Source: Nitrospirota bacterium (GTDB lineage Bacteria > Nitrospirota > UBA9217). From it: 64,000 nucleotides of DNA. The translations under genes were made by a program, and so were the position numbers. Where the stretch lies: positions 704,001 to 768,000 of the forward strand of contig CAWFSF010000002.1 in the NCBI GenBank assembly GCA_963818475.1. The letters are read 5' to 3'. The notes beneath the pieces are model-generated. The model was not told the DNA's origin, did no database searches, and saw only the letters and a list, made by a program, of their open reading frames with translations. Positions 1 through 64,000 of this stretch are shown here, one piece after another (the stretch's first letter is position 1; every line of letters begins with the position of its first letter).

Positions 1-21
1 GACGAGCCCTGCTCCCCGGTT

Positions 22-451
22 TTATTCAATGGTCCCGAGCTGCAGGTCAAAGGTCAGTTCTTTTCCGGCAAGGGGATGGTTGGCATCGAGCATCAGATCG
101 GTATCGGTGATACCGACGATCGTAACGAGCGCGGTTTGATCGTTCTCCTGCGTGAGCTCAAGACGCTGTCCCACCTTGGGATTCATGCCCTGCGGCAGCT
201 GGCTCCGGCTGAAGGTGATAACGAGGTCCTTGCGGTGCTCCCCGTAGGCCTCGAGCAGGGGGAATGCGGACGGTCTTCGAGTCTCCCGGGCTCATGCCGA
301 TGATCGCCTGTTCGAACCCCGCGATCACCTGTCCGTTGCCGATGGTGAACTTCAGGGGATGACGTTCCTTTGACGTGTCGAACACCGTGCCGTCCGCCAG
401 TTTGCCGGTGTAGTGTACCAATACGATGTCGCCTTTTTTTGCCTCTGCCAT
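22..451 (-). CDS. FKBP-type peptidyl-prolyl cis-trans isomerase (SlyD/FkpB-like), one frameshift near 260
   Basis: N-terminal [16 protein letters not shown]; shifted frame continues EAYG...[14 protein letters not shown] to a TAA at 22-24; the shift is at a G5 run. Confidence 0.85.
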
Positions 452-623
452 GCGTGCTCTCCTTCGTAATAATTGACGCCGGCTCAGGTGTCGGGCCGGC
501 GGCGTTCTATCAGTTGTGCAGTATAATTCTTCTCATCCTGAACTGCAACAGCTAATTTGCTTCATCACGGCTTGACAAGGCGCGGGTCCTGTTATAAAGT
601 TGTGCCTTCAGGAGGGACATGCA

Positions 624-1320
624 ATGGGAACACCGATAACGATCGCCTATACCTACACGTTCAAGAACGGCATGACCAAGAATTTCACCATGGTCCTGGA
701 CCGGGCAACGCTGGCGCTGCAGCTGGAGAAGCGGCCGAACCCGCCCCTCTGGGCGCTGTTGACCCATAAAAAGTGCGAGAACTGTCCGCTCAGCGAGCGG
801 GAGCACCTCTACTGTCCCGTGGCGCTGAACTTCGCGGATATTGCCGAGCAGTTCAAGGACATCGTGTCCCACGAGAACGTCGATGTCACCGTGGCGGTCG
901 AGGAGCGCACCTATTCCAAGTCAACGACCATCCAGGCGGGCCTGAGCCCGCTCATCGGCATCATCATGACCACGAGCGGCTGCCCGGTCATGGCGCATTT
1001 GAAGCCGATGGTCCGCTTCCATTTGCCCTTTGCCTCGCTGGACGAGACCATCTTCAGGATGGCGACCATGTATCTCATGGCGCAATACTTCCAGAAGCAG
1101 GATGGCAGCGACGCCGCCCTGGACCCTGGACGGCCTGGCGAACGTGTACGCCAAGGTCGGCATCGTGAACCGGGATTTTGCGATACGGCTGCGCGATGCC
1201 GCGAAGAAGGATGCCAACGTGAATGCGCTGGTGAACCTTGATTGTTTTGCCCAGATGGTGCCGCTCGCGGCGGATGATGTGCTGCGGGAGATCAAGCCGT
1301 ACTTCTCGGCGTATTTATAG
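624..1320 (+). CDS. Conserved hypothetical Cys-containing protein (DUF6901-like), frameshift near 1115
   Basis: ORFs 600-1241 and 1030-1320 join; motifs CENCPL, YCP, SGCP, LKPMVRFHLPFA, DANVNALVNLD. Confidence 0.6.
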
Positions 1321-1470
1321 CATTACGCAGGGTCAGCTCCTGTGACCGTAATGTCAAAAAAATGAACCACAGAGCACACGGAGAAATTCTCAGACTCAAC
1401 GTGGGGCTTCCCCCTCTGTGCTCTCTTATTCCAGAGTACTTCTCCGAGCTATTTGTGGTTTCAGACAGTC

Positions 1471-3223
1471 TTATCTGCGTAATTTAAACTTTCCTGCCCC
1501 GCTTGACGCCGTCGCTTCCTTTATCAGCCCGTTCAGCTGGTTCTGTACGTCGTCAAATCTGCCGTTCATGGACAAGAGCCCGCTGTAGTTCTTCTGCAGG
1601 TCGGCAAGCTGCTTGTCTGTTTTGGCAAGCACCGCGGCTTTCAGCTCTTTTTCAAGCCGGTCGCCCTGCTCCTGCACAACCTTGCCCACACTGTCCTTCA
1701 GCACCCGGTCGAGGTCGGAGGTGATTTTCACATCGTAGTTTTCAGGCGTTCCCGCGAGGTCGGCCGTCAGGGTGAACTGCGAGACCCTGGACAGGGTATC
1801 TCTGATCGCCGTCGCGAGCAGTCCTGATGCATTGCCGGATCCGGCGCTCAGGCGGGCATCCCGCACCTTCACCACGAGCTTTCCCGTAAGCGCCTGTACG
1901 GTCTTCCGCGCCTGCAGGTCGAGGTCGAGTTCGCCCCTCCTGCAGCGTGACCGGAAGGTCCTTGCTGCCTGACAGGGCAAGGTCCTTCACCCGGTATCCG
2001 CGCAGAGCGTACCGCGCTGTGTCGTCTGCATTTGACGGCGCCACATGGTTCAGGGCGCCGGTGAGTTCCATCGCCTGGGCGGTCTTCAGTTTCTCGCCGG
2101 AGAACGAGAAGGTAAGGGGGCTGCCGAGCACTTGCTGTTCCGGCGTGATATTCCGGATCGTTCCGGCAAACATGCCTGCATCGAGTTCCGCCGAGACCGC
2201 TGTCCGGATGATCAGAAAGTCGGGCAAAGGACGCGATTCCTTGAAGCGTACGTTGACGCCGCGGCCCCGGAGGGGCTTCACGACCTGCTTGTCGCCCTTT
2301 TTATCAACCGCGCTTCGGAACACCGGCTGCAGCCGGTTGTACCAGAGCAGGGACGTGCGCACCCAGGAGCCGATGCTGTCGCCGAACAGCGCCTGGCTCA
2401 TGTTCTGAAGGCCCGCGGTCGAGATGCCGTACTTGTCGCGCAGCCGCCGCACGTCATTCATGGGCGCCTTCTGCATATCCGCGACGAGTTTTTGTGCCGA
2501 GGAAAGATCAGCAGAGAAGGCGGTCCTGCTTTTTTTGAGGCGCTCCAGTTCCTGTTCAAGGTCTTTGGTCAGCGCTCGCACCTCGCCGAGCTCGCCTGCC
2601 AGGCCGGCGATGCCGGACTTCTTCGACTGGTTGATCTTCTGAATGCGGGCCTTATACGCGTCGATGGCTGCCCGGTCAGGCAGCTCGTTCATGCGCTTTT
2701 GCCAGTCATCCTGCCCTCTGGACAGGTCGGCGCTTGCAGTTTCGATCAGCTTCGGCGATTCGAGCTGCTCGGTCTCAAGGATCTTCTTCGCGTCGGGCAT
2801 GCTGAACGATAATGACAGTGACGAGCTCTTTTCCTCGGTTTTTTTCTCCGGCGGCTTCGGCACCCGTCCCGGCCGTGCTCTTTTGGTGTCGAACCGCACT
2901 CCTTCGGCCGCCATCTCGTTCACGATCACTTTTCTGCGCAGCAGGTTCAGGCTGTCGAGCGACAAGGCGATCCGCGCGCATTCGAGGCTGTTCGTTGCCG
3001 GCTCCTCCGGGTTCGTCACCTGCAGTCCATTCAGCGTGATGCCCAGGGGGAACAGCTTCACGTCCGCAGCGGCCAGATCGACCTCTGCGCCGGCCAGGCT
3101 CGTGCCCGCTTTCTCGATCATGCGCTTGACAAAGCCGTCCAGAAAAAAGAGCCAGAGCGTTGTAACGGAGCAGACCACCACCACGAAGGCGATCAGTCCC
3201 TGCCAGCGGATCCACCTCTTCAT
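1471..3223 (-). CDS. TIGR03545-family protein, frameshift near 1935
   Basis: Starts MKRWIRWQGLIAF plus a TM anchor; ORFs 1742-3469 and 1471-1980 join; ATGA overlap with the upstream TIGR03546-like gene. Confidence 0.7.
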
Positions 3224-3744
3224 GCCGCACCTCCTGTCCAGCCCGAGACCTTTTCGTAGACGCCGTAGAACTTGCTTGCCATGATAATCTGCATGAGTCG
3301 TGTTTTGCGCACCCAGCTCAGGACGTGTTCGCGATACTTCCGGATCAAAGCATTGCTCAGGAGGAAGAGCGGAACGAAGAACAGGATTGCAAAGGCGAAG
3401 CCGCCCATCACCACGGTGTTGTTGAACTTCTGGATCCGCCAGATCGTGCTGTTGTACATGGCGGTCCAAAGCCCTTCCAGCGGCGCCGCGGTCAGGAGCG
3501 CCAGTCCTATCCGGTTGAACAGGGGATCGAGAAGATAGGCGACGCCGGCGAAGAAGCCCGTGCCGAGGAGATAGGCGGACAGGTTCATCCGGATCAGGAG
3601 CACCAGCAGAAGAACGATCACATTAAGGGGGCTGAAGAAGGGCAGGAAGCCGCTCAGCATGGCGAAGCTGAACGCGAGCCCGATCTGCGCGGGATCGGTC
3701 TCCGAGTTCAGGACTTTCAGCAGTTTTGCAAGCATGTTTATCAT
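3220..3744 (-). CDS. TIGR03546-family membrane protein
   Basis: LNSETDPAQI, LLDPLF, FNNTVVMG motifs; hydrophobic; coupled to the TIGR03545-like gene. Confidence 0.75.
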   Translation of the reverse strand: MINMLAKLLKVLNSETDPAQIGLAFSFAMLSGFLPFFSPLNVIVLLLVLLIRMNLSAYLLGTGFFAGVAYLLDPLFNRIGLALLTAAPLEGLWTAMYNSTIWRIQKFNNTVVMGGFAFAILFFVPLFLLSNALIRKYREHVLSWVRKTRLMQIIMASKFYGVYEKVSGWTGGAA

Positions 3745-3948
3745 AAGCACCTCTCAGGCTCGTAGTGTGTTTTGCCTAAATCGACGTAACTGGTCAGGTC
3801 AAAATATCATCCGCAGATGCGCACAATCCGTAAAAAGTCTTTTTTGCCACATAAGTCACAAAAGCCACAGAAAAAACTTTTTAATTTTTGAAGGCTCTAC
3901 TATGTGTATTGTGAATTATGTGGCAAGTCGTGCTACTTGCCGCATTAT

Positions 3949-4329
3949 TTACTTCGCCAGGAACGCATCGATCTCCTGAATGAGCACCTGCTGGTCGCTC
4001 GTGATGCGCTTCAGGATCTCCAGCGCCTGCTTCATCTCTTCCATGTCCAGGTTCCTGACATCGCCAGACCGGAGCGAAGCCTGCGCTTTGGCTGAAATTG
4101 CTGCATCCTCGTCAGGTATGAACAGCGCCAGGTTGATGAAGCTCGAGCGCAGCAGGAGGCGCGTCTTCTCATCATCCTGGGTGAGGAAGGTCAGGCTGTT
4201 CTTGACCGCCCACTTGATCTCTTCCCGGGTATGCGAGAGCAGCGACACCGGCGCGCCAAAGGCCCGTGACGAGGCACGCTCCATGGCGATGCCGTAGTCG
4301 TTTAAAATTACTGCAAGCCGTTCGTGCAT
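3949..4329 (-). CDS. Hypothetical protein
   Basis: 126 aa ORF immediately downstream of pgi on the same strand. Confidence 0.6.
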   Translation of the reverse strand: MHERLAVILNDYGIAMERASSRAFGAPVSLLSHTREEIKWAVKNSLTFLTQDDEKTRLLLRSSFINLALFIPDEDAAISAKAQASLRSGDVRNLDMEEMKQALEILKRITSDQQVLIQEIDAFLAK

Positions 4330-4335
4330 GATGCG

Positions 4336-5933
4336 TTACTGCTCCGATCCTTGATAATGCGCATCGAAGAGGGTCTTGCCCGGCAGGCGTTTCACGCGGT
4401 GGTCTTTGTTCATGCTTGCATGCTCCAGGATCTTGAAAAGCGACTCGACCTGTTCTTCGGCTTTGATCGCCGTCGCCACTTCTTCAACCGTAAAGGAGCG
4501 TCCCGGATCGCTGCGCAACAGGGAGAGGGCATCGTGCTGAAGCTTGATGATCGCGCCTGCCATCTTCTTGCCCGCTTCCACGCCGGGCTGGTGATAGGCG
4601 TTCACGTTCACGAGCGCGGCATAGAGTCCCACGGCCCGCTCATACAGCGCGATCAGGGCGCCGATCGACCGGGCATCGAGCCGGTCGATGGTGATGGTGA
4701 TCGATTCCCGGTTGTTCTCGTACAAGGCGTTCCGCGTTCCCTGGAGATAGGCGCTCAGATAATCGCCGCTGGTGACACCGGGCTCCACTTCGAGCGACGA
4801 GCCGTTGCGGTCATGGAGCACTTCGATGAAGGTGGCGAAAAAGTTGTTCACGCCCTCGCGCAGCTGCTGCACGTAGGCATGCTGGTCCGTGGTGCCCTTG
4901 TTCCCGTAGACCGTGATGCCCTGGTTCACGACCTTGCCGTCCAGGTCCTTCTCTTTGCCGAGCGATTCCATCACCAGCTGCTGGAGGTATTTCGAGAAGA
5001 GCATCAGCCGGTCCTTGTAAGGAAGGATGACCATGTCCTTTGCCCCTTTGCCGCCCGTGGCATGATGCCAGGCAAGGGCAAGGAGTGCCGCGGGATTCGA
5101 GCCAACATCCCTGGACCGTGTTGCCTCATCGCATTGTGCCGCACCTTGTAGAAATTCTTCTATATCTATTCCCTGTAGAGCTGCCGGCAGGAGACCGACG
5201 GCGGACATCACAGATGTTCTCCCACCTATCCAGTCCCACATCGGGAAAGTTGCCAACCAGCCATCTTTTTTTGCTATTTCATGCAGCTTGCTTCCCACTT
5301 CTGTTATTGCAACGGCATGCCGTTCAAAGGAAAGCCCGGCTTTCTTGTAGGCTGCAGCGGCCTCGAGCATGCCGTTCCGCGTCTCAGCGGTGCCGCCGCT
5401 TTTGGAGATGACAATGGTGAGCGTCTTCTGAAGGTCATTGCCGATCTCGGCAAGCACACGGTCTATGCCGTCCGGGTCTGTATTATCCAGAAAGCTGGGC
5501 TTCATCCTGTCTGCGGACGTGCCGAGCGCGCTCGCTATGAATTGGGGGCCCAGGGCTGACCCGCCGATGCCGATGATCAGGATCCTTGAGAAAAGGACGT
5601 ACTTTCGCGGAACGATCTTGCCGGCATGTACGGCAAAGGCAAAGTCCTTGATGGCCTGCACGGTCTCCTCGATCTCGCGCCTGATCTCGGCGGACGGCGC
5701 GCGCTCCGGCTGCACGGAGCCAGTAGTGGCCGACCATGCGGTTCTCGTCCGGGTTCGCGATGCTGCCGGCCTCAAGCGCGTCCATGGCAGCGAAGGCCTT
5801 CTGCATCTCCGGTTCCATCCGATCCAGGAAGTCCGTCTTCAATGTTCATTCTGCTCGTATCGAGCATGAGGCCGATGGAGGGCGTGACGCAAAGACGCTG
5901 CTTGTATTGTTCCCAAAGCTGTTTTGCTTTCAT
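4336..5933 (-). CDS. pgi: Glucose-6-phosphate isomerase, two frameshifts (~5840, ~5710)
   Basis: [49 protein letters not shown]; N-terminal [15 protein letters not shown] is in another frame. Confidence 0.93.
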
Positions 5934-5981
5934 GGTCCGTTCCTTCTTGTAGAAAGGGGATCAGATGATCGTCTGGACGAA

Positions 5982-6230
5982 TTACTTTGCCTCGCTGCCG
6001 TAGACCGCCCTGATCCTGCGGCCGAGTTCGCGAAGCGCTTCGGAGAAGCTCATCCCCTGGCCCATAAGCTCCTGTATGACTGCTGCCTTGCTCAGCTCTT
6101 CGATCACCTTGTCGGTCTGGTCCACGATGTTGCAGCGGTTCTCCCCTTTCTCAAGCTGCTGCGCAATGCAGGTCTCAAGCTGTTCAGGCGAATACTTTTC
6201 GACAAGTTCTTTTATTTCAGCTGTTTTCAT
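5982..6230 (-). CDS. Small hypothetical protein
   Basis: ORF MKTAEIKELVEKYS...ALRELGRRIR upstream of pgi; start uncertain. Confidence 0.55.
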   Translation of the reverse strand: MKTAEIKELVEKYSPEQLETCIAQQLEKGENRCNIVDQTDKVIEELSKAAVIQELMGQGMSFSEALRELGRRIRAVYGSEAK

Positions 6231-6328
6231 AAGAAGGAGACATGGCAACAACTTGTTTGATTTTAGCACAAAACCCCCTTGGTAAGGAAGTGCCGTTTTG
6301 GAAAAATACTGCGGAAGTCGGCCAGCTT

Positions 6329-6414
6329 GTCATTGCGAGGAGCGCAGCGACGCAGCACTCTCTTTTTTCGGGCAGATACAAACTGCGAGATTGCTTCGCT
6401 ACGCTCGCAAAGAC
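6329..6414. repeat. Palindromic REP-like element (GTCATTGCGAG...CTCGCAAAGAC)
   Basis: Terminal inverted repeat plus internal GAGATTGCTTCG; a partial second copy starts at ~60518. Confidence 0.65.
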
Positions 6415-6491
6415 GGCTTTTTTATCTTTATCGTGCACATCCTGGCAAAAAGATGTTTTGAGACCCTGCGCTTTGTGGTAATATACCGCCC

Positions 6492-7860
6492 ATGTTTGAA
6501 ACGGACACCATATGCGCAGTATCGACCGCGCCGGGACAGGGCGGGATCGGCATCATCCGCGTGAGCGGAGGAGATGCTATTGAGATAGCATCGCTAGTGT
6601 TCCGCTCACGCACCGGGCTCGCTCTTGCTGATGCAATGACCCATACGATCCATTACGGCCATGTCGTAGATGCAGCAGGTGAGATCATCGACGAAGCGCT
6701 GGTGAGCATCATGCGTGCGCCCGCAACGTATACGCGGGAGGATGTTGTCGAGATCAACTGTCATGGCGGCATGATGCCGCTCTGGCGCACCGTCGCCGTG
6801 CTTGTTGCTTCCGGAGCGCGCCAGGCAGAGCCAGGCGAGTTCACGAAGCGCGCGTTCTTGAACGGCAGGATAGACCTTACCCAGGCCGAGGCCGTGATGG
6901 ACATCATTTCGGCGCGCACGGAGCGGGCTCATCAGGCGGCGAACGAGCAGCTTTTAGGCGGCCTTTCGAAAGAGGTCACAACACTCCGCGACCGATTGAT
7001 CGGCATCATCGCATCGGTTGAAGCGGGCATCGATTTTCCCGAAGAAGATATTGAAACCCAGTCCGGTGGGCCCCTGGCGCGTGAGATCGCGGCGCTGGCC
7101 GAGGATGTCGCGTTGTTGCAGTCGAGTTTTGCCGCAGGCAGGATCCTGCGCGAAGGCTTCGCAACAGCGATCGTGGGCAAGCCGAACGTGGGCAAGTCGT
7201 CGCTCTTGAACGCTCTCCTGAAACAGGACCGGGCGATCGTGACCGATATCCCGGGCACGACGAGGGATATTATCGAGGAGTTCCTGAACATCGATGGCGT
7301 GCCGATCAGGATCGTGGATACCGCAGGCATACGACACAGCCATGATGTGGTGGAGCAGGAAGGTGTGCGCAGAAGCCATGCGGCCATCGAATCGGCCGAC
7401 ATCGTGCTCGTTGTGCTCGACAGCTCCGAACCGCTTTCCGACGAGGACCAGCAGGTGCTCAATGGCATCACTGAAAAGAAGGCTGTCCTGGTACTGAACA
7501 AAGCGGACAAGCCGAGGACAGCTTGAGCAGATAGCTTTGCCGCATCAGCAAGTCTCGCTCTCGTGCCGTACCGGTGAAGGGCTTTCGTTACTCAAGAACG
7601 CGATAGCTGCCATGGCCAAACAGGGTATGGTCATGCCGAAAGAGCATGCCTGGGCGGTGAACCAGCGGCATGTGTTCGCCCTTAACCAGGCGAAAGCAAG
7701 CTTGGACAAAGCGCTTGAGTCGGCTAGTGCCGCGCAATCGCCGGAGTTCATTGCTGTCGATCTCCGTGGCGCGCTGGACAGCCTGGGGCTGATTATCGGC
7801 GCGACCTATACGGATGATATCCTGGAGCGGATATTTAGTGAGTTCTGTATTGGGAAATAA
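6492..7860 (+). CDS. mnmE: tRNA modification GTPase MnmE, frameshift near 7520
   Basis: [34 protein letters not shown]; C-terminal FSEFCIGK in ORF 7537-7860. Confidence 0.95.
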
Positions 7861-7876
7861 GGGATGGGAACCGCTA

Positions 7877-8173
7877 ATGAACACTAATGAACGCGAATTG
7901 CTTTTGAAGAATGAGGTTTATCAAATTGTGGGCGCGGCTATGGAAGTATCGAATCAGTTGGGTTGCGGTTTTCTGGAGGCGGTTTATCAGGAGGCTTTGG
8001 GGATTGAACTTGTTGAGCGAAAGACTCGAATGAAAACGGTATGTCAATACAAAGGGGAACCGCTAACAGCCTCAACGCCAGATGTAAAAGAAATTATTAG
8101 CGTCCATTCGTGTGTATTCGCGGACAAATTCCCCGCTGCACGCAACGGCGAATTGCAAGTTAAACCTTTATGA
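7877..8173 (+). pseudogene. Truncated GxxExxY (PD-(D/E)XK-type) protein gene
   Basis: [29 protein letters not shown] carries GxxExxY; the C-terminal nuclease motifs are missing after YKGEPL; flanked by a 28-nt inverted repeat. Confidence 0.75.
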
Positions 8174-10047
8174 CCCTTCAAAAACCATACGACGTCATTG
8201 TCATCGGCGCAGGCCATGCCGGGTGCGAGGCCGCGCTTGCTGCCGCGCGCATGGGCGCTTCCACGCTCATGCTCACCATGAACCTGGACAGCATCGCGCT
8301 CATGTCCTGCAACCCCGCTATCGGCGGTCTGGCCAAGGGACATCTCGTGAAGGAGATCGATGCCCTGGGCGGGGAGATGGGGAAGATCATCGACCGGACC
8401 GGCATCCAGTTCCGCACGTTGAACAAGAGCAAGGGACCGGCCGTGCGCGGTACTCGGGCCCAGGCAGACAAGCAGCGCTACCGCATTGCTATGAAAGAGT
8501 CGGTCGAGAAGCAGCCGCAGCTTGATGTGAAGCAGGGGCTGGTTGAGAAGCTTCTTGTTGAGGACAACAGGATCGTTGGGGTTGAGACGAACATCGGCGT
8601 TCAGTACCTTTCTTCTACAGTGATCATCACCACCGGCACATTCTTAAAAGGCCTTATTCATATCGGGCTCGTGCACTATCCTTCAGGCAGGGCAGGGGAG
8701 TTCCCGTCAGTTGGGTTGTCTGACAGCTTGAGGGAATTGGGATTCGAGATCGCCAGGCTCAAGACCGGAACACCCGCGCGTTTGAACGGAAGGACCATTG
8801 ATTTTTCGACGATGAAGCCGCAGCCAGGAGACGACCCGGCGCCGTTCTTCTCATTCACCGAAAATATTCATCCACTCCCACAAGTACCCTGCTATTTAAC
8901 TTACACAAGCACAGTTACCCATGAAATAATACGCAATAACCTTGACCGTTCCCCACTTTATGCTGGAATCATAAAAGGTACCGGCCCGCGCTATTGCCCG
9001 TCCATTGAGGATAAGGTAATGCGGTTCTCTGACCGAGAGCGGCATCAGGTCTTTCTGGAACCAGAGGGGCTGGACACTGAAGAGTACTATGCCAACGGCG
9101 TATCAACGAGCCTGCCTTATGATGTGCAGTTGATGTTGTATCGCTCCATCGCAGGTCTCGAAGAAGTTGAGATCATGCGTCCAGCTTATGCTATTGAATA
9201 CGACTTCGCGCCGCCGACACAGATCAAGCATTCGCTCGAGACGAAGAAGATCACGGGCGTTTACTTTGCGGGCCAGATCAACGGGACCTCGGGGTATGAA
9301 GAAGCTGCAGCCCAGGGGCTGATGGCCGGCATCAATGCAGCGCTCTCCGTGCAGAAGCGTCCGCCGCTCATACTCTCCCGTGCCGAAGCATACATCGGTG
9401 TTCTTATCGATGACCTGGTGACGCGCGGGACACTGGAGCCTTACCGCATGTTCACTTCGCGCGCGGAGTACCGGCTGATCCTGCGCGAAGACAACGCTGA
9501 TCAACGGCTCCGCCTTCACGGGCATGAAGTCGGGCTGGTGTCTGACGATGTCTTTCAACAATATAAAGAAAAGCAGTCATCGATCGAGCAGGAGATTTCG
9601 CGGCTCAGAAAGATATGGATAAAACCCGGGCCGGACGTTAATGAACTGTTGCTCAAGAAGGGGACGGCAGCGCTTTCGGCGGAAGCGTCTCTTGACCAGC
9701 TGCTCAAACGGCCGGAACTGGGATACGAAGAGATCGAAAGAATAAGCCCGCCGGAAGAGCCGCTCGCAGCTGCGGCCGAAGAACAGGTCGAGATCCAGGT
9801 GAAGTACGAGGGCTACATTCAGCGCCAGCTCGAACAGGTGGAGCGCTTCGCTTCGCTCGAACAAAAAGAAGTTCCCGCTGACCTGGACTACGACGCCATA
9901 ACCGGGCTCGGCGCCGAGGTCAAACAGAAGCTGAAGCAGGTGCGGCCGGTTTCGCTCGGCCAGGCTTCGCGCATCTCGGGCGTTACCCCGGCGGCGATAT
10001 CGCTTTTGATGGTGGCGCTTGAGAAACGGAAGAGAGGAAGAGCATAG
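8170..10047 (+). CDS. mnmG: tRNA uridine-5-carboxymethylaminomethyl modification enzyme MnmG (GidA)
   Basis: [54 protein letters not shown]. Confidence 0.97.
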
Positions 10048-10205
10048 GGCAACAATGCGGAGCTTTTATCGCGAGAGCGCGAGGGACGCGAGGACGTCAA
10101 GAACAAGGAATGACTTTAGTTCAAGACTTCCTGCTTTCCTCGCGACCCTTGCGCCCTCGCGAGATCCAGGTTTTGTTTCTTATTTGAGCAGATTAGGATA
10201 TCACC

Positions 10206-10850
10206 ATGACACCCAGGGAATTATTGATAGCAGGTTCGAAGGAACTCGGCATTGCCCTTTCGATAGAGCAGGTGAACTCCTTCTTTGTCTATCTTGCCGA
10301 GCTTAAGAAATGGAACCGGAAGATCAACCTGACCGCGATCACGGAAGAGCGGGATACGGTGATCAAGCATCTGCTCGACTCCCTTTCCTATTTAAAGGCA
10401 TTCGCTCCCGTGCCGGGCCTGCGGCTTTTGGACATGGGTTCAGGAGCCGGCTTTCCCGCCATCCCGCTCAAGATCGCGGCTCCTGATATTTCCATCACCA
10501 TGGTGGAATCGGTCAAGAAGAAGGCTTCTTTTCTACGGCATATTGTCCGGACGCTTCCGCTGGAAGCAGTGGAGATCCTTGATAAAAGGATGGAAGAGCT
10601 TCCGGATACCTATCTTTCCTCATTTGATATAGTGACGGCCCGAGCCTTTGCCGAGATGCCGGAAGCGCTGGGTCATGGCGTGATGTTCCTTAAACCGGGC
10701 GGGCTTATGATATTGAGCCGCGGGCCGGAGGAAACAATAGCTGATCAAGAACTGGACAAGGCCGGAGTGAAGGTTGAACAACGGCTTGAGCTTGTTCTCC
10801 CGCATTCTGACTATAGGCGCTCGATCTGGGTCTTTAAGAAGGTAGGATGA
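10206..10850 (+). CDS. rsmG: 16S rRNA m7G527 methyltransferase RsmG (GidB)
   Basis: WNRKINLTAI, HLLDS, DMGSGAGFP, TARA; follows mnmG. Confidence 0.95.
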   Translation: MTPRELLIAGSKELGIALSIEQVNSFFVYLAELKKWNRKINLTAITEERDTVIKHLLDSLSYLKAFAPVPGLRLLDMGSGAGFPAIPLKIAAPDISITMVESVKKKASFLRHIVRTLPLEAVEILDKRMEELPDTYLSSFDIVTARAFAEMPEALGHGVMFLKPGGLMILSRGPEETIADQELDKAGVKVEQRLELVLPHSDYRRSIWVFKKVG

Positions 10851-10856
10851 TGGCCA

Positions 10857-10872
10857 TGTTCCACGTGGAACG
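10857..10872. promoter_or_regulatory. parS site
   Basis: TGTTCCACGTGGAACG, 15/16 match to the parS palindrome; near parAB. Confidence 0.85.
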
Positions 10873-10877
10873 TTCTA

Positions 10878-10916
10878 ATTTCGGATTTCGGATTGCGGAT
10901 TTCGGAATGCGGAATG
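10878..10916. repeat. Tandem heptamer array (ATT[T/G]CGG)n
   Basis: ATTTCGG ATTTCGG ATTGCGG ATTTCGG AATGCGG; related arrays at ~12133, 14351-14464 and ~45040. Confidence 0.85.
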
Positions 10917-11043
10917 AAGTACAAACCTATTCCGTTAAAGATTAATCCGCCGTTATCCGGTCCTTATCCGATCTTATCCGTGTCAAAGGTTCTTTAGATT
11001 TTCTCTGTGTCTCTGTGGTTAGCTTTATTACGAAAGAATCCAA

Positions 11044-12111
11044 ATGCTAGACGGTTCACTTACCATACCGCCTGAATGGCGGACAGCTGCTGAAGAGATC
11101 GCGGGCCAGGGCGGGCCGGTGCTGGTCATGGGCGCGCCCGGATCGGGCAAGACTACCTTTTGTCTTTATCTTACCGGCTGCTTCTTCCGTCTGAACAAGA
11201 AGGTTGCCTGGATCGATGCCGACCCGGGCCAGCCTTTTGTCGGTCCTCCGGCTGTATTGTCTCTTTCGCTCTATGCCGATGCCGCCGATCTGCTGAAGCG
11301 CAAGACCGCCACTGCCATGTGCTTTATCGGCAATACCAGCCCGGTGGGCCGTTTGCTCGAAATGATCGCCGGCGTGGAGAAGCTCTGCACCCTTGCCCGG
11401 ACCCTTGAGCCGGATCTGATCGTTATCAATACCTGCGGACTGGTGAACGGCGGCGCTGCCCGGGAGCTCCGGTACCATGAGGTCGACATCCTCGCCCCGC
11501 GCTATGTGGTCGCGCTCCAGAGAACGAACGAGATCGAGCACCTCCTGGCTCCCCATGCTCACCGCGCCGGATTGCTTTTGCTCCGTCTGCCGGTACCGGC
11601 CGATGCCAGGGTCTCGACCCGCGAGGCACGGCAGGCGGTACGGGAACTGCGCTTTAAGGAATATTTCCGGGGAGCGGATTTCCTCGAGATCGCGCTGCAT
11701 GACGTCGGCGTCCACGGCCCTGGGCTTCAAACGGGCGAACGGCTCGGTTTCCGCGACATCAACAAAATTTCGAAGATCATACAGGGCATCGTGGTCCATG
11801 CCGAGCTTTCCGCGGACCGGCTCTTCCTTTTACTGGAAGGCAATTACTCCGAAGAGGAGCTGTATACTGCCAGGCAGCAGTACGGCGTTCGCGAGATTTC
11901 GGTCATGAAGATGTCCGAACTGGACCATCTGCTCATCGGTCTTAATGACAACCAGAACCGCTGCCTCGGCCTCGGAATCCTGCGCGCCATCGATCTGAAA
12001 GAGCAGACCCTGCGGGTGATCACCCCGATCAGGGACGCATCGCCGATCCATAATCTTTCGATCGGCACGATCCGCGTCAGCCCGACCGGGGTGGAACTGG
12101 GGCAGGTGTGA
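11044..12111 (+). CDS. Clp1/Grc3-family polynucleotide kinase-like protein
   Basis: Walker A GAPGSGKTT, DADPGQPFVGPP, INTCGLV, R-rich lid region, C-terminal CLGLG...TP. Confidence 0.8.
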   Translation: MLDGSLTIPPEWRTAAEEIAGQGGPVLVMGAPGSGKTTFCLYLTGCFFRLNKKVAWIDADPGQPFVGPPAVLSLSLYADAADLLKRKTATAMCFIGNTSPVGRLLEMIAGVEKLCTLARTLEPDLIVINTCGLVNGGAARELRYHEVDILAPRYVVALQRTNEIEHLLAPHAHRAGLLLLRLPVPADARVSTREARQAVRELRFKEYFRGADFLEIALHDVGVHGPGLQTGERLGFRDINKISKIIQGIVVHAELSADRLFLLLEGNYSEEELYTARQQYGVREISVMKMSELDHLLIGLNDNQNRCLGLGILRAIDLKEQTLRVITPIRDASPIHNLSIGTIRVSPTGVELGQV

Positions 12112-12127
12112 TGTTCCACGTGGAACA
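12112..12127. promoter_or_regulatory. parS site
   Basis: Perfect palindrome TGTTCCACGTGGAACA. Confidence 0.9.
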
Positions 12128-12272
12128 TTGCAAATGCGGAATGCGGATTGCGGAATGAATGGCAAAGGGCAGTTGGACACGGATTTACACGGATGAGCTC
12201 GGATCTAGCAAGGGCCCCGAATCAAAATCTCGCCTTATTGTTGATCTTATAAACTGAAATCAAAAAACATGG

Positions 12273-12379
12273 ACCTCTTTGAAGGAGAAAGTGAGAAGTT
12301 GGGGGAAAAGGGGTAATTGTCTTTTCTTAAGAGTTTATCCCCCCTTCACCATTTTTCTCCATTTCTCCTGAACGGTTCT
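12273..12379. repeat. Dispersed ~105 bp purine/pyrimidine hairpin repeat, copy 1
   Basis: ACCTCTTTG...GAAAAGGGGTAA...TCACCATT...CTCCATTTCTCCT...GGTTCT; second copy at 61736-61843. Confidence 0.8.
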
Positions 12380-12494
12380 GCCTCGCGTTTTTATCCGCCC
12401 TTATCCGATGTTACCGCCTCTTCCGTGTCCAAAGGTTCTTCCCGGGTTTCCTTTTCTTCCCTCGCGCAAATTAGTTTCCAAAAAACGCAACTCT

Positions 12495-12510
12495 TATGAC
12501 CCCCGTCATA
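12495..12510. promoter_or_regulatory. Candidate CRP/FNR-family (HcpR-like) operator upstream of hcp
   Basis: Palindrome TATGAC-CCCC-GTCATA ~75 bp upstream of the hcp ATG. Confidence 0.6.
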
Positions 12511-12584
12511 TGCGATTTACGAAACCTCCTGTAGTATGGCCCTCACCATCAGGAACACATACCACCATTCTCCAGGAGGGAACT

Positions 12585-14273
12585 ATGTTTTGTTATCAAT
12601 GTGAACAGGCAGCAAACGGCAAAGGATGCACCAAGATCGGGGTATGCGGCAAGGACCCGGAGTTATCATCGCTTCAGGACCTCTTGATCTATTCCATGAA
12701 AGGGCTTTCGCTCGTTGCGGTTGAAGGCAGGGGGCACGGCGTCAATGACCAGGAAGTCAACCTCTTCCTGACCAAAGGGCTCTTTTCAACGCTCACGAAC
12801 GTCGATTTCGATCCCAAGCGGTTCGAAACGCTTATCAAGAAGAGCGTTGAGCTCCGCGAAGAACTGAAGGCGAAGGTCAAGAGCAGCAGGCGGCAGAACG
12901 GACTTCACGCACGGCAGCGCTTCCTTTAAACCGGCAGCGACCGTCGAGGCATTGGCAAAACAGGGCCGCGAGGTGAGGGAGCGGGTGCCCGATGCAATGA
13001 TCAACCCCGATATCCAGTCGCTCCAGGACATTCTTCTGTTCGGGCTCAAAGGCGTGGCTGCCTATGCAGACCATGCCCAGATCCTCGGGAAGACCGACGA
13101 TACGGTCTATGCCTTCATGGCCGAAGCTTTGGCTGCCATGACCGGCACCGATCTCGGTCTGAACGAATGGGTCGCGCTTGTGCTGAAGTGCGGCGAGGTC
13201 AATCTCAAGGCCATGGAGATCCTCGATGGCGGCAACACCGGCACCTTCGGCCATCCGGTACCGACCAAGGTCCCGCTCGGCGCGAAAAAAGGCAAGGCCA
13301 TCCTTGTTTCCGGCCATGACCTCAAAGACCTTGATATGATCCTGAAGCAGAGCGAAGGCAAGGGGATCAATGTCTATACCCACGGCGAGATGCTGCCGGC
13401 CCATGGCTACCCGAGCCTCAAGAAATATCCGCACTTCTACGGCCATTACGGTACGGCCTGGCAGAACCAGCACAAGGAGTTCGCGCATTTCCCCGGCGCC
13501 ATCGTGATGACCACGAACTGCATCCAGAAGCCGCTGGCATCGTACAAGGACAATCTCTTTACCTGCGGACTGGTGGGCTGGCCTGATGTGAAGCATATTT
13601 CCGACGGCAATTTCGCTTCTGTGATCGAGAAGGCCCAGGCTCTTCCCGGGCTTCACCGGCCGACGCACCGGGCAAGGAAGTGTTCGCTGGATTTGCGCGC
13701 AATGCGGTGCTCGGCGTGGCGGACAAGGTGATCGATGCGGTCAAGGCAGGGAATATCCGCCACTTCTTCCTCGTGGGCGGGTGCGACGGCGCAAAGCCGG
13801 GCAGGAACTACTATACGGAGTTCGTGGAAAAAGCGCCCAAGGACACCATCGTCATGACCTTGGCCTGCGGCAAGTTCCGCTTCTTTGACAAGAACCTGGG
13901 AGACATCGGCGGCATCCCGCGCCTCCTCGACATCGGCCAGTGCAACGACGCCTACTCGGCGATCCAGATCGCGGTCGCGCTTTCCAAGGCCTTCAACATC
14001 GGCGTGAACGAACTGCCGTTGTCGCTGGTCCTGTCCTGGTACGAGCAGAAGGCCGTGGCGATCCTGCTCTCCCTGCTGTCTTTGGGAATCAAGGACATCC
14101 GGCTTGGGCCGACGCTTCCGGCATTCATCACGCCGAACGTGCTCGACGTGCTGGTCAAGAACTTCGACATCAAGCCCATTGCAGCAACGGCTGAAGAGGA
14201 CCTCGAAACGATCCTCGGGCCCTGCTGGAACAGGACCAAGGCGGAGTGCACCGCAGAAGCTGCGGCCGTGTAA
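12585..14273 (+). CDS. hcp: Hybrid cluster protein (hydroxylamine/NO reductase), frameshifts near 12890 and 13660
   Basis: MFCYQCEQ...[58 protein letters not shown]. Confidence 0.95.
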
Positions 14274-14298
14274 TACGCTCGTATCGATGAAAGTTCAC

Positions 14299-14330
14299 GG
14301 CAGGACGGATTCTTTCGTCCTGCCTTTTTT
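14299..14330 (+). terminator. Rho-independent terminator after hcp
   Basis: GGCAGGACG...CGTCCTGCC followed by a T run. Confidence 0.75.
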
Positions 14331-14350
14331 ATTGCGCAGATGTTCTTTTT

Positions 14351-14464
14351 ATTTCGGATTGCGGATTTCGGATTGCGGATTAAAACCTCGGGAACCCTGC
14401 CGTTCCATCCTCAGCTAGTTGTCAAAGGTGTTCATTCCGCAATCCGCAATCCGAAATCCGCAAT
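14351..14464. repeat. Inverted pair of heptamer arrays
   Basis: (ATT[T/G]CGG)x4 at 14351 and (CCG[C/A]AAT)x4 ending at 14464. Confidence 0.85.
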
Positions 14465-14554
14465 GCCATCACCCCGTTTTTCCCTTCCTTTTATCATGCT
14501 CCTATGGTAAATTACCAGTTCTTAATCAGCAGGAGCGGAGGGATCCAGAAGCTC

Positions 14555-15332
14555 ATGGGCAGAGTTATCGCAATCGCCAATCAGAAGGGCGGCGTGGGGA
14601 AGACCACCACCACGGTCAACATCGCTGCCTCGCTCGCTGCGGCGGAAAAAAAAGTGCTGCTCATCGACGCCGATCCGCAGGGCAACTCCACGAGCGGCAT
14701 GGGCATTGACCGCAAGGACATCACCGGCAGCACCTACGACCTCTTTACGGGCAAGAAATCCTTTGCCGAGATCAAAAAAAACACTCACTTCCCCTGGCTC
14801 GACGTGGTGCCTGCCGGCATCGACCTGGTGGGCGTCGAGATCGAGCTCATCCACACCATCGCCCGGGAGCGCGTGCTCAAGAAGGCCATCGCCTTGTTCC
14901 GGGATAATTACGATTACATCTTCATCGACTGCCCGCCGTCTTTGGGGCTTCTGACCGTGAACGCCCTGACCGCGGCCGACGCGGTGCTGATCCCGGTCCA
15001 GACGGAGTACTATGCGCTGGAAGGGCTGTCGGCGCTGATGAACACCATCAAGCTGATCAAGCAGGACCTGAACCCCGATCTTGCGATCGAAGGCGTGCTG
15101 CTCACCATGTACGACAGCCGGAACAACCTGGCCACGCAGGTATCGGAGGAAGTGCGCAAGTACTTCGGCGACAAGGTCTATCACCACCGTCATTCACCGC
15201 AACGTTGCCCTGAGCGAGGCGCCGAGCCACGGCAAGCCCGTGCTGCTCTACGACATCCGCTCCCGCGGGGCGCAAAGCTACCTCGAACTTGCCAAGGAGG
15301 TCATCAACAATGCAAAAGCAGGCGCTCGGTAA
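14555..15332 (+). CDS. parA: Chromosome partitioning ATPase ParA/Soj, frameshift near 15183
   Basis: [35 protein letters not shown]; C-terminal [12 protein letters not shown] in the next frame. Confidence 0.95.
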
Positions 15333-16155
15333 AGGCCTCGGCGCGCTCATCCCGGACCTGTCCGCGCTCAACGATAAAGAGCGCAAGGCGCTCGGCATCG
15401 CCGAGATCGAGCTGGACAAGATCGTGCCGAACGAGTTCCAGCCGCGGAAAACATTCCAGGACGACGCACTGAAGGAGCTTGCCGCGTCGATCAAAGAACA
15501 CGGCGTGATCCAGCCGATCATCGTGCACCGCATCGGCACGAACTACGGGCTCATCGCGGGCGAGCGCCGGTGGCGCGCGTCACGGCTCGCGGGTCTCAAG
15601 ACCATCCCGGCGCTGGTGAAGGAAGCGACCAAGCGCGAGCTCATCGAGCAGGCCCTGATCGAGAACATCCAGCGCGAGGACCTGAACCCGCTCGAAGCAG
15701 CCGAAGCGTACAAGCGGCTGCAGGACGAGTTCAAGCTGACGCAGGAAGATCTCGCGAAGCGCGTGGGCAAAGAGCGCTCGACCGTCACGAACTTCCTCCG
15801 CATCCTCAGCCTTCCCAAGGAAATAAAGCACGACCTGGCAGAGGGCAACCTCAGCATGGGCCATGCCAAAGCGCTGCTGTCGATGGAGCGCGTGCGCGAC
15901 CAGGTACAGGCCGCGCTCATGATCGTGAAGAAGGGGCTGTCGGTGCGCGAGGCAGAAGCGCTTGCAGGCAAGCTCAAGAATCCCGCAAAAGAGAAAAAAC
16001 CGAAGATCGGCCACGAGCTCAAGGCAGTCGAAGACAAGCTCAGGAAATCGCTCGGCACCAAGGTGAGCATCACGGCCAAGGCCAAAGGCGGCAGGATCGT
16101 GATCGACTATTACTCGGCCGAAGAGCTGGACCGGATACTGGAGAAGATCGGGTAA
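15310..16155 (+). CDS. parB: Chromosome partitioning protein ParB/Spo0J
   Basis: [34 protein letters not shown] region. Confidence 0.96.
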
Positions 16156-16324
16156 GGGCTCAGAAACTGCAAGCCGCAAATTTGCGCAGAAAAGGCGGAT
16201 AAACCAACCCGTGATGGACGCCAGGAGAACAAGTGCTCCACGGTTTACATTAAAGAATTTCATCTGCGTTCATCTGCGAAATCTGCGGCCAAAGATTTGA
16301 AATAATTTCAAGGAGGATCCACTC

Positions 16325-16819
16325 ATGTTAAAGAAGGGTTCAGGCACAACGGAGCAGGGAGAGATCAGGGCATTCCTGGGCAAAGGCACGGAGTTCAAGG
16401 GCGTGCTCAGCTTCGAAGGCACCATCCGCGTTGACGGCAAGGTGGAAGGCGAGATCGTTTCCAAGGACACGCTGATCGCCGGCGACGGCGCATTCCTCCA
16501 GGGCGAGATCACCGTGGGAACGATCATCTCGAGCGGCAAGATCGTCGGCAACATCAACGCGAGCCAGAAGGTGCACCTCCTCGCTCCCGGCACGGTACAG
16601 GGAAACATCAAGACGCCCAAGCTCATCATCGAAGAAGGCGTTACCTTTGACGGCAAGTGCGAGATGGTCGGAGAGAAGAAAGGCCGAGCAGAAGGTCGTT
16701 TCGATGACGGACCGGTAGATTCTCCGCGACAAACCTCACTATCGCAAGTTCATAGAATGCCCGCACCGCTTAAAAAGAGCGTGAACGAAGCTTGGCAAAT
16801 GGGCTTGCAGGTCGGGTAG
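16325..16819 (+). CDS. Bactofilin (polymer-forming cytoskeletal protein); the true stop may be 16718 after a 3' frameshift
   Basis: FLGKGTEFKG, IRVDGKVEGEI, IEEGVTFDGKCEM. Confidence 0.85.
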   Translation: MLKKGSGTTEQGEIRAFLGKGTEFKGVLSFEGTIRVDGKVEGEIVSKDTLIAGDGAFLQGEITVGTIISSGKIVGNINASQKVHLLAPGTVQGNIKTPKLIIEEGVTFDGKCEMVGEKKGRAEGRFDDGPVDSPRQTSLSQVHRMPAPLKKSVNEAWQMGLQVG

Positions 16820-16927
16820 GGCAGCACAAAATCCGACGCAATTGAATTTGCATCTTACCCTGATTTTTGTTAAAGTACAAAAAAGCAAATCATGTAAATC
16901 GTTGAAGCTTAAACGGAGGCAGTCACG

Positions 16928-17149
16928 GTGCTCAAACAACTTACAGCGATCATCGAACGTGAGGGAGATGGGTTCGTATCTCTCTGCCCCGAACTTGACA
17001 TTGCGAGCCAGGGCAGCACGATTGAAGAGGCGCGCAACAACCTTCAGGAGGCGCTGGAACTTTTCTTCGAAACGGCTTCACCCGCGGAAGTTAAGCAGCG
17101 TCTGCATGAGGAGGTCTACATAACACGCCTGGAGGTAGCGGTTGGGTAA
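16928..17149 (+). CDS. hicB: HicB-family antitoxin (short form)
   Basis: IIEREGDGFVSLCPELDIASQGSTIEEARNNLQEALELF. Confidence 0.85.
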   Translation: MLKQLTAIIEREGDGFVSLCPELDIASQGSTIEEARNNLQEALELFFETASPAEVKQRLHEEVYITRLEVAVG

Positions 17150-17363
17150 GCTGCGCGTTTTGTCCGGGAAGGATGCATGCGCTATCCTGGCAAAGCATGG
17201 TTTTGTTGAAGTACGACAACGCGGCAGCCACATCGTGATGCAGAAAAAACTCCCGGACACCACCCTCACCGTGCCGGTCCCGAATCACTCTGAGCTACGA
17301 ACCGGAACTCTTCAATCCATCATTCGGCAGTCTGGAATACTCCGGAGCGAGTTCGAATCATAA
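17142..17363 (+). CDS. hicA: HicA-family toxin
   Basis: GFVEVRQRGSH...VPVPNHSELRTGTLQSIIRQ; overlaps hicB. Confidence 0.88.
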   Translation: MGKLRVLSGKDACAILAKHGFVEVRQRGSHIVMQKKLPDTTLTVPVPNHSELRTGTLQSIIRQSGILRSEFES

Positions 17364-17404
17364 ACGCGGAGCCTGACGGAGCCTTAAGAACAAAGGACCA
17401 TGAT

Positions 17405-20400
17405 ATGATCATTATGCATCTCTTCCGCACCCCAGCGCTCTCCGCTTACCAGACCACCGGCCTCTTGACAGCTGCTCAGCAAAAAGTTTCTCCCGCTATT
17501 CAGAAGATCGTGACGGAATTCTGTTTTAACGCAGCCGCAGAAAGCCCGCTCTCAGCCGATGAGATGCGCTTGCTGCGCTGGCTCCTTACCGAGACCTTCG
17601 AACCGAAGAACTTTTCGGACACCTCGTTTCTCAATCCGCAATCCGCAAGGAGACCTGTCCCGATCGAATCGGGAAATCCGCAATTGATTCTCGAAGTCGG
17701 TCCCCGCATGAACTTCACCACTGCCTGGTCCTCCAATGCGGTCTCGGTCTGCCAAGCCTGCGGCATTAAAAAAATAACGAGGATCGAACGCTCACGACGG
17801 TACCGGCTGGACCTTGCTCAGAACGCTTCGCTCTCCAAAGATCAGGAGCGGACCTTCCTTAGCCTCGTGCATGACCGCATGACCGAGTGCCCTTATCCAA
17901 AGCCGCTTGAAACTTTCGAGACCGGCATCAAGCCTGAACCCGTGCGCATCATCCCGCTCATGGAGCAGGGGAGGGCCGCGCTCGAAAAGATCAACCGCGA
18001 GATGGGCCTGGGGCTCGACGACTGGGACCTGGACTATTACACGAACCTCTTTGTAAAGGACATCAAGCGCAACCCGACGAACGTGGAGTGCTTCGACCTT
18101 TCGCAGTCCAACAGCGAGCACTCGCGCCACTGGTTCTTCCGCGGCAAGCTCATCGTTGACGGCAAGGAAGTTCCCGAAAACCTGATGAAGATCGTGAAGG
18201 CGACCTACGACGCGAACCCGAACAACAGCGTCATCGCCTTCAGCGACAACTCGAGCGCCATCACGGGCTACGACATTACCACCATCATCCCCGAGACCAT
18301 CGGCAAACCGTCGCCCTTCCGCCAGACGAAACGGAAGTACCATGTCATCCTGACGGCGGAAACGCACAACTTCCCGTCGGGCGTGGCGCCGTTCCCCGGC
18401 GCCGAGACCGGCACCGGCGGGCGCATCCGCGACGTGCAGGCGACCGGCACGGGCGGCCTCGTGGTCGCGGGCACGGCTGCCTACTGCGTGGGCAACCTCC
18501 GCATCCCGGGGTACGAGCTTCCCTGGGAAGACGCCTCATATGCTTATCCGAATAATCTTGCCTCGCCGCTGCAGATCGAGGTTGAAGCGAGCAACGGCGC
18601 GTCCGATTACGGCAACAAGTTCGGAGAGCCCGTGATCCAGGGATTCACCCGCTCCTTCGGCCTCCGGCTTCCCGACGGCGAGCGCAGGGAATGGCTCAAG
18701 CCGATCATGTTCAGCGCCGGCGTGGGCCAGATGGACGCCCGCCACACGGAAAAGACCGAGGCGCAGAAGGGCATGCTCGTGGTCAAGGTCGGCGGCCCGG
18801 CCTACCGCATCGGCATGGGCGGCGGAGCAGCCTCGTCCATGATCCAGGGCGAGAACGTGGCCGAGCTCGACTTTAACGCGGTGCAGCGCGGCGACGCTGA
18901 GATGGAACAGAAGATGAACCGCGTGATCCGCGCCTGCGTGGAGCTCGGGGAGAAGAACCCGATCCAGAGCATCCACGACCAGGGCGCAGGCGGCAACTGC
19001 AACGTGGTGAAGGAGATCGTGCATCCGGCAGGCGCCAAGATCGAGATCAGGAAGATCATTGTGGGCGATGCAACACTTTCGGTGCTCGAGATCTGGGGCG
19101 CCGAATATCAGGAGCAGAACGCGCTCCTGCTGAAGCCGGAGCACGAGGAACTCTTCCGTTCGCTCTGCGAGCGCGAGAAGATTCCTGTTGCCATCATCGG
19201 CACGATCACGGGCAACGGCTATATCGTTCTGTATGATGAGACAGACAACTCCACGCCCGAGAACCTTGAGCTTGCCAAGGTGCTGGGCGACATGCCGCAG
19301 AAGGTGTTCACGCTCGACCGGAAAAAGACCGAGCTCAAACCGCTCGAACTTCCGAAGGACCTGACCGTGCGCCAAGCGCTGGACCGCGTGCTGCGGCTCG
19401 TTTCGGTCGGGTCCAAGCGGTTCCTCACGAACAAGGTCGACCGCTCGGTCACGGGCCTGATCGCGCGTCAGCAATGCTGCGGCCCGCTCCAGCTCACGGT
19501 CTCCGACGTGGCGGTGATCGCCCAGTCGCACTTCGGCCTGACCGGCGCGGCCATCTCGATCGGCGAGCAGCCGATCAAGGAATTGATCGATCCCGCTGCC
19601 ATGGCCAGGATGAGCGTCGGCGAAGCGCTCACGAACATTGTCTGGGCAGAGGTCTCCGGGCTGGGCGATATCCGCTGCTCTGCCAACTGGATGTGGGCGC
19701 CCAAGCTCCCGGGCGAAGGTTCACGGCTCTATGATGCTGCAATCGCGATGCGCGATGTGATGATCGAGCTCGGCATGGCAGTGGACGGCGGCAAGGACAG
19801 CCTCTCCATGGCCGCAAAAGTAACGAACCCTGATGGAACGCACGAGACCGTGAAATCTCCCGGTACGCTCGTGATCTCCGCCTACGTCACCTGCCCGGAC
19901 ATTACAAAGACGATAACGCCGGACATCAAGATGCCGGGCAAGAGCAGGCTCCTGTTCATCGATCTCGGCAACGGACAGAACAGGCTCGGCGGTTCAGCGC
20001 TTGCGCAGGTCTTCGGACAGGTCGGTGACACGTTCGCCTGATCTCGACGATCCGCAGCTTCTCGCGAGGACGTTCAATGCCGTGCAGCAACTTGTCTCCG
20101 ATGAACTCATTCTCTCCGGCCACGACCGCTCCGACGGCGGACTGGCAACCACACTGCTTGAAATGGCCTTTGCCGGAAACTGCGGCATCGAGATCGATCT
20201 CGGAAAACAGAACGACACGATAGCAGCCCTGTTCTCGGAAGAGCTCGGGCTCGTGATGGAATATCTCCCCTCTGAAGAAGCGAAGATCTTCTCGATCCTC
20301 GACAAGGCAAACGTTCCCTATCAAGTCATCGGCAACACCACGCATGACCAACGCATCACTATTTCAATCCGAAATCCGCAATCCCCCGGCCTGCATCCTC

Positions 20401-21416
20401 TCTCCATTGGAACCGGGGCAGGCGAAATCCGCAATGTCCTAAGCGACTACACGTCACTGCTCCGGGACATCTGGGAAGCGACGAGCTATCAGCTCGATCT
20501 TCTGCAGCGGAACCCCGACAGCATCGAGGACGAGCGGAAGAACATCTATGACCGCAAAGGCCCTTCCTTTGTCGTGCCGTTCATACCAAAGCAGACAGCG
20601 GATGAGCTGTTCTGCAGAACGAACAAACCGAAGGTCGCCGTCATCCGTGAAGAAGGGAGCAATGGGGACCGCGAAATGGTCTCGGCCTTTTTCATGGCCG
20701 GGTTCGAGCCATGGGACGTGACCGTCACTGACCTGATCGAAGGCCGCATCACGCTCGACCAGTTCCGGGGCGTGGTCTTTGTGGGCGGGTTCAGCTATGC
20801 GGACGTGCTCGATTCCGCCAAAGGCTGGGCCGCTTCCATCCGGTTCAACAGAAAGGTCTGGGACCAGTTCGAAAAATTCTATCATCGCACCGACACGTTC
20901 AGCCTCGGCGTCTGCAACGGGTGCCAGCTCATGGCGCTCCTGGGCTGGGTCCCGTGGCGCGGCATCAGCGACGAGCTCCAGCCGCGCTTCATCCACAACA
21001 AGTCGGGACGGTTCGAATCACGCTTCTCGACCGTGAAGATCCTCAAGAGCCCGTCCATTATGCTTTCCGGCATGGAGAATGCCGTGCTCGGCATCTGGGT
21101 GGCGCACGGCGAAGGCCTGGCCTACTTCCCGGACAAGAACATGTTCAAGGAATGCGAACACGGCCTGGCACCGATCAGATACGTGAATGACGAATCAAGG
21201 ATAACTCAAGCCTATCCGTTCAACCCCAACGGCTCGCCCGCGGGCATTGCCGGGCTCTGCTCGCCCGATGGCCGTCACCTCGCCGTGATGCCGCACCCCG
21301 AGCGCGTTGTGCTGAACTGGCAATGGGGCTGGATGCCCGAGGAGATGAAGAAGTCCCTCGCCGCTTCTCCCTGGCTCAGGATGTTCCAGAATGCGCGGGA
21401 GTGGTGCGAGAAATAA
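17405..21416 (+). CDS. purL: Phosphoribosylformylglycinamidine synthase, large single-chain form, frameshift near 20030
   Basis: QSNSEHSRHWFF, ETHNFP, SIHDQGAGG, GGKDSLSM, HDRSDGG, glutaminase GVCNGCQ and MPHPER. Confidence 0.95.
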
Positions 21417-21601
21417 CAAGAGGTAGTAGCTGCATTTGATTCATGGAATCAAAATCAAGAAGGTATTTTTGACACGGATAACTTCCGATAAAGACTCGGA
21501 TAACGTCGGATTTTTGAACACAACGGTCAGATCTTTATCCGCCCTTATCATACGTTAATCCGCTTCTTCCGTGTCAAAAGATCCGTTTAGATTTATACGT
21601 A

Positions 21602-21874
21602 ATGAACCTTATCTTTAGGCACATACTGTTTCCTGCCCTCGCGCCACTTCTGTTTTTCAGCGTGGCCGCAACACCGGTCGAGTTCTTCGGCTGCCGAACA
21701 CGCGGGCTGCTTGCACTCACGATCGCGCTGGTTGGCGTTCTGGCCGGACTGAGTACGGCCATCATGGGTGCAAAGAGCAGGCTGCGCCGTGACCCGGCGG
21801 CGAACTGGTGGATCTCCTCATTGATCCTGGCCATACCGGCGATCGCAGTGCTTATTATTGCGAGCAGCCGTTGA
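21602..21874 (+). CDS. Small membrane protein
   Basis: 90 aa with three hydrophobic segments. Confidence 0.55.
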   Translation: MNLIFRHILFPALAPLLFFSVAATPVEFFGCRTRGLLALTIALVGVLAGLSTAIMGAKSRLRRDPAANWWISSLILAIPAIAVLIIASSR

Positions 21875-21931
21875 CTTCTACACACGGGTACGGTGACAGA
21901 CCCGTCAGGGTTGATTATTGCGAAGAGTTCA

Positions 21932-22195
21932 ATGAAGAATAAACAGCACGCCATGCAGTTTCCCTGCGAATTCCCGATCAAGGTTATGGGTTTGAACACA
22001 GAGGTGTTCCAATCGGCAATACGCGCTATTATCCGAAAGCATGTGAACACTGATGATATCGCCTACTCCAGCCAGCCCAGCCGCGGAGACAAATACCTGT
22101 CCATCACCGCTACCTTCACTGCTCAGAGCAAAGAGCAGCTCGACGCCCTGTACCAGGAATTGAATGGCCACGAACTCGTCCTGATGACGCTCTAG
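21932..22195 (+). CDS. DUF493/YbeD-family protein
   Basis: QFPCEFPIKVMG...SRGDKYLSIT...QLDALYQEL. Confidence 0.85.
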   Translation: MKNKQHAMQFPCEFPIKVMGLNTEVFQSAIRAIIRKHVNTDDIAYSSQPSRGDKYLSITATFTAQSKEQLDALYQELNGHELVLMTL

Positions 22196-22335
22196 AAGCC
22201 CGCAAAAACAACGAACCATCCCCTTGGAAGACCCTCGTCCTTCGCCTCTTTTATCTCATGCTCGAAAATCAAATCCTTCCGGCGGCCCTTAGTAACTAAA
22301 GAATAAAATTCTTCTCAAAATAGCAGGAAAGTTTC

Positions 22336-22455
22336 CCACGAAGAACACGAAGCGCGCGAAGTTAAAATCAATATTTTGATATTGCCTTTTTCGACTTTTT
22401 CGTGATCTTCGTGCCCTTCGTGGTGGCTTTTTGGCTCCGGCTTGTTCGGGTTAGG
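22336..22455. repeat. Dispersed ~120 bp hairpin (MITE-like) repeat, copy 1
   Basis: CCACGAAGAACACGAAG...TTCGTGATCTTCGTGCCCTTCGTGG...GGCTTTTTGGCTCCGG.TTGTTCGGGTTAGG; close copy at 48482-48605. Confidence 0.85.
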
Positions 22456-22565
22456 GATTGCAATGAAATGCACCTGCCTTGAAACAGCCGCCTTCGTCTG
22501 CTACAGTAAAAACAGGCACTGCTTTTGGCCCTTTGCCCAAAATCCCGTGACTAGAGGAGATGAAC

Positions 22566-22838
22566 ATGAAGAAAGTTCTTGCACTGGTAGTAGTGGCACT
22601 ACTCGCTGCATCTGCAGTTCTGGCAGCCGACATCGTCACGCTCAGTTCGAAGATGGGTGACGTCACCTTTAACCACAAGGTCCACAGCACGGGAACGGAA
22701 TGCACTGTCTGCCATGGAGAGGGCACGCCCGGGAAGCTGACGCTCGAAAAAGATCCAGCACACAAATTATGCATCGCTTGCCATGAAACAAAGAAAGCCG
22801 GGCCTACAAAATGTCAGGACTGCCACAAGAAAAAATGA
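22566..22838 (+). CDS. Periplasmic triheme cytochrome c7 (PpcA-like)
   Basis: Signal peptide; VTFNHKVH, CTVCH, AH..CIACH, GPTKCQDCHKKK. Confidence 0.9.
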   Translation: MKKVLALVVVALLAASAVLAADIVTLSSKMGDVTFNHKVHSTGTECTVCHGEGTPGKLTLEKDPAHKLCIACHETKKAGPTKCQDCHKKK

Positions 22839-22847
22839 TCTCCTCCC

Positions 22848-22875
22848 GGGCCCCGCAAGGGGCCTTTTCCTTTTC
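22848..22875 (+). terminator. Rho-independent terminator
   Basis: GGCCCC-GCAA-GGGGCC followed by TTTT. Confidence 0.7.
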
Positions 22876-23081
22876 CGACATTTCAACGCTTCTGCGTTTT
22901 AAAATGTTTTCCTGCTGGTATACGCATGCAACGAGGTCCTCGCGGCCGCCGCGCCGCGAAAATGCGCCTTTTATCTTGACACTCAAAAATGCCGAGTATA
23001 TATTTTTACCAGAACGATGGCGGAGAGGGATGCAGGGGAACGTGCTGCTTTCTTTCCTGACGCGTCATAAGGAGAACATCA

Positions 23082-23894
23082 TTGGTGACGACGCGCCTTA
23101 CAGAAGCTCAGGTCACGCAGGCCTGTAAGACCCTTTTCGGATCGGACGTAATTGTCCGCCGGCCTTTTCTTCTGTACATCCAGCCGAGCGGGGCCAAGTC
23201 CGCCTATCGGCGGAAGGCCAAGGAAACGCATCCCGATCTCTTTGCCGGCGCAGATCCCCTTGAGCAGAGAAAGCAGGCCCTGTTGTTCATCGAGATCCTG
23301 AAGGCCTATGATGTGCTGAATGCTTTTTTCAAGCAGCGGGACGAGGGGCTTTGGAAGGAAGTGAAGAAGGCGACGGCGCCACGGACACAGCGTGCAGCAC
23401 CGAAGAAGCCGGAGGCTGCGCGCAAGCAGCCTCCGAAGCCTTCTGAAAAGGCCACGCAGTTCTGGGGAGGCGGGGTCCCGTTCCGGCCGCTCGAGATCGG
23501 CCGCTATCTCTATTACAGCAAGCGCATCTCCTACCAGGCGTTGATCGACGCCCTGATCTGGCAGCGAAACCAGCGGCCCATTATCGGCGAGATTGCAGTC
23601 AGGTGGGGATGGCTCAACGCCGGCGCCATCGACCGCATCGCCCAGTCCAGCGGGGTTTCAGGCCGGTTCGGCGAGAAAGCGATAGGTCTCGGCCTGCTCT
23701 CGTCCTTCCAGGTAAAGACGCTGCTGTCCTTTCAACGGTCACAGCAGGAGCGACTGGGACACTATTTCGTCAAGCACAAACTGCTTGCCAAAGACGACCT
23801 GGAACGCTTTGTCGCGGACCTGCAGGATCACAACGCGCGCGTCGTTGCGCGGTTCATGAGGACCGGCGAGCCCGAGCAGACCGCCAACGCCTGA
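23082..23894 (+). CDS. J-domain protein with C-terminal MshEN-like repeats
   Basis: KSAYRRKAKETHPD motif; repeats such as RFGEKAIGLGLL...LLSFQ and RLGHYFV. Confidence 0.75.
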   Translation: MVTTRLTEAQVTQACKTLFGSDVIVRRPFLLYIQPSGAKSAYRRKAKETHPDLFAGADPLEQRKQALLFIEILKAYDVLNAFFKQRDEGLWKEVKKATAPRTQRAAPKKPEAARKQPPKPSEKATQFWGGGVPFRPLEIGRYLYYSKRISYQALIDALIWQRNQRPIIGEIAVRWGWLNAGAIDRIAQSSGVSGRFGEKAIGLGLLSSFQVKTLLSFQRSQQERLGHYFVKHKLLAKDDLERFVADLQDHNARVVARFMRTGEPEQTANA

Positions 23895-24090
23895 CCCTGG
23901 TAACTAAAGATACCATTGGACACGGATAACAGAATAGGCAGTCTAAGCGAACTCGGATAAACGCGGATAGAGACAATGCTGAACTGTTTTTGATCGCTAC
24001 ATGACTACTGCTTTTGATTGCGAAGAGCGTTTCAACTCATAGCTTGGTCCTATCTGCGATCGCGTATATCTTCGCCATGTCGGGTCAGTG

Positions 24091-24842
24091 TTATTCAAGC
24101 GCGACCGTAAAGCTTCCCGGATACCCGCGCTCTGAAAAGTTCTTCTCCGCTTCTTCCGCAGCGCTCAACGACGAGTACTTGCCCGCATAGACGCGGTAGA
24201 AGAGTCGCCATTCACGTTCGTCATGCGCACGTCCGAAAACCCGTAGAGCTTTCGCATTTCCCCGGACAGCCGCTCTGCATTCGCCTTCTCCTTGAACGCT
24301 CCGACCTGCACGGTGTAGTCGCCTGCATCGTAGGAGGCCGGCGCCTTATACTGCTCCTTGCCGCCGTCCTGCCGGTATCCCAGGGCTTCGATCCGAACGA
24401 GCGCTGTGCCGGCCATATCGACACCAAGTGTTTTCGCTGCTGCGTAGGAGAGGTCGAGGATGCGGCCCTTGACAAAGGGGCCGCGGTCGTTCACCCGGAC
24501 CGTTGTTTCGCGTCCGTTCTCCCGGTTGCTGACCTTGAGGTACACGCCGAGCGGCAGGGTCTTGTGCGCCGCGGTCATGGCGTGCATATCGTAGATCTCT
24601 CCGTTGCTCGTTTTCTTGCCGTGAAAGTCCTTGCCGTACCAGCTCGCGACGCCGGACTGCACAAATCCTTCGTGGCTCCGGAGCGGCTCATAGCGCTGGC
24701 CGTTCACGGTGTACGGTTTCTGCGACGCCTTGACCCGCTGCCCCGGTTCGGGCGACTTCGCAACATTTGCTTTTTTTGTTCCGCAGGCTGAAAGAGCCAG
24801 GATACAGCAGAGAACAAGGAGAGAAGGTCTGAATATCCGCAT
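24091..24842 (-). CDS. rlpA: Septal ring lytic transglycosylase RlpA (lipoprotein with SPOR domain), frameshift near 24205
   Basis: Lipobox LSAC, GVASWYG, TAAHKTLP, VNDRGPF, VQVGAF; the shifted frame ends at 24091. Confidence 0.92.
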
Positions 24843-24966
24843 CGAGCCCCCAGTATGTTGGACTGCTCCTCCTAAAAAACCGTTCCGCAACAGAGAAGAG
24901 TGATGCTATAATACGGATTATCGTATGCAAGAGCAATAATAAATATTGCATCCAAAAGGAGCGACC

Positions 24967-25272
24967 ATGATCAAACATCTGGTGATGTGGAAACTGAAAG
25001 ACGTTGCCGAAGGCGCAACCAAAGAACAGAATGCACGGAAAATGAAAACCGACCTGGAGGCGCTCAAACACAAGATCCCTCAGGTCAGGCAGATCGAGGT
25101 CGGACTGAACTTCCTCCCGTCGGATTCTGCCTATGATGTGGCGCTCTATTCGGAATTCGAGACCGAAGAGGACCTGGCGCTCTACCAGAAGCATCCGGAA
25201 CATCGCAGCGTCGGCGCATTTGTTGCAAAGATCGCGGAGAGCCGTGTTGTTGTTGACTATAAAACGAACTGA
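24967..25272 (+). CDS. Dabb-family stress-responsive alpha/beta barrel protein
   Basis: MIKHLVMWKLK...YDVALYSEF...YQKHPEH...VVDY. Confidence 0.88.
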   Translation: MIKHLVMWKLKDVAEGATKEQNARKMKTDLEALKHKIPQVRQIEVGLNFLPSDSAYDVALYSEFETEEDLALYQKHPEHRSVGAFVAKIAESRVVVDYKTN

Positions 25273-25298
25273 GAAGAAGGCTTCCGGCACCAGTGCAA

Positions 25299-25323
25299 GG
25301 GCGGGTTTCAAACCCGCCCCTAC
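25299..25323 (-). repeat. REP-like palindrome
   Basis: Minus strand GTAG-GGGCGGGTTTGAAACCCGCCC; related copy at 37572-37597. Confidence 0.7.
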
Positions 25324-25347
25324 TTGTCAGGAGAAACAATGGACCGG

Positions 25348-26288
25348 ATGGTAACAACAAAACCACAGGCTCTCGTCGTCAGTGCCGCAGATGCCGGACA
25401 GCGGATAGATGCATTTGCCGCGCACAGCACGGGCATGTCCCGATCGCGTGCGGCCGGTCTCGTGGAGGAAGGCCATGTCCTTGTCAACGGCAAAGAGCGT
25501 AAAGCCCTCGGCAAAACTGCGACTCGGAGACGAGGTATCTATTCGCCTTCCCGAGCCTGCCCCCGATGACACGCTCATCCCCGAGGACATTCCGCTCCGG
25601 ATACTCTTCAAGGATGAACACCTGGTCGTTATCGACAAACCAGCAGGCCTCGTCGTGTATCCGGCTGCCGGGCATCGAAGCGGAACGCTTATGAACGCTT
25701 TGCGGTATCTGGTGGGCCCGCTGTCCGCTCCCGGTGGGCCGCTGCGGCCCGGCGTGGTCCATCGTCTTGACAAGGACACCTCGGGCGTCATGGTGGTTGC
25801 TCTGGATGACGCGTCCTATTATTCGCTGGTGGAGCAGTTCAGGGCGCGGACGATCCGGCGGGAATACCGGGCACTGGTATTCGGCTGTCCGTCTGCGAAA
25901 GAAGGTGAGATCGATGCGCAGATCGGGCGCTCTACCGCCGACCGGAAAAAAATGTCCGTTCACAGCCACGCGGGCAAGGAGGCAAGGACCTCCTGGAAAC
26001 TCCTCAAAAAATTGAACGGAGCGGCCTTCGTCAGCGCAAAGCTCGGCACGGGAAGGACGCACCAGATCCGGGTGCATTTTCTTTCCCTGGGCCACCCCGT
26101 GCTGGGCGACCGGATCTACGGAGAAAAGACCTCGATCATGCAGAACAACAAACGGATCTCGTTCCCGCGCCAGATGCTTCACGCCGCGACCCTTGGGTTC
26201 ACTGCACCCGGTGAGCAACGAATGGATAAGCTTTGAATCCCCCCTGCCTGAGGACATGGAAAAGGCGCTGACGGAGCTTGGCGGGTGA
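25348..26288 (+). CDS. rluD: RluA/RluD-family pseudouridine synthase, frameshifts near 25490 and 26210
   Basis: S4-like GQRID, DKPAGLVV, RPGVVHRLDKDTSG, TGRTHQIRVH, QMLHA, SPLPEDM. Confidence 0.88.
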
Positions 26289-26375
26289 GACATGAAGGCC
26301 GCGCCTTCAGATTCGAATAGCTGGTGTCTTGACAGATGTCGCTTGTGTAGTGTATTGAAGTATAGGAGGTGCGCC

Positions 26376-26478
26376 ATGAGATCAGTCCTGTCAATAAGTT
26401 TGCCCGATAAGGTTGCCCATGAGCTCGACCGGTTCGCAAAGAGCTAGGGGCGGAACAAGAGCGACGTTGTTAAAGAGC
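26376..26478 (+). pseudogene. Truncated ribbon-helix-helix (CopG-like) gene at the island edge
   Basis: AGGAGG RBS then MRSVLSISLPDKVAHELDRFAKS*GRNKSDVVKE; in-frame TAG at 26445. Confidence 0.6.
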
Positions 26479-26712
26479 GGACGACGCAACGGGTGTAAAA
26501 ACGTTATATAGGCGCCCTAAGGGGGGGCGGCCAGGGCGATACATACAATCCGTTTGACACGATAATTAAATAGGCCTAAGATTAAAATACCACTGTGTAT
26601 TTTCAAGCCCCCGTGTTACAGAAACGTGGGCCGCAAAGGCAGAATAATGAGCTTTGCTCGCTTCTTAACTGAAATCCACGTTTTGAGAATAGCAAGAGAA
26701 GGGGTGTAATAC

Positions 26713-27756
26713 TTGGATATTCTGAATAATAATAGTTTGCGGAAGACTCCAGTTTATGATGTCTACTGGCGTTTTGCAGCTGAGCGGCAGAATATATTCT
26801 TTAACCGGCTTCTTCAAGAAAAAGCACCTTGGACTATGGATCCCATAATGGCTAAATACAAGTTTACCAATACGTACAGAGTGTTGGATAGGGTGAGTCA
26901 GTTTCTGATTTCCAATATAATTAATCCCGATATGGAAAGTGATCTGTCGGATGAGGATAAGCTCTTCAGAATACTCTTATATAAAATCTTCAATAAGATT
27001 CAAACATGGCAATTGCTTGAGGACGCACTTGGGGAACTCTCATGGCGTAGGTATTCTTTCCAAGAGTACGACAGGGTCTTGAGTGCAGCTTTTCAAAATG
27101 GCACTATCTATTCTGCTGCATACATTATGGCATCCGGGAAGAGTGTATTCGGTTGCGAACGAAAGCATCAGAATCACCTGAAGTTACTCGAATACATGAT
27201 GAAGAGCAACATAACCATGAAAGTTGTATCGTCGCAGTCTATGGCTCAACTCTATAATGTGCTGATATCATATCCGCTTGTTGGGCCATTCTTAGCCTAC
27301 CAGTATGCAACAGACATAAATTATAGTTGGCTTACGGACTTTTCAGAGAAAGATTTCGTGGTTGCTGGGCCTGGTGCTCGCGATGGAATAGCAAAGTGTT
27401 TTTCTAATAGAGCATCCTATTCAGATGAAGTTATAATTCGCTCTATGATGGAAAATCAGAATGCTGAATTTGAACGTTTAGGGTTGGATTTCAAAAGTCT
27501 GTTCGGAAGGCCACTACAGCTAATCGACTGCCAGAACATATTTTGTGAAGTCGGAAAATATGCTCGCATCTCACATCCCGACATTAAGGACAAAAGTGGA
27601 CGATTGAAAATTAAGCAGCTCTATCGCACTTCTGGAGCCATCCTCCCACCGTCTTTTCCAGAAAAATGGAGGCTATCAACTGCCGTACACACATTTACTA
27701 ATACTCACCTAGTTCAAGCAAGACTTCGGGGGGGATATTCACTAGAGTTAGGGTGA
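26713..27756 (+). CDS. 5-hmdU DNA kinase helical domain / aGPT-PPlase clade 1-like protein
   Basis: YWRFAAERQ, PWTxDP..YKFTN.YR..DRVSQ, IYSAAY, GPFLAYQ..TD, GPGA.DG, DCQN.FCE..KY. Confidence 0.75.
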   Translation: MDILNNNSLRKTPVYDVYWRFAAERQNIFFNRLLQEKAPWTMDPIMAKYKFTNTYRVLDRVSQFLISNIINPDMESDLSDEDKLFRILLYKIFNKIQTWQLLEDALGELSWRRYSFQEYDRVLSAAFQNGTIYSAAYIMASGKSVFGCERKHQNHLKLLEYMMKSNITMKVVSSQSMAQLYNVLISYPLVGPFLAYQYATDINYSWLTDFSEKDFVVAGPGARDGIAKCFSNRASYSDEVIIRSMMENQNAEFERLGLDFKSLFGRPLQLIDCQNIFCEVGKYARISHPDIKDKSGRLKIKQLYRTSGAILPPSFPEKWRLSTAVHTFTNTHLVQARLRGGYSLELG

Positions 27757-27919
27757 GAAATGCCGACCATGTGATTTAATCAAGGACATGATGGCCATTA
27801 TCGGTAGTGATGCGCGTGAATTACATGGATATTTGGCCTGTTATCTCGTTTATTTCAAGCGACGATTTTAACCTGAAAAGGGGCTACGCAGGCATGGCTC
27901 GAGTATCGCGAGGATAAAA

Positions 27920-28417
27920 ATGAGCACAACTAATACAAAGAACGTTTTCATTAGTCATCACCACGAAGACGATGCACACGTTGACAAGTTGACAAATTTG
28001 CTTAGCAAGAAAGGATTTAACATCAGAAATAGTTCCATCCGAGCAAAACCAGCGAATCAGGAGCGTTTAGAAAAGGGACTTATCAAGGAGGCAGTGCTCA
28101 AACGTTTGCTCCGGATGAAGATATCCTGGGCAGGGTCGGTTATAGTCCTAGTTGGTAAGGAGACACACTCGCGCCCCTGGGTAAACTGGGAAATCGATCA
28201 GGCGCATAAGCAGGGGAAGAACATTGTAGGCATTTATGAGCATGGACTCAAGGACAAGGTTGATCTCCCGCCTTTTTTAGAAAAGTACAGAACGTCGCAA
28301 GTTGTTGGTTGGGATTCGGATGCTATTATCGACGCGATTGAAGGAAAATCAGTTTTTCAGAATCCCGATGGGACACCTTCTCCTCGGAATGACGGACCTC
28401 ACATAACGTGCAAGTAG
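27920..28417 (+). CDS. TIR-domain protein (ThsB / MTH538-like)
   Basis: VFISH, VIVLVG..T..RPWVNWEI with the catalytic-position Glu, IVGI. Confidence 0.82.
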   Translation: MSTTNTKNVFISHHHEDDAHVDKLTNLLSKKGFNIRNSSIRAKPANQERLEKGLIKEAVLKRLLRMKISWAGSVIVLVGKETHSRPWVNWEIDQAHKQGKNIVGIYEHGLKDKVDLPPFLEKYRTSQVVGWDSDAIIDAIEGKSVFQNPDGTPSPRNDGPHITCK

Positions 28418-29067
28418 AATCCACAAAATATTTGTACATCTATGTTGTAGATCGAGATTTCGGGTTCGCTCCAAACCCGTTCCATGGGTACTGCACTTTG
28501 GCTACATGTAAGCCAGACATCAGGAGAACAGCTCATGTTGGCGACTGGGTTATGGGCGTTGGCGGACGACGTTTGAATGCGACGGGAAGATGCATATACT
28601 TGATGAAAGTGTCCGAGATTCTTACCTTTGATGAATATTGGTCAGATAAAAGGTTTTGGGTCAAAAAGCCCATCCGAAACGGAAGCCTTGTGATGATGGT
28701 CGGTGACAATGTTTACCATCGGAATAATATCGAAGAGGACTGGACACAAGAAGACTCACACCATAGCAACGAGGATGGCTCTATCAACCATGAGAATGTA
28801 AGGATAGACACAAAATCTATTAATGTCCTTATTTCACATCACTTCTACTATTTCGGTAGCGTCGCGCCAGTAGTCGATTTGTCAACTATTGGCTATAAGA
28901 ATGGAATAGGCCATCGGAAAAAGTCACTGGAAGATTCTAATGTAGCTGTTCTTGTGAAGAAGATTGAAGATCAGTTCAGAAGAGATAGGAATACGGTTAT
29001 TGCTGACCCCATCAATTTTGAGCATGCTTCAAAGCGAGTTGATCAGGGTACTGGGAAAATTAGATGA
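28408..29067 (+). CDS. Nucleotide modification-associated domain 2 (Nmad2)-like protein
   Basis: YVVDRDFGFAPNPFHGYCTLATCKP.IR...GDW, GDN.Y, VLIS..FYYFG; overlaps the TIR stop. Confidence 0.75.
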   Translation: MQVESTKYLYIYVVDRDFGFAPNPFHGYCTLATCKPDIRRTAHVGDWVMGVGGRRLNATGRCIYLMKVSEILTFDEYWSDKRFWVKKPIRNGSLVMMVGDNVYHRNNIEEDWTQEDSHHSNEDGSINHENVRIDTKSINVLISHHFYYFGSVAPVVDLSTIGYKNGIGHRKKSLEDSNVAVLVKKIEDQFRRDRNTVIADPINFEHASKRVDQGTGKIR

Positions 29068-29109
29068 GTATATCGAGAGGAGCATGTATTCTGAAAGGAG
29101 GAATTATCC

Positions 29110-29748
29110 TTGCCGAATCTTATCAAAATAGCTTTTGATTATACAAAGCCGTCGATGACTATCGAATCCGACTGGTTATTGTTCATTGTTTTATTAGTAA
29201 TCATTCTGCTGGTTGTTATATTGCGTAAGAAGGGATTCTTGTCATGGTTTAACCGATATGATATGGAAGTCGAGATATCAGGAGCACCGAAAATAAAGGT
29301 CAAGGTAGAAAGAAATAATGAAAATCTATTCATTGCCAATCGAATATACATAGAACTGACAACTAGGAAGGCAGCAATTCCTTTTGACGAAGATAATGAT
29401 GTAATCGCAGAAGTTTATGACTCATGGTATAAGTTGTTTGGAATCATTCGTGAAGAAATAAAGAGCGTACCTGGTAGATATCTAAAAGACCACGATCCTA
29501 CTTCTGCCCTAATCGGCCTCACTACAAAAATACTGAATGAGGGATTAAGGCCTCATTTGACACTATATCAGGCAAGGTTTAGAAAATGGTACGAAGAAGA
29601 AAAGGAGCGGCCAGAAAATAAACTATTATCACCTCATGAGATTCAGAGGAAATATCCCGATTACAAAAAATTAGTTGATTCGATCAAACAAGTTAATAAA
29701 ACCCTGACTGAGTTTGCAACCGAGTTGAACAAATTGATAAAAGGTTAG
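29110..29748 (+). CDS. Single-TM protein of unknown function (candidate effector)
   Basis: Strong N-terminal TM helix; helical domain IELTTRK...EVYDSWY...LNEGLRPHLT; RBS AAAGGAGG. Confidence 0.7.
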   Translation: MPNLIKIAFDYTKPSMTIESDWLLFIVLLVIILLVVILRKKGFLSWFNRYDMEVEISGAPKIKVKVERNNENLFIANRIYIELTTRKAAIPFDEDNDVIAEVYDSWYKLFGIIREEIKSVPGRYLKDHDPTSALIGLTTKILNEGLRPHLTLYQARFRKWYEEEKERPENKLLSPHEIQRKYPDYKKLVDSIKQVNKTLTEFATELNKLIKG

Positions 29749-29834
29749 CTGACAAGACCGCAGCGCCGTTCTTTTCAAACCCTATAGGTGCGACACTAAA
29801 CTGGTAGATTTCGAATTTATTCTGTGAAGATGAA

Positions 29835-31400
29835 TCAAGTGATAATTTTTGGAAAATAAGTTTGATATTCAGTGATTTTATCTTTGAGCTTGCTTTGATC
29901 TTCCTCAATAAACGGTAAGATCTTCAGAAATTTTTCATAGGGAATTGCAATACCATTGATTGTAACGACGGGATGACTGCCTGGCTTCGCTTCATATTTG
30001 TACGTTGTTAACGTTTCATCCTTAACCGTAAATTCTAGCGTAAATTTTTTTTCTGTTGAATCGACCCCTATCCTCAATATTTTATTGAACATTTCGACTT
30101 TTGCTTTAAAGAACCCCACCAGTGACTTTTGCTTATATTGGGCGTCCCTTTGTTTGAATTCATAGTCAATAGAAACCATTGTTTCAGAAAACTCATTTAG
30201 TGTAACTGATTCTCCTGGATCGTGAAATGCCATAAGATCAAATGTCGGCCGCCCCCAAAACTGAATTTCATCTACAATCAATAAAAGAAAAGAGAACGTA
30301 TTTGGTTTGAAATGATAAATTTCGTGGCAGGTGTGAGATGCTATCGATCTTAATATTTCTCTTCGGATTATGAATTGACGAGCTTCTTCTTCACCTTTTA
30401 ATGTATCGATATTATCAAAATCAAAGTTGGTTTCAAGAAAGTAAACTAAATTTTTTGCAAGAACTAAGCAACTTATTAAACCATGATCAAATCGTTCGAA
30501 TGACCTTGAAAACTTCAGATAATACTTGGCTTGAATGTGTGTACTAAAAGCGTTTTGAGTTTTAGTAAATAAGCGTTTAATAACTCCATTGTCACTTTTC
30601 TTAACACGCGAACTCAAGTATTTTAAAATTGCATCATTAATAAACTGGTTTTGTTGCGGGAATGCAAAGGAAAACTCGTCGAGTTTTGTTTTTGCAAAAA
30701 ACTTCATCATTTTTTTTAAGTTATCATTTATTTTATCTACCATTCCCAATGGATAACCCAAATCGTGTGTTAATGCTATTATGCACCATATAGCATCCTC
30801 CTCACCTTCAAACAAAACACCATTGTTTCGTCGAGATATATTAAGTTTCTTTTCGGCATCTTGACCTTCTGTTATATCAATATTTGTAATGTGGGGCTTT
30901 ATGTCTTTGTGATCGAAAATATCAATTGGAAATTTATCATCGAAAGAATTAAAAAGTAGGAATTGACCTGTAAGCCAGACTCTAATTAAATGGTAGACAT
31001 GATCTCTATAAAACTGTTCCGCGCCATATAATAACCTTTCAAATTCAATAAAAGTCTTAAAATAATCTTTAAGAGAATAAACACCTAAAGAGCCTTCACT
31101 AATTATTCCATAGGCAGATTTAAGGTCTGGTGGTCTTTTATTAGGTGGGAACTCTGTTAAATCATGCCATTTTAGATATTTAATAGCGTCGATCAAAAGA
31201 CGTTCCCAAAGATTTAAGACAATAATTGGGTCTATCTTTGACGTATCAAAAATATCTTTTAGCTGGGTTTTATCATTTGTATCAGGAAATTTACTTATAA
31301 TTTTTACGGTTTCTTCGGATAAAAATTGAATTCTCCCTTGCTCCTTTTTTAAAAAATCAATAAGAAACTTATCGTCAAGTTTTTGATTAAGTGGAGCCAT
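29835..31400 (-). CDS. HD-superfamily phosphohydrolase-like protein
   Basis: YRDHVYH..RV, ALTHDLGYP, DHG, IASH, DEIQFWGR. Confidence 0.7.
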   Translation of the reverse strand: MAPLNQKLDDKFLIDFLKKEQGRIQFLSEETVKIISKFPDTNDKTQLKDIFDTSKIDPIIVLNLWERLLIDAIKYLKWHDLTEFPPNKRPPDLKSAYGIISEGSLGVYSLKDYFKTFIEFERLLYGAEQFYRDHVYHLIRVWLTGQFLLFNSFDDKFPIDIFDHKDIKPHITNIDITEGQDAEKKLNISRRNNGVLFEGEEDAIWCIIALTHDLGYPLGMVDKINDNLKKMMKFFAKTKLDEFSFAFPQQNQFINDAILKYLSSRVKKSDNGVIKRLFTKTQNAFSTHIQAKYYLKFSRSFERFDHGLISCLVLAKNLVYFLETNFDFDNIDTLKGEEEARQFIIRREILRSIASHTCHEIYHFKPNTFSFLLLIVDEIQFWGRPTFDLMAFHDPGESVTLNEFSETMVSIDYEFKQRDAQYKQKSLVGFFKAKVEMFNKILRIGVDSTEKKFTLEFTVKDETLTTYKYEAKPGSHPVVTINGIAIPYEKFLKILPFIEEDQSKLKDKITEYQTYFPKIIT

Positions 31401-31504
31401 AATCGTTATCTCCGAAAAATACGACAACCACAATGTCGTTGGTCAAAGCTCTATCGAAAACCACAAGCAATAATTTAGACCAGCATATTTACTTTTTAAA
31501 AAAG

Positions 31505-32590
31505 CTATGAGGCCGCCTGTTTGCGCGGAGGAGTTACTTGAATTTGATTTGTTTTTTGGAGGGGGCAAAGTGGATCTGGCCCATGGTAAATGCTGCCAAA
31601 TTTATAATAGCGTTGCGCGACACATCGGCCATTGCAGTAGTTTGATTCGGAGCAACTATTACAACCACTCACCATTGTTACATCAAGATCACGTAGTTGT
31701 TCTAATTCTGAACTATGATGCCATATAGTCTCTAGGGATTGCTTATTTATATTAGCCAACCCAAACTTAGGTGCATGCTTAAAAGCAGGACAAGGTACGG
31801 CTGTGCCATCATAGCTGATTAGTAGAGTAGAAATTCCAGCTTTACATTGAACAGGCGTTATCGTTCTATCCACCATCGAACAGAAATTCATCGGACACCC
31901 TGTTCTAATCTGAACAAAGTCACGAAGCTCGTTTTTAATGGCGACAACTTCATTTATGAATTGATTGAATTCTGTTTGATTTAACTCAAGCCGTTGTTTA
32001 TTGGTCTTACCTCGTCCTTGGCCTACAAATCTCAAGACTGCCACTTCATCTACTTTTAATTCCTTACATAACTCGGCCACCGCTCGAAAATCGGCATAGT
32101 TCAACTTCATCGGAACAAAGTGTACACCTACCCATAAACCGGCATCTTTTGCATTTTTTATGCTGCTTATGACACTTGTATAACTGCCCTTAGCCCTGCT
32201 GACTTTTTCGTGAATTTGGGCAGTCGAACCCTCCAAGTTAAAAATAATCCGGTCTAAGTGCAGGGCCTTAAATTGTATTAGCTGCTCCTTGGAAATGCCG
32301 CTGTTCGACTTTCCTAAAAAACCAGAAGTATAAAGTCTAACTTTGAATTGACTAGATGCTTCTTGGATTAACGTGTTTATATCAGGATGGAGCAACGGCT
32401 CTCCGCCCGATAGTTCAATAACATGCGTACCTAGGAGCTTTGCATCGTGAAGGATTTCTCTAAATTTGGGCAGGTCGATTTTTGAGGAGTTACTTATTGT
32501 AGATGAGGATGAACAATGCACGCAGTTCATCATGCATTTTCCAGTTACTTCGATACATAATTCTTCCAGGCCAGTTATTAGTTTTGCCAT
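31505..32590 (-). CDS. Radical SAM / SPASM-domain protein
   Basis: CMMNCVHC, SGGEPL, CKAG...PCP, CNSC...C.GRC...DPLCP. Confidence 0.9.
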   Translation of the reverse strand: MAKLITGLEELCIEVTGKCMMNCVHCSSSSTISNSSKIDLPKFREILHDAKLLGTHVIELSGGEPLLHPDINTLIQEASSQFKVRLYTSGFLGKSNSGISKEQLIQFKALHLDRIIFNLEGSTAQIHEKVSRAKGSYTSVISSIKNAKDAGLWVGVHFVPMKLNYADFRAVAELCKELKVDEVAVLRFVGQGRGKTNKQRLELNQTEFNQFINEVVAIKNELRDFVQIRTGCPMNFCSMVDRTITPVQCKAGISTLLISYDGTAVPCPAFKHAPKFGLANINKQSLETIWHHSSELEQLRDLDVTMVSGCNSCSESNYCNGRCVAQRYYKFGSIYHGPDPLCPLQKTNQIQVTPPRKQAAS

Positions 32591-32599
32591 TTTATCAGC

Positions 32600-33070
32600 T
32601 CATAATATTTGTCGCCTAGATGCTTTTACTCTCAGTGCCTTATCGGGTATTTCAAACTTGTTAAGTGTTAAAGATCTAACCAATGACTTTGTTTCCGCAG
32701 TCGTGATGAGAGAGTACTGTCTAGTGACGGGATCGTAGTCTCGGCTGCCTTCAATTACATATGGAACATTTCCGATAACGTAGAACGATTTTTCACTCAA
32801 AGGAGATTTTACTTCAGGAAAATCTTTTTTAAATTCCTGAACGGCCCTCTTAATTCTGTACGTACTGGCACCGGCCTCATTGAGTCTAAGAATAGTTTTG
32901 ATAGTTACAAGATCAGTGAAAGAATATCTATAATGACCGCCCTTGCTCTTTTTGCTGAGATCAGGGGATAAAATCCCTATTTTTCTCCAGTATAGCAGAA
33001 CCTTCCTGTTGATACCAAGAATGGCCTCTATATGACTGCTTGTGAAGTATAAATTGATGTTTTCTTCCAT
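32600..33070 (-). CDS. MerR-type HTH protein
   Basis: ILGINRKVLLYWRKIGILSP...YRYSFTDL; ends 9 nt before the radical SAM start; start codon uncertain. Confidence 0.8.
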   Translation of the reverse strand: MEENINLYFTSSHIEAILGINRKVLLYWRKIGILSPDLSKKSKGGHYRYSFTDLVTIKTILRLNEAGASTYRIKRAVQEFKKDFPEVKSPLSEKSFYVIGNVPYVIEGSRDYDPVTRQYSLITTAETKSLVRSLTLNKFEIPDKALRVKASRRQIL

Positions 33071-33276
33071 GGTTATAGTTTCCCTATTGTTATCATTTTT
33101 AGACGATTTTGTCAACTATATTTCTGTTTTTCTTACGATAATGTCTAAAAAATAATTAACACAATAAATACACTTGAGAGCTCATCAAATTGTTAAAATT
33201 GAATTGTAATGCTAGCGTGATCTGAATATACTCAAGTTGATGAAAGCATTCTGAAACAATGCGAAGACTCAGGGAC

Positions 33277-34960
33277 ATCCTATAGCCCCCTTGTCAAGTG
33301 CAACTTGCTTTCGCTGAAATTCCAATACGATAACTGACGGTTTTTCTTGAAGACGCACTTCACCCATGCGTCCTGTTCGGACATCAGCATTTTCTTCGAC
33401 GACTTTCTCACGTAAAGCGAACTTGCTCTCTAAGCGTTATAAATATCCGGCGTGCCGTTGCCGCCAAGCATCCCTTATCCAGATTCTCAAGTTCTATGAG
33501 AGGCCCTGTATTGTCCCTCACGAGGTCATTCGCCTCAACGTTGTGTCCCGGGCTCTCTACGTCGAAATTCAATTTTCAGTCCGGCCTATGCCTTACTACC
33601 CCCCTGGCTGAGGTATTTCGGGTCGAATGTTTCTTTTTTCTTCATGAGCGTCCAAGCGATGATCAACAGTTTTGCTGCCAGTTTCACCCGCATCTTGGTG
33701 CCAATCCCTTTTTCCCGCTCCCGTCCCTTTATCTTATTCGTGTGGTAGACGATGAACTCTTTATAGTTGAGCGAACTGATGATCGCCGCCTGATACAGTG
33801 CGTAGCGGAGATCGGATTTTCCGTGTTTTGAGATCACAGGCGTGGAGCTGTTTGACGTTTTTCCGCTTCGGCTCGCGCACAGATCGAATCCGGCCATCTT
33901 CAATACCTGCTTACCGTTCGTAAAGCGTTCGGGATCGCCGATGGCAGCCAGGACCTTGGAAGACACATCCGGACCGAACCCGGGAATCATGAGAAGGAAC
34001 GAGTACTCCGGAAACTTCAGGCAAATATCCTCGATCTTATCTTCAACGGTCTTGATCGTCTCCCGGACTTGGTGAAGTCCCATCACCATGATCTGTGCTT
34101 CCACGGACACCGCTTCTCCGACGATGCAGCCAATGGACTGCTTGGCAGCCCGCCATATCTGCGTAAGCCGCCGCTGCTGCGCCATATTCACCTTGCCGGG
34201 CGATACCGTCCGGCAGAACTCGTCGTATTCCATAAGGGAGATAAGCGAGGGATCCATGCATCGCTGGACCACGTTCAGACTCGCTACCGAACCGAAGTGC
34301 TGGTCCATTTCCGGGAAGTACTGGGCCAGAAGCTGATTGCGGATGCGGACCCGGAGACCGTGCTCCTCTTTTTTGAGCCGTTTCTTTAAGGACAACAGCC
34401 CCCGCAAGGACCGCAGATCCTCCCCCGGGCAGTCGTAGTACAGGCATTTTCCCAGGGAGATTAGGTCGGCGACATTCGCGGCATCTTTGGTGTCGTGCTT
34501 ATCCCATCGGCCATCCATAAGCTCACGGTTCTTTGACGTGGCTGCAGCAGATACCAGAACAACCAAGTGTCCGCCCTTGATGAGATATTCTCCCAGGGGT
34601 TTATGATAATTGGCCGTGGGTTCCAGTCCGAAAACTACTTTGCGCAGGCCATGCTGCACCTTGAGCGCGTCCGTTTGGATCAGGAGCTTTTGGAAACCAT
34701 CGTACGTATTATCAAAGAACATCCCTTTGTGCAGTGTCCTACCGGTCGCGGTGCCAAAGAAGGCATTATGCCGTTCCTTGGCGACATCAAGTCCTACGAC
34801 CAAATACTGCGTCGAACCGCGAATCTCTTTCTTGAATTGACAAAATTCCTGCAGCCTGATACCATCTGAATCATTCATGAGAGGCCTCCTGTGCGAGAAT
34901 TTAGTTTCGGGATAAACTTATTCTTAGCAGGAGGCTTCTCTTTTTGCTAGCTTATAAGAT
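33277..34960 (-). mobile_element. IS110-family (IS1111-like) insertion sequence, ends inferred
   Basis: Transposase with short 5' and ~300 bp 3' non-coding ends; outward -35 at one end and a -10-like hexamer at the other; shared AT dinucleotide at both inferred ends. Confidence 0.65.
33586..34878 (-). CDS. IS110-family recombinase/transposase
   Basis: DEDD RuvC-like motifs GLDVAK, LEPT, KHDTKDA; IPGFG; SRSGK; LRYALY. Confidence 0.93.
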   Translation of the reverse strand: MNDSDGIRLQEFCQFKKEIRGSTQYLVVGLDVAKERHNAFFGTATGRTLHKGMFFDNTYDGFQKLLIQTDALKVQHGLRKVVFGLEPTANYHKPLGEYLIKGGHLVVLVSAAATSKNRELMDGRWDKHDTKDAANVADLISLGKCLYYDCPGEDLRSLRGLLSLKKRLKKEEHGLRVRIRNQLLAQYFPEMDQHFGSVASLNVVQRCMDPSLISLMEYDEFCRTVSPGKVNMAQQRRLTQIWRAAKQSIGCIVGEAVSVEAQIMVMGLHQVRETIKTVEDKIEDICLKFPEYSFLLMIPGFGPDVSSKVLAAIGDPERFTNGKQVLKMAGFDLCASRSGKTSNSSTPVISKHGKSDLRYALYQAAIISSLNYKEFIVYHTNKIKGREREKGIGTKMRVKLAAKLLIIAWTLMKKKETFDPKYLSQGGSKA

Positions 34961-35452
34961 AATTTTCTTTCAGCTATACTGATCGTTTGATCTATTCGCT
35001 TAATGATATATAACGTTGACACGCGACGAACCCTAATATACGACTCAGTGCGACGTTCATGCGCAAGTTACAGCTACAATATCACACCTCTTCCAGTCGA
35101 TCATGTCTGCACAGTTGTAGGTGAAGCTCGGAGTACCTGGATTACTGATGACGCGACTAATTCCGTCCATCTAATAACGGCAGCTTGAATCGTCGGGAAT
35201 CGGAGCGAGCACGATGAGTAGCCCACGCACCATCATCTTTACGCAAGACAGCCCGTTCTTCTAAATGGTCACGGCATTCCTGGCGGCAACCGCGGGAATA
35301 GGGTCCGTTTTCGAAAAGGATGCCTTCAAATATGAAGCACAGCAAGCCCTGACCTCAAACCAGCCAAATTATCAAACCCCTTGACAACCTGCACCCGGTA
35401 TAGGTATATATAGTCTGCTTCAAAAGCACAACAACACAGAACGAGGTGACCC

Positions 35453-37360
35453 ATGGCTGTAGAAAAAATGGAGTTCAAGACCGAAGTAAAAGAGCTGCTG
35501 GACCTCATGATCCACTCGCTCTATTCCCATAAGGAGATCTTCCTGCGGGAGCTCATCTCGAACGCTTCCGACGCCATCGACAAGGCGCGCTACGAATCGC
35601 TCACGAACAAGGAGATCTTCGGGAACACGGGCGAATGGAAGATCAAGATCATCGTGGACAAGGCCGCCGGCACGCTTACGGTGAGCGACAACGGCATCGG
35701 CATGACCCACGACGAAGTGATCGCCGAGCTCGGCACGATCGCGCACTCGGGCACCAAGGACTTTCTGCGGGCGCTCAAGGGCAAGGAGCTGAAGGACAAG
35801 CCCGAGCTGATCGGGCAGTTCGGCGTGGGCTTCTATTCCTCCTTCATGGTGGCCGACAAGGTGACGGTGATCACGCGCAAAGCGACCGAGAAGACGAAGA
35901 AGGCGGTGAAATGGGAATCCACGGCTGACGGTTCCTTCATCATCGACGAGGCTGAAAAGGAACGTGCCGGGACCGACGTGGTCCTGCACCTCAAATCAGA
36001 GGACAAGAACTATCTGAACGAGTGGGAGATCAAGACGATCATCCGCAAATACTCCGACTACATCGAGCATCCCGTGGTCATGGACATCGAGCGGGAAAAG
36101 GAAGACCCGGCTGACAAGGACAAAAAGATCAAGGTCTCCGAAGAAGAGACCATGAACGCGGGCAAGGCCATCTGGCTGAAGGACCCGTCGGAGGTCAAGG
36201 CCGATGAATATAATGAATTTTACAAGCACATCTCGCATGATTTCGGCGACCCGGCAAAGGTCATCCATTTCCGCGCCGAGGGCACGTCGGAGTTCACGGC
36301 GCTGCTCTATGTTCCGTCCAAGGCGCCCTACGGCATCCTGTACAAGGACTACAAGATCGGGCCGACCCTGTATGTCAAACGGGTCCAGATCATGGACCAC
36401 TGCGAGCAGCTCATTCCCGAGTATCTGCGCTTTGTAAAGGGCGTGGTGGACTCATCGGACCTTCCGCTGAACGTATCGCGCGAGATCCTGCAGTCCAACA
36501 AGCACGTGGAGGTCATCAAAAAGAACGTCGTGAAAAAGGTCCTCGACACCCTGGCGGACATGAAGAAGAACGACCCTGACGCCTACCTCAATTTTCACAA
36601 GGAGTTCGGCAGGGTCCTGAAGGAAGGCATCCATTTCGATTTTTCCCGCAAAGAGCAGATCGCGGACCTGCTCCTGTTCCCGTCCATCAAGACCGAGGCG
36701 GGCAAATTCACGACCTTCGACGACTATGTGAAGAACATGCCGCTGGCGCAGACCGAGATCTATTACATCACGGGCAAACCCGACGAGAACGTGCTGCAGT
36801 CGCCCTACCTCGAAGCGTTCCGCGGCAAGGGCTACGATGTTCTGATCATGACCGATGACATCGACGACATCATCATGAGCGGGCTGCAGGAGTACAAGGG
36901 CAAGAAGATCAAGTCCGTGATCAAGGGCGACATCAGCCTCGACAAGACCGAGCAGGCTGAGAAGGAAAAGTCGAAGGAGAAGTTCGAGAAGCTGCTGGCC
37001 CGGATCAAGGAACAGTTGAAGGACGAGGTAAAGGACGTGCGGCTTTCGGGGAGGCTCACGGACTCCGCCTGCTGCCTGGTCGCCGACGAAGGCGGCCTCG
37101 ATCCGCAGATGGAAAAAATGCTGCGCGCCATGGGGCAGGACGTTCCGTCCAGCAAGCGGGTCCTGGAGATCAACCCTACCCACGGAGTCTTCGAGGTCAT
37201 GAACAGGATCCTTGAAAATGGCGGGCAGGACGACATCATAAAGGAATATACGGACCTGCTGTACAACCAGGCGCTGCTGCTCGAAGGATCGAAGCTCAAA
37301 GACCCGGCAGGCTTCGCAAAATCAGTAGCAAAGCTGATGCTCGATAATGTGACGCGGTAA
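35453..37360 (+). CDS. htpG: Chaperone HtpG (Hsp90)
   Basis: FLRELISNASDA, DNGIGM, IGQFGVGFYS, LPLNVSRE, LEINP. Confidence 0.97.
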   Translation: MAVEKMEFKTEVKELLDLMIHSLYSHKEIFLRELISNASDAIDKARYESLTNKEIFGNTGEWKIKIIVDKAAGTLTVSDNGIGMTHDEVIAELGTIAHSGTKDFLRALKGKELKDKPELIGQFGVGFYSSFMVADKVTVITRKATEKTKKAVKWESTADGSFIIDEAEKERAGTDVVLHLKSEDKNYLNEWEIKTIIRKYSDYIEHPVVMDIEREKEDPADKDKKIKVSEEETMNAGKAIWLKDPSEVKADEYNEFYKHISHDFGDPAKVIHFRAEGTSEFTALLYVPSKAPYGILYKDYKIGPTLYVKRVQIMDHCEQLIPEYLRFVKGVVDSSDLPLNVSREILQSNKHVEVIKKNVVKKVLDTLADMKKNDPDAYLNFHKEFGRVLKEGIHFDFSRKEQIADLLLFPSIKTEAGKFTTFDDYVKNMPLAQTEIYYITGKPDENVLQSPYLEAFRGKGYDVLIMTDDIDDIIMSGLQEYKGKKIKSVIKGDISLDKTEQAEKEKSKEKFEKLLARIKEQLKDEVKDVRLSGRLTDSACCLVADEGGLDPQMEKMLRAMGQDVPSSKRVLEINPTHGVFEVMNRILENGGQDDIIKEYTDLLYNQALLLEGSKLKDPAGFAKSVAKLMLDNVTR

Positions 37361-37613
37361 AAACCGGAAGCGCGGCTGGTACCATTGAAAACAAAAGCAC
37401 CTCTTCGCGATCAGCATGGCAGGGGTGCTTTTCTTTTGTCTTTATGTAACTATTCAGCACATCTGAACCTGGAAGGGTATTACGTCGGAGAAAAACCGTT
37501 TATCCGCAGATTTCCGAAGCAGATTCAGGCCTGGTTTAATCTGTGAAATCTGCGTAATTTGGAATTTTTAAGTAAGGGCGGGTTTCAAAACCCGCCCAAG
37601 CGAAAACGGAAGG

Positions 37614-38201
37614 ATGGTAAACATGTTGCCCGAGATCTGCGTCAGTCTGCCACCTTGGGTCGAACAGTTCATTGCCGCGTCTCCGGGCGTGTACCGGGAT
37701 GCGGAAGAGCAGATGCGCTTTGTCATCGCGCTGGCCCGTGAGAATGTGCGGCATGGGACCGGCGGCCCTTTCGCCGCGGCGGTCTTTGACGGGAAGGGCC
37801 GTCTCGTTGCACCGGGGATAAACCTGGTGACTGCCGCGAACTGTTCCGTGCTCCATGCGGAGATCGTCGCGCTTATGCTTGCTCAAAAATCCCTTGCACG
37901 GTACGACCTGGGCGACGGCGGCAAACAGCGCTTCGACCTGGTGGCAACCACGGAACCCTGCGCCATGTGCTTTGGGGCAGTGCCCTGGTCGGGCGTGCAG
38001 CAGTTGGTCTGCGGAGCGCGTGACGAGGATGCGCGGGCCATCGGTTTTGATGAAGGGCCTAAACTTCCGGACTGGGTGTCCGCGTTGAACAGCCGCGGGA
38101 TCACGGTGCAGTGCGATGTGCTCAGGGAGGAAGCAGCAGCAGTGCTTCGGGAATACGTTGCCGCTGGCGGGGTGATCTATAATGCCGGGCGTCCTACTTA
38201 A
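37614..38201 (+). CDS. Nucleoside/guanine deaminase-family protein
   Basis: GGPFAA, HAE, EPCAMC, GFDEG. Confidence 0.88.
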   Translation: MVNMLPEICVSLPPWVEQFIAASPGVYRDAEEQMRFVIALARENVRHGTGGPFAAAVFDGKGRLVAPGINLVTAANCSVLHAEIVALMLAQKSLARYDLGDGGKQRFDLVATTEPCAMCFGAVPWSGVQQLVCGARDEDARAIGFDEGPKLPDWVSALNSRGITVQCDVLREEAAAVLREYVAAGGVIYNAGRPT

Positions 38202-39796
38202 TCCGCTTCTTCGGTATCAAGAAGTTCTTTTCGCGAAGGTATCATATCGTTCTTCTTCCTTACGACCACAACGGTCTCGGCGGCAAGATCTCCAAGCCGC
38301 TGCCACTTGAGCGTCCCTGCCAGGCAAACCGCTGACACCAGATAATAAAAAAAACCGTCCACGATGCGCAGCAGGTTCCGGAGAAATCCCGCGCCGATCC
38401 CGTTGGGGGTGAAGTCCGCTTTCAGGACCATGATATTGCACAGGCGTTTGCCCAGGGTCGCGCCGAGCATGCCCTCCAGCAGGGAGTGGTACAGGAAGCC
38501 GCCGATAAAATAGAACAGCACGGTACTGAAGATCAGAATGATGAACCGGACAGGATGGTGCGACATCCCGTCCCTGGTCACGAACAGCGCGATCGCGAGT
38601 GCGGGCGGAAGCAGGAGGAATAGCGTGTCCAGCAGAAAGGCCGCGAACCTGCGGAACAGGCTGGCAAACTCATACTCGATGCCGTTCTCCGTCCAGGTGC
38701 GCTTCTTGTACCGGCGGATCAACGTCGAGAAACCGAAGATGGCAAGGATGACCATCAGATTCGCGCAGACAACGATCAGCGCCACAATGCGCATGATGCG
38801 GGACGGGTTGAAAGCGCCATCGAGACGGACCGGATCCACGAGTACGTTGTTCTCGACCGTGTACAGGTTCTGGGAGAAAGGCTGCTGCAGAAGAAGCATC
38901 GGCTTTCCCTGATGCAGGAATGCGTTCCAGGTTGTGAGGCCGTTCTTGACAGGAAGCTGTGTCGGGCCGGACCAGGAGTTCTTCTCAAAAACATAGTAGT
39001 TGAGCGCCTGGTCAACGCCGCCCTGTTCGCGGCTGAAAAAATGGATCCGCTGCTCGTCCGCGGCCACCTGAAAGGATCCGGAAAAAGGTGCGAAGGCAGC
39101 AGGCGACCAGGTCGAGCCGTTCCAGATAGTCCAGGCGATGGTATTCCGGCCGGACCAGAAAAGACAGAGCCGTCCCTGGTGCCAGGCGAGCTCCATCTGC
39201 TGGAACAGCGGCTCCTGGCCGCCCTGGAGCAATTCGTCCGGGAAGGGGATGGTCGCTGCGATGCTGTCCCGGATCTGCGTGATTGCGATCTTGTCGCTGA
39301 AGCTGCTGAGAACGAACAATCCGCCTGGCGTGGTGATCCCTTTGGGGCAGCTCCCGATGCCGTTGGTCCGCACCTCGGTCCAGGCGGTCCCGTCATAGGT
39401 CCGGTACATTCCGCTGCTGAACAAAACGATCCTGCCGCCGGAGCCGCTGGCGGACCCATAGGGAAGGATCTCCTCAGGCCGTACTGCATTTGCTCCTTCA
39501 AGAACAGAAAGAACGTGTCTGGTCTCGGGCTCCTGCTTGTTCTTTAGGGAGACCTTGCTCATGTCGATCTTCTGCGAAAGGAGATATATGCGGTTGCCGT
39601 CGGACAGGGCGCCCGTCGTCATGGATTGCAGGGGCAGCATGTTAAACAGGAGGCCGGGCCTGAAGATCATGGTGATGAAGAACAGGGCATAGAAGGCGCC
39701 GAAGGCTCCCAAACCGAGGACTCCCACAGCGATGGCAAGATTTCTGTTGGTCTGTTTTTCTTTTTCCTGTTCAGGCAGGGAAGGGTCTTCGTTCAT
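38198..39796 (-). CDS. RDD-family membrane protein with a large extracytoplasmic domain
   Basis: C-terminal RRFAAFLLD, GATLGK, QRLGDLAA; N-terminal TM. Confidence 0.8.
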   Translation of the reverse strand: MNEDPSLPEQEKEKQTNRNLAIAVGVLGLGAFGAFYALFFITMIFRPGLLFNMLPLQSMTTGALSDGNRIYLLSQKIDMSKVSLKNKQEPETRHVLSVLEGANAVRPEEILPYGSASGSGGRIVLFSSGMYRTYDGTAWTEVRTNGIGSCPKGITTPGGLFVLSSFSDKIAITQIRDSIAATIPFPDELLQGGQEPLFQQMELAWHQGRLCLFWSGRNTIAWTIWNGSTWSPAAFAPFSGSFQVAADEQRIHFFSREQGGVDQALNYYVFEKNSWSGPTQLPVKNGLTTWNAFLHQGKPMLLLQQPFSQNLYTVENNVLVDPVRLDGAFNPSRIMRIVALIVVCANLMVILAIFGFSTLIRRYKKRTWTENGIEYEFASLFRRFAAFLLDTLFLLLPPALAIALFVTRDGMSHHPVRFIILIFSTVLFYFIGGFLYHSLLEGMLGATLGKRLCNIMVLKADFTPNGIGAGFLRNLLRIVDGFFYYLVSAVCLAGTLKWQRLGDLAAETVVVVRKKNDMIPSRKELLDTEEAD

Positions 39797-40083
39797 GGCC
39801 GTCCTAGTAAGAGGTTCAGCTGCGCATTTTTACTGGAAAGACAGTACCGCACCTGCGAAGAAATTGCAAGAAATTCAGCAGGGTATTTTAAGGGTAATGG
39901 GCGCCTGAGCCCGGTGGCTTGAAAGTGAGGGGCACCGGGCCGCGAGGATGACGCTCATCATACTGATATGCATCATAACGTCGGCGCTCGAAAAGGCGGA
40001 TACTGTATACATCAACCGCTCATCAACACAGGCTGCGCGGATATCTGGTACACTAATACTATTCATAGAATCAGGGAGGGACC

Positions 40084-41547
40084 ATGGAACTGAGCCCAAA
40101 AACAAAGATCGACGACCTGCTGAAGGACTACCCTTTCCTGCTGGACTATCTTGTCAGCAGGTCTCCGTCGTTCAGTCTGCTCAAGAACCCGGTCATGCGA
40201 AAGACCGTGGGCAAAATGGCGACCCTGGCGCAGGCCTCGGCGCTCGGCGCTGTTCCGATCGAAACACTGCTTGCCGATCTTGCAGCGGAGATCAGGGCAA
40301 AGACCGGGTCAGAGGTCGTGGTCAACCGGGAGGGAGGCGGGACTGTCGAGGCGCTCGCTGATGACAAAGCGCGCCAGGCAGTGCTGAAGGGGATCATCCG
40401 CGACCTGCACAAGGGCGTTGATATGGCCGTGCTCAAGAAACGCTTCCACGAGCTCATCAAGGACATCGATGCCTCCGAGATCGCCCATATGGAACAGCAG
40501 CTCATGAACGAAGGCATGCCCGAGAGCGAAGTGCGGCGGCTCTGCGACGTGCATGTTGAGGTGTTCAAGGAATCGCTTTCCCAGCAGGATGTGCCTTCGC
40601 TGCCGCCGGGCCATCCGATCAACACCTTTATGCTCGAGAACCGTGCGGCCGAGGGAATCCTCCATGAGCTGGGCCACGCGATCGCGAAGCTCAATGATAC
40701 CCCTGACAAGGAATTCTTTCAGCAACACCAGGCGCAGCTCGCGACGCTTATTGAAAAGCTTTCGCAGATCGATCTCCATTATCTGCGAAAAGAGAACCAG
40801 CTTTTCCCGATCCTCGAAAAGCACAGCATTACCGCGCCGTCGCAGGTCATGTGGGCGCTCCATGACGATATCCGCACGGCGCTCAAGTCCAGCCGCGCAG
40901 GGGTCCGGGACGCGCAGGTGCCCGAGGTGTTCAACAGCATCAGATACGCCCTGAAAAGCATTGCAGACATGATCTATAAAGAGGAGCACATTCTCTTCCC
41001 CATGGCAAAAGATCTGCTGACCGATGAGGAGTGGCTCGCGGTCAGGAGCGGCGAGGCTGAGGTGGGGTACGCCTGGATCACGCCTGGCACAGGCTGGATG
41101 CCCGGTGTTACGACCCCGGCAACGAGCGCAGCGCCCCGGCAGGATCTGCCCCTCGATACGGGCCATCTTTCGCTTACGCAGCTGAACCTGATGTTGAAAC
41201 ACCTGCCGATCGATATCTCGTTCGTGAACGAGCAGGACGAGGTGCTCTACTATTCAGCGCTCAAAGAGCGGCTCTTTCCGCGGAGCCCCGGCGTGATCGG
41301 CAGAAAGGTCCAGAACTGCCATCCCCCGAAAAGCATGAACATGGTGCAGAAGATCCTGGACGAGTTCAAGGCCGGGAGGCGCGATACCGCGGACTTCTGG
41401 ATCCAGATGAAAGGCAAGTTCATCCTGATCCGTTACTTTGCCGTGCGCGACGACCAGGGTGCGTACCAGGGAACGCTTGAAGTAAGCCAGGACGTGACGG
41501 ACATCAAAAAGCTTGAAGGGCAGAAGCGGCTGCTGGACTGGGATTAG
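40084..41547 (+). CDS. DUF438 / hemerythrin-like / PAS-domain protein
   Basis: LCDVH, GHP..TF..EN, HYLRKENQLFP, MWALHDDIR, KEE.ILFP, IGRKVQNCHPPKS. Confidence 0.85.
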   Translation: MELSPKTKIDDLLKDYPFLLDYLVSRSPSFSLLKNPVMRKTVGKMATLAQASALGAVPIETLLADLAAEIRAKTGSEVVVNREGGGTVEALADDKARQAVLKGIIRDLHKGVDMAVLKKRFHELIKDIDASEIAHMEQQLMNEGMPESEVRRLCDVHVEVFKESLSQQDVPSLPPGHPINTFMLENRAAEGILHELGHAIAKLNDTPDKEFFQQHQAQLATLIEKLSQIDLHYLRKENQLFPILEKHSITAPSQVMWALHDDIRTALKSSRAGVRDAQVPEVFNSIRYALKSIADMIYKEEHILFPMAKDLLTDEEWLAVRSGEAEVGYAWITPGTGWMPGVTTPATSAAPRQDLPLDTGHLSLTQLNLMLKHLPIDISFVNEQDEVLYYSALKERLFPRSPGVIGRKVQNCHPPKSMNMVQKILDEFKAGRRDTADFWIQMKGKFILIRYFAVRDDQGAYQGTLEVSQDVTDIKKLEGQKRLLDWD

Positions 41548-41759
41548 ATGCTCAACTGCACTAAGCCAAAACAGTTTTCCCGCAGAGACGCAGAGGCGCA
41601 GAGAAAGCTTGAGAAACGGTTGTCAATTCCTGAGACTCGTTTTCCCTGCGGCTCAGCGCCTCAGCGGGAGACAGGTCCTGTTTTTGGTCCCGGCCGGGTC
41701 AACAGCATCCTATGATCCAGATCATGGACGTCCTTTTCTTCAGGATGTATGATGGGAAC

Positions 41760-42014
41760 ATGAAAAACATTGTTCTCGCCAGCTCAGCCCTGATCGTCCT
41801 TCTCTGCGCGGCCCAACCCGCCGCAGCTGCCTGCACCGTCTGCCACAGCAAGAATCCGAAGATGGTCAGCATGCATAAGGCGCTGCAGTACAAGGACTGC
41901 TTCAAGTGTCATGGCCCGGCGTCGGACCGGAAAACACCGAACGCCAAAGACGAGATGACGACCGATCCGCTTTGCGCAGGCTGCCATGCAGCAGGAACCA
42001 GCGCCGGTAAGTGA
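41760..42014 (+). CDS. Small triheme c-type cytochrome
   Basis: Signal peptide; CTVCH, CFKCH, CAGCH. Confidence 0.85.
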   Translation: MKNIVLASSALIVLLCAAQPAAAACTVCHSKNPKMVSMHKALQYKDCFKCHGPASDRKTPNAKDEMTTDPLCAGCHAAGTSAGK

Positions 42015-42147
42015 TCGTCCCCAGACCGCCTTCCCGCCGGCACCCTCAAAATTTCTATTCTGAACCTTGCCTTTTGACGCAGCTTGTAGTACGTTCTTAA
42101 TAGGCATTACGGAGGCATCAAACCTATCTGAAGCCGGAAGCGCGCAT

Positions 42148-42933
42148 ATGACGATGAACGGAAAGAACAAAAGCGAGGAAATGAACCGCTTCGTGGTGGT
42201 GGTGGACGGCGACACCAATGATCTGGTCTATACTGCCATCCTGCTCCAGCGCTTTGAGTTCCATGTCTGCACGGCCAGATCCGCGGCCGAAGCCCTGGAA
42301 ATAACCGCGGTCATGCCGCCCGTGCTCGTGGTCGCTTCGCAGGAAGTGCGGGACATGAGCGGCTACGACCTGGTCCTGCGGCTGAGGCTCGACCCGCGGA
42401 CCTCGGAGGTCCCGGTCATCGTCCTCACCCATCCAGGCGACCTGCTGACGGCGCAGCGGTTCCGCGAGGCAGGTGTTGCCGCCTGCCTTGACAAGCCGGT
42501 GCAGGCCGAAACGCTCTACACTGCGGTCCAGGCCGCTGTTGCCAAACCGCGCAAAAACCTGCGCATTACGACCGTGCTGCCGGTGACCGTGAACGGCGCG
42601 CTCCTGCGCAGCAGCGCCGGCGAGTGCGCGACCGTGATCTCGGAGCACGGCATGTACATTCGCACCCTCAAGCCCGCTGCCAAAGGCACCCGCCTTCCCG
42701 TAACGATCCTCATGAAGAACAGGATCATCACGGTGGAAACCATGGTGCTCTATACCTATGGACAGCTCCAGGGCCTGTTCAAGGAGCCGGGGATGGGGCT
42801 TGAGTTCGTCCGCATCGCTCCCGAGGACCGCGAGCTCATCAGACAGTACATTCACGAGGAGATAACGCAAGGCGTGGCGCCGAGCAGCATCGGCCGGCTG
42901 GTGCTCCCGAAGAGGGGCAGCGCCGGGCGATGA
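42148..42933 (+). CDS. Receiver-like domain plus PilZ-like domain protein
   Basis: Receiver fold with KP motif; RKNLR, ISEHGMYI, GMGLEF. Confidence 0.75.
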   Translation: MTMNGKNKSEEMNRFVVVVDGDTNDLVYTAILLQRFEFHVCTARSAAEALEITAVMPPVLVVASQEVRDMSGYDLVLRLRLDPRTSEVPVIVLTHPGDLLTAQRFREAGVAACLDKPVQAETLYTAVQAAVAKPRKNLRITTVLPVTVNGALLRSSAGECATVISEHGMYIRTLKPAAKGTRLPVTILMKNRIITVETMVLYTYGQLQGLFKEPGMGLEFVRIAPEDRELIRQYIHEEITQGVAPSSIGRLVLPKRGSAGR

Positions 42934-43054
42934 AGAATCTGCAGCCATCACCGATACCATGAACTCACCGGAACGAAATAAATAGTGCTGCATTCTGGGA
43001 AGCCCTTCTCACCCGCTCACCTGATAGCGCCCGCAGCGAAAGGGACCATAAACC

Positions 43055-43771
43055 ATGCAAAAGCTGTCAAAACAGGAGGTGCTGTTGCTCTCCTCCTCGA
43101 CCGGAGACGCGTCGAACTGCGATCTGTCGGGCGTGCGGTTGACCAATCTCGAACTTCTCGGCATGTGTTTCGACGGGTCGCTGTTCACGGGAGCGGACCT
43201 GAGCAGCTCCAACCTGAGCGGATCGAGCTTTCGGAACGCGGTTCTGTCGGGATGCAACCTGGGCAGCTCGAACTTTACGGGATGCTCTTTCGAGCATGCC
43301 CGCCTCGATAAGGCGGACCTTACGTTCTCGACCTTTGTCGGCGCGGATTTCGCGAACGCTGATCTTCGAGAAGCGAACCTGACGAATTCGAAGATCTCTG
43401 CCGCCCGCTTCGAGAATGCAGACCTTACTTCCGCGAACCTGCAGATGACCGACGCCGCCATGATCCGCTGCGCAGGAGCCGTGCTCAGATCGGTGCATGC
43501 GCGCAGCGCGAGCATGATCGGCGCCGATCTTTCCCGGGCCGGCCTGCAGGGCGCGAACCTGCACGGCACGGACCTGAGCAACGCCGGCCTGGCCTCGGCA
43601 GATCTGCGGGATGCGGACATCCTCGACGCTACGCTTACCGCCGCGGACCTGACGAACGCCGATATGCGCGGCGCACGCCTGAAACGGACCGACCTGACCA
43701 GGGCGAAGCTCGAGGGGCTGCAGCATGATGAGGGCTTGAGCGACCTGCTGTCCCGGTACCGGCGTAAGTAG
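43055..43771 (+). CDS. Pentapeptide repeat protein
   Basis: Long run of A(D/N)LXX repeats. Confidence 0.92.
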   Translation: MQKLSKQEVLLLSSSTGDASNCDLSGVRLTNLELLGMCFDGSLFTGADLSSSNLSGSSFRNAVLSGCNLGSSNFTGCSFEHARLDKADLTFSTFVGADFANADLREANLTNSKISAARFENADLTSANLQMTDAAMIRCAGAVLRSVHARSASMIGADLSRAGLQGANLHGTDLSNAGLASADLRDADILDATLTAADLTNADMRGARLKRTDLTRAKLEGLQHDEGLSDLLSRYRRK

Positions 43772-43839
43772 TTCTGGTGCGGGCGTACCATCATCCTCAG
43801 GCACCGCTAAGTGATGCACAGTCGAAGGAGAGACGGATC

Positions 43840-44070
43840 ATGGCCAGTATTGTTGCGAAGCGGCCGGCTGTGGGCGTGGCGGCTGGAGTAATTTTTGCCG
43901 CACTGGGCAGACTGCTGATCAGCGTTGAAGGGGCGCAGCAGGGGATTGCAGGCGTCTTGAGCGGACTGTACATGGTGGCAGGCTATTTTATGCTGCTGGT
44001 CGCGTTGCTGTCGCTGATCGCCGGCGCAGCCGGAATATGGGGTGCGTACCGGTCGCGGCGATCCAGGTAA
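43840..44070 (+). CDS. Small membrane protein
   Basis: Two hydrophobic helices; AAGGAG RBS. Confidence 0.55.
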   Translation: MASIVAKRPAVGVAAGVIFAALGRLLISVEGAQQGIAGVLSGLYMVAGYFMLLVALLSLIAGAAGIWGAYRSRRSR

Positions 44071-44192
44071 GAGCAGGGGGAAAGGTTCGGGTACAGGGTC
44101 AGGGGGGCAAGAAAGACGAACGAAGAAAAAGAAAAGCCTGAGAAGAAATTTTCTCAGGCTTTACTAGTTTGCAGCTGCTGTCAGTCAGGCGA

Positions 44193-44597
44193 TCAGTTCG
44201 CCGATGCCATGAGCCGTTCTTTGTCCTGGAAAAGCACGTCGCACTTGTTGGTATAGAGCTTCTGTACCACACCCTTGCCGAAGGTATCGTGGTTGACAAT
44301 ATCGCCGACGCGGTACTTTGAACCCATGCTGTAGGAGTGTTCCTTGCCCCGCGCACCGGCCATGCCGCTTTCCCAGAGCGAAGACGCGTTCTTTGCGCTG
44401 TCGGCCTTTTTTGCCCGCGGCGTCCTGACCTTCGGAGGGTCCGCAGGATTTCTGAACTTGTGCACACTGCCGCAGGTCTTGCACTTCACTTTGACGATCG
44501 CTTCTCCGTCCATGGCAACGATCGCATGGTCGAGATTCAATTTGCACTTGGTGCACAGCGACGCAATGTTTTCACCTGCCGAGTATTTTTCGAGCAT
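44193..44597 (-). CDS. Zinc-ribbon hypothetical protein
   Basis: CTKC..H and CKTC..H; C-terminal H..FG.GVV SH3-like segment; AGGAGG RBS. Confidence 0.7.
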   Translation of the reverse strand: MLEKYSAGENIASLCTKCKLNLDHAIVAMDGEAIVKVKCKTCGSVHKFRNPADPPKVRTPRAKKADSAKNASSLWESGMAGARGKEHSYSMGSKYRVGDIVNHDTFGKGVVQKLYTNKCDVLFQDKERLMASAN

Positions 44598-44657
44598 AAA
44601 CCCTCCTGTTAACTACGCGTGGTATTTGTTCCTGCTTTGTCGTCCCGATCGATACCC

Positions 44658-44673
44658 TGTTTCCCGGGAAACT
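44658..44673. promoter_or_regulatory. Possible variant parS site
   Basis: Intergenic TGTTTCCCGGGAAACT, a 14-nt palindrome with changed central bases. Confidence 0.4.
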
Positions 44674-45067
44674 ATCAAGAAAGACCATTATACACCTATT
44701 TTGGGAAAAAAGCTTTAATTCTTTTAAGCAACTCTGCAACAATCGGTAAGGTTAGCAGGCGTAGGGTTTCCAACAGATAGATTCAGAAGATATCCGATCA
44801 AGTGGCTGATAAATATGGTTTAAATGCTGGCTAGGACTGTGCAAGGCGGTGGTCAGACGAAGAGGGGTTGGGAAGGAGCGTTGTCGGGACGGGAGACAAA
44901 AAGAAAATTCTGCAGAGAAGCGAAACTATAGGAAGCCTTTGTTTTCGAGCGGTTCAATGAAGGTCGTTGGGCTTTAACCGCCGAGGAGGCTCAGAGAAAA
45001 TCGTAACGCTCGGGTCCTCACCCAGAACCCCTGGGTGTTATTCCGCATTCCGAATTCCGCAATGCCT

Positions 45068-46731
45068 CTACTGTCCCATGCTCAGCGCCTGGCCGATGGC
45101 GGGGATAAAATCCTTTTTCCGCGACATGACGCGCGGCACGGTGCAGGTGTCGTTCACGACCTTCACGCCGAAGGCCTTCTCCACGATCCAGGCCTCTCCC
45201 CGGAGCAGGATGCGCTCCTGCCCCTTGCCGAGCGGGTTCAGCACCAGGAGCACCGTGAGGTCGTAATTGTTCGCCACGCGCAGGCGCTCGAGCTCCGCCA
45301 CCAGCTCCCGCTCCCGCGCGTCGATCTCGGCGCAGTCCAGCGACATCATCTGGCTCACGCCGAGCTTCTTCCCGCCGATCAGGAACTCCTTGAAGTCGGC
45401 CGCGATCAGCTCCGCGGCGCTCTTGTCCTCGAGGTTGATGCTCGCGTGCAGCAGCTCCCTGGCGAATAGGACGGAATGTCGACGCCGGCGATCTCGGCCA
45501 GGCGCTTCGCAGCCACATGGTCGCGCTCGGTCGTGGTCGAGAGCGTCAGCAGCAGCGTGTCCGAAAGGATGCCCGAGAGCAGGATGCCGGCGATCTCCTG
45601 CGGGAATGTGCGTCTGGTACAGGAACATGATGCCGGCCACGACCGTGCAGGTGCTGCCGACCGGGTCGTTGTACACGTAGATCGGCGCGGTGGTGGAGAT
45701 GTCGCCCACGCGGTGGTGGTCGATGATCTCGAGGATCTCGGCCTCCTCGATGCCGTCCACGGCCTGCGACAGCTCGTTGTGGTCGACGAGGATGGCCAGC
45801 TTGCGCACCGGTTTCAGCAGGTCCGTCCGGGTGATGAAGCCGATCAGGCGGCGGTCGCTGTCCACGACGACCACGGAGCGGTAGTCGGATTCGACGATCT
45901 TGTACGCGCACGTCCGAGATCGGCGTATACATCCCGACGGTCGGGCAGGTCGTGGTCATGATGGACGAGACCGGCTCGGACATGGTCATGAGCTGGACCG
46001 TGGCAAAGGCCGGGTGGGGGGACGAGAGCAGGAGCACGCCCTTTTCCGTCGCCGCGGCGATCACCTCGTTTGTCAGAACGGGCGTTGTCGGTCACGATCA
46101 CGGCGGAGCAGCCCGATCCGGATGAGCTCGAGCTGGATGTCGTTCTGGTCGCCCACGACCACGACGTCGCCCGGCCGCAGCCGGTTCAGCAGGGTGCCGC
46201 GCTGCATGGCCGCGATCAAGACCCGTGCCGGTGAGGACCGTGAGCTGCTTCGCATTGCTGATGACCCGGCCATCCAGGGTTTTGAGCAGGATGTCGAGCT
46301 CGATCGGCGCTTTCGAAAGGTCCGCGAAACCCACGCTGTCCATGTAGTGGCGGGCAATGTCCTTGAGCCCCACCACGCCCGCAAGCCTGCCGGAGTCGTC
46401 CACCACCGGCACGGACCGCACGTCCTGCTCGCGCATCATGAGCGCCAGGGCCTGGATGGAGTCCTGCACGTGGACGGCGATCGGCTTCTTGAGGTCAAGG
46501 TCGTTCACGGTCGCGACCAGGCTGTCGATCTCGGCCGAAGGGGGCACGCCGAACCGTTCGAGCACAAAGCTCGTTTCGTGGTTCAGCTTGCCGGCCCGCG
46601 ACCGGCGTGAAGACGTAGCGCTTGTCCGTGATGTTCTTAAAGTAGGCGTAGGCGATGGCCGAGCAGACCGAATCGGTGTCGGGCGTGGTGTGGCCGATGA
46701 CATACACATTTTTTATGCGGCTGGGGCTCAT
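45068..46731 (-). CDS. ppaC: Mn-dependent inorganic pyrophosphatase (family II, CBS/DRTGG), several frameshifts
   Basis: GH..PDTDSVCSA, CBS and DRTGG segments, LVDHNE, IIDHHR, PVGSTCT, DFKEF, SRKK spread across frames. Confidence 0.88.
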
Positions 46732-46849
46732 GAGGCGCATCTCTCTTTCCGGATCGTAGTACTAGAAGTATTATCGTACTATGCCGGTCCTTGTCAAGCG
46801 CGGAATCGAGGAGGAACTGGAAAAGCCAAGGAAAACACCCTTTTTACCC

Positions 46850-46877
46850 TTGACACCCCCAGGGTTTTGTATATAGT
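46850..46877 (+). promoter_or_regulatory. Sigma70 promoter of the tRNA operon
   Basis: TTGACA-16-TATAGT, 20 bp upstream of tRNA-Gln. Confidence 0.7.
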
Positions 46878-46896
46878 GCTAGCTCTGTCAACCGAC

Positions 46897-46970
46897 TGGG
46901 GGATCGTCCAGTGGTAGGACGACAGACTCTGAACCTGTTTACGGGGGTTCGAATCCTCCTCCCCCAACCA
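46897..46970 (+). tRNA. tRNA-Gln(CTG)
   Basis: Cloverleaf, anticodon loop CT-CTG-AA, GGTTCGAATCC, encoded CCA. Confidence 0.93.
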
Positions 46971-47080
46971 TAGATTTAGTACGGAATTGCAGAGTTGCAA
47001 GTTGCAGATTGCAACCTGTTGCAAGTTTCGACTTCCCAACTTCGAACTTTGCAATTCGGACGCCTCATTTCTTCACACAC

Positions 47081-47156
47081 GGTCCCATCGTCTAGCGGCC
47101 TAGGACGCTGGCCTCTCACGCCGGAGACACGGGTTCGATTCCCGTTGGGACCACCA
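47081..47156 (+). tRNA. tRNA-Glu(CTC)
   Basis: GGTCCCA...TGGGACC acceptor stem, anticodon loop CT-CTC-AC, GGTTCGATTCC, CCA. Confidence 0.95.
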
Positions 47157-47186
47157 TTTAAGTCCAACACTGTCACGCCACGACAC

Positions 47187-47217
47187 AAGCCCCTTTGAGA
47201 AAAGGGGCTTTTTGTTT
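47187..47217 (+). terminator. Rho-independent terminator after the tRNAs
   Basis: AAGCCCCTTT-GAGA-AAAGGGGCTT then TTTGTTT. Confidence 0.8.
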
Positions 47218-47409
47218 ATGCCAATAACGAGCGAGGGCGCGCAGGAGGCCAAGGTTTCTCGCGCTCTTCGCTGCTTCGCGGTAAAATTGTTCCGCATTTT
47301 GCATGAGTCCACCTACTCTTGCCTGCCGAAACAGGAAAAAGTATTTACAAAAAGAAAAAAATATCGTAGTATGTTGCACTTTTATGAAACAAATAGGCGC
47401 GGACCCGGC

Positions 47410-48255
47410 ATGAAATTATCTTCCCGTTATAACCATAAAGCGCTGCATTGCAGCCTGGTTCTTGTCTTTGTCATCCTCGCAGCATTATCCGGATGCGCAA
47501 CAGGCGACGGCCCCGCGTCTTCAGCTTCAGCCGGTTCAGCCGGACCTTTTGCCGATATCCTAAAAAGCTATGCGCCGACCGCGGAACCGCTCAACATTAA
47601 AAAGCTGCCCGTGAGTTTGCCAGGAGCGCAGCTCCCGGTTGCGAGCGTTGACGACGTCTATATTATCGTCCACCCCGGCTATGGCGTCTTTTTCCAGAAC
47701 CTTGCCGGTGAAAAGTATGGGACGTCGAAATATCTCCTTCTCAACAAGCAATTCGAAAACGAGACGGCCTTCCTCTCTTCCAGGGCGGCATCGGGCGCAA
47801 CCATCATTCTGGTCCTGCCCGGGAATTTCATGACCGAGAGCGTGGCCCCTAAATCCTTCATCTCCTACCTGAACAAAACTGCTAGAGGCCCTTCCGTGTA
47901 CTATATGACTTCGAAGACGTCGAGCAGCGGCAGCATAACCCATGACGACACTCTCAGCCTCTTTGCGTTCCTTCAAAGCGTAAAGGCCGAGCGGATCATG
48001 GTCGGCGGCGGGTATGTCGGGCGCTGCCAGGGTGAATTCTACAACGAGCTGACCTCATACCGGGGTGCCGAGCGCACCTATATCGTGCCGGAAATATCAA
48101 CCATCTCTCCTGTGGACATTTCCGATCAGGAGGCTGCTGCGGCCTTTGAAGCCATGCAGTTCAAAAACTATACCCTGGTCCGCCGGTTCATCGGAAAAAA
48201 GTCCCGAAACGCAACAGCGAACATCCTTTCCATTCCCCCGCCATCAAAAAACTGA
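47410..48255 (+). CDS. Hypothetical lipoprotein
   Basis: Lipobox LSGC; IIVHPGY and VGGGYVGRC motifs. Confidence 0.65.
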   Translation: MKLSSRYNHKALHCSLVLVFVILAALSGCATGDGPASSASAGSAGPFADILKSYAPTAEPLNIKKLPVSLPGAQLPVASVDDVYIIVHPGYGVFFQNLAGEKYGTSKYLLLNKQFENETAFLSSRAASGATIILVLPGNFMTESVAPKSFISYLNKTARGPSVYYMTSKTSSSGSITHDDTLSLFAFLQSVKAERIMVGGGYVGRCQGEFYNELTSYRGAERTYIVPEISTISPVDISDQEAAAAFEAMQFKNYTLVRRFIGKKSRNATANILSIPPPSKN

Positions 48256-48481
48256 AGCAATCTGCAGTGTTTGCTCATTCAACCATCTCTTTATCAGCCA
48301 TGCTCAGGACTTTCAGGTGGAACGAAAGGCCGAAGAACTAGGTTTCAGGAAATCCAAACGTGCCCTTCGTGCTGAAAAGGCTTTTTGGCTCCGCTTGTTC
48401 GGGTTCGCCTCCGAAGAGGTTCTCGATCTTTGATTTCGGTTTTATGAACTTTTAACTTCAATAAGAATGAACCACAGTTTA

Positions 48482-48605
48482 CCACGAAGAACACGAAGTC
48501 CTCGAAGTTAAAGGCAATATTTTGATTTTATCTCTTCAATTTCTTCGTGATCTTCGTGCCCTTCGTGGTGAAAAGGCTTTTTGGCTCCGGTTTGTTCGGG
48601 TTAGG
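48482..48605. repeat. Dispersed ~120 bp hairpin repeat, copy 2 (partial third copy at 48359-48405)
   Basis: Aligns with 22336-22455. Confidence 0.85.
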
Positions 48606-48824
48606 AGAAATGAAGAAGGAATGGTGAAATGGGGACTAACCTCGTTATGAAAGACGATTACCCCCAGTCCCGAAAAGCACGTATTTTGTTGCATAAACAA
48701 CAATTTACTGTTTGTGCGGTTGCCTGTGCAAATGCCATCAGCCTGCGCATTCCCGCTCAGCGTTTTCAATCAACCAAGGTAATGCGATAAACAATATTTC
48801 CAATAAAATCAAATTATTGTCAAT

Positions 48825-48841
48825 TTGGCATCCCTATTGCA
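48825..48841 (+). promoter_or_regulatory. Sigma54 (-24/-12) promoter
   Basis: TTGGCATCCCTATTGCA with exact GG-N10-GC spacing. Confidence 0.75.
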
Positions 48842-49072
48842 AAAGTAAGATACTAAAGCAGCACAAATTTGAATTATCAACTGCACGAACCCTATAACGA
48901 TAACGTTCCATAGTGAAAGGAGGCAGTGGCTGCCTGAAGCAGCAGAAGATGACCGCGACGAAAGATTTTTTCGAATTCGGTTCGGGGGGCGCGGTATTAA
49001 AAATTTAGGTAATTTGGTTTTTGGTTTGTAGTTAAATCGCAGTTAAATCTAGTAAAAAGGAGAAACAAAGCA

Positions 49073-49588
49073 ATGAAGAAGATTCTTGTAGCAGTACTGG
49101 TAGTAGCCATTGCGCTGATTGGCGTAACGGCGGCATTTGCAGCAAACCACACGTCCATGACTTGCAGAGTGTGCCATACGCCTCACGGTGGCCAGGCTAC
49201 TCCTCCCCTCTGGGATGCGGCTGGAGCTGCTGCCAGGGCTGCGCTCTCGGGTGCCGCTACTCCTGCTGGTGGTGCAGCGTCAATGGTGTGCATCAACTGT
49301 CATGATGGCGTTGGATATGCGCTTGCTGAAGCCTCGAGAACGGCTGTTTGGGCTGACGCTGGTATCAACGATCATCCGGTTGGCGTGGTCGGTGGCGGTG
49401 GTGGCGGAACGACGCTTGGTGTTTCTCAGGACGCGGGTCTTTATGCGACCGACAACACGGTGCAGTGTTTTTCTTGTCATTATGTACATAATGACCCCGC
49501 TATCACAGCACCTGGCACGACCTATGTAAGACTGACCCCTGTTGCTGGAGCTGGCAACCTCTGTCTTTCTTGCCATGTTGGCTGGTAA
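49073..49588 (+). CDS. Tetraheme c-type cytochrome
   Basis: Signal peptide; CRVCH, CINCH, CFSCH, CLSCH. Confidence 0.88.
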   Translation: MKKILVAVLVVAIALIGVTAAFAANHTSMTCRVCHTPHGGQATPPLWDAAGAAARAALSGAATPAGGAASMVCINCHDGVGYALAEASRTAVWADAGINDHPVGVVGGGGGGTTLGVSQDAGLYATDNTVQCFSCHYVHNDPAITAPGTTYVRLTPVAGAGNLCLSCHVGW

Positions 49589-50123
49589 TAGTTTATAAAC
49601 ATTGTTGAGTACTAAGAGGGGGAGATTCTCCCCCTCTTTTTTTGTGCCGAGCGTGTTCGGCAAAATCTATGGTTCTGGTTCTCTCTTTGTGCTGTAATCC
49701 GGATTCTTGCTGTTTCCCGATCAAGAAGAGAAACTCGTCTTCTCCAATGAGGTCCTAAAGCTCGCGGCCCGACAGGCAGGTGTGTTGGAGGGCACTCCAC
49801 GCAACTACCAGTCCACAAGACCTACAAAGCTCTTGACAAAAATCATCCAATTCCATTATTATGAAGTGATCGCTTAAGATATTTCGTTTGCGTGAGAGTC
49901 CGCTCTGCGTGACTGTTTTATAAACAGCCTCATAATATATAATATAATTGATACTAGAAACAACATTATTGCAGATGATGACCCTACCCCGTAATTCTTC
50001 CGTAGCCGTCGAGGTTTATCCCCGACGGTCTTGAATCGGGTAAAGGATGAGATTGCAGACATGTAAATACCATTGTGAGACTGTTCATATCTGGAATGCT
50101 TATGATACAAAGGAGACCGAGCT

Positions 50124-51251
50124 ATGGAAATCAAAACACACATAATATCAGTGGCCCTTTTTCTTGCCGCGGTCGTATCCGTGGCAGGTTGTGCAAAAGT
50201 GGTGGAAACTGACTATGCGCAGCGATACCCCGCTTATCCAGCTGAACCAAGAATCGCTTATATAAAGAGTTATTACGGCGTAGGTGATGAAGAATTCAGC
50301 AGCTTTGTGGAAACAATCGTCGGCTCTGCGGAGAACGAACTTATGGGAAAACCTTTTCAGGCCGTCTGGTCCCAGGATTCTCTCTATGTGACACTGCAGG
50401 CGGAAAAGGGAATTGGTGTTATAAATACTGTAAAAAAGAAATATGACATCATAAAAAATTTTGGAAACGTGACCTTTGAGATGGTCGCAGGTTTGGCTGT
50501 ATCTTCGGCAGGTGATATTTACGTTAGTGATTTCAGAGCGGGTAAGATCTACGTGGCTGATGGGAATTTCATGCTTAAAAAAACCATAGGTGCGGACCAG
50601 AAAGTGGTTACCCCGATTGCAATAGCGCTTGACGAGAAGCGGGACAGGCTGTATGTGCTTGATTCGGGGAGCAGGTCTATAAAAGCTTTCACCATGACAG
50701 GTGAGTTCCTCTTCGAGTTCGGAAAAAAAACTGCCGAGAATGCAGCAGAGCCCGAAGAACCCTATGGTTATTTCGGGATCGCGGTTGACAAGCGAAACGG
50801 AAGAATCGTGGCGTCGGATACCGCGAATTTCAAGATAAGGGTGTTTGACGATCAGGGCAAGCTCATCAGGGTGTTCGGAGAGGCGTCGGATGGGCCGATG
50901 GGTTTTGGAATGGTGCGGGGGGTGGGTGTCAACAGCGAAGGACATATTTATGCAACTGATTCGTTCACTCACTCGATATCCTTGTTTGACGAGGAAGGCG
51001 TTAGTCTCATGCTATTTGGCGGGTACGGTAACGGCCCCGGTCGTTTCAAAAATCCTCTTGAGCTTTCATTTGATGACAGCGACAGATTGTATGTAGCGGA
51101 CTCAATGAACGGCAGGGTCCAGATATTTCAGTATCTGAGCGACCGCTGGAAAAAAGATCATCCTGAAGAATATGCCAAGTATAAGGCAGAGCCGCCGGCT
51201 AAAAAACAAGTTATTAAAATGAAAGAAAAAAGTGTTCCGATAAAACATTGA
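50124..51251 (+). CDS. NHL-repeat beta-propeller lipoprotein
   Basis: Lipobox VAGC; repeated G.A...G.IYV.D units; LYVADSMNGRVQIF. Confidence 0.85.
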   Translation: MEIKTHIISVALFLAAVVSVAGCAKVVETDYAQRYPAYPAEPRIAYIKSYYGVGDEEFSSFVETIVGSAENELMGKPFQAVWSQDSLYVTLQAEKGIGVINTVKKKYDIIKNFGNVTFEMVAGLAVSSAGDIYVSDFRAGKIYVADGNFMLKKTIGADQKVVTPIAIALDEKRDRLYVLDSGSRSIKAFTMTGEFLFEFGKKTAENAAEPEEPYGYFGIAVDKRNGRIVASDTANFKIRVFDDQGKLIRVFGEASDGPMGFGMVRGVGVNSEGHIYATDSFTHSISLFDEEGVSLMLFGGYGNGPGRFKNPLELSFDDSDRLYVADSMNGRVQIFQYLSDRWKKDHPEEYAKYKAEPPAKKQVIKMKEKSVPIKH

Positions 51252-51382
51252 TGCATACTCATTAAGCGGCAGACCAGATGGTCTTGGCAGTCCACGTGGT
51301 ATGGATAAGAAGTGGTAGGGAGGCGGATTTGCTGCGAACAGCTGGTAAGATCTGCCGAACACGAATGATAAGGAGATTTCCT

Positions 51383-52198
51383 ATGAGACCCGGACCCCGC
51401 ACAGTTGCCTTGCTTACGAGTTGCATCATGGTACTCTGCCTCTTCTCGACCCATGCCTCCGCAGCCGACATCGACTGCCTGAAGTGCCACAGTAAGCTGA
51501 CCAAGGGCTCCGTAGTGCACGCAGCGGTTTCGATGGGCTGTACCACCTGCCATTCGGGTATTGATGCGAAGACCGTTCCTCACAAAAAGAACGGGGCTGC
51601 AGGGCACGGGCTTTCCGCTGCGCAGCCCGACCTGTGCTACGGCTGCCATGCCAAAGAAGCCTTTGAAAAAAAGCACGTCCATGCCGCGCTCGGCATGGGC
51701 TGCACCTCCTGCCATAACCCCCACTCGTCGAATAAGGCGAAGCTGCTCCTGTCGGACGCGCCCGACCTGTGCTTTACCTGCCACGATAAGGCATTGTTCA
51801 GCAAAAAAAACGTGCATGCGCCTGTTGCCGGAGGCATGTGCCTAACCTGCCACACGCCGCACTCCTCTGACGAAGTGGCTCTCCTGGCGAACACCCCCTA
51901 CGACCTGTGCCTGACCTGTCACAGCGAGATTACGAAGAAGCCGCACGCAATATCGGGCAGAGGCCACCCCCTCGGACCGATAAAAAGGCCAAAACCAGGA
52001 AAAAAGAAAAAGAAGAAGGCGGCACAGGAGCTTGCCTCAGCTCCGTCGACTACGCCCGTCATGGACCCTGCGCGGCCGGGAAGAGAGTTCTATTGCGGCA
52101 GCTGCCATGAGCCCCACAGCACCGATTCACCCAAGCTCTTCAGGTTCAACACAAAAAGCGCCATGGACATCTGCGTCAACTGCCATAGGAATTTTTAG
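51383..52198 (+). CDS. Nonaheme c-type cytochrome (doubled CXXCH type)
   Basis: Nine CxxCH motifs, signal peptide, Lys-rich insert. Confidence 0.9.
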   Translation: MRPGPRTVALLTSCIMVLCLFSTHASAADIDCLKCHSKLTKGSVVHAAVSMGCTTCHSGIDAKTVPHKKNGAAGHGLSAAQPDLCYGCHAKEAFEKKHVHAALGMGCTSCHNPHSSNKAKLLLSDAPDLCFTCHDKALFSKKNVHAPVAGGMCLTCHTPHSSDEVALLANTPYDLCLTCHSEITKKPHAISGRGHPLGPIKRPKPGKKKKKKAAQELASAPSTTPVMDPARPGREFYCGSCHEPHSTDSPKLFRFNTKSAMDICVNCHRNF

Positions 52199-52257
52199 CT
52201 CGCCGGTTGCCAGGGAATCCGGGGACAAGTGACCGCTCCACCCGATGGAGAATCAAT

Positions 52258-52301
52258 AAATAAGGCCCATGGCATTTCATTGCCATGGGCCTTATTGTTT
52301 T
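52258..52301. terminator. Bidirectional terminator-like hairpin
   Basis: AATAAGGCCCATGGCA...TGCCATGGGCCTTATT between convergent genes. Confidence 0.75.
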
Positions 52302-52462
52302 CTGCGAGATTCGATGTTGATCATTTCAACGTCTCGCTTTATCTATGAGCCTTGTGCTTTTTGCGGCCAAAATTACAGTTCACAGGTTCATTCTATTCGG
52401 AGACGTCTACGCAGCCATAGCCGCGCTTGAACTGAGCGCATCCCAAAGACGCACCGAAACAC

Positions 52463-53275
52463 CTATCTGCTCTCTGCGCTACGCGACGAAAATTTCTTCA
52501 TCCGGGCCATGAAGGCCAGAGCATTCTGCCGCTGCAGCGGATCGGCCATCCTGGCTGCGGCCATGCTCATGTTCTTATATGCCAGGTCATACTTGCCCGT
52601 CTGTTCAAGGGCACTGGCAGCGTTGGCGTAGTACGTCGGAGAGTCCGGGTCAGCATTGACAGCGTCAAGAAAATATTTTGCCGCCTTGCCGTACTCTCTT
52701 TGTATCATACTGAGCCGCCCCAGCGCGTTCAGCAACTGGGGTATCGCTGGATTGGCCCTTAACGCAGCCTCGGCGTATGCCGCGGCTTCCTCGTAGCGTT
52801 GCTGCCGCATGAATGCAAGAGACAGATTGGTCATGAGCTCCGGATCGCCGGGGGCGTAAACAAGGCCTTTTCGCCACGCTGACACGGCCTCATCAAGCGA
52901 TCCCAGCTGAAAATGGACCACCCCGATCTCACGATAGAGATCACGAAGCGAAATACTTCCGTCGTCTTGCAGCGCCAGAGCCATATTGAACTGCTCCAGC
53001 GCCTCCTGCAGACGCCCTGCTGTGGAAAGCGCCTGCCCATAATTTTCGTGTGCCCGCCCTTTACTGGGAGAGGTTTCAGTAATGTTTTTCCACAAGGAGA
53101 TCGTTGAACGATACACATCGTTCCTGGCAAGCGTCGCCGTCACCAGGCTGATAATAACCGCCGCGATCAGGGATAGTGAAAAGATCCCTCGAGGTGTCTC
53201 ACGCTCCATTGCTATCCGCGGCACGGCGGCAGTGGCGCTGTGCTTTTTTTTGAAAGCAATCTGGTTTTTTTCCAT
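52463..53275 (-). CDS. TPR-repeat protein with N-terminal TM
   Basis: T..RN.VY....LW....SP.K.RAH motif followed by TPRs. Confidence 0.8.
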   Translation of the reverse strand: MEKNQIAFKKKHSATAAVPRIAMERETPRGIFSLSLIAAVIISLVTATLARNDVYRSTISLWKNITETSPSKGRAHENYGQALSTAGRLQEALEQFNMALALQDDGSISLRDLYREIGVVHFQLGSLDEAVSAWRKGLVYAPGDPELMTNLSLAFMRQQRYEEAAAYAEAALRANPAIPQLLNALGRLSMIQREYGKAAKYFLDAVNADPDSPTYYANAASALEQTGKYDLAYKNMSMAAARMADPLQRQNALAFMARMKKFSSRSAESR

Positions 53276-53495
53276 TGATCAATTCTCTTTTTTGACGATT
53301 ACGCGAAGCCGCATAAGCCGTGACAAGGGCACCTTATTCAGGATTCGGCAGCCTGCGCCGCTGGCGGTGAAAGGGTTTTCCGGGACAGAATCAGGAGATA
53401 TTATTGCCGATATAGTGGACGTAGTCAAGTACAATGCAACGGGATGGGCGGGACGGGCAACGGGGAAGACAAGAATAAACACGGCCTCACACCCT

Positions 53496-54581
53496 TCAGC
53501 CCATGTGGTCCGCACGTGCAAGCGGCCGGATCAGGACCCGGCCCTCCTCGCCTTCGCCTCCTTCCACCCGGACATCGATATCCATGAACTGCTGCAGCAC
53601 CCAGAGGTTCGTGAGCAGATGCCGGGTCACGCAACTGGTGGTGAACTCCGACGGGCCCTGACAGAAGGCGAGCCAAGGAACGATCTGGTCAGCCAGATGC
53701 GGATCGAGCGCTCCTTTTTTTTGCAGATAGGAAAGCAGTTCTCCGCACGCTTCGTCAGCCACTTCTTCTGCCCGCTTGCCGATGGCACCGAGGCTGCCGA
53801 ACCCTGCGGAGAGGTGTTCGAACTCGGCAGTAAGGAACAGGAAGGACCCCTTGCCTGCTGACGGCGCTGAAAGGATCTCGATGGATCCGTTGATGCCCTG
53901 TGTGCCGAGGATGGCAAGCGCTTGGTCGCGCTGGCGAACTGCAATGTGGCCCGGAAGGTTCGAGACCGCAGAGATGCCGGTGATGCGCAGAAGCCTGCCC
54001 CGGTCGGTCAGCGTAAGCGGCAGGAGAGTTTGCGTCGGTGCGATGCGGGCAAAGATCTGGCCGCAGCCAAGGGGGTACCAGCCCCAGTATGAGATGGAGA
54101 ATTCTGCACGTACGCAGAGGCGTGAGAGCAGGGGGCCGGCGACGGATCGGAGATAGTGGAACGGTGGGCTCCAGGGCACGTGGGTCCCGCCGTGCACCGT
54201 GACCTGTGACGCCTGGTCCGCTAAGCAGAGGGGCAGGAGGATGGTCTGGAGCACGAGGCTTGTGCTTCCGGCGCTGCCTGTTGTTTCAGCAACATCGAAG
54301 GCGTACGTCCCGCCCCTGGTTTCGTTCGGCCGGAACTGGATCGCTGTTGATTGGAGCTCCGCGCCCTGGACCTCGGCTCCGGAAATGGATGCCGCAACCT
54401 TGACCGCCGCGAGGTGTTGCGGTTGGAGTCCGGGTTTCTTCCTGGCCCTGCGGATATTCGTGATCTCAATCGGCCTGCTGAGCGCGCAGGACAGCGCGAG
54501 CGACGTGCGCAGGATCTGGCCCCCTCCTTCGCCAAAGGCGCCGTCGATGGGTACCATGTCAGGATCGGATGAGTGGTTCAT
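53496..54581 (-). CDS. rtcA: RNA 3'-terminal phosphate cyclase
   Basis: DGA.GEGGGQILR, PGLQPQH, GGTHV, GWYP, D.HLADQ, HLLTN. Confidence 0.93.
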   Translation of the reverse strand: MNHSSDPDMVPIDGAFGEGGGQILRTSLALSCALSRPIEITNIRRARKKPGLQPQHLAAVKVAASISGAEVQGAELQSTAIQFRPNETRGGTYAFDVAETTGSAGSTSLVLQTILLPLCLADQASQVTVHGGTHVPWSPPFHYLRSVAGPLLSRLCVRAEFSISYWGWYPLGCGQIFARIAPTQTLLPLTLTDRGRLLRITGISAVSNLPGHIAVRQRDQALAILGTQGINGSIEILSAPSAGKGSFLFLTAEFEHLSAGFGSLGAIGKRAEEVADEACGELLSYLQKKGALDPHLADQIVPWLAFCQGPSEFTTSCVTRHLLTNLWVLQQFMDIDVRVEGGEGEEGRVLIRPLARADHMG

Positions 54582-54693
54582 ATCCTTTGTGCAAACGTTT
54601 TTTCCTCCGTGCTTTCACCCCGATGCATCATCACTGACAACATAACGCGGGGTTGCCTGTCCTGCTGCGGACCAGCCATGCTATCATTATGGC

Positions 54694-55089
54694 ATGTCCC
54701 TGTTCTACCGCGTCCTCACCGACATCACCTTCATCATTCATCTCGGGTGGATATTCTTCCTGATCGCAGGCGCATACTGGGGAAGGAAGTCGCTGGTGAT
54801 CATGGCAGTCCACAGCCTCGGGCTTGCCTCCTCGCTCGCGATGCAGGTTTTCGGCTGGTACTGTCCGCTCACACACCTGGAGTTCTGGCTCAGACAGCAG
54901 CACGATCCCGGAACCGCCTACCCGGAGTCCTTCATCACGCATTACGCCGAGCGGCTGATCTATCTGAATATACCGTCCTGGCTTATCTTTGCCTGCACCA
55001 TTCTGCTCGTTCTGGTGAGCGGTTTGATCTATGGGAAGGCCCTTAGAGCATCATTGCGCCGGTCCCGCGAAAGCCGCGAAGGACGATGA
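54694..55089 (+). CDS. DUF2784-family membrane protein
   Basis: GWYCPLTHLE..LR, FITHY..RLIY. Confidence 0.8.
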   Translation: MSLFYRVLTDITFIIHLGWIFFLIAGAYWGRKSLVIMAVHSLGLASSLAMQVFGWYCPLTHLEFWLRQQHDPGTAYPESFITHYAERLIYLNIPSWLIFACTILLVLVSGLIYGKALRASLRRSRESREGR

Positions 55090-55136
55090 CAAGCATGGTC
55101 TGTCCTTCCGATCACGACGTCGGCGCCCGAAAATCC

Positions 55137-55919
55137 TCATGCAGTCCCGGCGTGATCGCTTCGAGCACGTCGATCCCACCGAGCGGCAGGATGACGATCC
55201 CTTCCCTGGCGCTTTCGCGTTCCTGATGCCGAGCTGCACAGAGATGGGACAGGACAGGCGTCGCAGGCCCTCTTCCGGCAGAAGTTCTTCCCGATGCGCA
55301 GCAGGGCTGACTCAAGATCAGGAAAATCCACCGCTCGCCCGCCGCTCTTCTTCCATCGGTCCTGCAGCAGGGCAAGGGCCTGTTCAGGCTTCGCGCTCCT
55401 GTTGGGAAGGATGCCGATGTTCCCGGCGGCCAGGAGGACCAGGTCTGTCGGAAGCGGCCGCGCTTTCTTCCATATCCCGCGCATCTCGCGCAGGAAAATG
55501 TTCGCAGTCACACTGCCGATGCCTTTTGCCAATGCAGTAAGCCGCTCCTCCAGGTCACGGGGGTCCGATGCTTCGGCATGCAGCAGATTGAGATCGCCCT
55601 GATAGCGCTCGCGCAGCGCCCGGCAGAGATCGAGCAGCTTGGTGGCGGTCTTGAAGTCGTACCGGGCGTAGCCGCCGCGGTCCAGGAGCTGCACCAGACC
55701 GTCCCATCCGGTCCGCTCGATCGCTTCGGGCGTCATGACGCCTGCCTGCTCAAAGGCTTGGAACGTATGCTTCACGATGGTCTCAGAGATGCGGGCGCCG
55801 AACAGGACCGAGGCGAGGAACCATTGAAAAATATCGTCTGGCCGCCCCGCTTCGAGCTCGATGCCGAGCTCCCGGGAGAACCTGCCGCCCGCAGCTGCAA
55901 CGATCTGGAGCGCGTTCAT
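55137..55919 (-). CDS. HhH / endonuclease III-related DNA-binding or repair protein
   Basis: WFLASVLFGARIS, GGYARYD, KGIG.VT..IFLRE, C-terminal CxxxxCxxCPxxxxC. Confidence 0.7.
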   Translation of the reverse strand: MNALQIVAAAGGRFSRELGIELEAGRPDDIFQWFLASVLFGARISETIVKHTFQAFEQAGVMTPEAIERTGWDGLVQLLDRGGYARYDFKTATKLLDLCRALRERYQGDLNLLHAEASDPRDLEERLTALAKGIGSVTANIFLREMRGIWKKARPLPTDLVLLAAGNIGILPNRSAKPEQALALLQDRWKKSGGRAVDFPDLESALLRIGKNFCRKRACDACPVPSLCSSASGTRKRQGRDRHPAARWDRRARSDHAGTA

Positions 55920-55920
55920 A

Positions 55921-56631
55921 TCATTTCCGTCCCAGAGGGATGAGGTAGAGGGGTTGCTGTCCTGCGATTCGAAGCAGGTTGACCACGTCCCGGTCGGAAA
56001 ATGCGCCGATCATCACGGACCCGAGCCCGAGCGCCACGGCCTGAAGGCAGATGTTTTGCGCGGCATGGCCTGCTTCGAGATGCACATACCGCACCCCGCG
56101 CTCGCCGTACTTGATCGTGGTCTTCCCATAGTCGGCGACAATGGCGATCACCAAGGGAGCTTTCCGGATGGAGGACTGGCCGAGGGCTGCGTTTGCCAGG
56201 TCCGGGCGCTGGTCACCTTCGGCGATCCTTACGAGGAGGTGGCCGTCAGGCTCGTACCTATAGGTCCCGGCAGGAAGCGCTGCTACGCTGCCGGCGACAA
56301 CGAAGAGCTCGAGGGGATAAAGGCCGCCGGCCGAGGGTGCGGTGCGAAATCCGCGGGGATGGGTGATCCCTTGAGCGGCCCAGAGCAGCTGCGAGAGCTC
56401 CTCGAGCGTGACAGGCTTGTCTGCAAAGGACCTGAGGGAGCGCCGCGCCGCAAGGGCGGCTTCAACAGAGGTCGTGCCGTCAAGGCGCGGCTGGGGCAGC
56501 CGGATGAGGGCGGGGTTAGAGGCACTGTCTGCACCGCGGTCTCCGCTAAAGCCGGACAGCGGCGATCCGGCAAGTCCGAAGGCTGCAAAGGTAAAGAGAG
56601 CGCGGACAAGATGGTTGACTGGCATCGTCAT
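55921..56631 (-). CDS. SagB/ThcOx-family nitroreductase-like dehydrogenase
   Basis: RRSLR.F, LLWAAQG, RTAPSAGGLYPLE, EAGHAAQN. Confidence 0.88.
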   Translation of the reverse strand: MTMPVNHLVRALFTFAAFGLAGSPLSGFSGDRGADSASNPALIRLPQPRLDGTTSVEAALAARRSLRSFADKPVTLEELSQLLWAAQGITHPRGFRTAPSAGGLYPLELFVVAGSVAALPAGTYRYEPDGHLLVRIAEGDQRPDLANAALGQSSIRKAPLVIAIVADYGKTTIKYGERGVRYVHLEAGHAAQNICLQAVALGLGSVMIGAFSDRDVVNLLRIAGQQPLYLIPLGRK

Positions 56632-56888
56632 GACGCACACCCCAGATCGAAGTAGAGCGACGGAAAGCCTGCTGCTGTGATGCGTGCAGGCAGGGGCAGC
56701 ACTTTCCTCTTATGCAATTCTACCTCATCTTCCCGGGTCTGCAGGGAGGGGGACGCCGGAACCAAAAAACATCCCTCGTAATGACAAAGAAGAGGGCATT
56801 GCTCGAAGGCTGTTTCTTTTTGCACCAATCAAAAGACCGCGTGAGAAATGAGGTATGCTTGTATATAAAGCTAAAGAAGGAGGATGCC

Positions 56889-57290
56889 ATGAAGATATTC
56901 TCGTCCGTTTCGTTCGTTATACTGCCAGTTGCTCTTCTTGCTGCTGCGCCGGCGATCGCAGAACAAGTCGGGCACCACGGCTATACCGTTGAAGAAAAAG
57001 GAACAACAGAGAGCTGCCTGTCCTGCCACGATGGGTCGATTGGCAGGAATGTAATGGTTTGCACGGTAAAATGCGATTACAGAACCTCGCATCCGATAGA
57101 GAAAAGATATCCTCCTTCAGGCAAAGTGGCTTACTTTGCATCTCTTGCACAGGTGACTGCCAGGGGTGTCAGGATCGTGAACGGGAAGGTGACCTGCATA
57201 TCCTGTCATGATCTGAAAAAACAGACCGCACACCATCTGGTCCTGGATGAGAACGGCAGGAATTGCGAGATCTGCCATATCAGATACTGA
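56889..57290 (+). CDS. Triheme c-type cytochrome
   Basis: Signal peptide; CLSCHDG, SHP, CISCH, CEICH. Confidence 0.82.
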   Translation: MKIFSSVSFVILPVALLAAAPAIAEQVGHHGYTVEEKGTTESCLSCHDGSIGRNVMVCTVKCDYRTSHPIEKRYPPSGKVAYFASLAQVTARGVRIVNGKVTCISCHDLKKQTAHHLVLDENGRNCEICHIRY

Positions 57291-57304
57291 GGGGGAGGAC
57301 ACTG

Positions 57305-58192
57305 TTGCTCCTGGACGATCATGATGCAGAGGAGCTGGAGTTCCTGCGGGGGGAAGTAAAGCGTCTGCGGAGGACGCTGAACGTCCTCACGCCGTCGCTC
57401 GAGATGCTGCTCAAGCGGCGGGGCTTCCGGGTCTACAAAAAAGAGCCACCCGATGATCTGCTGGTCCCGGACGAACCCTTCTGCGATGGCTTCTACGCCG
57501 CTCTGCACAAGTACTCCTTCCGCCTTTTCCTCCGCGACGTTATCAAGCACCAGGAGCGGTTCACGCTCGAGCAGGTGACGCGCTACGCCTCGACGCGGGT
57601 CATCAAGTCCTACCTCGGCTATCTTCGCGACATCGGCATGATCAGAGAGGGGGCCGCAGGCTACATCCTGACGCACCGGCCGGTCACCAGCTTCGGGCCG
57701 ACGCTGGAATGGTACGTGGCGGAGCTGCTGAAACGGGAGTTCGGGGCGGAAGCGCTCTGGGGCGTAAAGTTCAGACGGCCGAAGGTGGGCGGAGATTACG
57801 ACGTGCTGGCGAAGCTGGACAATTCGCTCTTGTACGTTGAGGTGAAATCCTCGCCGCCCAAGCAGGTCGCGGACAGCGAGATCGCGGCGTTCCTGGACCG
57901 CGTCGACGACCTTGCGCCGGAGGCCGCCGTTTTCCTCATGGACACCGAGCTTCGGATGAAGGACAAGGTGGTGCCGATGTTCGAGCAGGAGCTGGCGAAG
58001 CGCACGGCCCAGCCGCTGCCTGTGCTCAGGATCGAGAGGGAACTTTTTCACCTGCAGGACCGCATCTTTATCGTGAACGCCAAGGAGAGCATCCGCAGGA
58101 ACATCGAAAAGATCGTGGCCCGGTTCTTTCAGAAGCATTGGGCCGGCAGTTCCAGCGGGACCAGTGATGGGATAAATAAACCTATAACCTAG
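57305..58192 (+). CDS. Hypothetical protein with a PD-(D/E)XK-like nuclease motif
   Basis: TLEWYV...DYDV...YVEVKS; start inferred from a GGAGG RBS. Confidence 0.6.
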   Translation: MLLDDHDAEELEFLRGEVKRLRRTLNVLTPSLEMLLKRRGFRVYKKEPPDDLLVPDEPFCDGFYAALHKYSFRLFLRDVIKHQERFTLEQVTRYASTRVIKSYLGYLRDIGMIREGAAGYILTHRPVTSFGPTLEWYVAELLKREFGAEALWGVKFRRPKVGGDYDVLAKLDNSLLYVEVKSSPPKQVADSEIAAFLDRVDDLAPEAAVFLMDTELRMKDKVVPMFEQELAKRTAQPLPVLRIERELFHLQDRIFIVNAKESIRRNIEKIVARFFQKHWAGSSSGTSDGINKPIT

Positions 58193-58498
58193 AACGGCAG
58201 TTGGCCGCAGATTTACGCAGATTCACGCAGATAAAATCAGGCATTCAGCATTCAGGATAAAGAAGTCACAAACACAGGCACTTGATGTTTATGTGATTTC
58301 TGTGCATTTTGTGGGTAAACTGCTCTTTTAGGATAAACCGCTTGAGAAAAAAAGCCGGCGAAAATGAACTTACCTTTTCAGCCGGCTATAGGTACGAATA
58401 GACACCGCAAAGGCAGGATGCTCATTCCCACGTTCGCAGCCCTCGTCCAGCGTCAAGCCAAAATAGCATGAGGCAGAGGGCGCAAGACAAGCGGTCTT

Positions 58499-60418
58499 CT
58501 ACGCCGTCCCCCGTTCCCCGCCGAACATTTCTATGATCTTTCTTACTAAGGCAGGCAGCGAGGGGTCCCTCGCTCCCATGAGAAGAACGCAGTCTTCTGG
58601 CTTCGCATCGGCCTGTAATCTGGCCAGGAGCTCATCGCGATCGCTCACTGCCTGCGCTTTGAATGCCACGGGGCCAAGGCCCGTGATGATGTCTGCGGAG
58701 GAGATGTTTTTCTGCGCCGTGCCGCCGGCATAATAGATCGGCAGGAGATAGAGCGAGTCCTGCTGCCGGAAAGCGGTCCGGAAGGTCGCGATGTATTCAT
58801 CTTTCAAGAATCGGGTCGGACCGAATCCATGCGGCTGGTACACGGCAAGAATGCGCTCCGAAAGGCCCCGGCTGGCACTGACCGCAGCCGCGATCTTTGC
58901 CGGGTTATGCGCAAAGTCGTCGACTACCTGCACGTTCTGTTTTGTTCCGGTCACGGAAAAACGACGCGCCACACCGTCATACTGTTGTACCGCATGGGCA
59001 AGCGCTGCAGGTTCGCACCCGTACTGCTCGCACACACAGAGCGCAGCGCAGAGGTTTTCCAGATTGTGCTCACCCGGCAGCGGCAGATGATACTCAACGT
59101 TGTTCCTGAAAAGCTTGACCGAGGTCGGCAGAAGCTCTTCCCGGTCCGGCCGCCACGAGCTGGAACCATTCCGGCCGAAGCGCAGGGTTGCTGGAAGGGA
59201 AGCAAGGACCGGGTCGTCGGCATTGGATGCTGTCCAGGAAGATTGCGAAGCCAGCGTTTTGAAAAGCGCTGTGATCTCGTCAACGCTTTTGTGGTCCTTC
59301 GAAACATTCAGGATGACCGAGGCGTCGGGACAATACTTGACCAGCGTTCCGTCGCTTTCGTCCGCCTCCACCACCAGAAGATCGGAACCGCCGCTGTAGG
59401 CATTGCCGATAAGCCCCTTTTTTTCAAGCCTGCGCAAACCAGCGCCGCTCAGGAGGGAGGGCGACTTGCCGCAGGCGGTCAGGAATTCGAATATCATCGC
59501 GGTCACCGTGGACTTGCCGCTCGTGCCCGCAACGGCGATCGTCTTCTTTGCGGCGATGAGCGCGGCGAGCACGTCTGAGCGATGGACGATCGGAATGCCG
59601 CGCCTCCTGGCAGCGGCGATGTCGGGATTCGAGTCTTCTATTGCCGTTGAGATGCAGACGACATCCGTGTTCGCACGCACACCCGAACCGTCCTGAGGCG
59701 CGATGGCGCATCCGAGCCCTTCAAGCGATCGCCGGATCGCGGCGGTGTCATCGCTTGCATGGAAGCGGTCGGAACCCGAGACCGTGATCCCCTGAAAGCG
59801 CAGGTATTGCGCCAGCGCGCTCATGCCGCTGCCGAATATGCCGGTGAAATGGACGCTGCGGCACCGGCCTCCGCTGATAACGATCGGCGGAGGGTCGATG
59901 TAGACGAGCGTGCCTTCCTTCACTGTTTCGAACAGGCGGGCGATGTCGAGGTTGCGCAAACAGACGCACCCGTGAGAGAGAGGAGTGCCGATCAGGTCCT
60001 CCCGGCCGGTGCCGTGGATATAGATGTAGCGTTCGTAGGAATCCACGCTCCCGCCCTTGTTGATCCCCTCCTCCAGGCCTTCGAGCCGCAGGATGCGGGT
60101 CAGGATCAGGTTGTCCCCGGTCTGGCTGTGGTCCCAGTCCTCGCCCGTGTCCTCGCGGTCCCTGAAGACGCGGCCGGGAGGCGCGCCTGCTCCGAACTTC
60201 TCCCTGATCCGGTGGAGACCGACCGGTGTTTTAAGCGAGTTTTCCCGATTGCCGATGCCGAACCGGGAGGTCGATGCGTCGTAGCGCTCGACAATGGTGT
60301 CGTTCGAACAGACGAAAAGCGTCTGCGTCTCGATCGATACCACTAGATAGTGGTCTTGCGGATTGGTTAAAAAGGGACCTACTCTTTTGAGAATACGATG
60401 TAGTCGAGCTGTTTCCAT
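58499..60418 (-). CDS. L,D-transpeptidase domain fused to a MurC/Mpl-like Mur ligase
   Basis: YIYIHGT...SHGC, then GIFGSGMS, AGTSGKST, EADESDG, DDFAHNP, YQPH in one ORF. Confidence 0.85.
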   Translation of the reverse strand: METARLHRILKRVGPFLTNPQDHYLVVSIETQTLFVCSNDTIVERYDASTSRFGIGNRENSLKTPVGLHRIREKFGAGAPPGRVFRDREDTGEDWDHSQTGDNLILTRILRLEGLEEGINKGGSVDSYERYIYIHGTGREDLIGTPLSHGCVCLRNLDIARLFETVKEGTLVYIDPPPIVISGGRCRSVHFTGIFGSGMSALAQYLRFQGITVSGSDRFHASDDTAAIRRSLEGLGCAIAPQDGSGVRANTDVVCISTAIEDSNPDIAAARRRGIPIVHRSDVLAALIAAKKTIAVAGTSGKSTVTAMIFEFLTACGKSPSLLSGAGLRRLEKKGLIGNAYSGGSDLLVVEADESDGTLVKYCPDASVILNVSKDHKSVDEITALFKTLASQSSWTASNADDPVLASLPATLRFGRNGSSSWRPDREELLPTSVKLFRNNVEYHLPLPGEHNLENLCAALCVCEQYGCEPAALAHAVQQYDGVARRFSVTGTKQNVQVVDDFAHNPAKIAAAVSASRGLSERILAVYQPHGFGPTRFLKDEYIATFRTAFRQQDSLYLLPIYYAGGTAQKNISSADIITGLGPVAFKAQAVSDRDELLARLQADAKPEDCVLLMGARDPSLPALVRKIIEMFGGERGTA

Positions 60419-60593
60419 ACGTGATCCGCTGCTTTCCTTGCAGAATATTTTTGTAAAAGCCCAGCGACAATATAAAGGTAGCCATGGTGTATTGTCAAGT
60501 CGATAGAGACCCTCGCCGTCATTGCGAGCCAAAGGCGAAGCCTCAGATTTTTGCCCCTTTTTCTGATCAACCTCACAAACATGCTAAAACAGG

Positions 60594-60622
60594 TTGACAT
60601 GGTTGCAATTTGCAACTATCAT
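60594..60622 (+). promoter_or_regulatory. Sigma70 promoter with a palindromic operator in the spacer
   Basis: TTGACA-17-TATCAT; GTTGCAA-T-TTGCAAC at 60602-60616. Confidence 0.6.
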
Positions 60623-60718
60623 AAAGCTGGTGCATCAATATGTGAGCTGCCACAAAATGCTGCGTGACGCTTTCTTTAACAAAAAACGAAGGCTAATCCT
60701 ATATAGCAGGAGGTCATC

Positions 60719-61616
60719 ATGGTAGAGATTTGTCCGGTCAATAATACAGAGAAATTGCTTTTAGCCACAGACGGCTCACCATTCAGCGAAGGCGCGATAC
60801 GGGAAGCGATCCGCCTGGCAAAAAAGTGCTCAAGCAAACTTTCGGCAATATCCGTGATCGAAACGAATCCCGAGTATGAGACGATCGCGCCCCAGCTTCT
60901 TGAAAGGTCCGAGAAAACGGCGCGGGAGCATCTCGAGTCCGTGAAGGCGCAGGCAAAGAAGGAGGGAGTCGACTGCAGCACCAGCATTCTTGAAGGGCAG
61001 GACTCCTATAATTATATTTCCGAGGAAGCGGCGAAAAGTAAAATATCGATGATCATCATGGGCAGGCGCGGCCGGACCGGCCTCAAGCGGCTCATGATGG
61101 GAAGCACGACCGCGCGGGTCATCGGCCATGCGCCCTGCAATGTGCTGGTCGTGCCGCGCGCGGCAGTCGTTGAGTTCAAGAGCATTGTCATTGCAACGGA
61201 CGGTTCTCCCTATTCGACAGCAGCGGCATCAGAGGCCATCGGCATCGCCAAGAGGAACGGCAGCAAGCTGACGGTCATCTCGGTGGTCCCTGCCGAGCTC
61301 GCGACGCCGACGGACATTGATTTCGCCGCGACCCAGCGCGAACTCCTGGCGGACAAAGAGATGCAGGCTGCCGAGAAGAACGCGAAAGCGGTGAAGGAAG
61401 CGGCGCAGAAAGAGGGTGTCGCGGTGCAGGCCTTTGTCATGACCGGCAAGCCGGCCGATGCCGTTATCGAGACCGCGAAGGAGAAAAGCGCCGACCTCAT
61501 CATCGTGGGCAGCCACGGACGAACGGGCATCGAGCGGCTCCTGATGGGCAGCGTGGCGGAGCGGGTGATCGTGATGGCCGTCCTGCGCGGTGCTGGTGGC
61601 GAAAGCAGGAAAGTAA
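60719..61616 (+). CDS. Tandem-domain universal stress protein, probable 3' frameshift
   Basis: Two ATDGS...G.(R/H)GRTG..R..MGS units; the shifted frame gives SCAVLVAK then a stop at 61616. Confidence 0.9.
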
Positions 61617-61735
61617 CAGAACAAAGCATTGCCCGCAGATTACTCAGATGACGCAGATCAGAACGGACCTGACCTATTTTAGGTTCATTCGTATTTAAGT
61701 TGAAATACTCATAAAACTGAAATTCAAGATCAAGA

Positions 61736-61843
61736 ACCTCTTTGGAGGGGAAAGGGGGAAGTTGGGAGAAAAGGGGTAACTGCCTTTTAATAAGAATTAA
61801 TCCCCATTTCACCATTCTTCTCCATTTCTCCTCACAAGGTTCT
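61736..61843. repeat. Dispersed purine/pyrimidine hairpin repeat, copy 2
   Basis: Aligns with 12273-12379. Confidence 0.8.
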
Positions 61844-61990
61844 TCTTCGAGTTTCGAACCTAAATCCGTTTCTTCAACTGTTATACGAAAGAGCCTTTAT
61901 TAAATCTGCGTCCATTTGCGAAATCTGCGGACAAAGATTTTTCTCTGATGAAATATTCTTCTGAGAAATGTGTCACCACCGTGGAAATTT

Positions 61991-63297
61991 ATGCTGAACA
62001 TCCTCATCATATCCGATGAAGCGAAGACCATCGCTTCCCTGTTCAAGGCGGCGGGGTTCAGTTCCGACACCCGGAACCCGTCAAAGCCGAACAGCGTTTC
62101 TGAATCAGCTCCGCCCAGGGCGGAAGGCTACGATATCGCCTTTCTGGACCTCGACACCGAGGACTGGCAGCAGCGGCTGCTCGACGTGCGTCACAGCATG
62201 CCGGTCATCGCTTTTTCTCTTCCTGACCTGAAGAAGGCCGTAGAGGCCATGAAGCTCGGCGCCAGCGATTATCTGGAAAAGCCGCTGACCGGCGAGGTCC
62301 TGAGCCAGGCCATCGAGACGGCACAAGAAGCGGATCCTGACCCACAAGTACGGATTCGACGAGATCATCGGGATGAGCAGGCCCATGCAGGATGTCTTCG
62401 GCCTGATCAAAAAAGCCGCGGCCAGCGAGAGCAACGTGCTGATCACCGGCGAGAGCGGCACGGGCAAGGAGCTGATCGCCCGGGCGATCCACCGGTGGAG
62501 CCCGCGCAGCGAGAAGTCCTTCATGACCATCAACTGCAGCGCCATCCCGGACACGCTGCTCGAATCGGAGCTCTTCGGCTTCGAAAAGGGCGCTTTTACC
62601 GGCGCACAGTACCTGAAGAAGGGCCTCCTCGAGCAGGCTGACGGCGGCACGGTCTTCTTCGACGAGATCGGCGATGTGTCGCCGCTGTTCCAGACCAAGG
62701 TCCTGCGGGTGCTGCAGGAAGGCGAGATCATGCGCATCGGCGGGATGCGGCAGATCAAGGTGGACGTGCGCTATATTGTCGCCACCAACGTCGACCTCAA
62801 GACAGCGTGCCAGCGCGGCGCCTTCCGGGAAGACCTCTTCTACCGCTTGAACGTGATCAACATCCATCTGCCGCCGCTCCGGGACCGGATGGAGGATGTG
62901 CCGCTGCTGGCAAAGCATCTGATCCAGGAGCATGCGGTCAAGCGGAAGGACATCATGATCAAGTGCATCAGCGGCGATGCCCTGAATATCCTCATGAACC
63001 ACTCCTATGCCGGCAATGTGCGGGAACTGGAAAACATCATCGAACGGGCCATATCCTTTGCAAACACCTCGGACATCCTGCCGGCAGACCTTCCCCCTTA
63101 TCTCCTGCAGGCAACGCCTGCCAAACCCCGGCCCGCGGCCCAGCGGCTTCGCGACGCCATCGACACGGCCGAACGGGAAACGATCGCTGCCGCTCTTCTC
63201 GAATCACAGGGCAACATTTCCCGCGCAGCAACCAGCCCTCGGCATTTATCGCCAGCAACTCCAGCGCAAGATCAAGCAGTATAAAATAGCAACATAA
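61991..63297 (+). CDS. Sigma54-dependent response regulator (NtrC family), frameshifts near 62320 and 63235
   Basis: Receiver domain; [34 protein letters not shown]; Fis-type HTH. Confidence 0.92.
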
Positions 63298-63435
63298 CAG
63301 ATCACAACGCAACATATTACTGCACCTAATACCTGCCTAAGCAGCAGCTTTTTCGTCAATCTAAGCGCAACATTAAATTGCCCCACAATTAATCAACAAG
63401 CTAAAAACATCGTTAATTTCAATAGCGTTGTATTA

Positions 63436-63451
63436 TGGCACGCCTCTTGTA
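63436..63451 (+). promoter_or_regulatory. Probable sigma54 promoter (-12 variant)
   Basis: TGGCACGCCTCTTGTA (GG-N10-GT); GCAACAT motifs upstream at 63289, 63309 and 63367. Confidence 0.55.
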
Positions 63452-63484
63452 ATACATATGTGCAAAACATAACGGAGGCTACCA

Positions 63485-63745
63485 ATGAAAAAACTCATGA
63501 AGAAGCTTGAAGACATCATGGTAGCAATCACGTTTGCAGAGGCAGGAGAGTTTGACGAGGCGAACAGGATCGCGGGCAACGAGACTGATCCAGGAAGAAA
63601 AGACAGCAACTCCTGCACCTGCGACCGGAAGATAGCAGGCGGCAGCAGGAACAGATCTTCGTTCTGCAACTTGCCGGGCAGGCTGGCGCTTCGGGCCCCT
63701 GAAAAGGGAACCCGGAATTTTTTTGACCAATTAAAAACATTATAA
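63485..63745 (+). CDS. Small hypothetical protein
   Basis: GGAGG RBS; MKKLMKKLEDIMVAITFAEAGEFDEA. Confidence 0.6.
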   Translation: MKKLMKKLEDIMVAITFAEAGEFDEANRIAGNETDPGRKDSNSCTCDRKIAGGSRNRSSFCNLPGRLALRAPEKGTRNFFDQLKTL

Positions 63746-63765
63746 CAATCTGACGAGATGACCTT

Positions 63766-64000
63766 ATGTTGACAGAAAAAACGGTTGACCGGGAGAGCCA
63801 GCAAAAACTGTACGTCCAGATGTTCTCCATTATCAAGGAGAAGATCGAGACAGCGGGAATGGCCGGTGGGTTCGCAGATCCCGACCGAGGATGAGCTCTG
63901 CAGGACCTACGATGTGAGCAAGGCGACGGTCCGAATGGCCATGGCCGATCTGGTGCGGAGCGGTTATCTCAAGAAACAGCAGGGCAAGGGCACGTTCGTG
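63766..64000 (+). CDS. GntR-family transcriptional regulator (partial, frameshift near 63855)
   Basis: KLYVQ...IKEKIE / GEWPVGSQIPTEDELCRTYDVSKATVR...QGKGTFV; runs off the window end. Confidence 0.85.

What the first reader, a model, noticed from the sequence alone, without database searches (positions are those of the whole stretch)
7871..8123. GxxExxY gene enclosed in a periodic inverted repeat: possible parent of the window's hairpin family
Seen: arms CCGCTAATGAACACTAATGAACGCGAAT (7871-7898) and ATTAGCGTCCATTCGTGTGTATTCGCGG (8096-8123) pair at 22/28 positions. Each arm is about three 10-nt units, and the left arm supplies the start codon of a truncated GxxExxY gene wedged between mnmE and mnmG. 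Known: GxxExxY proteins are PD-(D/E)XK-fold proteins of unknown role. Inference: this is a decaying small mobile element made of a nuclease-like gene plus structured ends.
Basis: partly seen in the sequence, partly recalled or inferred. Interest (0 to 1): 0.72.

Follow-up and report, generated by a model that had tools for sequence, protein, structure and literature searches.

The report
Decayed nuclease cassette with periodic arms
Between two tRNA-modification genes lies the broken remnant of a small nuclease gene bracketed by inverted arrays of 10-base units, one copy of a very widespread and apparently undescribed kind of hairpin cassette that behaves like a mobile element.

Summary
Arms 7871-7898 and 8096-8123 pair at 22 of 28 positions, both have a 10-nt period, and they enclose a GxxExxY (PD-(D/E)XK) gene that has lost its catalytic half.

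Taken alone the repeat is only marginally above chance (about 1%). It belongs, however, to a family: an intact paralogue elsewhere in the genome and at least four gene-less hairpins share its arms. A species of the same genus has an empty hairpin of this family at the same mnmE-mnmG site.

The pattern is general:
- 9 of 11 GxxExxY loci in this genome are enclosed by such arms.
- 62 of 81 GxxExxY genes sampled from at least 15 phyla have two or more (mostly three) tandem CRCNRAN units upstream and the inverted set downstream.
- Arm sequence tracks the protein tree across phyla.
- Genomes with the gene hold a median of 58 such arm arrays; genomes without it hold a median of 1.
- Orthologous spacers in relatives carry different hairpins or none.
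- Four-helix-bundle (rRNA-IVS-type) genes sit in analogous arms of 7-8-nt period.

Best reading: a dead copy of a selfish cassette, REPIN/RAYT-like in logic. That the nuclease acts on its own arms is inferred, not shown. Six literature searches found no description.

The parts
7871..7898 (.). Left arm: about three 10-nt units (CGCTAATGAA / CACTAATGAA / CGCGAAT). It holds the start codon.
   Evidence: 22 of 28 complementary to the right arm; period 10 (14 of 18). Homologous to left arms of five other copies.
7877..8173 (+). Truncated GxxExxY (PD-(D/E)XK, PF13366) open frame. Only residues 1 to about 63 are family-like; the rest is read-through into the loop, the right arm and the spacer.
   Evidence: The invariant D74, E84 and K86 of the family have no counterpart here.
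7910..8065 (+). Stretch that matches the PDDEXK_3 profile (positions 2-57 of 117), including the G..E..Y motif.
   Evidence: G000:C2:711910-712065.
8055..8066 (.). GGGAACCGCTAA, an exact direct repeat of 7866-7877. It is read as the remnant of a second left arm and as the deletion junction that removed the 3' half of the gene.
   Evidence: family D3. The intact paralogue has left arm - gene - second left arm - short loop - right arm.
8096..8123 (.). Right arm: the inverted copy of the three units.
   Evidence: 32 of 37 identical to the right arm of the paralogue over 8087-8123.
6492..7860 (+). mnmE (upstream host gene), split into two frames by one extra base near 7517.
8170..10047 (+). mnmG/gidA (downstream host gene).

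Best explanation
The feature is a dead copy of a small selfish cassette: a gene of about 125 aa for a PD-(D/E)XK nuclease of the GxxExxY family, bracketed by two inverted arrays of about three short tandem units. Here the unit is CGCGAAT-type with a 10-nt period; across the protein family it is 8-10 nt with the core CRCNRAN.

Shown:
- Gene and arms are inherited and duplicated as one unit.
- The same architecture surrounds most members of the protein family in at least 15 phyla.
- Arm sequence follows the protein tree rather than the host phylum.
- The two arms match in register even at positions that differ between units.
- Genomes with the gene carry tens to hundreds of arrays of the same kind of arm, and in the window's own genome at least 136 gene-less hairpins.
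- Intergenic sites gain, lose and swap these hairpins between species of one genus.

Inferred:
- The nuclease recognises the unit array or the hairpin/cruciform formed by its own arms, at the DNA level.
- It thereby promotes copying or maintenance of gene-bearing and gene-less hairpins, as a RAYT does for REPINs.
- Gene-less hairpins can arise when two direct left arms recombine, or by internal deletion. The window copy is caught half-way through that process, and the congener G003 shows the end state.
For: Unit-hood: identity to the paralogue (84%, 136 of 162; right arm 32 of 37) begins and ends at the arms.

Enrichment: 9 of 11 GxxExxY loci in the genome are enclosed by periodic arms. Of 81 genes, 62 have at least 2 tandem units upstream and at least 2 inverted downstream. 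The opposite-polarity control gives 7 of 81 and random 390-nt intervals give 49 of 20000.

True inverted repeat: unit-variable positions agree in register in 349 of 405 cases, against 184 of 598 after a shift of one period (the arms were picked by best alignment, which favours the in-register figure).

Co-variation: arm-unit labels change 21 times on the protein tree, against a mean of 37 and a minimum of 31 in 300 shuffles. One clade of 20 rows (SH-aLRT 98), whose 19 rows with a phylum on record span 9 phyla, has 15 CGCAGA and 2 CACAGA arms and 3 unlabelled rows.

Genome-level coupling in 61 genomes of the phylum: the 13 genomes with the gene hold a median of 58 triple-unit arrays. The 48 without it hold a median of 1, and 44 of those 48 hold 4 or fewer. 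Spearman 0.64. Six of six within-genus contrasts go the same way.

Mobility and turnover:
- G003 has an empty hairpin at the same site.
- Of 21 relatives' mnmE-mnmG spacers, 7 are short and bare, 5 hold hairpins of other families and 4 hold remnants.
- Of 64 alignment junctions between G003 and the own genome, 18 hold periodic arms: 9 in the own genome only, 6 in G003 only, 3 in both.
- Several near-identical hairpin copies lie at different loci.

No RNA-strand bias in arm mismatches: 24 G.U-type against 28 A.C-type.

The protein folds confidently (pLDDT 90) as a restriction-endonuclease-like core, with D74, E84 and K86 conserved.
Against: - No binding or cleavage is shown, and no target-site duplication is established. 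There is a single clean insertion, with a possible ATAAA duplication.
- Gene-less hairpins share only the arms with gene-bearing copies; their loops are unrelated. They are therefore not simple internal deletions.
- Four-helix-bundle genes, which are not known enzymes, have the same architecture with arms of 7-8-nt period. The architecture thus does not require a nuclease.
- Coupling of genes and hairpins across genomes could be co-inheritance or co-invasion, and kin are not independent.
- Some genomes without a detected gene hold arrays: G029 27, G043 15.
- In G046 only one of the three arm types that recur in the truncated listing (my own grouping of the listed matches) is matched by one of its three genes.
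- The window copy's stem is weak: z -0.15.
Confidence: 0.5

Rival explanations
1. An RNA-level cassette like a ribosomal intervening sequence. The arms form a double-stranded RNA stem of about 24-30 bp in a read-through transcript. RNase III cuts the stem and releases or insulates the small ORF, so that the insert is tolerated inside operons. The protein does something unrelated to spreading the hairpins, which spread by another route.
For: The known 23S rRNA IVS of Coxiella is a 428-nt selfish element carrying a four-helix-bundle ORF (S23p) and is excised by RNase III (PMC4990558, abstract read). Genes of that same family sit in analogous periodic hairpins in this genome (5 of 5 loci above cut-off) and in most of 28 loci from the phylum. 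Total arm length stays near 24-30 nt whatever the unit period. The window element sits between two co-oriented genes, and no promoter-like site lies in 7600-8400. Arms match in register at variable positions, as expected for a selected stem.
Against: Arm mismatches show no excess of G.U-compatible types on the sense strand (24 against 28), and 58 of 110 mismatches are transversions. Most hairpins carry no ORF at all (at least 136 with loops under 150 nt). No Rfam family matches (20 loci at E up to 0.1, and the window at gathering score). The single 23S gene found in this genome has no large insert (3002 nt for a model of 2925 positions). This reading does not explain why arm sequence co-varies with the protein, unless by plain co-inheritance.
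Confidence: 0.25
2. The hairpins are host-serving or neutral intergenic structures (mRNA 3' stabilisers, nucleoid-protein sites or recombination hot spots). GxxExxY and four-helix-bundle proteins are domesticated factors that bind the repeat units, or are cargo that preferentially lands in pre-existing hairpins.
For: In 21 of 81 loci a complete hairpin lies downstream of the gene, and some genes have only that downstream hairpin, for example G000:C2:774195-774584. Different hairpin families occupy the same orthologous spacer in congeners, as if the site rather than the element were selected. Many hairpins sit within conserved flanking modules.
Against: Close protein relatives (68-81% identity) in Chloroflexota, Lentisphaerota and other lineages carry the same arms. 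That points to transfer of the whole cassette, not landing in local hairpins. Several GxxExxY copies in this genome are broken (frameshifts, internal stops or fragments), which is typical of selfish rather than domesticated genes. No terminator-like tail follows the arms.
Confidence: 0.12
3. A chance inverted repeat around an ordinary pseudogene.
For: Alone, the 22-of-28 repeat is reached by about 1% of random intervals, and the stretch folds no better than its shuffles.
Against: The same arms flank the intact paralogue and gene-less copies. The same architecture recurs in 62 of 81 family members against 0.25% of random intervals.
Confidence: 0.02

Closest known systems
REPIN-RAYT systems (REP doublets and their REP-associated tyrosine transposase)
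   Same: A single gene is flanked by the repeat in inverted orientation. Many gene-less inverted doublets that fold as hairpins are scattered in intergenic DNA of the same genome. Arms are better conserved than the spacer. Repeat families are paired with particular genes. (Known from PMC3116915 and PMC3337134: search listing and start of abstracts only; the rest is recalled.)
   Different: The enzyme is a PD-(D/E)XK fold of about 125 aa, not a Y1/HUH transposase. The arms are arrays of about three 8-10-nt tandem units rather than a single palindrome. Several families coexist per genome, many gene copies are decayed, and cassettes cross phyla, whereas REPIN-RAYT systems are described as mostly vertically inherited (start of abstract of bioRxiv 10.1101/2022.05.22.493013).
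23S rRNA intervening sequences carrying a four-helix-bundle ORF (for example the Coxiella IVS with S23p)
   Same: A small ORF is enclosed by a long stem; the size is about 0.4-0.5 kb; the element is regarded as selfish; it is transferred horizontally (PMC4990558, abstract). The same ORF family sits in periodic hairpins in this genome.
   Different: The window element lies between protein-coding genes, not in rRNA. Its ORF is a nuclease-fold protein, not a helical bundle. RNase III processing is untested here, and arm mismatches give no sign of selection on the RNA strand.
Miniature inverted-repeat transposable elements and their autonomous parents
   Same: Terminal inverted repeats, many short non-coding copies, presence/absence between relatives.
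   Different: Gene-less copies share only the arms with gene-bearing ones. No recognised transposase is present. A target-site duplication is not established.
Short tandemly repeated repetitive (heptamer) sequences of cyanobacteria
   Same: Intergenic arrays of 7-nt units, as around the four-helix-bundle genes here. The comparison is recalled; the search returned only papers that mention the term in passing.
   Different: Those are described as direct arrays. Here the arrays come in inverted pairs around or without a gene, and the GxxExxY type has 8-10-nt units.

Membership tests
GxxExxY / PDDEXK_3 (PF13366, TIGR04256) | Profile match above the curated cut-off | tested here: met
   43.6 bits against a cut-off of 22; 43.9 bits against 35. 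Only profile positions 2-57 of 117 are covered.
GxxExxY / PDDEXK_3 (PF13366, TIGR04256) | G-x-x-E-x-x-Y motif | tested here: met
   G, E and Y align with the invariant G31, E34 and Y37 of the family.
GxxExxY / PDDEXK_3 (PF13366, TIGR04256) | PD-(D/E)XK catalytic core (D74 ... E84-x-K86 in the paralogue) and a full length of about 125 aa | tested here: not met
   The window frame diverges after about residue 63 and has no counterpart of D74, E84 or K86. It is a pseudogene of the family. The intact paralogue meets the feature.
REPIN-RAYT-like system | Gene flanked by the repeat in inverted orientation | tested here: met
REPIN-RAYT-like system | Population of gene-less inverted doublets with the same arms in the same genome | tested here: met
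   Four gene-less CGCGAAT-type hairpins. At least 136 periodic hairpins with loops under 150 nt genome-wide, including 33 CACGAAG and 19 CACGGAG.
REPIN-RAYT-like system | Gene encodes a Y1/HUH (IS200/IS605-type) transposase | tested here: not met
   Pfam and NCBIfam give only PDDEXK_3 / GxxExxY. The predicted fold is restriction-endonuclease-like.
REPIN-RAYT-like system | The protein acts on the repeat (binds, cleaves, mobilises) | not testable with these tools
   Needs biochemistry or a genetic assay.
rRNA intervening sequence (IVS) | Inserted in a 23S rRNA helix | tested here: not met
   The element lies between mnmE and mnmG. The 23S gene of the genome spans 3002 nt for a model of 2925 positions.
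rRNA intervening sequence (IVS) | Stem cut by RNase III | not testable with these tools
   No RNA run holds the stretch.
MITE / TIR transposon | Target-site duplication at insertions | tested here: inconclusive
   One clean filled/empty pair (own C2:497817-498018 against G003) has ATAAA at both ends. No duplication is evident around the CGCGAAT-type copies.
Intrinsic terminator | G+C-rich stem followed by a T run | tested here: not met
   No terminator-like site at the arms.

The most novel reading that the evidence does not exclude
GxxExxY proteins are the enzymes of a new, very widespread class of bacterial mobile hairpin elements. Each nuclease lineage would read an array of about three short units on either arm and copy or maintain both its own cassette and a genome-wide population of gene-less hairpins. 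Four-helix-bundle cassettes with arms of 7-8-nt period, including the rRNA intervening sequences and perhaps the heptamer repeat arrays of cyanobacteria, would be a parallel branch of the same kind of element.
Probability: 0.3. Interest if true: 0.9.

Novelty: new variant of a known kind. Interest (0 to 1): 0.78.

Why it matters
GxxExxY / PDDEXK_3 is a large family with no assigned role. A single-sequence search gave 13,803 representative clusters at E up to 0.001 and 3,501 at E up to 1e-10. No structure of it is solved, and the PD-(D/E)XK survey lists its function as unknown (PMC3424549, table row seen).

The results here give the family a concrete and testable context. Its genes almost always sit between inverted arrays of short units that co-vary with the protein, and their presence goes with large populations of intergenic hairpins. 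That makes three long-standing questions directly testable:
- What these proteins cut or bind.
- Where the abundant periodic intergenic hairpins of many environmental bacteria come from.
- How the ORF-bearing intervening sequences of rRNA genes arose.

A nuclease lineage that reads a short repeated word with lineage-specific sequence would also be of practical interest.

Tried and rejected
- Expression: no RNA holder is listed for window 6500-9500, so nothing can be said about transcription or processing.
- DNA contigs of four runs, laid at 85% likeness, showed joints 7895->8088 and 7899->8087 with 11-12 other letters between. These look like empty hairpins. A loose end matches the flank of the paralogous copy at G000:C6:2080953, so the contigs may come from paralogues or from other organisms. 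They are not used as evidence.
- Complex prediction with two copies of the protein: no verdict (score 0.00).
- Solved structures by sequence: nothing below E 0.6.
- Fold searches gave only the general PD-(D/E)XK / restriction-endonuclease fold: best 3ijm Z 7.8, Cas4 SSO0001 E 1.4e-4, Hjc Z 5.8. This is too unspecific to choose a substrate.
- PADLOC gave only a weak Cas4 hit for one of three proteins (E 5e-4), and PHROGs gave none for the three. A defence-system or phage reading has no support.
- Rfam: no family for 20 loci at E up to 0.1, and only two tRNAs in the window.
- Neighbour orientation: the upstream gene is co-oriented in 9 of 11 own GxxExxY loci and 4 of 5 four-helix-bundle loci, and in 24 of 33 callable foreign loci, with 38 unclear. 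About 70% is roughly what adjacent bacterial genes show anyway (recalled), so this was dropped as evidence.
- The ungapped arm scores are a weak statistic. Only 30 of 77 loci exceed the maximum of the mismatched-pair control, because unrelated loci share the same unit words. The unit-count test replaced it.
- A strict one-gene-per-hairpin-family rule was rejected. In this genome two arm types (TGCAAAW, 6 hairpins; CGCAGAT, 4 hairpins) have no gene among the GxxExxY and four-helix-bundle loci examined. In G046 only one of three recurring arm types has a gene.

Full report
**1. The observation**

The sequence is as described. The left arm 7871-7898 and the reverse complement of 8096-8123 agree at 22 of 28 positions. 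Each arm has a clear 10-nt period: 14 of 18 self-matches in the left arm and 12 of 18 in the right, against 2-6 at other shifts.

The ATG at 7877 lies inside the left arm and opens the frame 7877-8173. Residues 12-63 of that frame match PF13366 positions 2-57 of 117 (E 4.3e-11) and TIGR04256 'GxxExxY'. The neighbours are mnmE and mnmG.

Alone the repeat is weak. Its score is reached by 1.0% of 2000 random intervals and by 0.65% of 2000 shuffles. The 273-nt stretch folds no better than its shuffles (z -0.15), although the arms do pair in the minimum-energy and centroid folds. No promoter-like or terminator-like site lies on the element.

**2. It is one decayed member of a family**

The genome (G000, 4.66 Mb, 7 contigs) has 13 profile matches that make up 11 GxxExxY loci.

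The closest paralogue, at C6:1803863-1804261, is intact. The window element is 84% identical to it (136 of 162), from the first base of the left arm to mid-gene. The right arms are 32 of 37 identical. Similarity stops at the arm ends.

The paralogue reads: left arm - gene - second left arm - 21-nt A-rich loop - right arm. In the window the gene breaks off after the Y-K-G of the middle strand, at GGGAACCGCTAA. This is an exact 12-nt repeat of the start of the left arm. I read it as the stump of the second left arm, left by a deletion that removed the half of the gene holding the invariant D74, E84 and K86.

Four gene-less hairpins share the same arms and have short A-rich loops: C6:489989, C1:251297, C6:1960079 and C6:2080953. 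The last of these also carries about 30 nt of the 3' end of mnmE, so it was copied from this very site.

**3. Presence, absence and replacement at the same site**

In G003, a species of the same genus (genes about 92% identical), the mnmE-mnmG spacer holds left arm - 18-nt loop - right arm of the same family and no gene. In G005 the spacer holds an unrelated 4.3-kb island instead.

Twenty-one relatives have both genes on one locus:
- 7 have bare spacers of 5-60 nt (G017, G011, G014, G015, G021, G040, G032).
- 2 have an unrelated palindrome.
- G003 has the empty hairpin of this family.
- 5 carry periodic hairpins of other unit types: G016 GCAAAGG; G023 CACAGAG and others; G012 and G010 CGCAGATT; G024 CACGGAT.
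- 4 carry remnants (G020, G013, G007, G019).
- 2 carry none of these (G022, G009).

I compared the 419-kb contig G003:C6 with the own genome. Of 64 alignment junctions, 18 hold periodic arms: 9 in the own genome only, 6 in G003 only, 3 in both. Where both have a hairpin, it is often of a different family. One clean filled/empty pair shows a 200-nt insert with ATAAA at both ends. That is too little to claim a target-site duplication.

**4. The architecture is general for the protein family**

In the own genome 9 of 11 GxxExxY loci are enclosed by inverted arrays of about three units. The unit types are CACGGAG, CACGAAG, GCAAAGG, CGCGAAT, CACGGAT, GCAGAGG and one weaker case. The exceptions are one gene with only a downstream hairpin and one with arms in direct orientation.

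A scan of one genome per species returned 80 loci from at least 15 phyla. I dropped 5 loci with stops or breaks and added 6 intact own genes, giving 81 genes:
- 62 of 81 have at least 2 tandem CRCNRAN units upstream and at least 2 inverted units downstream, most often exactly 3 and 3.
- The opposite polarity occurs in 7 of 81.
- Random 390-nt intervals of this hairpin-rich genome pass in 49 of 20000 cases.
- In 21 of 81 a further sense-oriented array follows the gene, so that a complete hairpin lies downstream, as in the paralogue.

The arms are true inverted copies and not merely arrays of one word. Positions that differ between units agree in register in 349 of 405 cases, against 184 of 598 after a shift of one period. 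The arms were chosen by best alignment, which favours the first figure.

**5. Arms go with the protein, not with the host**

On a quick maximum-likelihood tree of the 81 proteins, the arm-unit label changes 21 times. Three hundred shuffles gave a mean of 37 and a minimum of 31. The phylum label changes 29 times, against a mean of 44 and a minimum of 39.

A clade of 20 rows (SH-aLRT 98) has 19 rows with a phylum on record, spanning 9 phyla: Planctomycetota, Bacteroidota, Pseudomonadota, Acidobacteriota, Verrucomicrobiota, Myxococcota, Nitrospirota, Methylomirabilota and Candidatus Coatesiibacteriota. It carries CGCAGA arms in 15 rows and CACAGA arms in 2; 3 rows are unlabelled.

The five closest relatives of the window's paralogue (68-81% identity) carry the same arm units, CGCGAAT-type with a 10-nt period. 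Two are from Chloroflexota, one from Lentisphaerota and two have no phylum on record.

Many forks of this tree are unresolved, and kin share labels. This shows co-inheritance of gene and arms across phyla, not recognition.

**6. Hairpin populations go with the gene**

The own genome holds 551 inverted repeats with arms of at least 20 nt, at least 78% complementarity and a span up to 1600 nt. Of these, 262 have periodic arms. They collapse to 190 clusters, 136 of which have loops under 150 nt. The classified types are 33 CACGAAG, 19 CACGGAG, 6 CGCRGAG, 6 TGCAAAW, 4 CGCGAAT, 4 CGCAGAT, 2 GCAAAGG and 1 CACGGAT. The other 61 are unclassified and are largely of 7-nt period, GCGGATT type.

Gene-less copies share only the arms with gene-bearing ones. 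Their loops vary, although sub-groups with near-identical loops and flanks occur at several loci.

In 61 genomes of the phylum:
- The 13 genomes with a GxxExxY match hold 2-281 triple-unit arrays, median 58.
- The 48 genomes without a match hold a median of 1, and 44 of them hold 4 or fewer. The exceptions are G029 with 27, G043 with 15, G056 with 6, and G038 with 133 against a backwards-pattern control of 100.
- Spearman correlation is 0.64.
- All six within-genus contrasts point the same way. For example, G015 has 2 genes and 12 arrays while its congener G070 has 0 genes and 1 array.

The rule is not strict. Two arm types of the own genome (TGCAAAW and CGCAGAT) have no gene among the loci examined. 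In G046 only one of the three arm types that recur in the truncated listing (my own grouping of the listed matches) is matched by one of its three genes.

**7. A second gene family in the same kind of frame**

All 5 four-helix-bundle genes above the PF05635 cut-off in this genome are enclosed by inverted arrays of 7-8-nt units. PF05635 is the family of the ORFs found in rRNA intervening sequences. Most of 28 such loci from other genomes of the phylum show the same by eye. The ungapped score exceeds the control maximum in only 4 of 28, because heptamer arrays slip out of register.

The frame 'inverted unit arrays around a small ORF' is therefore not tied to a nuclease. This is the main argument against a simple reading of the nuclease as a transposase.

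**8. DNA or RNA?**

In 48 of 77 foreign loci with well-scoring arms there are 110 arm mismatches. Of these, 24 would be G.U pairs in the sense RNA, 28 would be G.U pairs only in the antisense RNA, and 58 are transversions. There is thus no sign of selection on one RNA strand. This fits a DNA-level structure or symmetry, but with 52 informative sites it excludes only a strong bias.

No RNA data exist for this organism. No Rfam family covers the hairpins.

**9. The protein**

The intact paralogue folds with pLDDT 90 and pTM 0.83 into two N-terminal helices plus an alpha/beta core. The nearest solved folds are generic PD-(D/E)XK enzymes: 3ijm (Z 7.8), BpuSI, SwaI, Cas4 SSO0001 (Foldseek E 1.4e-4), lambda exonuclease and Hjc (Z 5.8). 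No relative is found among solved structures by sequence. The family is large: 13,803 clusters at E up to 0.001.

**10. Reading**

Shown:
- The window feature is a degraded GxxExxY cassette whose arms belong to the element.
- Such cassettes are the rule for this protein family across bacteria.
- They move between genomes as units.
- Their presence goes with populations of gene-less hairpins.
- The hairpin content of intergenic sites turns over quickly.

Inferred:
- The nuclease acts on its own arms or hairpins and so drives copying, by the logic of REPIN/RAYT.
- Recombination between duplicated left arms, or internal deletion, turns gene-bearing copies into empty hairpins. The series is: paralogue (complete), window (half deleted), G003 (empty).

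The IVS-like RNA reading is the serious rival. I give it 0.25 against 0.5 for the best explanation.

**11. Literature**

Searches for GxxExxY, PDDEXK_3, PF13366, TIGR04256 and TIGR02436 were made, together with combinations of intervening sequence / four-helix bundle / inverted repeat, STRR / heptanucleotide / hairpin, and PDDEXK / inverted repeats / hairpin / mobile. A further search for REPIN / RAYT was made only to find comparators. None returned a paper that describes this association.
- PMC3424549 lists PDDEXK_3 as of unknown function (table row).
- PMC8934634 mentions a GxxExxY domain once, for a gene that another tool (CRISPRone) identified as cas4 (one passage).
- PMC4679880 deals with direct heptamer repeats (passages).

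The library lacks most subscription journals, and database family descriptions could not be read. 'Not found' holds for these searches only.

Noticed in passing
window 7510-7540 (mnmE): mnmE is split into two frames (6492-7526 and 7537-7860) by one extra A near 7517, relative to the congener G003, whose mnmE is an intact 465-aa frame. Environmental contigs also lack one base at 7516 or 7519. This is either an assembly error or a real frameshift in an otherwise conserved gene.
   Followed up: partly
G000:C3:7573-8157; C6:1993523-1994046; C6:1705684-1706256; C6:2337678-2338476; C6:864422-865609: All five four-helix-bundle (PF05635, rRNA-IVS-type) genes of the genome sit between inverted arrays of 7-8-nt units. 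Most of 28 such loci in other genomes of the phylum look the same.
   Followed up: partly
G000:C2:399691-399891; C2:497817-498018; C5:584056-584206; also G003:C6 near 364659-364853: A 24-nt insert (TCGCTTAGAAGCGCCTACTTTTGG and close variants) recurs inside the right arms of periodic hairpins of different families, as if a still smaller element targets these arms.
   Followed up: no
window 20384-20423: A 38-nt insertion, absent in G003, interrupts the heptamer right arm of a GCGGATT-type hairpin. Its ends are inverted: CCTGC...GCAGG.
   Followed up: no
window 22208-22892; G000:C2:497817-498018; many CACGAAG-type copies: Many hairpins lie in a conserved frame: a GGCAAGAATAT-like module on one side and a TTTGGTTCCGG...CCGGGTTAGGG-like module on the other, in either orientation. 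The hairpin core within the frame differs between copies and between relatives.
   Followed up: no
G000:C6:2080953-2081065: This gene-less copy of the window's hairpin family also carries about 30 nt identical to the 3' end of mnmE, including its stop codon. The hairpin was therefore copied together with its left flank. G003 has the same copy, so the event predates the split of the two species.
   Followed up: partly
L158 (G005:C7:21000-26000): In congener G005 the mnmE-mnmG spacer holds a 4.3-kb island with genes for Bro-N, DUF2971, TPR and PIN-domain proteins.
   Followed up: partly
loci L019-L034, just after the mnmE stop codon: In 10 of the 16 family-level relatives with both genes on one locus (L019-L034), a conserved AATACGAATA-like word follows the mnmE stop codon, upstream of whatever hairpin is present. 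Its meaning is unknown.
   Followed up: no
L178 (G046:C67:26200-28500): Two GxxExxY cassettes with different arms (CGCAGAGG type and CGCCGAT type) occupy two spacers about 1 kb apart on one strand. By my reading of the flanking sequence these are tryptophan-biosynthesis genes; I ran no domain search on them.
   Followed up: no

Follow-up and report, generated by a model that had tools for sequence, protein, structure and literature searches.

Among the described systems closest to the locus analyzed here is an E. coli system from the DefensePredictor work (DeWeirdt, Mahoney, Laub; 2025 preprint, 10.1101/2025.01.08.631726; Science 2026, PMC13092281), which carries thymidylate synthase (TS), dNMPk, 5hmdUk and NMAD domains and was validated as anti-phage, with no known mechanism according to the accessible parts of the paper. 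Literature on DefensePredictor together with thymidylate synthase consisted of this paper and its preprint only; the term TIR does not occur in the main text of PMC13092281. Thoeris systems pair a ThsB TIR protein with an effector, and the accessible text of a recent preprint distinguishes types I-XI and 29 putative types, with no occurrence of the terms Nmad, kinase, thymidylate or PUA (Yirmiya et al., bioRxiv 10.64898/2025.12.03.692087). Phage thymidine hypermodification clusters, as far as the available sections of the primary work describe them, include 5-HMUDK, aGPT-Pplase/AADT, radical SAM (rSAM) and PLP genes; the kinase belongs to the P-loop proteins, aG/PT-PPlase1 is a different protein of helix-hairpin-helix, glycosylase-like type, and the two are fused only in SP10 gp186 (Lee et al., PMC5889632, PMC8989533). 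Finally, the PUA-Cal-HAD system senses m6-dAMP and, in the available part of its description, uses a PUA-like domain as the sensor in anti-phage immunity (bioRxiv 10.64898/2026.01.15.699771). The literature covered held no relevant work on Nmad2 or on aGPT-Pplase1 with TIR, and nothing relevant on MazG-C/TIR/TS conflict systems among the matches listed; the aGPT-Pplase and Nmad papers of the Aravind group lie outside this coverage and may pre-empt part of what follows.

The locus lies in the window, the whole 64,000-nucleotide stretch of DNA that was analyzed, and consists of the following features, with a bordering insertion sequence:

26713-27756, plus strand: HMUDK_hel (aGPT-Pplase clade 1) protein, 347 aa (Pfam PF18723, E 2.4e-104)
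27752-27919, plus strand: 3' remnant of a TS-like gene, frameshifted, approximately its last 65 codons (blastn and tblastn against relative locus L002)
27920-28417, plus strand: ThsB-type TIR protein, 165 aa (Pfam PF08937, E 3.5e-23; PADLOC ThsB PDLC00418, E 1.3e-58)
28408-29067, plus strand: Nmad2 protein, 219 aa (Pfam PF18753, E 4.4e-69)
29110-29748, plus strand: TM212, 212 aa (no Pfam, PADLOC or NCBIfam family)
29835-31433, minus strand: HD532, 532 aa, with the HD-type motif HDLGYP (no Pfam match; Atlas leads)
31505-32590, minus strand: radical SAM/SPASM enzyme, 361 aa (Pfam PF04055, 2.3e-20; SPASM, 3.1e-10)
32600-33115, minus strand: MerR-family regulator, first gene of the minus-strand operon (Pfam MerR_1, 5.1e-10)
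33454-35293, minus strand: IS110-family insertion sequence at the right island edge (transposase 33586-34878; Pfam and NCBIfam IS110 matches)

The ORF listing and the Pfam and PADLOC searches bore out the first-pass annotation in its description of four intact, co-oriented plus-strand genes at 26713-29748 (347, 165, 219 and 212 aa) in an AT-rich island, the GC content being 0.32-0.45 across approximately 26.5-33.5 kb and 0.55-0.64 in the flanks; profile matches likewise supported its HMUDK_hel, ThsB-TIR and Nmad2 assignments. Its four-gene module was drawn too narrowly, since a MerR–rSAM/SPASM–HD-like operon (29835-33115, minus strand), convergent with the four plus-strand genes, is part of the same recurrent set (L065, L071); the unit is a seven-gene locus of which the four genes form one arm. 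We read the region from 26.7 to 33.1 kb, with moderate confidence, as a single mosaic locus that was acquired horizontally and belongs to a widespread, nucleotide-centered, defense-type family. Nmad2 has a patchy spread: of 401 genomes from the phylum 8 have it, and of 5 from the genus none; a profile search of the host genome, which is 91% complete, found one HMUDK_hel and one ThsB_TIR. The flanks contained no known defense genes apart from the locus and no direct repeats bounding the island, and no tRNA gene is located between positions 20 and 40 kb of the window. The IS110 element carries inverted arms of 28 nt, one at 33454-33481 and the other at 35266-35293. Upstream of the locus, a ribbon-helix-helix-like ORF is interrupted by an in-frame TAG. 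Public sequencing runs included no RNA run listed for this genome, and the top DNA share was 0.08.

The product of gene 1, previously called kinase-like, consists of the helical domain without a P-loop, whereas the phage kinase is a separate P-loop protein: HMUDK_hel (residues 12-292 of 347) is its sole Pfam domain above cut-off, and the Pfam scan found no P-loop kinase domain, so that the helical aGPT-Pplase clade 1 component of a 5-HMUDK is present and the kinase component absent. The locus resembles the phage clusters, as far as their accessible descriptions go, in its PF18723 domain and in the adjoining TS-like and rSAM genes, and the P-loop kinase–PF18723 fusion of its relatives mirrors SP10 gp186. 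It differs from them in lacking a P-loop kinase and in that no ADDT/aGPT-Pplase2 was found; the dUMP hydroxymethylase (TS-like) of the phage-type pathway is reduced to the frameshifted 3' remnant. The gene 1 protein shares 78% amino acid identity with its counterparts in L001-L003, and its last approximately 13 residues differ from those of the relatives because the ORF crosses a deletion junction. One homolog carries the RefSeq name "putative DNA base hypermodification protein."

This deletion changes how the missing hydroxymethylase is to be understood. The first-pass annotation had reported no dUMP hydroxymethylase, ADDT or ThsA gene in the window and had suggested that the module may recognize or mark modified phage DNA (for example hmU-containing DNA) rather than modify its own; none of the three genes is indeed present intact in the window, but the 163 nt separating gene 1 from gene 2 (27757-27919) contain a TS-like remnant, and this remnant and the alignment with L002 indicate that the gene was formerly present and then deleted. 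By blastn, window positions 26728-27707 correspond to L002 positions 8016-8998, and 27734-29060 to 9856-11188; approximately 0.86 kb of the TS-like gene is absent from the window relative to L002. Residues 279-316 of the L002 TS matched 27752-27850 in tblastn (53%, E 2.8e-4); the remnant translation CDLIKDMMAIIGSDA matches CELIKDMMAVIGSDA, after which a different reading frame gives AWLEYREDKNEHN, matching AWLEYWEGKNERH, both of these ending at a stop codon. The closest relatives are approximately 75% identical at the nucleotide level, with the gene order dNMP-kinase–HMUDK_hel–TS–TIR–Nmad2. Homology with L003 begins 12 nt before the start of gene 1, and the L003 kinase gene is located at 104-754; the window contains no counterpart of the relatives' kinase gene, which matched nothing in the genome except the housekeeping tmk. 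At the level of nucleotide alignment, these comparisons show that the left arm descends from a dNMP-kinase–HMUDK_hel–TS-like–TIR–Nmad2–X cassette that has lost the kinase gene and approximately 0.86 kb of the TS-like gene. Elsewhere in the 91%-complete genome, PF00303 had no match (10 of 14 control genomes were positive) and neither did MazG_C; PF18724 (ADDT, aGPT-Pplase2) had none in this genome or in the control genomes, and no ADDT was found among the scanned ORFs of the island and the relative loci.

The same cassette links the locus to the E. coli DefensePredictor system, as described in the accessible parts of that paper. Both have a 5hmdUk (PF18723-type) and nucleotide-modification-associated domains, a likeness by domain names alone; the TS and dNMP kinase of the E. 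coli system are present in the closest relatives L001-L004, and L002-L004 have all four domains. The window does not have all four in one transcription unit: its 5hmdUk consists of the helical domain only, TS is reduced to a remnant, and there is no dNMP kinase. The suggestion that the system is new therefore has to be narrowed: a related E. coli TS/dNMPk/5hmdUk/NMAD system has already been validated as anti-phage (PMC13092281), and the locus appears not to be wholly new, differing by its additional TIR, TM212, rSAM and HD-like genes.

With a TS remnant and a missing kinase, the left arm may be dead, and the entire locus could be a decaying, non-functional relic whose ORFs are open only because the damage is recent. 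The frameshifted remnant and the absent kinase gene would fit such decay, as would the TAG-interrupted upstream ORF, the IS110 at the island edge, a count of promoter-like sites that was not enriched (21, vs. 19.5 in shuffles), and the condition of related copies, in which the L065 HMUDK_hel is frameshift-split and the L061 HD-like gene is in two pieces. Yet all seven ORFs are intact, the window proteins keep the same residue in every invariant column of alignments A1-A4, and the gene content matches the operon of L071; a relic seems rather doubtful.

The L071 operon leads to the right arm. HD532 has Atlas leads to HD (score 0.93, 16% of one cluster) and to HD-CE (0.88), and the residues H145, H223-D224, H317, H367 and D388 are invariant in four sequences; it is probably an HD-domain phosphohydrolase, with homologs in L040, L065 and L071. 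The NCBIfam matches of the rSAM enzyme (PqqE and NirJ types) were all under cut-off, and its matches to the PADLOC pVip models (7e-16 and 5e-15) covered the radical-SAM core only; the protein carries a SPASM domain. Homologs of this enzyme immediately follow HMUDK_hel in L016, L022 and L071, and are paired with an HD532 homolog in L065 and L061; the identity to the enzymes of L016, L022 and L071 is only 32-34%, and the resemblance could be partly generic SPASM similarity. Phage rSAM proteins were at most 25% identical in the best full-length match and 28% in a match over 59% of the length, and none of the 13 phage matches came from SP10 or M6. In L065, HMUDK_hel stands tail-to-tail with homologs of HD532 (54%), rSAM (51%) and MerR (42% identical, in the same position); in L071, an integrase-adjacent contig, TIR–Nmad2–HMUDK_hel–rSAM–HD-like are co-oriented and overlapping in a single operon. 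In other loci, HMUDK_hel genes that lack both kinase and TS are accompanied by this MerR–rSAM/SPASM–HD-like set; on balance, therefore, the present gene content would represent a recurrent "radical-SAM type" configuration that may still work.

The genes are indeed linked in other genomes: among the 27 genome loci, 10 have TIR and Nmad2 adjoining HMUDK_hel, as do L040, L043 and L071, and TIR–Nmad2 adjacency recurs in these 10 genome loci, in 3 of 19 TM212-seeded loci and in 3 of 9 Nmad2-seeded viral-collection loci. Across the 27 genome loci, where neighbor classes rest on Pfam scans of representatives, kinase-type partners of HMUDK_hel prevail: 15 loci have a P-loop kinase nearby and 12 have MazG_C, with one or the other in 25, while a TS-like gene is near in 11 and an rSAM in 2; HTH (10/27) and ImmA/IrrE (12/27) are defense-flavored neighbors. 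These neighborhoods bear on the original proposal of an intact, self-sufficient four-gene system that has no modified base of its own, recognizes or marks hmU-type phage DNA by means of the kinase-like protein and then triggers the TIR, with the membrane protein doing the killing. HMUDK_hel–TIR–Nmad2 trios with neither kinase nor TS do exist (L008, L011, L018 and L019), the ORFs in the window are intact with the TIR glutamate kept, the PUA-like fold of Nmad2 would suit a modified-base reader, and TM212 is TIR-associated; but MazG_C is near all four trios, nucleotide-kinase-type partners accompany 25 of the 27 relatives, other loci also carry the rSAM/HD-like operon together with the set, a kinase domain is missing from gene 1, and the TS gene was deleted, not originally absent. 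We consider the four-gene proposal very unlikely. Since a TS-like or radical-SAM enzyme is encoded within the relative loci themselves, the family, judged by gene content, would make a modified nucleotide and possibly also read one.

The TIR protein retains the glutamate that the first-pass annotation had pointed out: E91, in the motif WVNWEI, aligns with the WVxYEI motif of the ThsB chains 6lhy and 9b7d, is shared by all 15 aligned TIRs, and is presumably the catalytic residue of the TIR NADase/cyclase site. One TIR in the gene neighborhoods weakly matches Nuc_deoxyrib_tr (2e-4). The reported overlap of the TIR and Nmad2 genes is 10 nt. For Nmad2 (model pLDDT 84.5), the top 22 VIA-align rows were all PUA-like chains of YTH, ASCH, EVE, McrB-N, VcaM4I or DrmA-N (rmsd 3.1-5.1 A over 80-144 aligned residues), with Z values of 8.1-5.0 that fall, per VIA-align, in a range common for unmatched models, and the next row had a Z of 4.0; Foldseek listed the same families (best ZmASCH, E 0.014), none at E of 0.001 or below. 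The structure model thus supports, with moderate confidence, a PUA-like (ASCH/EVE/YTH) fold. Binding of Nmad2 to the TIR is predicted from alignments built within this analysis: the complex had a median score of 0.64, against 0.28 for the best control, with one of three runs scoring 0.00 and the runs agreeing on at least 0% of contacts (partner pLDDT at least 85). The eight other Nmad2 loci of the phylum, in seven genomes, have no TIR or HMUDK_hel within approximately 1.5 kb; therefore Nmad2 does not need a TIR. PDB sequence searches with Nmad2, TM212 and the gene 1 protein, and a PDB search with the HD-like profile, returned no match.

Set beside Thoeris, the window has a ThsB-type TIR with the catalytic glutamate, and the neighboring membrane protein could be an effector, just as Thoeris types II, VI and VII have TM effectors in the accessible text; it differs in that no SIR2-SLOG, Macro, caspase-like, DUF2270, DUF6650 or SLATT effector is present, and in that translational coupling joins the TIR to a PUA-like Nmad2 amid nucleotide-modifying genes. 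TM212 and Nmad2 matched no model of the described Thoeris effectors, the CMP hydrolase included (Pfam, PADLOC). The SIR2 genes of a different contig, candidates for a remote ThsA, were discarded as not ThsA-type; no LD_cluster2 was found in the genome. By description, the role proposed for Nmad2 parallels the PUA-like sensor of a modified deoxynucleotide in PUA-Cal-HAD, whose effectors differ in the available account (calcineurin-CE and HAD, with no TIR).

TM212 belongs to a previously unannotated, TIR-associated family (923 homologs): of 19 metagenome loci seeded with it, 13 have the homolog next to a TIR gene or an HMUDK module and 10 have it directly adjoining a ThsB_TIR gene, and in L040 (HMUDK_hel–TS–Nmad1–HD-like–TIR–Nmad2–TM212) Nmad2 intervenes. 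The model (pLDDT 82.7) has an N-terminal beta-hairpin, one TM helix (22-40), a disordered linker and a four-helix bundle (70-211); fold matches were generic (Foldseek best E 0.044; VIA best Z 10.9, to designed bundles and ClyA, under the tool's bar for helical proteins), and the predicted fold is assigned no further than a four-helix bundle. An Atlas lead to DUF6650 (0.77, 13% of one cluster) was rejected, as 0 of 34 family members matched at E of 1 or below; SLATT likewise matched none of the 34 at this threshold, and the KinB_sensor four-helix bundle matched 15 of them weakly (best E 4.6e-4). TM212 could be among the putative Thoeris effectors in Figure 1C or Table S1 of Yirmiya et al., beyond the accessible text.

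As another explanation, the genes could serve mobile elements as a pathway that hypermodifies DNA or nucleotides for anti-restriction or epigenetic marking, as in phages, and not as an immune system, with the TIR-fold protein as a nucleotide-processing enzyme. PF18723 is present in 435 phage records, the TS-like, DCD, MazG and kinase neighbors mirror phage hmU-type pathways, relative loci occur on plasmids and beside integrases, and the RefSeq name and the weak Nuc_deoxyrib_tr match point the same way; however, the phage homologs of PF18723 are at most 38% identical to the window protein, Nmad2 had no match in 50,697 phage records, no ADDT was found in the scanned ORFs or in the genome (nor in the control genomes), the TIRs are ThsB-type with the NADase glutamate, and phage protection by the related E. 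coli system is described in the accessible text. We regard a hypermodification pathway as quite improbable; a defense role of the genes is plausible, the family is likely to be anti-phage, and we read the whole set as a mosaic, nucleotide-centered immune locus that has a Thoeris-like TIR arm and may still work. Besides the E. coli system, the ThsB model match, the HTH and ImmA/IrrE neighbors, the additional TIR and TIR-SLOG genes, the patchy spread of Nmad2 and the plasmid and integrase settings give the family a defense flavor.

A mechanism for such a locus could begin with an enzyme that modifies a base (rSAM in this locus, TS-like in its relatives) and that would make or process a modified pyrimidine nucleotide together with a phosphate-handling partner (HD-like here; a P-loop kinase or MazG/MazG_C in relatives). 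The HMUDK_hel domain would engage the modified pyrimidine, as a nucleotide or in DNA; the TIR-bound Nmad2, as a PUA-like reader, would sense the modified base or nucleotide and gate the TIR, which through E91 might cleave NAD+ to a signal or deplete NAD+; and membrane-anchored TM212, as a Thoeris-like effector, would stop the infected cell. That the TIR is gated in precisely this way, by Nmad2 reading a modified pyrimidine that the system itself produces when needed, with TM212 as a new class of Thoeris-type membrane effector, we hold to be unlikely; if true, a self-made non-canonical nucleotide or DNA mark, and not a phage protein, would license TIR signaling. The family joins TIR/Thoeris signaling with nucleotide- or DNA-base-modifying immunity, and it offers handles for experiments in the conserved TIR–Nmad2 pair with its predicted interface, in the PUA-like Nmad2 that points to a modified-base reader, in the large unnamed TIR-associated membrane family, and in interchangeable "chemistry" arms (TS and kinase, or rSAM and HD-like). 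Since the present locus is a mosaic with a deleted gene, a complete relative of the L002-L004 or L071 type is the better study object; relative loci also carry extra TIR and TIR-SLOG genes.

The locus that the first-pass annotation described as a four-gene anti-phage module is real, but it was mis-scoped and partly mis-named; it is best read as a horizontally acquired mosaic within a nucleotide-centred gene family that is probably anti-phage. The genes concerned and the adjacent insertion element are listed here by window coordinates.

26713-27756, plus strand: gene 1, intact ORF, HMUDK_hel (Pfam PF18723, E 2.4e-104)
27920-28417, plus strand: intact ORF, ThsB_TIR (Pfam PF08937, 3.5e-23)
28408-29067, plus strand: intact ORF, Nmad2 (Pfam PF18753, 4.4e-69)
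29110-29748, plus strand: TM212, intact ORF, nothing assigned by Pfam
29835-31433, minus strand: HD-like 532-aa protein with an HD-type motif, no Pfam match, Atlas leads to HD families
31505-32590, minus strand: rSAM/SPASM protein
32600-33115, minus strand: MerR protein
33454-35293: IS110-family element bounding the low-GC island on the right; its transposase (33586-34878) matches the NCBIfam IS110 RNA-guided transposase, 8e-45

The four plus-strand ORFs are intact and co-oriented, with a 10-nt overlap between the second (TIR) and the third (Nmad2), and they lie in an island from about 26.5 to 33.5 kb with a GC content of 0.32-0.45, vs. 0.55-0.64 outside; residue E91 of the TIR aligns with the glutamate of the ThsB structures 6lhy and 9b7d and is invariant in all 15 aligned TIRs. 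Since ORFs, domains, low GC content and E91 are all confirmed, this part of the original observation stands. PADLOC matched only the TIR among these four genes, to its ThsB model (1.3e-58), and an NCBIfam search of the four proteins gave 0 matches. Housekeeping genes flank the island, with purL, DUF493, cytochrome c7, RlpA-like, Dabb and RluD on the left and HtpG on the right; the IS110 element carries 28-nt imperfect inverted arms at both ends. At the left island edge, a short ribbon-helix-helix/CopG-like frame (26376-26500; …SISLPDKVAHELDRFAKS, an in-frame TAG, then GRNKSDVVKE…) is probably what remains of an antitoxin or regulator gene. A cytidine/deoxycytidylate deaminase-family gene directly right of HtpG, beyond the low-GC island (37614-38201), is probably housekeeping.

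Gene 1 had been called kinase-like, a name that its domain content does not bear out: a Pfam scan placed HMUDK_hel at residues 12-292 of 347 and detected no kinase domain. As described in the available parts of two publications (PMC8989533, PMC5889632), phage 5-hmdU DNA kinases are P-loop proteins, and the aG/PT-PPlase proteins, which have a helix-hairpin-helix glycosylase-like fold, are separate from them; in SP10 gp186 an N-terminal kinase is fused to a C-terminal aG/PT-PPlase1. Homologs of gene 1 occur on 22 plasmid records (up to 54% identity) and in 435 phage records (all 38% identity or less). The genomic neighborhood was compared across 27 loci fetched with gene 1 as query (50-78% identity).

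Genes found with HMUDK_hel, by number of the 27 loci
HTH: 10
ImmA/IrrE M78 peptidase: 12
Unnamed protein of ~280 aa ("thymidylate synthase" on a RefSeq plasmid): 13
DCD/dUTPase-like: 7
P-loop kinase (Thymidylate_kin), fused to HMUDK_hel or just upstream: 15
Thymidylate synthase (TS)-like: 11
rSAM/SPASM at the TS position: 2
MazG–MazG_C, with the MazG_C gene nearby: 12
ThsB-type TIR: 10
Nmad2: 12
TIR-SLOG: 4

Either a P-loop kinase or MazG_C is present in 25 of these loci, the exceptions being L013 and L005, the latter at a contig edge; the window has neither gene, and in its own genome (91% complete) the only match to the P-loop kinase is the housekeeping tmk, and MazG_C was not found. The commonest form of the cassette looks like HTH–ImmA–~280-aa protein–kinase/HMUDK_hel–MazG or TS. 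In the 13 loci and in the Allocoleopsis plasmid NC_019739.1 (L058), which is conjugative, the gene order is ImmA/IrrE peptidase, the ~280-aa protein (no Pfam match), kinase–HMUDK_hel and then MazG.

The first-pass annotation had also noted that the window lacks a hydroxymethylase, and proposed that the module may recognise or mark modified phage DNA instead of modifying its own. The absence holds, with 0 genes matching PF00303 in the 91% complete genome; the sensor-only reading built on it is not supported, because a TS remnant in the spacer between genes 1 and 2, and an alignment to close relatives that skips the TS-like gene, mark the absence as secondary. The window and its closest relatives share ~75-77% nucleotide identity in two aligned blocks (26728-27707 with 8016-8998 of the close relative L002, and 27734-29060 with 9856-11188), a picture repeated in the relative L003. 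The skipped 0.86 kb comprises most of the TS-like gene (L002 9032-10051; PF00303, 2.3e-19), and the 163-nt spacer still codes for the end of this gene, with a frame change (tblastn E 2.8e-4): CDLIKDMMAIIGSDA in the window resembles CELIKDMMAVIGSDA in the relative, followed by AWLEYREDKNEHN* and AWLEYWEGKNERH*, respectively. By this comparison, most of the TS-like gene has been deleted from the window locus. Homology to L003 begins 12 nt before the start of gene 1, at the place that a kinase gene occupies in L003.

The four-gene scope proved too narrow, since homologs of genes on the opposite strand recur with HMUDK_hel. In L065, HMUDK_hel (49% identity) stands tail-to-tail with HD-like (54%), rSAM (51%) and MerR (42%) homologs; L061 has HD-like and rSAM homologs; L040 carries an HD-like gene within the module, after an Nmad1 gene; in L016 and L022, rSAM immediately follows a kinase–HMUDK_hel fusion; and in L071, TIR, Nmad2, HMUDK_hel, rSAM and HD-like genes form a single tight, co-oriented row beside an integrase. 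Judged from this gene order, the HD-like, rSAM/SPASM and MerR genes belong to the same recurrent set as the left arm, and adding TM212 and MerR to the genes of L071 gives the seven of the window. The HMUDK_hel gene of L065 (7693-8701, G321) is broken by a 1-nt frameshift, and the HD-like gene of L061 (G381) is in two pieces; either genuine decay or an assembly error could explain this damage. The window locus looks mosaic, with a left arm derived from a kinase/TS-type cassette by loss of both genes and a right arm of the kind typical of kinase-less, TS-less versions. Whether it is functional in this genome is uncertain, with the balance tipping slightly towards a working locus.

TIR and Nmad2 are adjacent, with the TIR first, wherever both occur (10 of the 27 loci). 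Nmad2, for which 6197 homologs were counted, has 0 matches in 50,697 phage records and is patchy in the phylum of the window (8 of its 401 genomes, with none among the 63 from the family or the 5 from the genus); at the eight other Nmad2 loci of the phylum, in seven genomes, there is no TIR or HMUDK_hel within ~1.5 kb. Its structure model (pLDDT 84.5, pTM 0.85) recovered ZmASCH, DrmA, YTH, McrB-N and THYN1 in Foldseek, all at E >= 0.014, and 22 consecutive PUA-like chains in VIA-align (Z 8.1-5.0; next row 4.0); because Z values of 7-8 are common among unmatched models, support for a predicted PUA-like fold is moderate. Many polar residues are invariant in the family, including C29, C34, H119 and D134. 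Complex predictions for TIR and Nmad2 scored 0.79, 0.64 and 0.00, a median of 0.64 vs. 0.28 for the best control; 58 of the 80 solved complexes reached this mark, as did 2 of the 110 mismatched pairs. The predicted interface comprises TIR residues 96-101 and 120-127 and Nmad2 residues 84-96 and 195-198. Contact agreement between runs is at least 0%, and partner pLDDT at least 85. The models support, and do not show, binding of the TIR to Nmad2. TIRs preceding Nmad2 have a conserved cysteine at the final position or the one before it (…TC, …SCQ); among more distant TM212-linked TIRs it is missing in L042 and L038 and present in L037 (…TCE).

The 923 homologs of TM212 carry neither a Pfam family nor an informative name, and many from widely separated taxa are 60-70% identical. 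Nineteen metagenome loci were fetched with TM212 as query; a ThsB_TIR gene lies directly beside the TM212 homolog in ten (L030, L033, L035-L039, L042-L044), Nmad2 stands between the two in L040, and the homologs in L032 and L034 adjoin kinase–HMUDK_hel–TS or MazG_C–HMUDK_hel; of the other six, one (L048) is a spurious match and the rest are short contigs. In the TM212 model (pLDDT 82.7), a short beta-hairpin precedes one TM helix (22-40), which a disordered linker joins to a four-helix bundle; fold searches returned generic bundles only. Its gene context suggests that TM212 is a membrane protein associated with TIRs and a candidate effector. KinB_sensor matched weakly in 15 of 34 family members; DUF6650, an Atlas lead, matched 0 of 34 and was dropped. 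In L038/L039, a TM212 homolog follows two tandem ThsB-type TIR genes and precedes another TIR_2 gene; this cluster of several TIRs centres on the TM212 family and has no HMUDK_hel or Nmad2 close by. The reading that we favour for the window locus couples a ThsB-type TIR to Nmad2, a predicted PUA-like protein, and to a membrane protein, beside interchangeable nucleotide-modifying arms; its mechanism is inferred throughout.

The description of the module as a candidate new system has been partly overtaken by DefensePredictor (PMC13092281). As its available text describes, 42 E. coli systems were validated, with 5-hydroxymethyluracil kinase and thymidylate synthase among the newly validated defence domains; the Figure 3C legend lists TS, dNMPk, 5hmdUk and NMAD for one validated system, whose mechanism is not given in that text. 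The predicted systems include aGPT-Pplase, MazG, MazG-C, dUTPase and NMAD domains, and Burroughs et al. (2015) is cited. The window locus differs in having a TIR, a term missing from the available main text. In the available text of Yirmiya et al. (bioRxiv 10.64898/2025.12.03.692087), 29 putative Thoeris types are described, many with effectors of TM and unknown-function type; Nmad, kinase, thymidylate and PUA do not appear in this text. No model in PADLOC-DB 2.0.0 matches HMUDK_hel, TS-like, ~280-aa protein, MazG_C, Nmad2, TM212 or HD-like proteins. Elsewhere in the same genome, contig C6 (L067, L068) carries two SIR2-domain genes with best PADLOC matches to PDC-S25/LmuA-like and Aga/SIR2-type proteins, one of them adjoining an LmuB/PDC-S06-like ATPase gene; they probably represent distinct defence loci with no relation to the window TIR.
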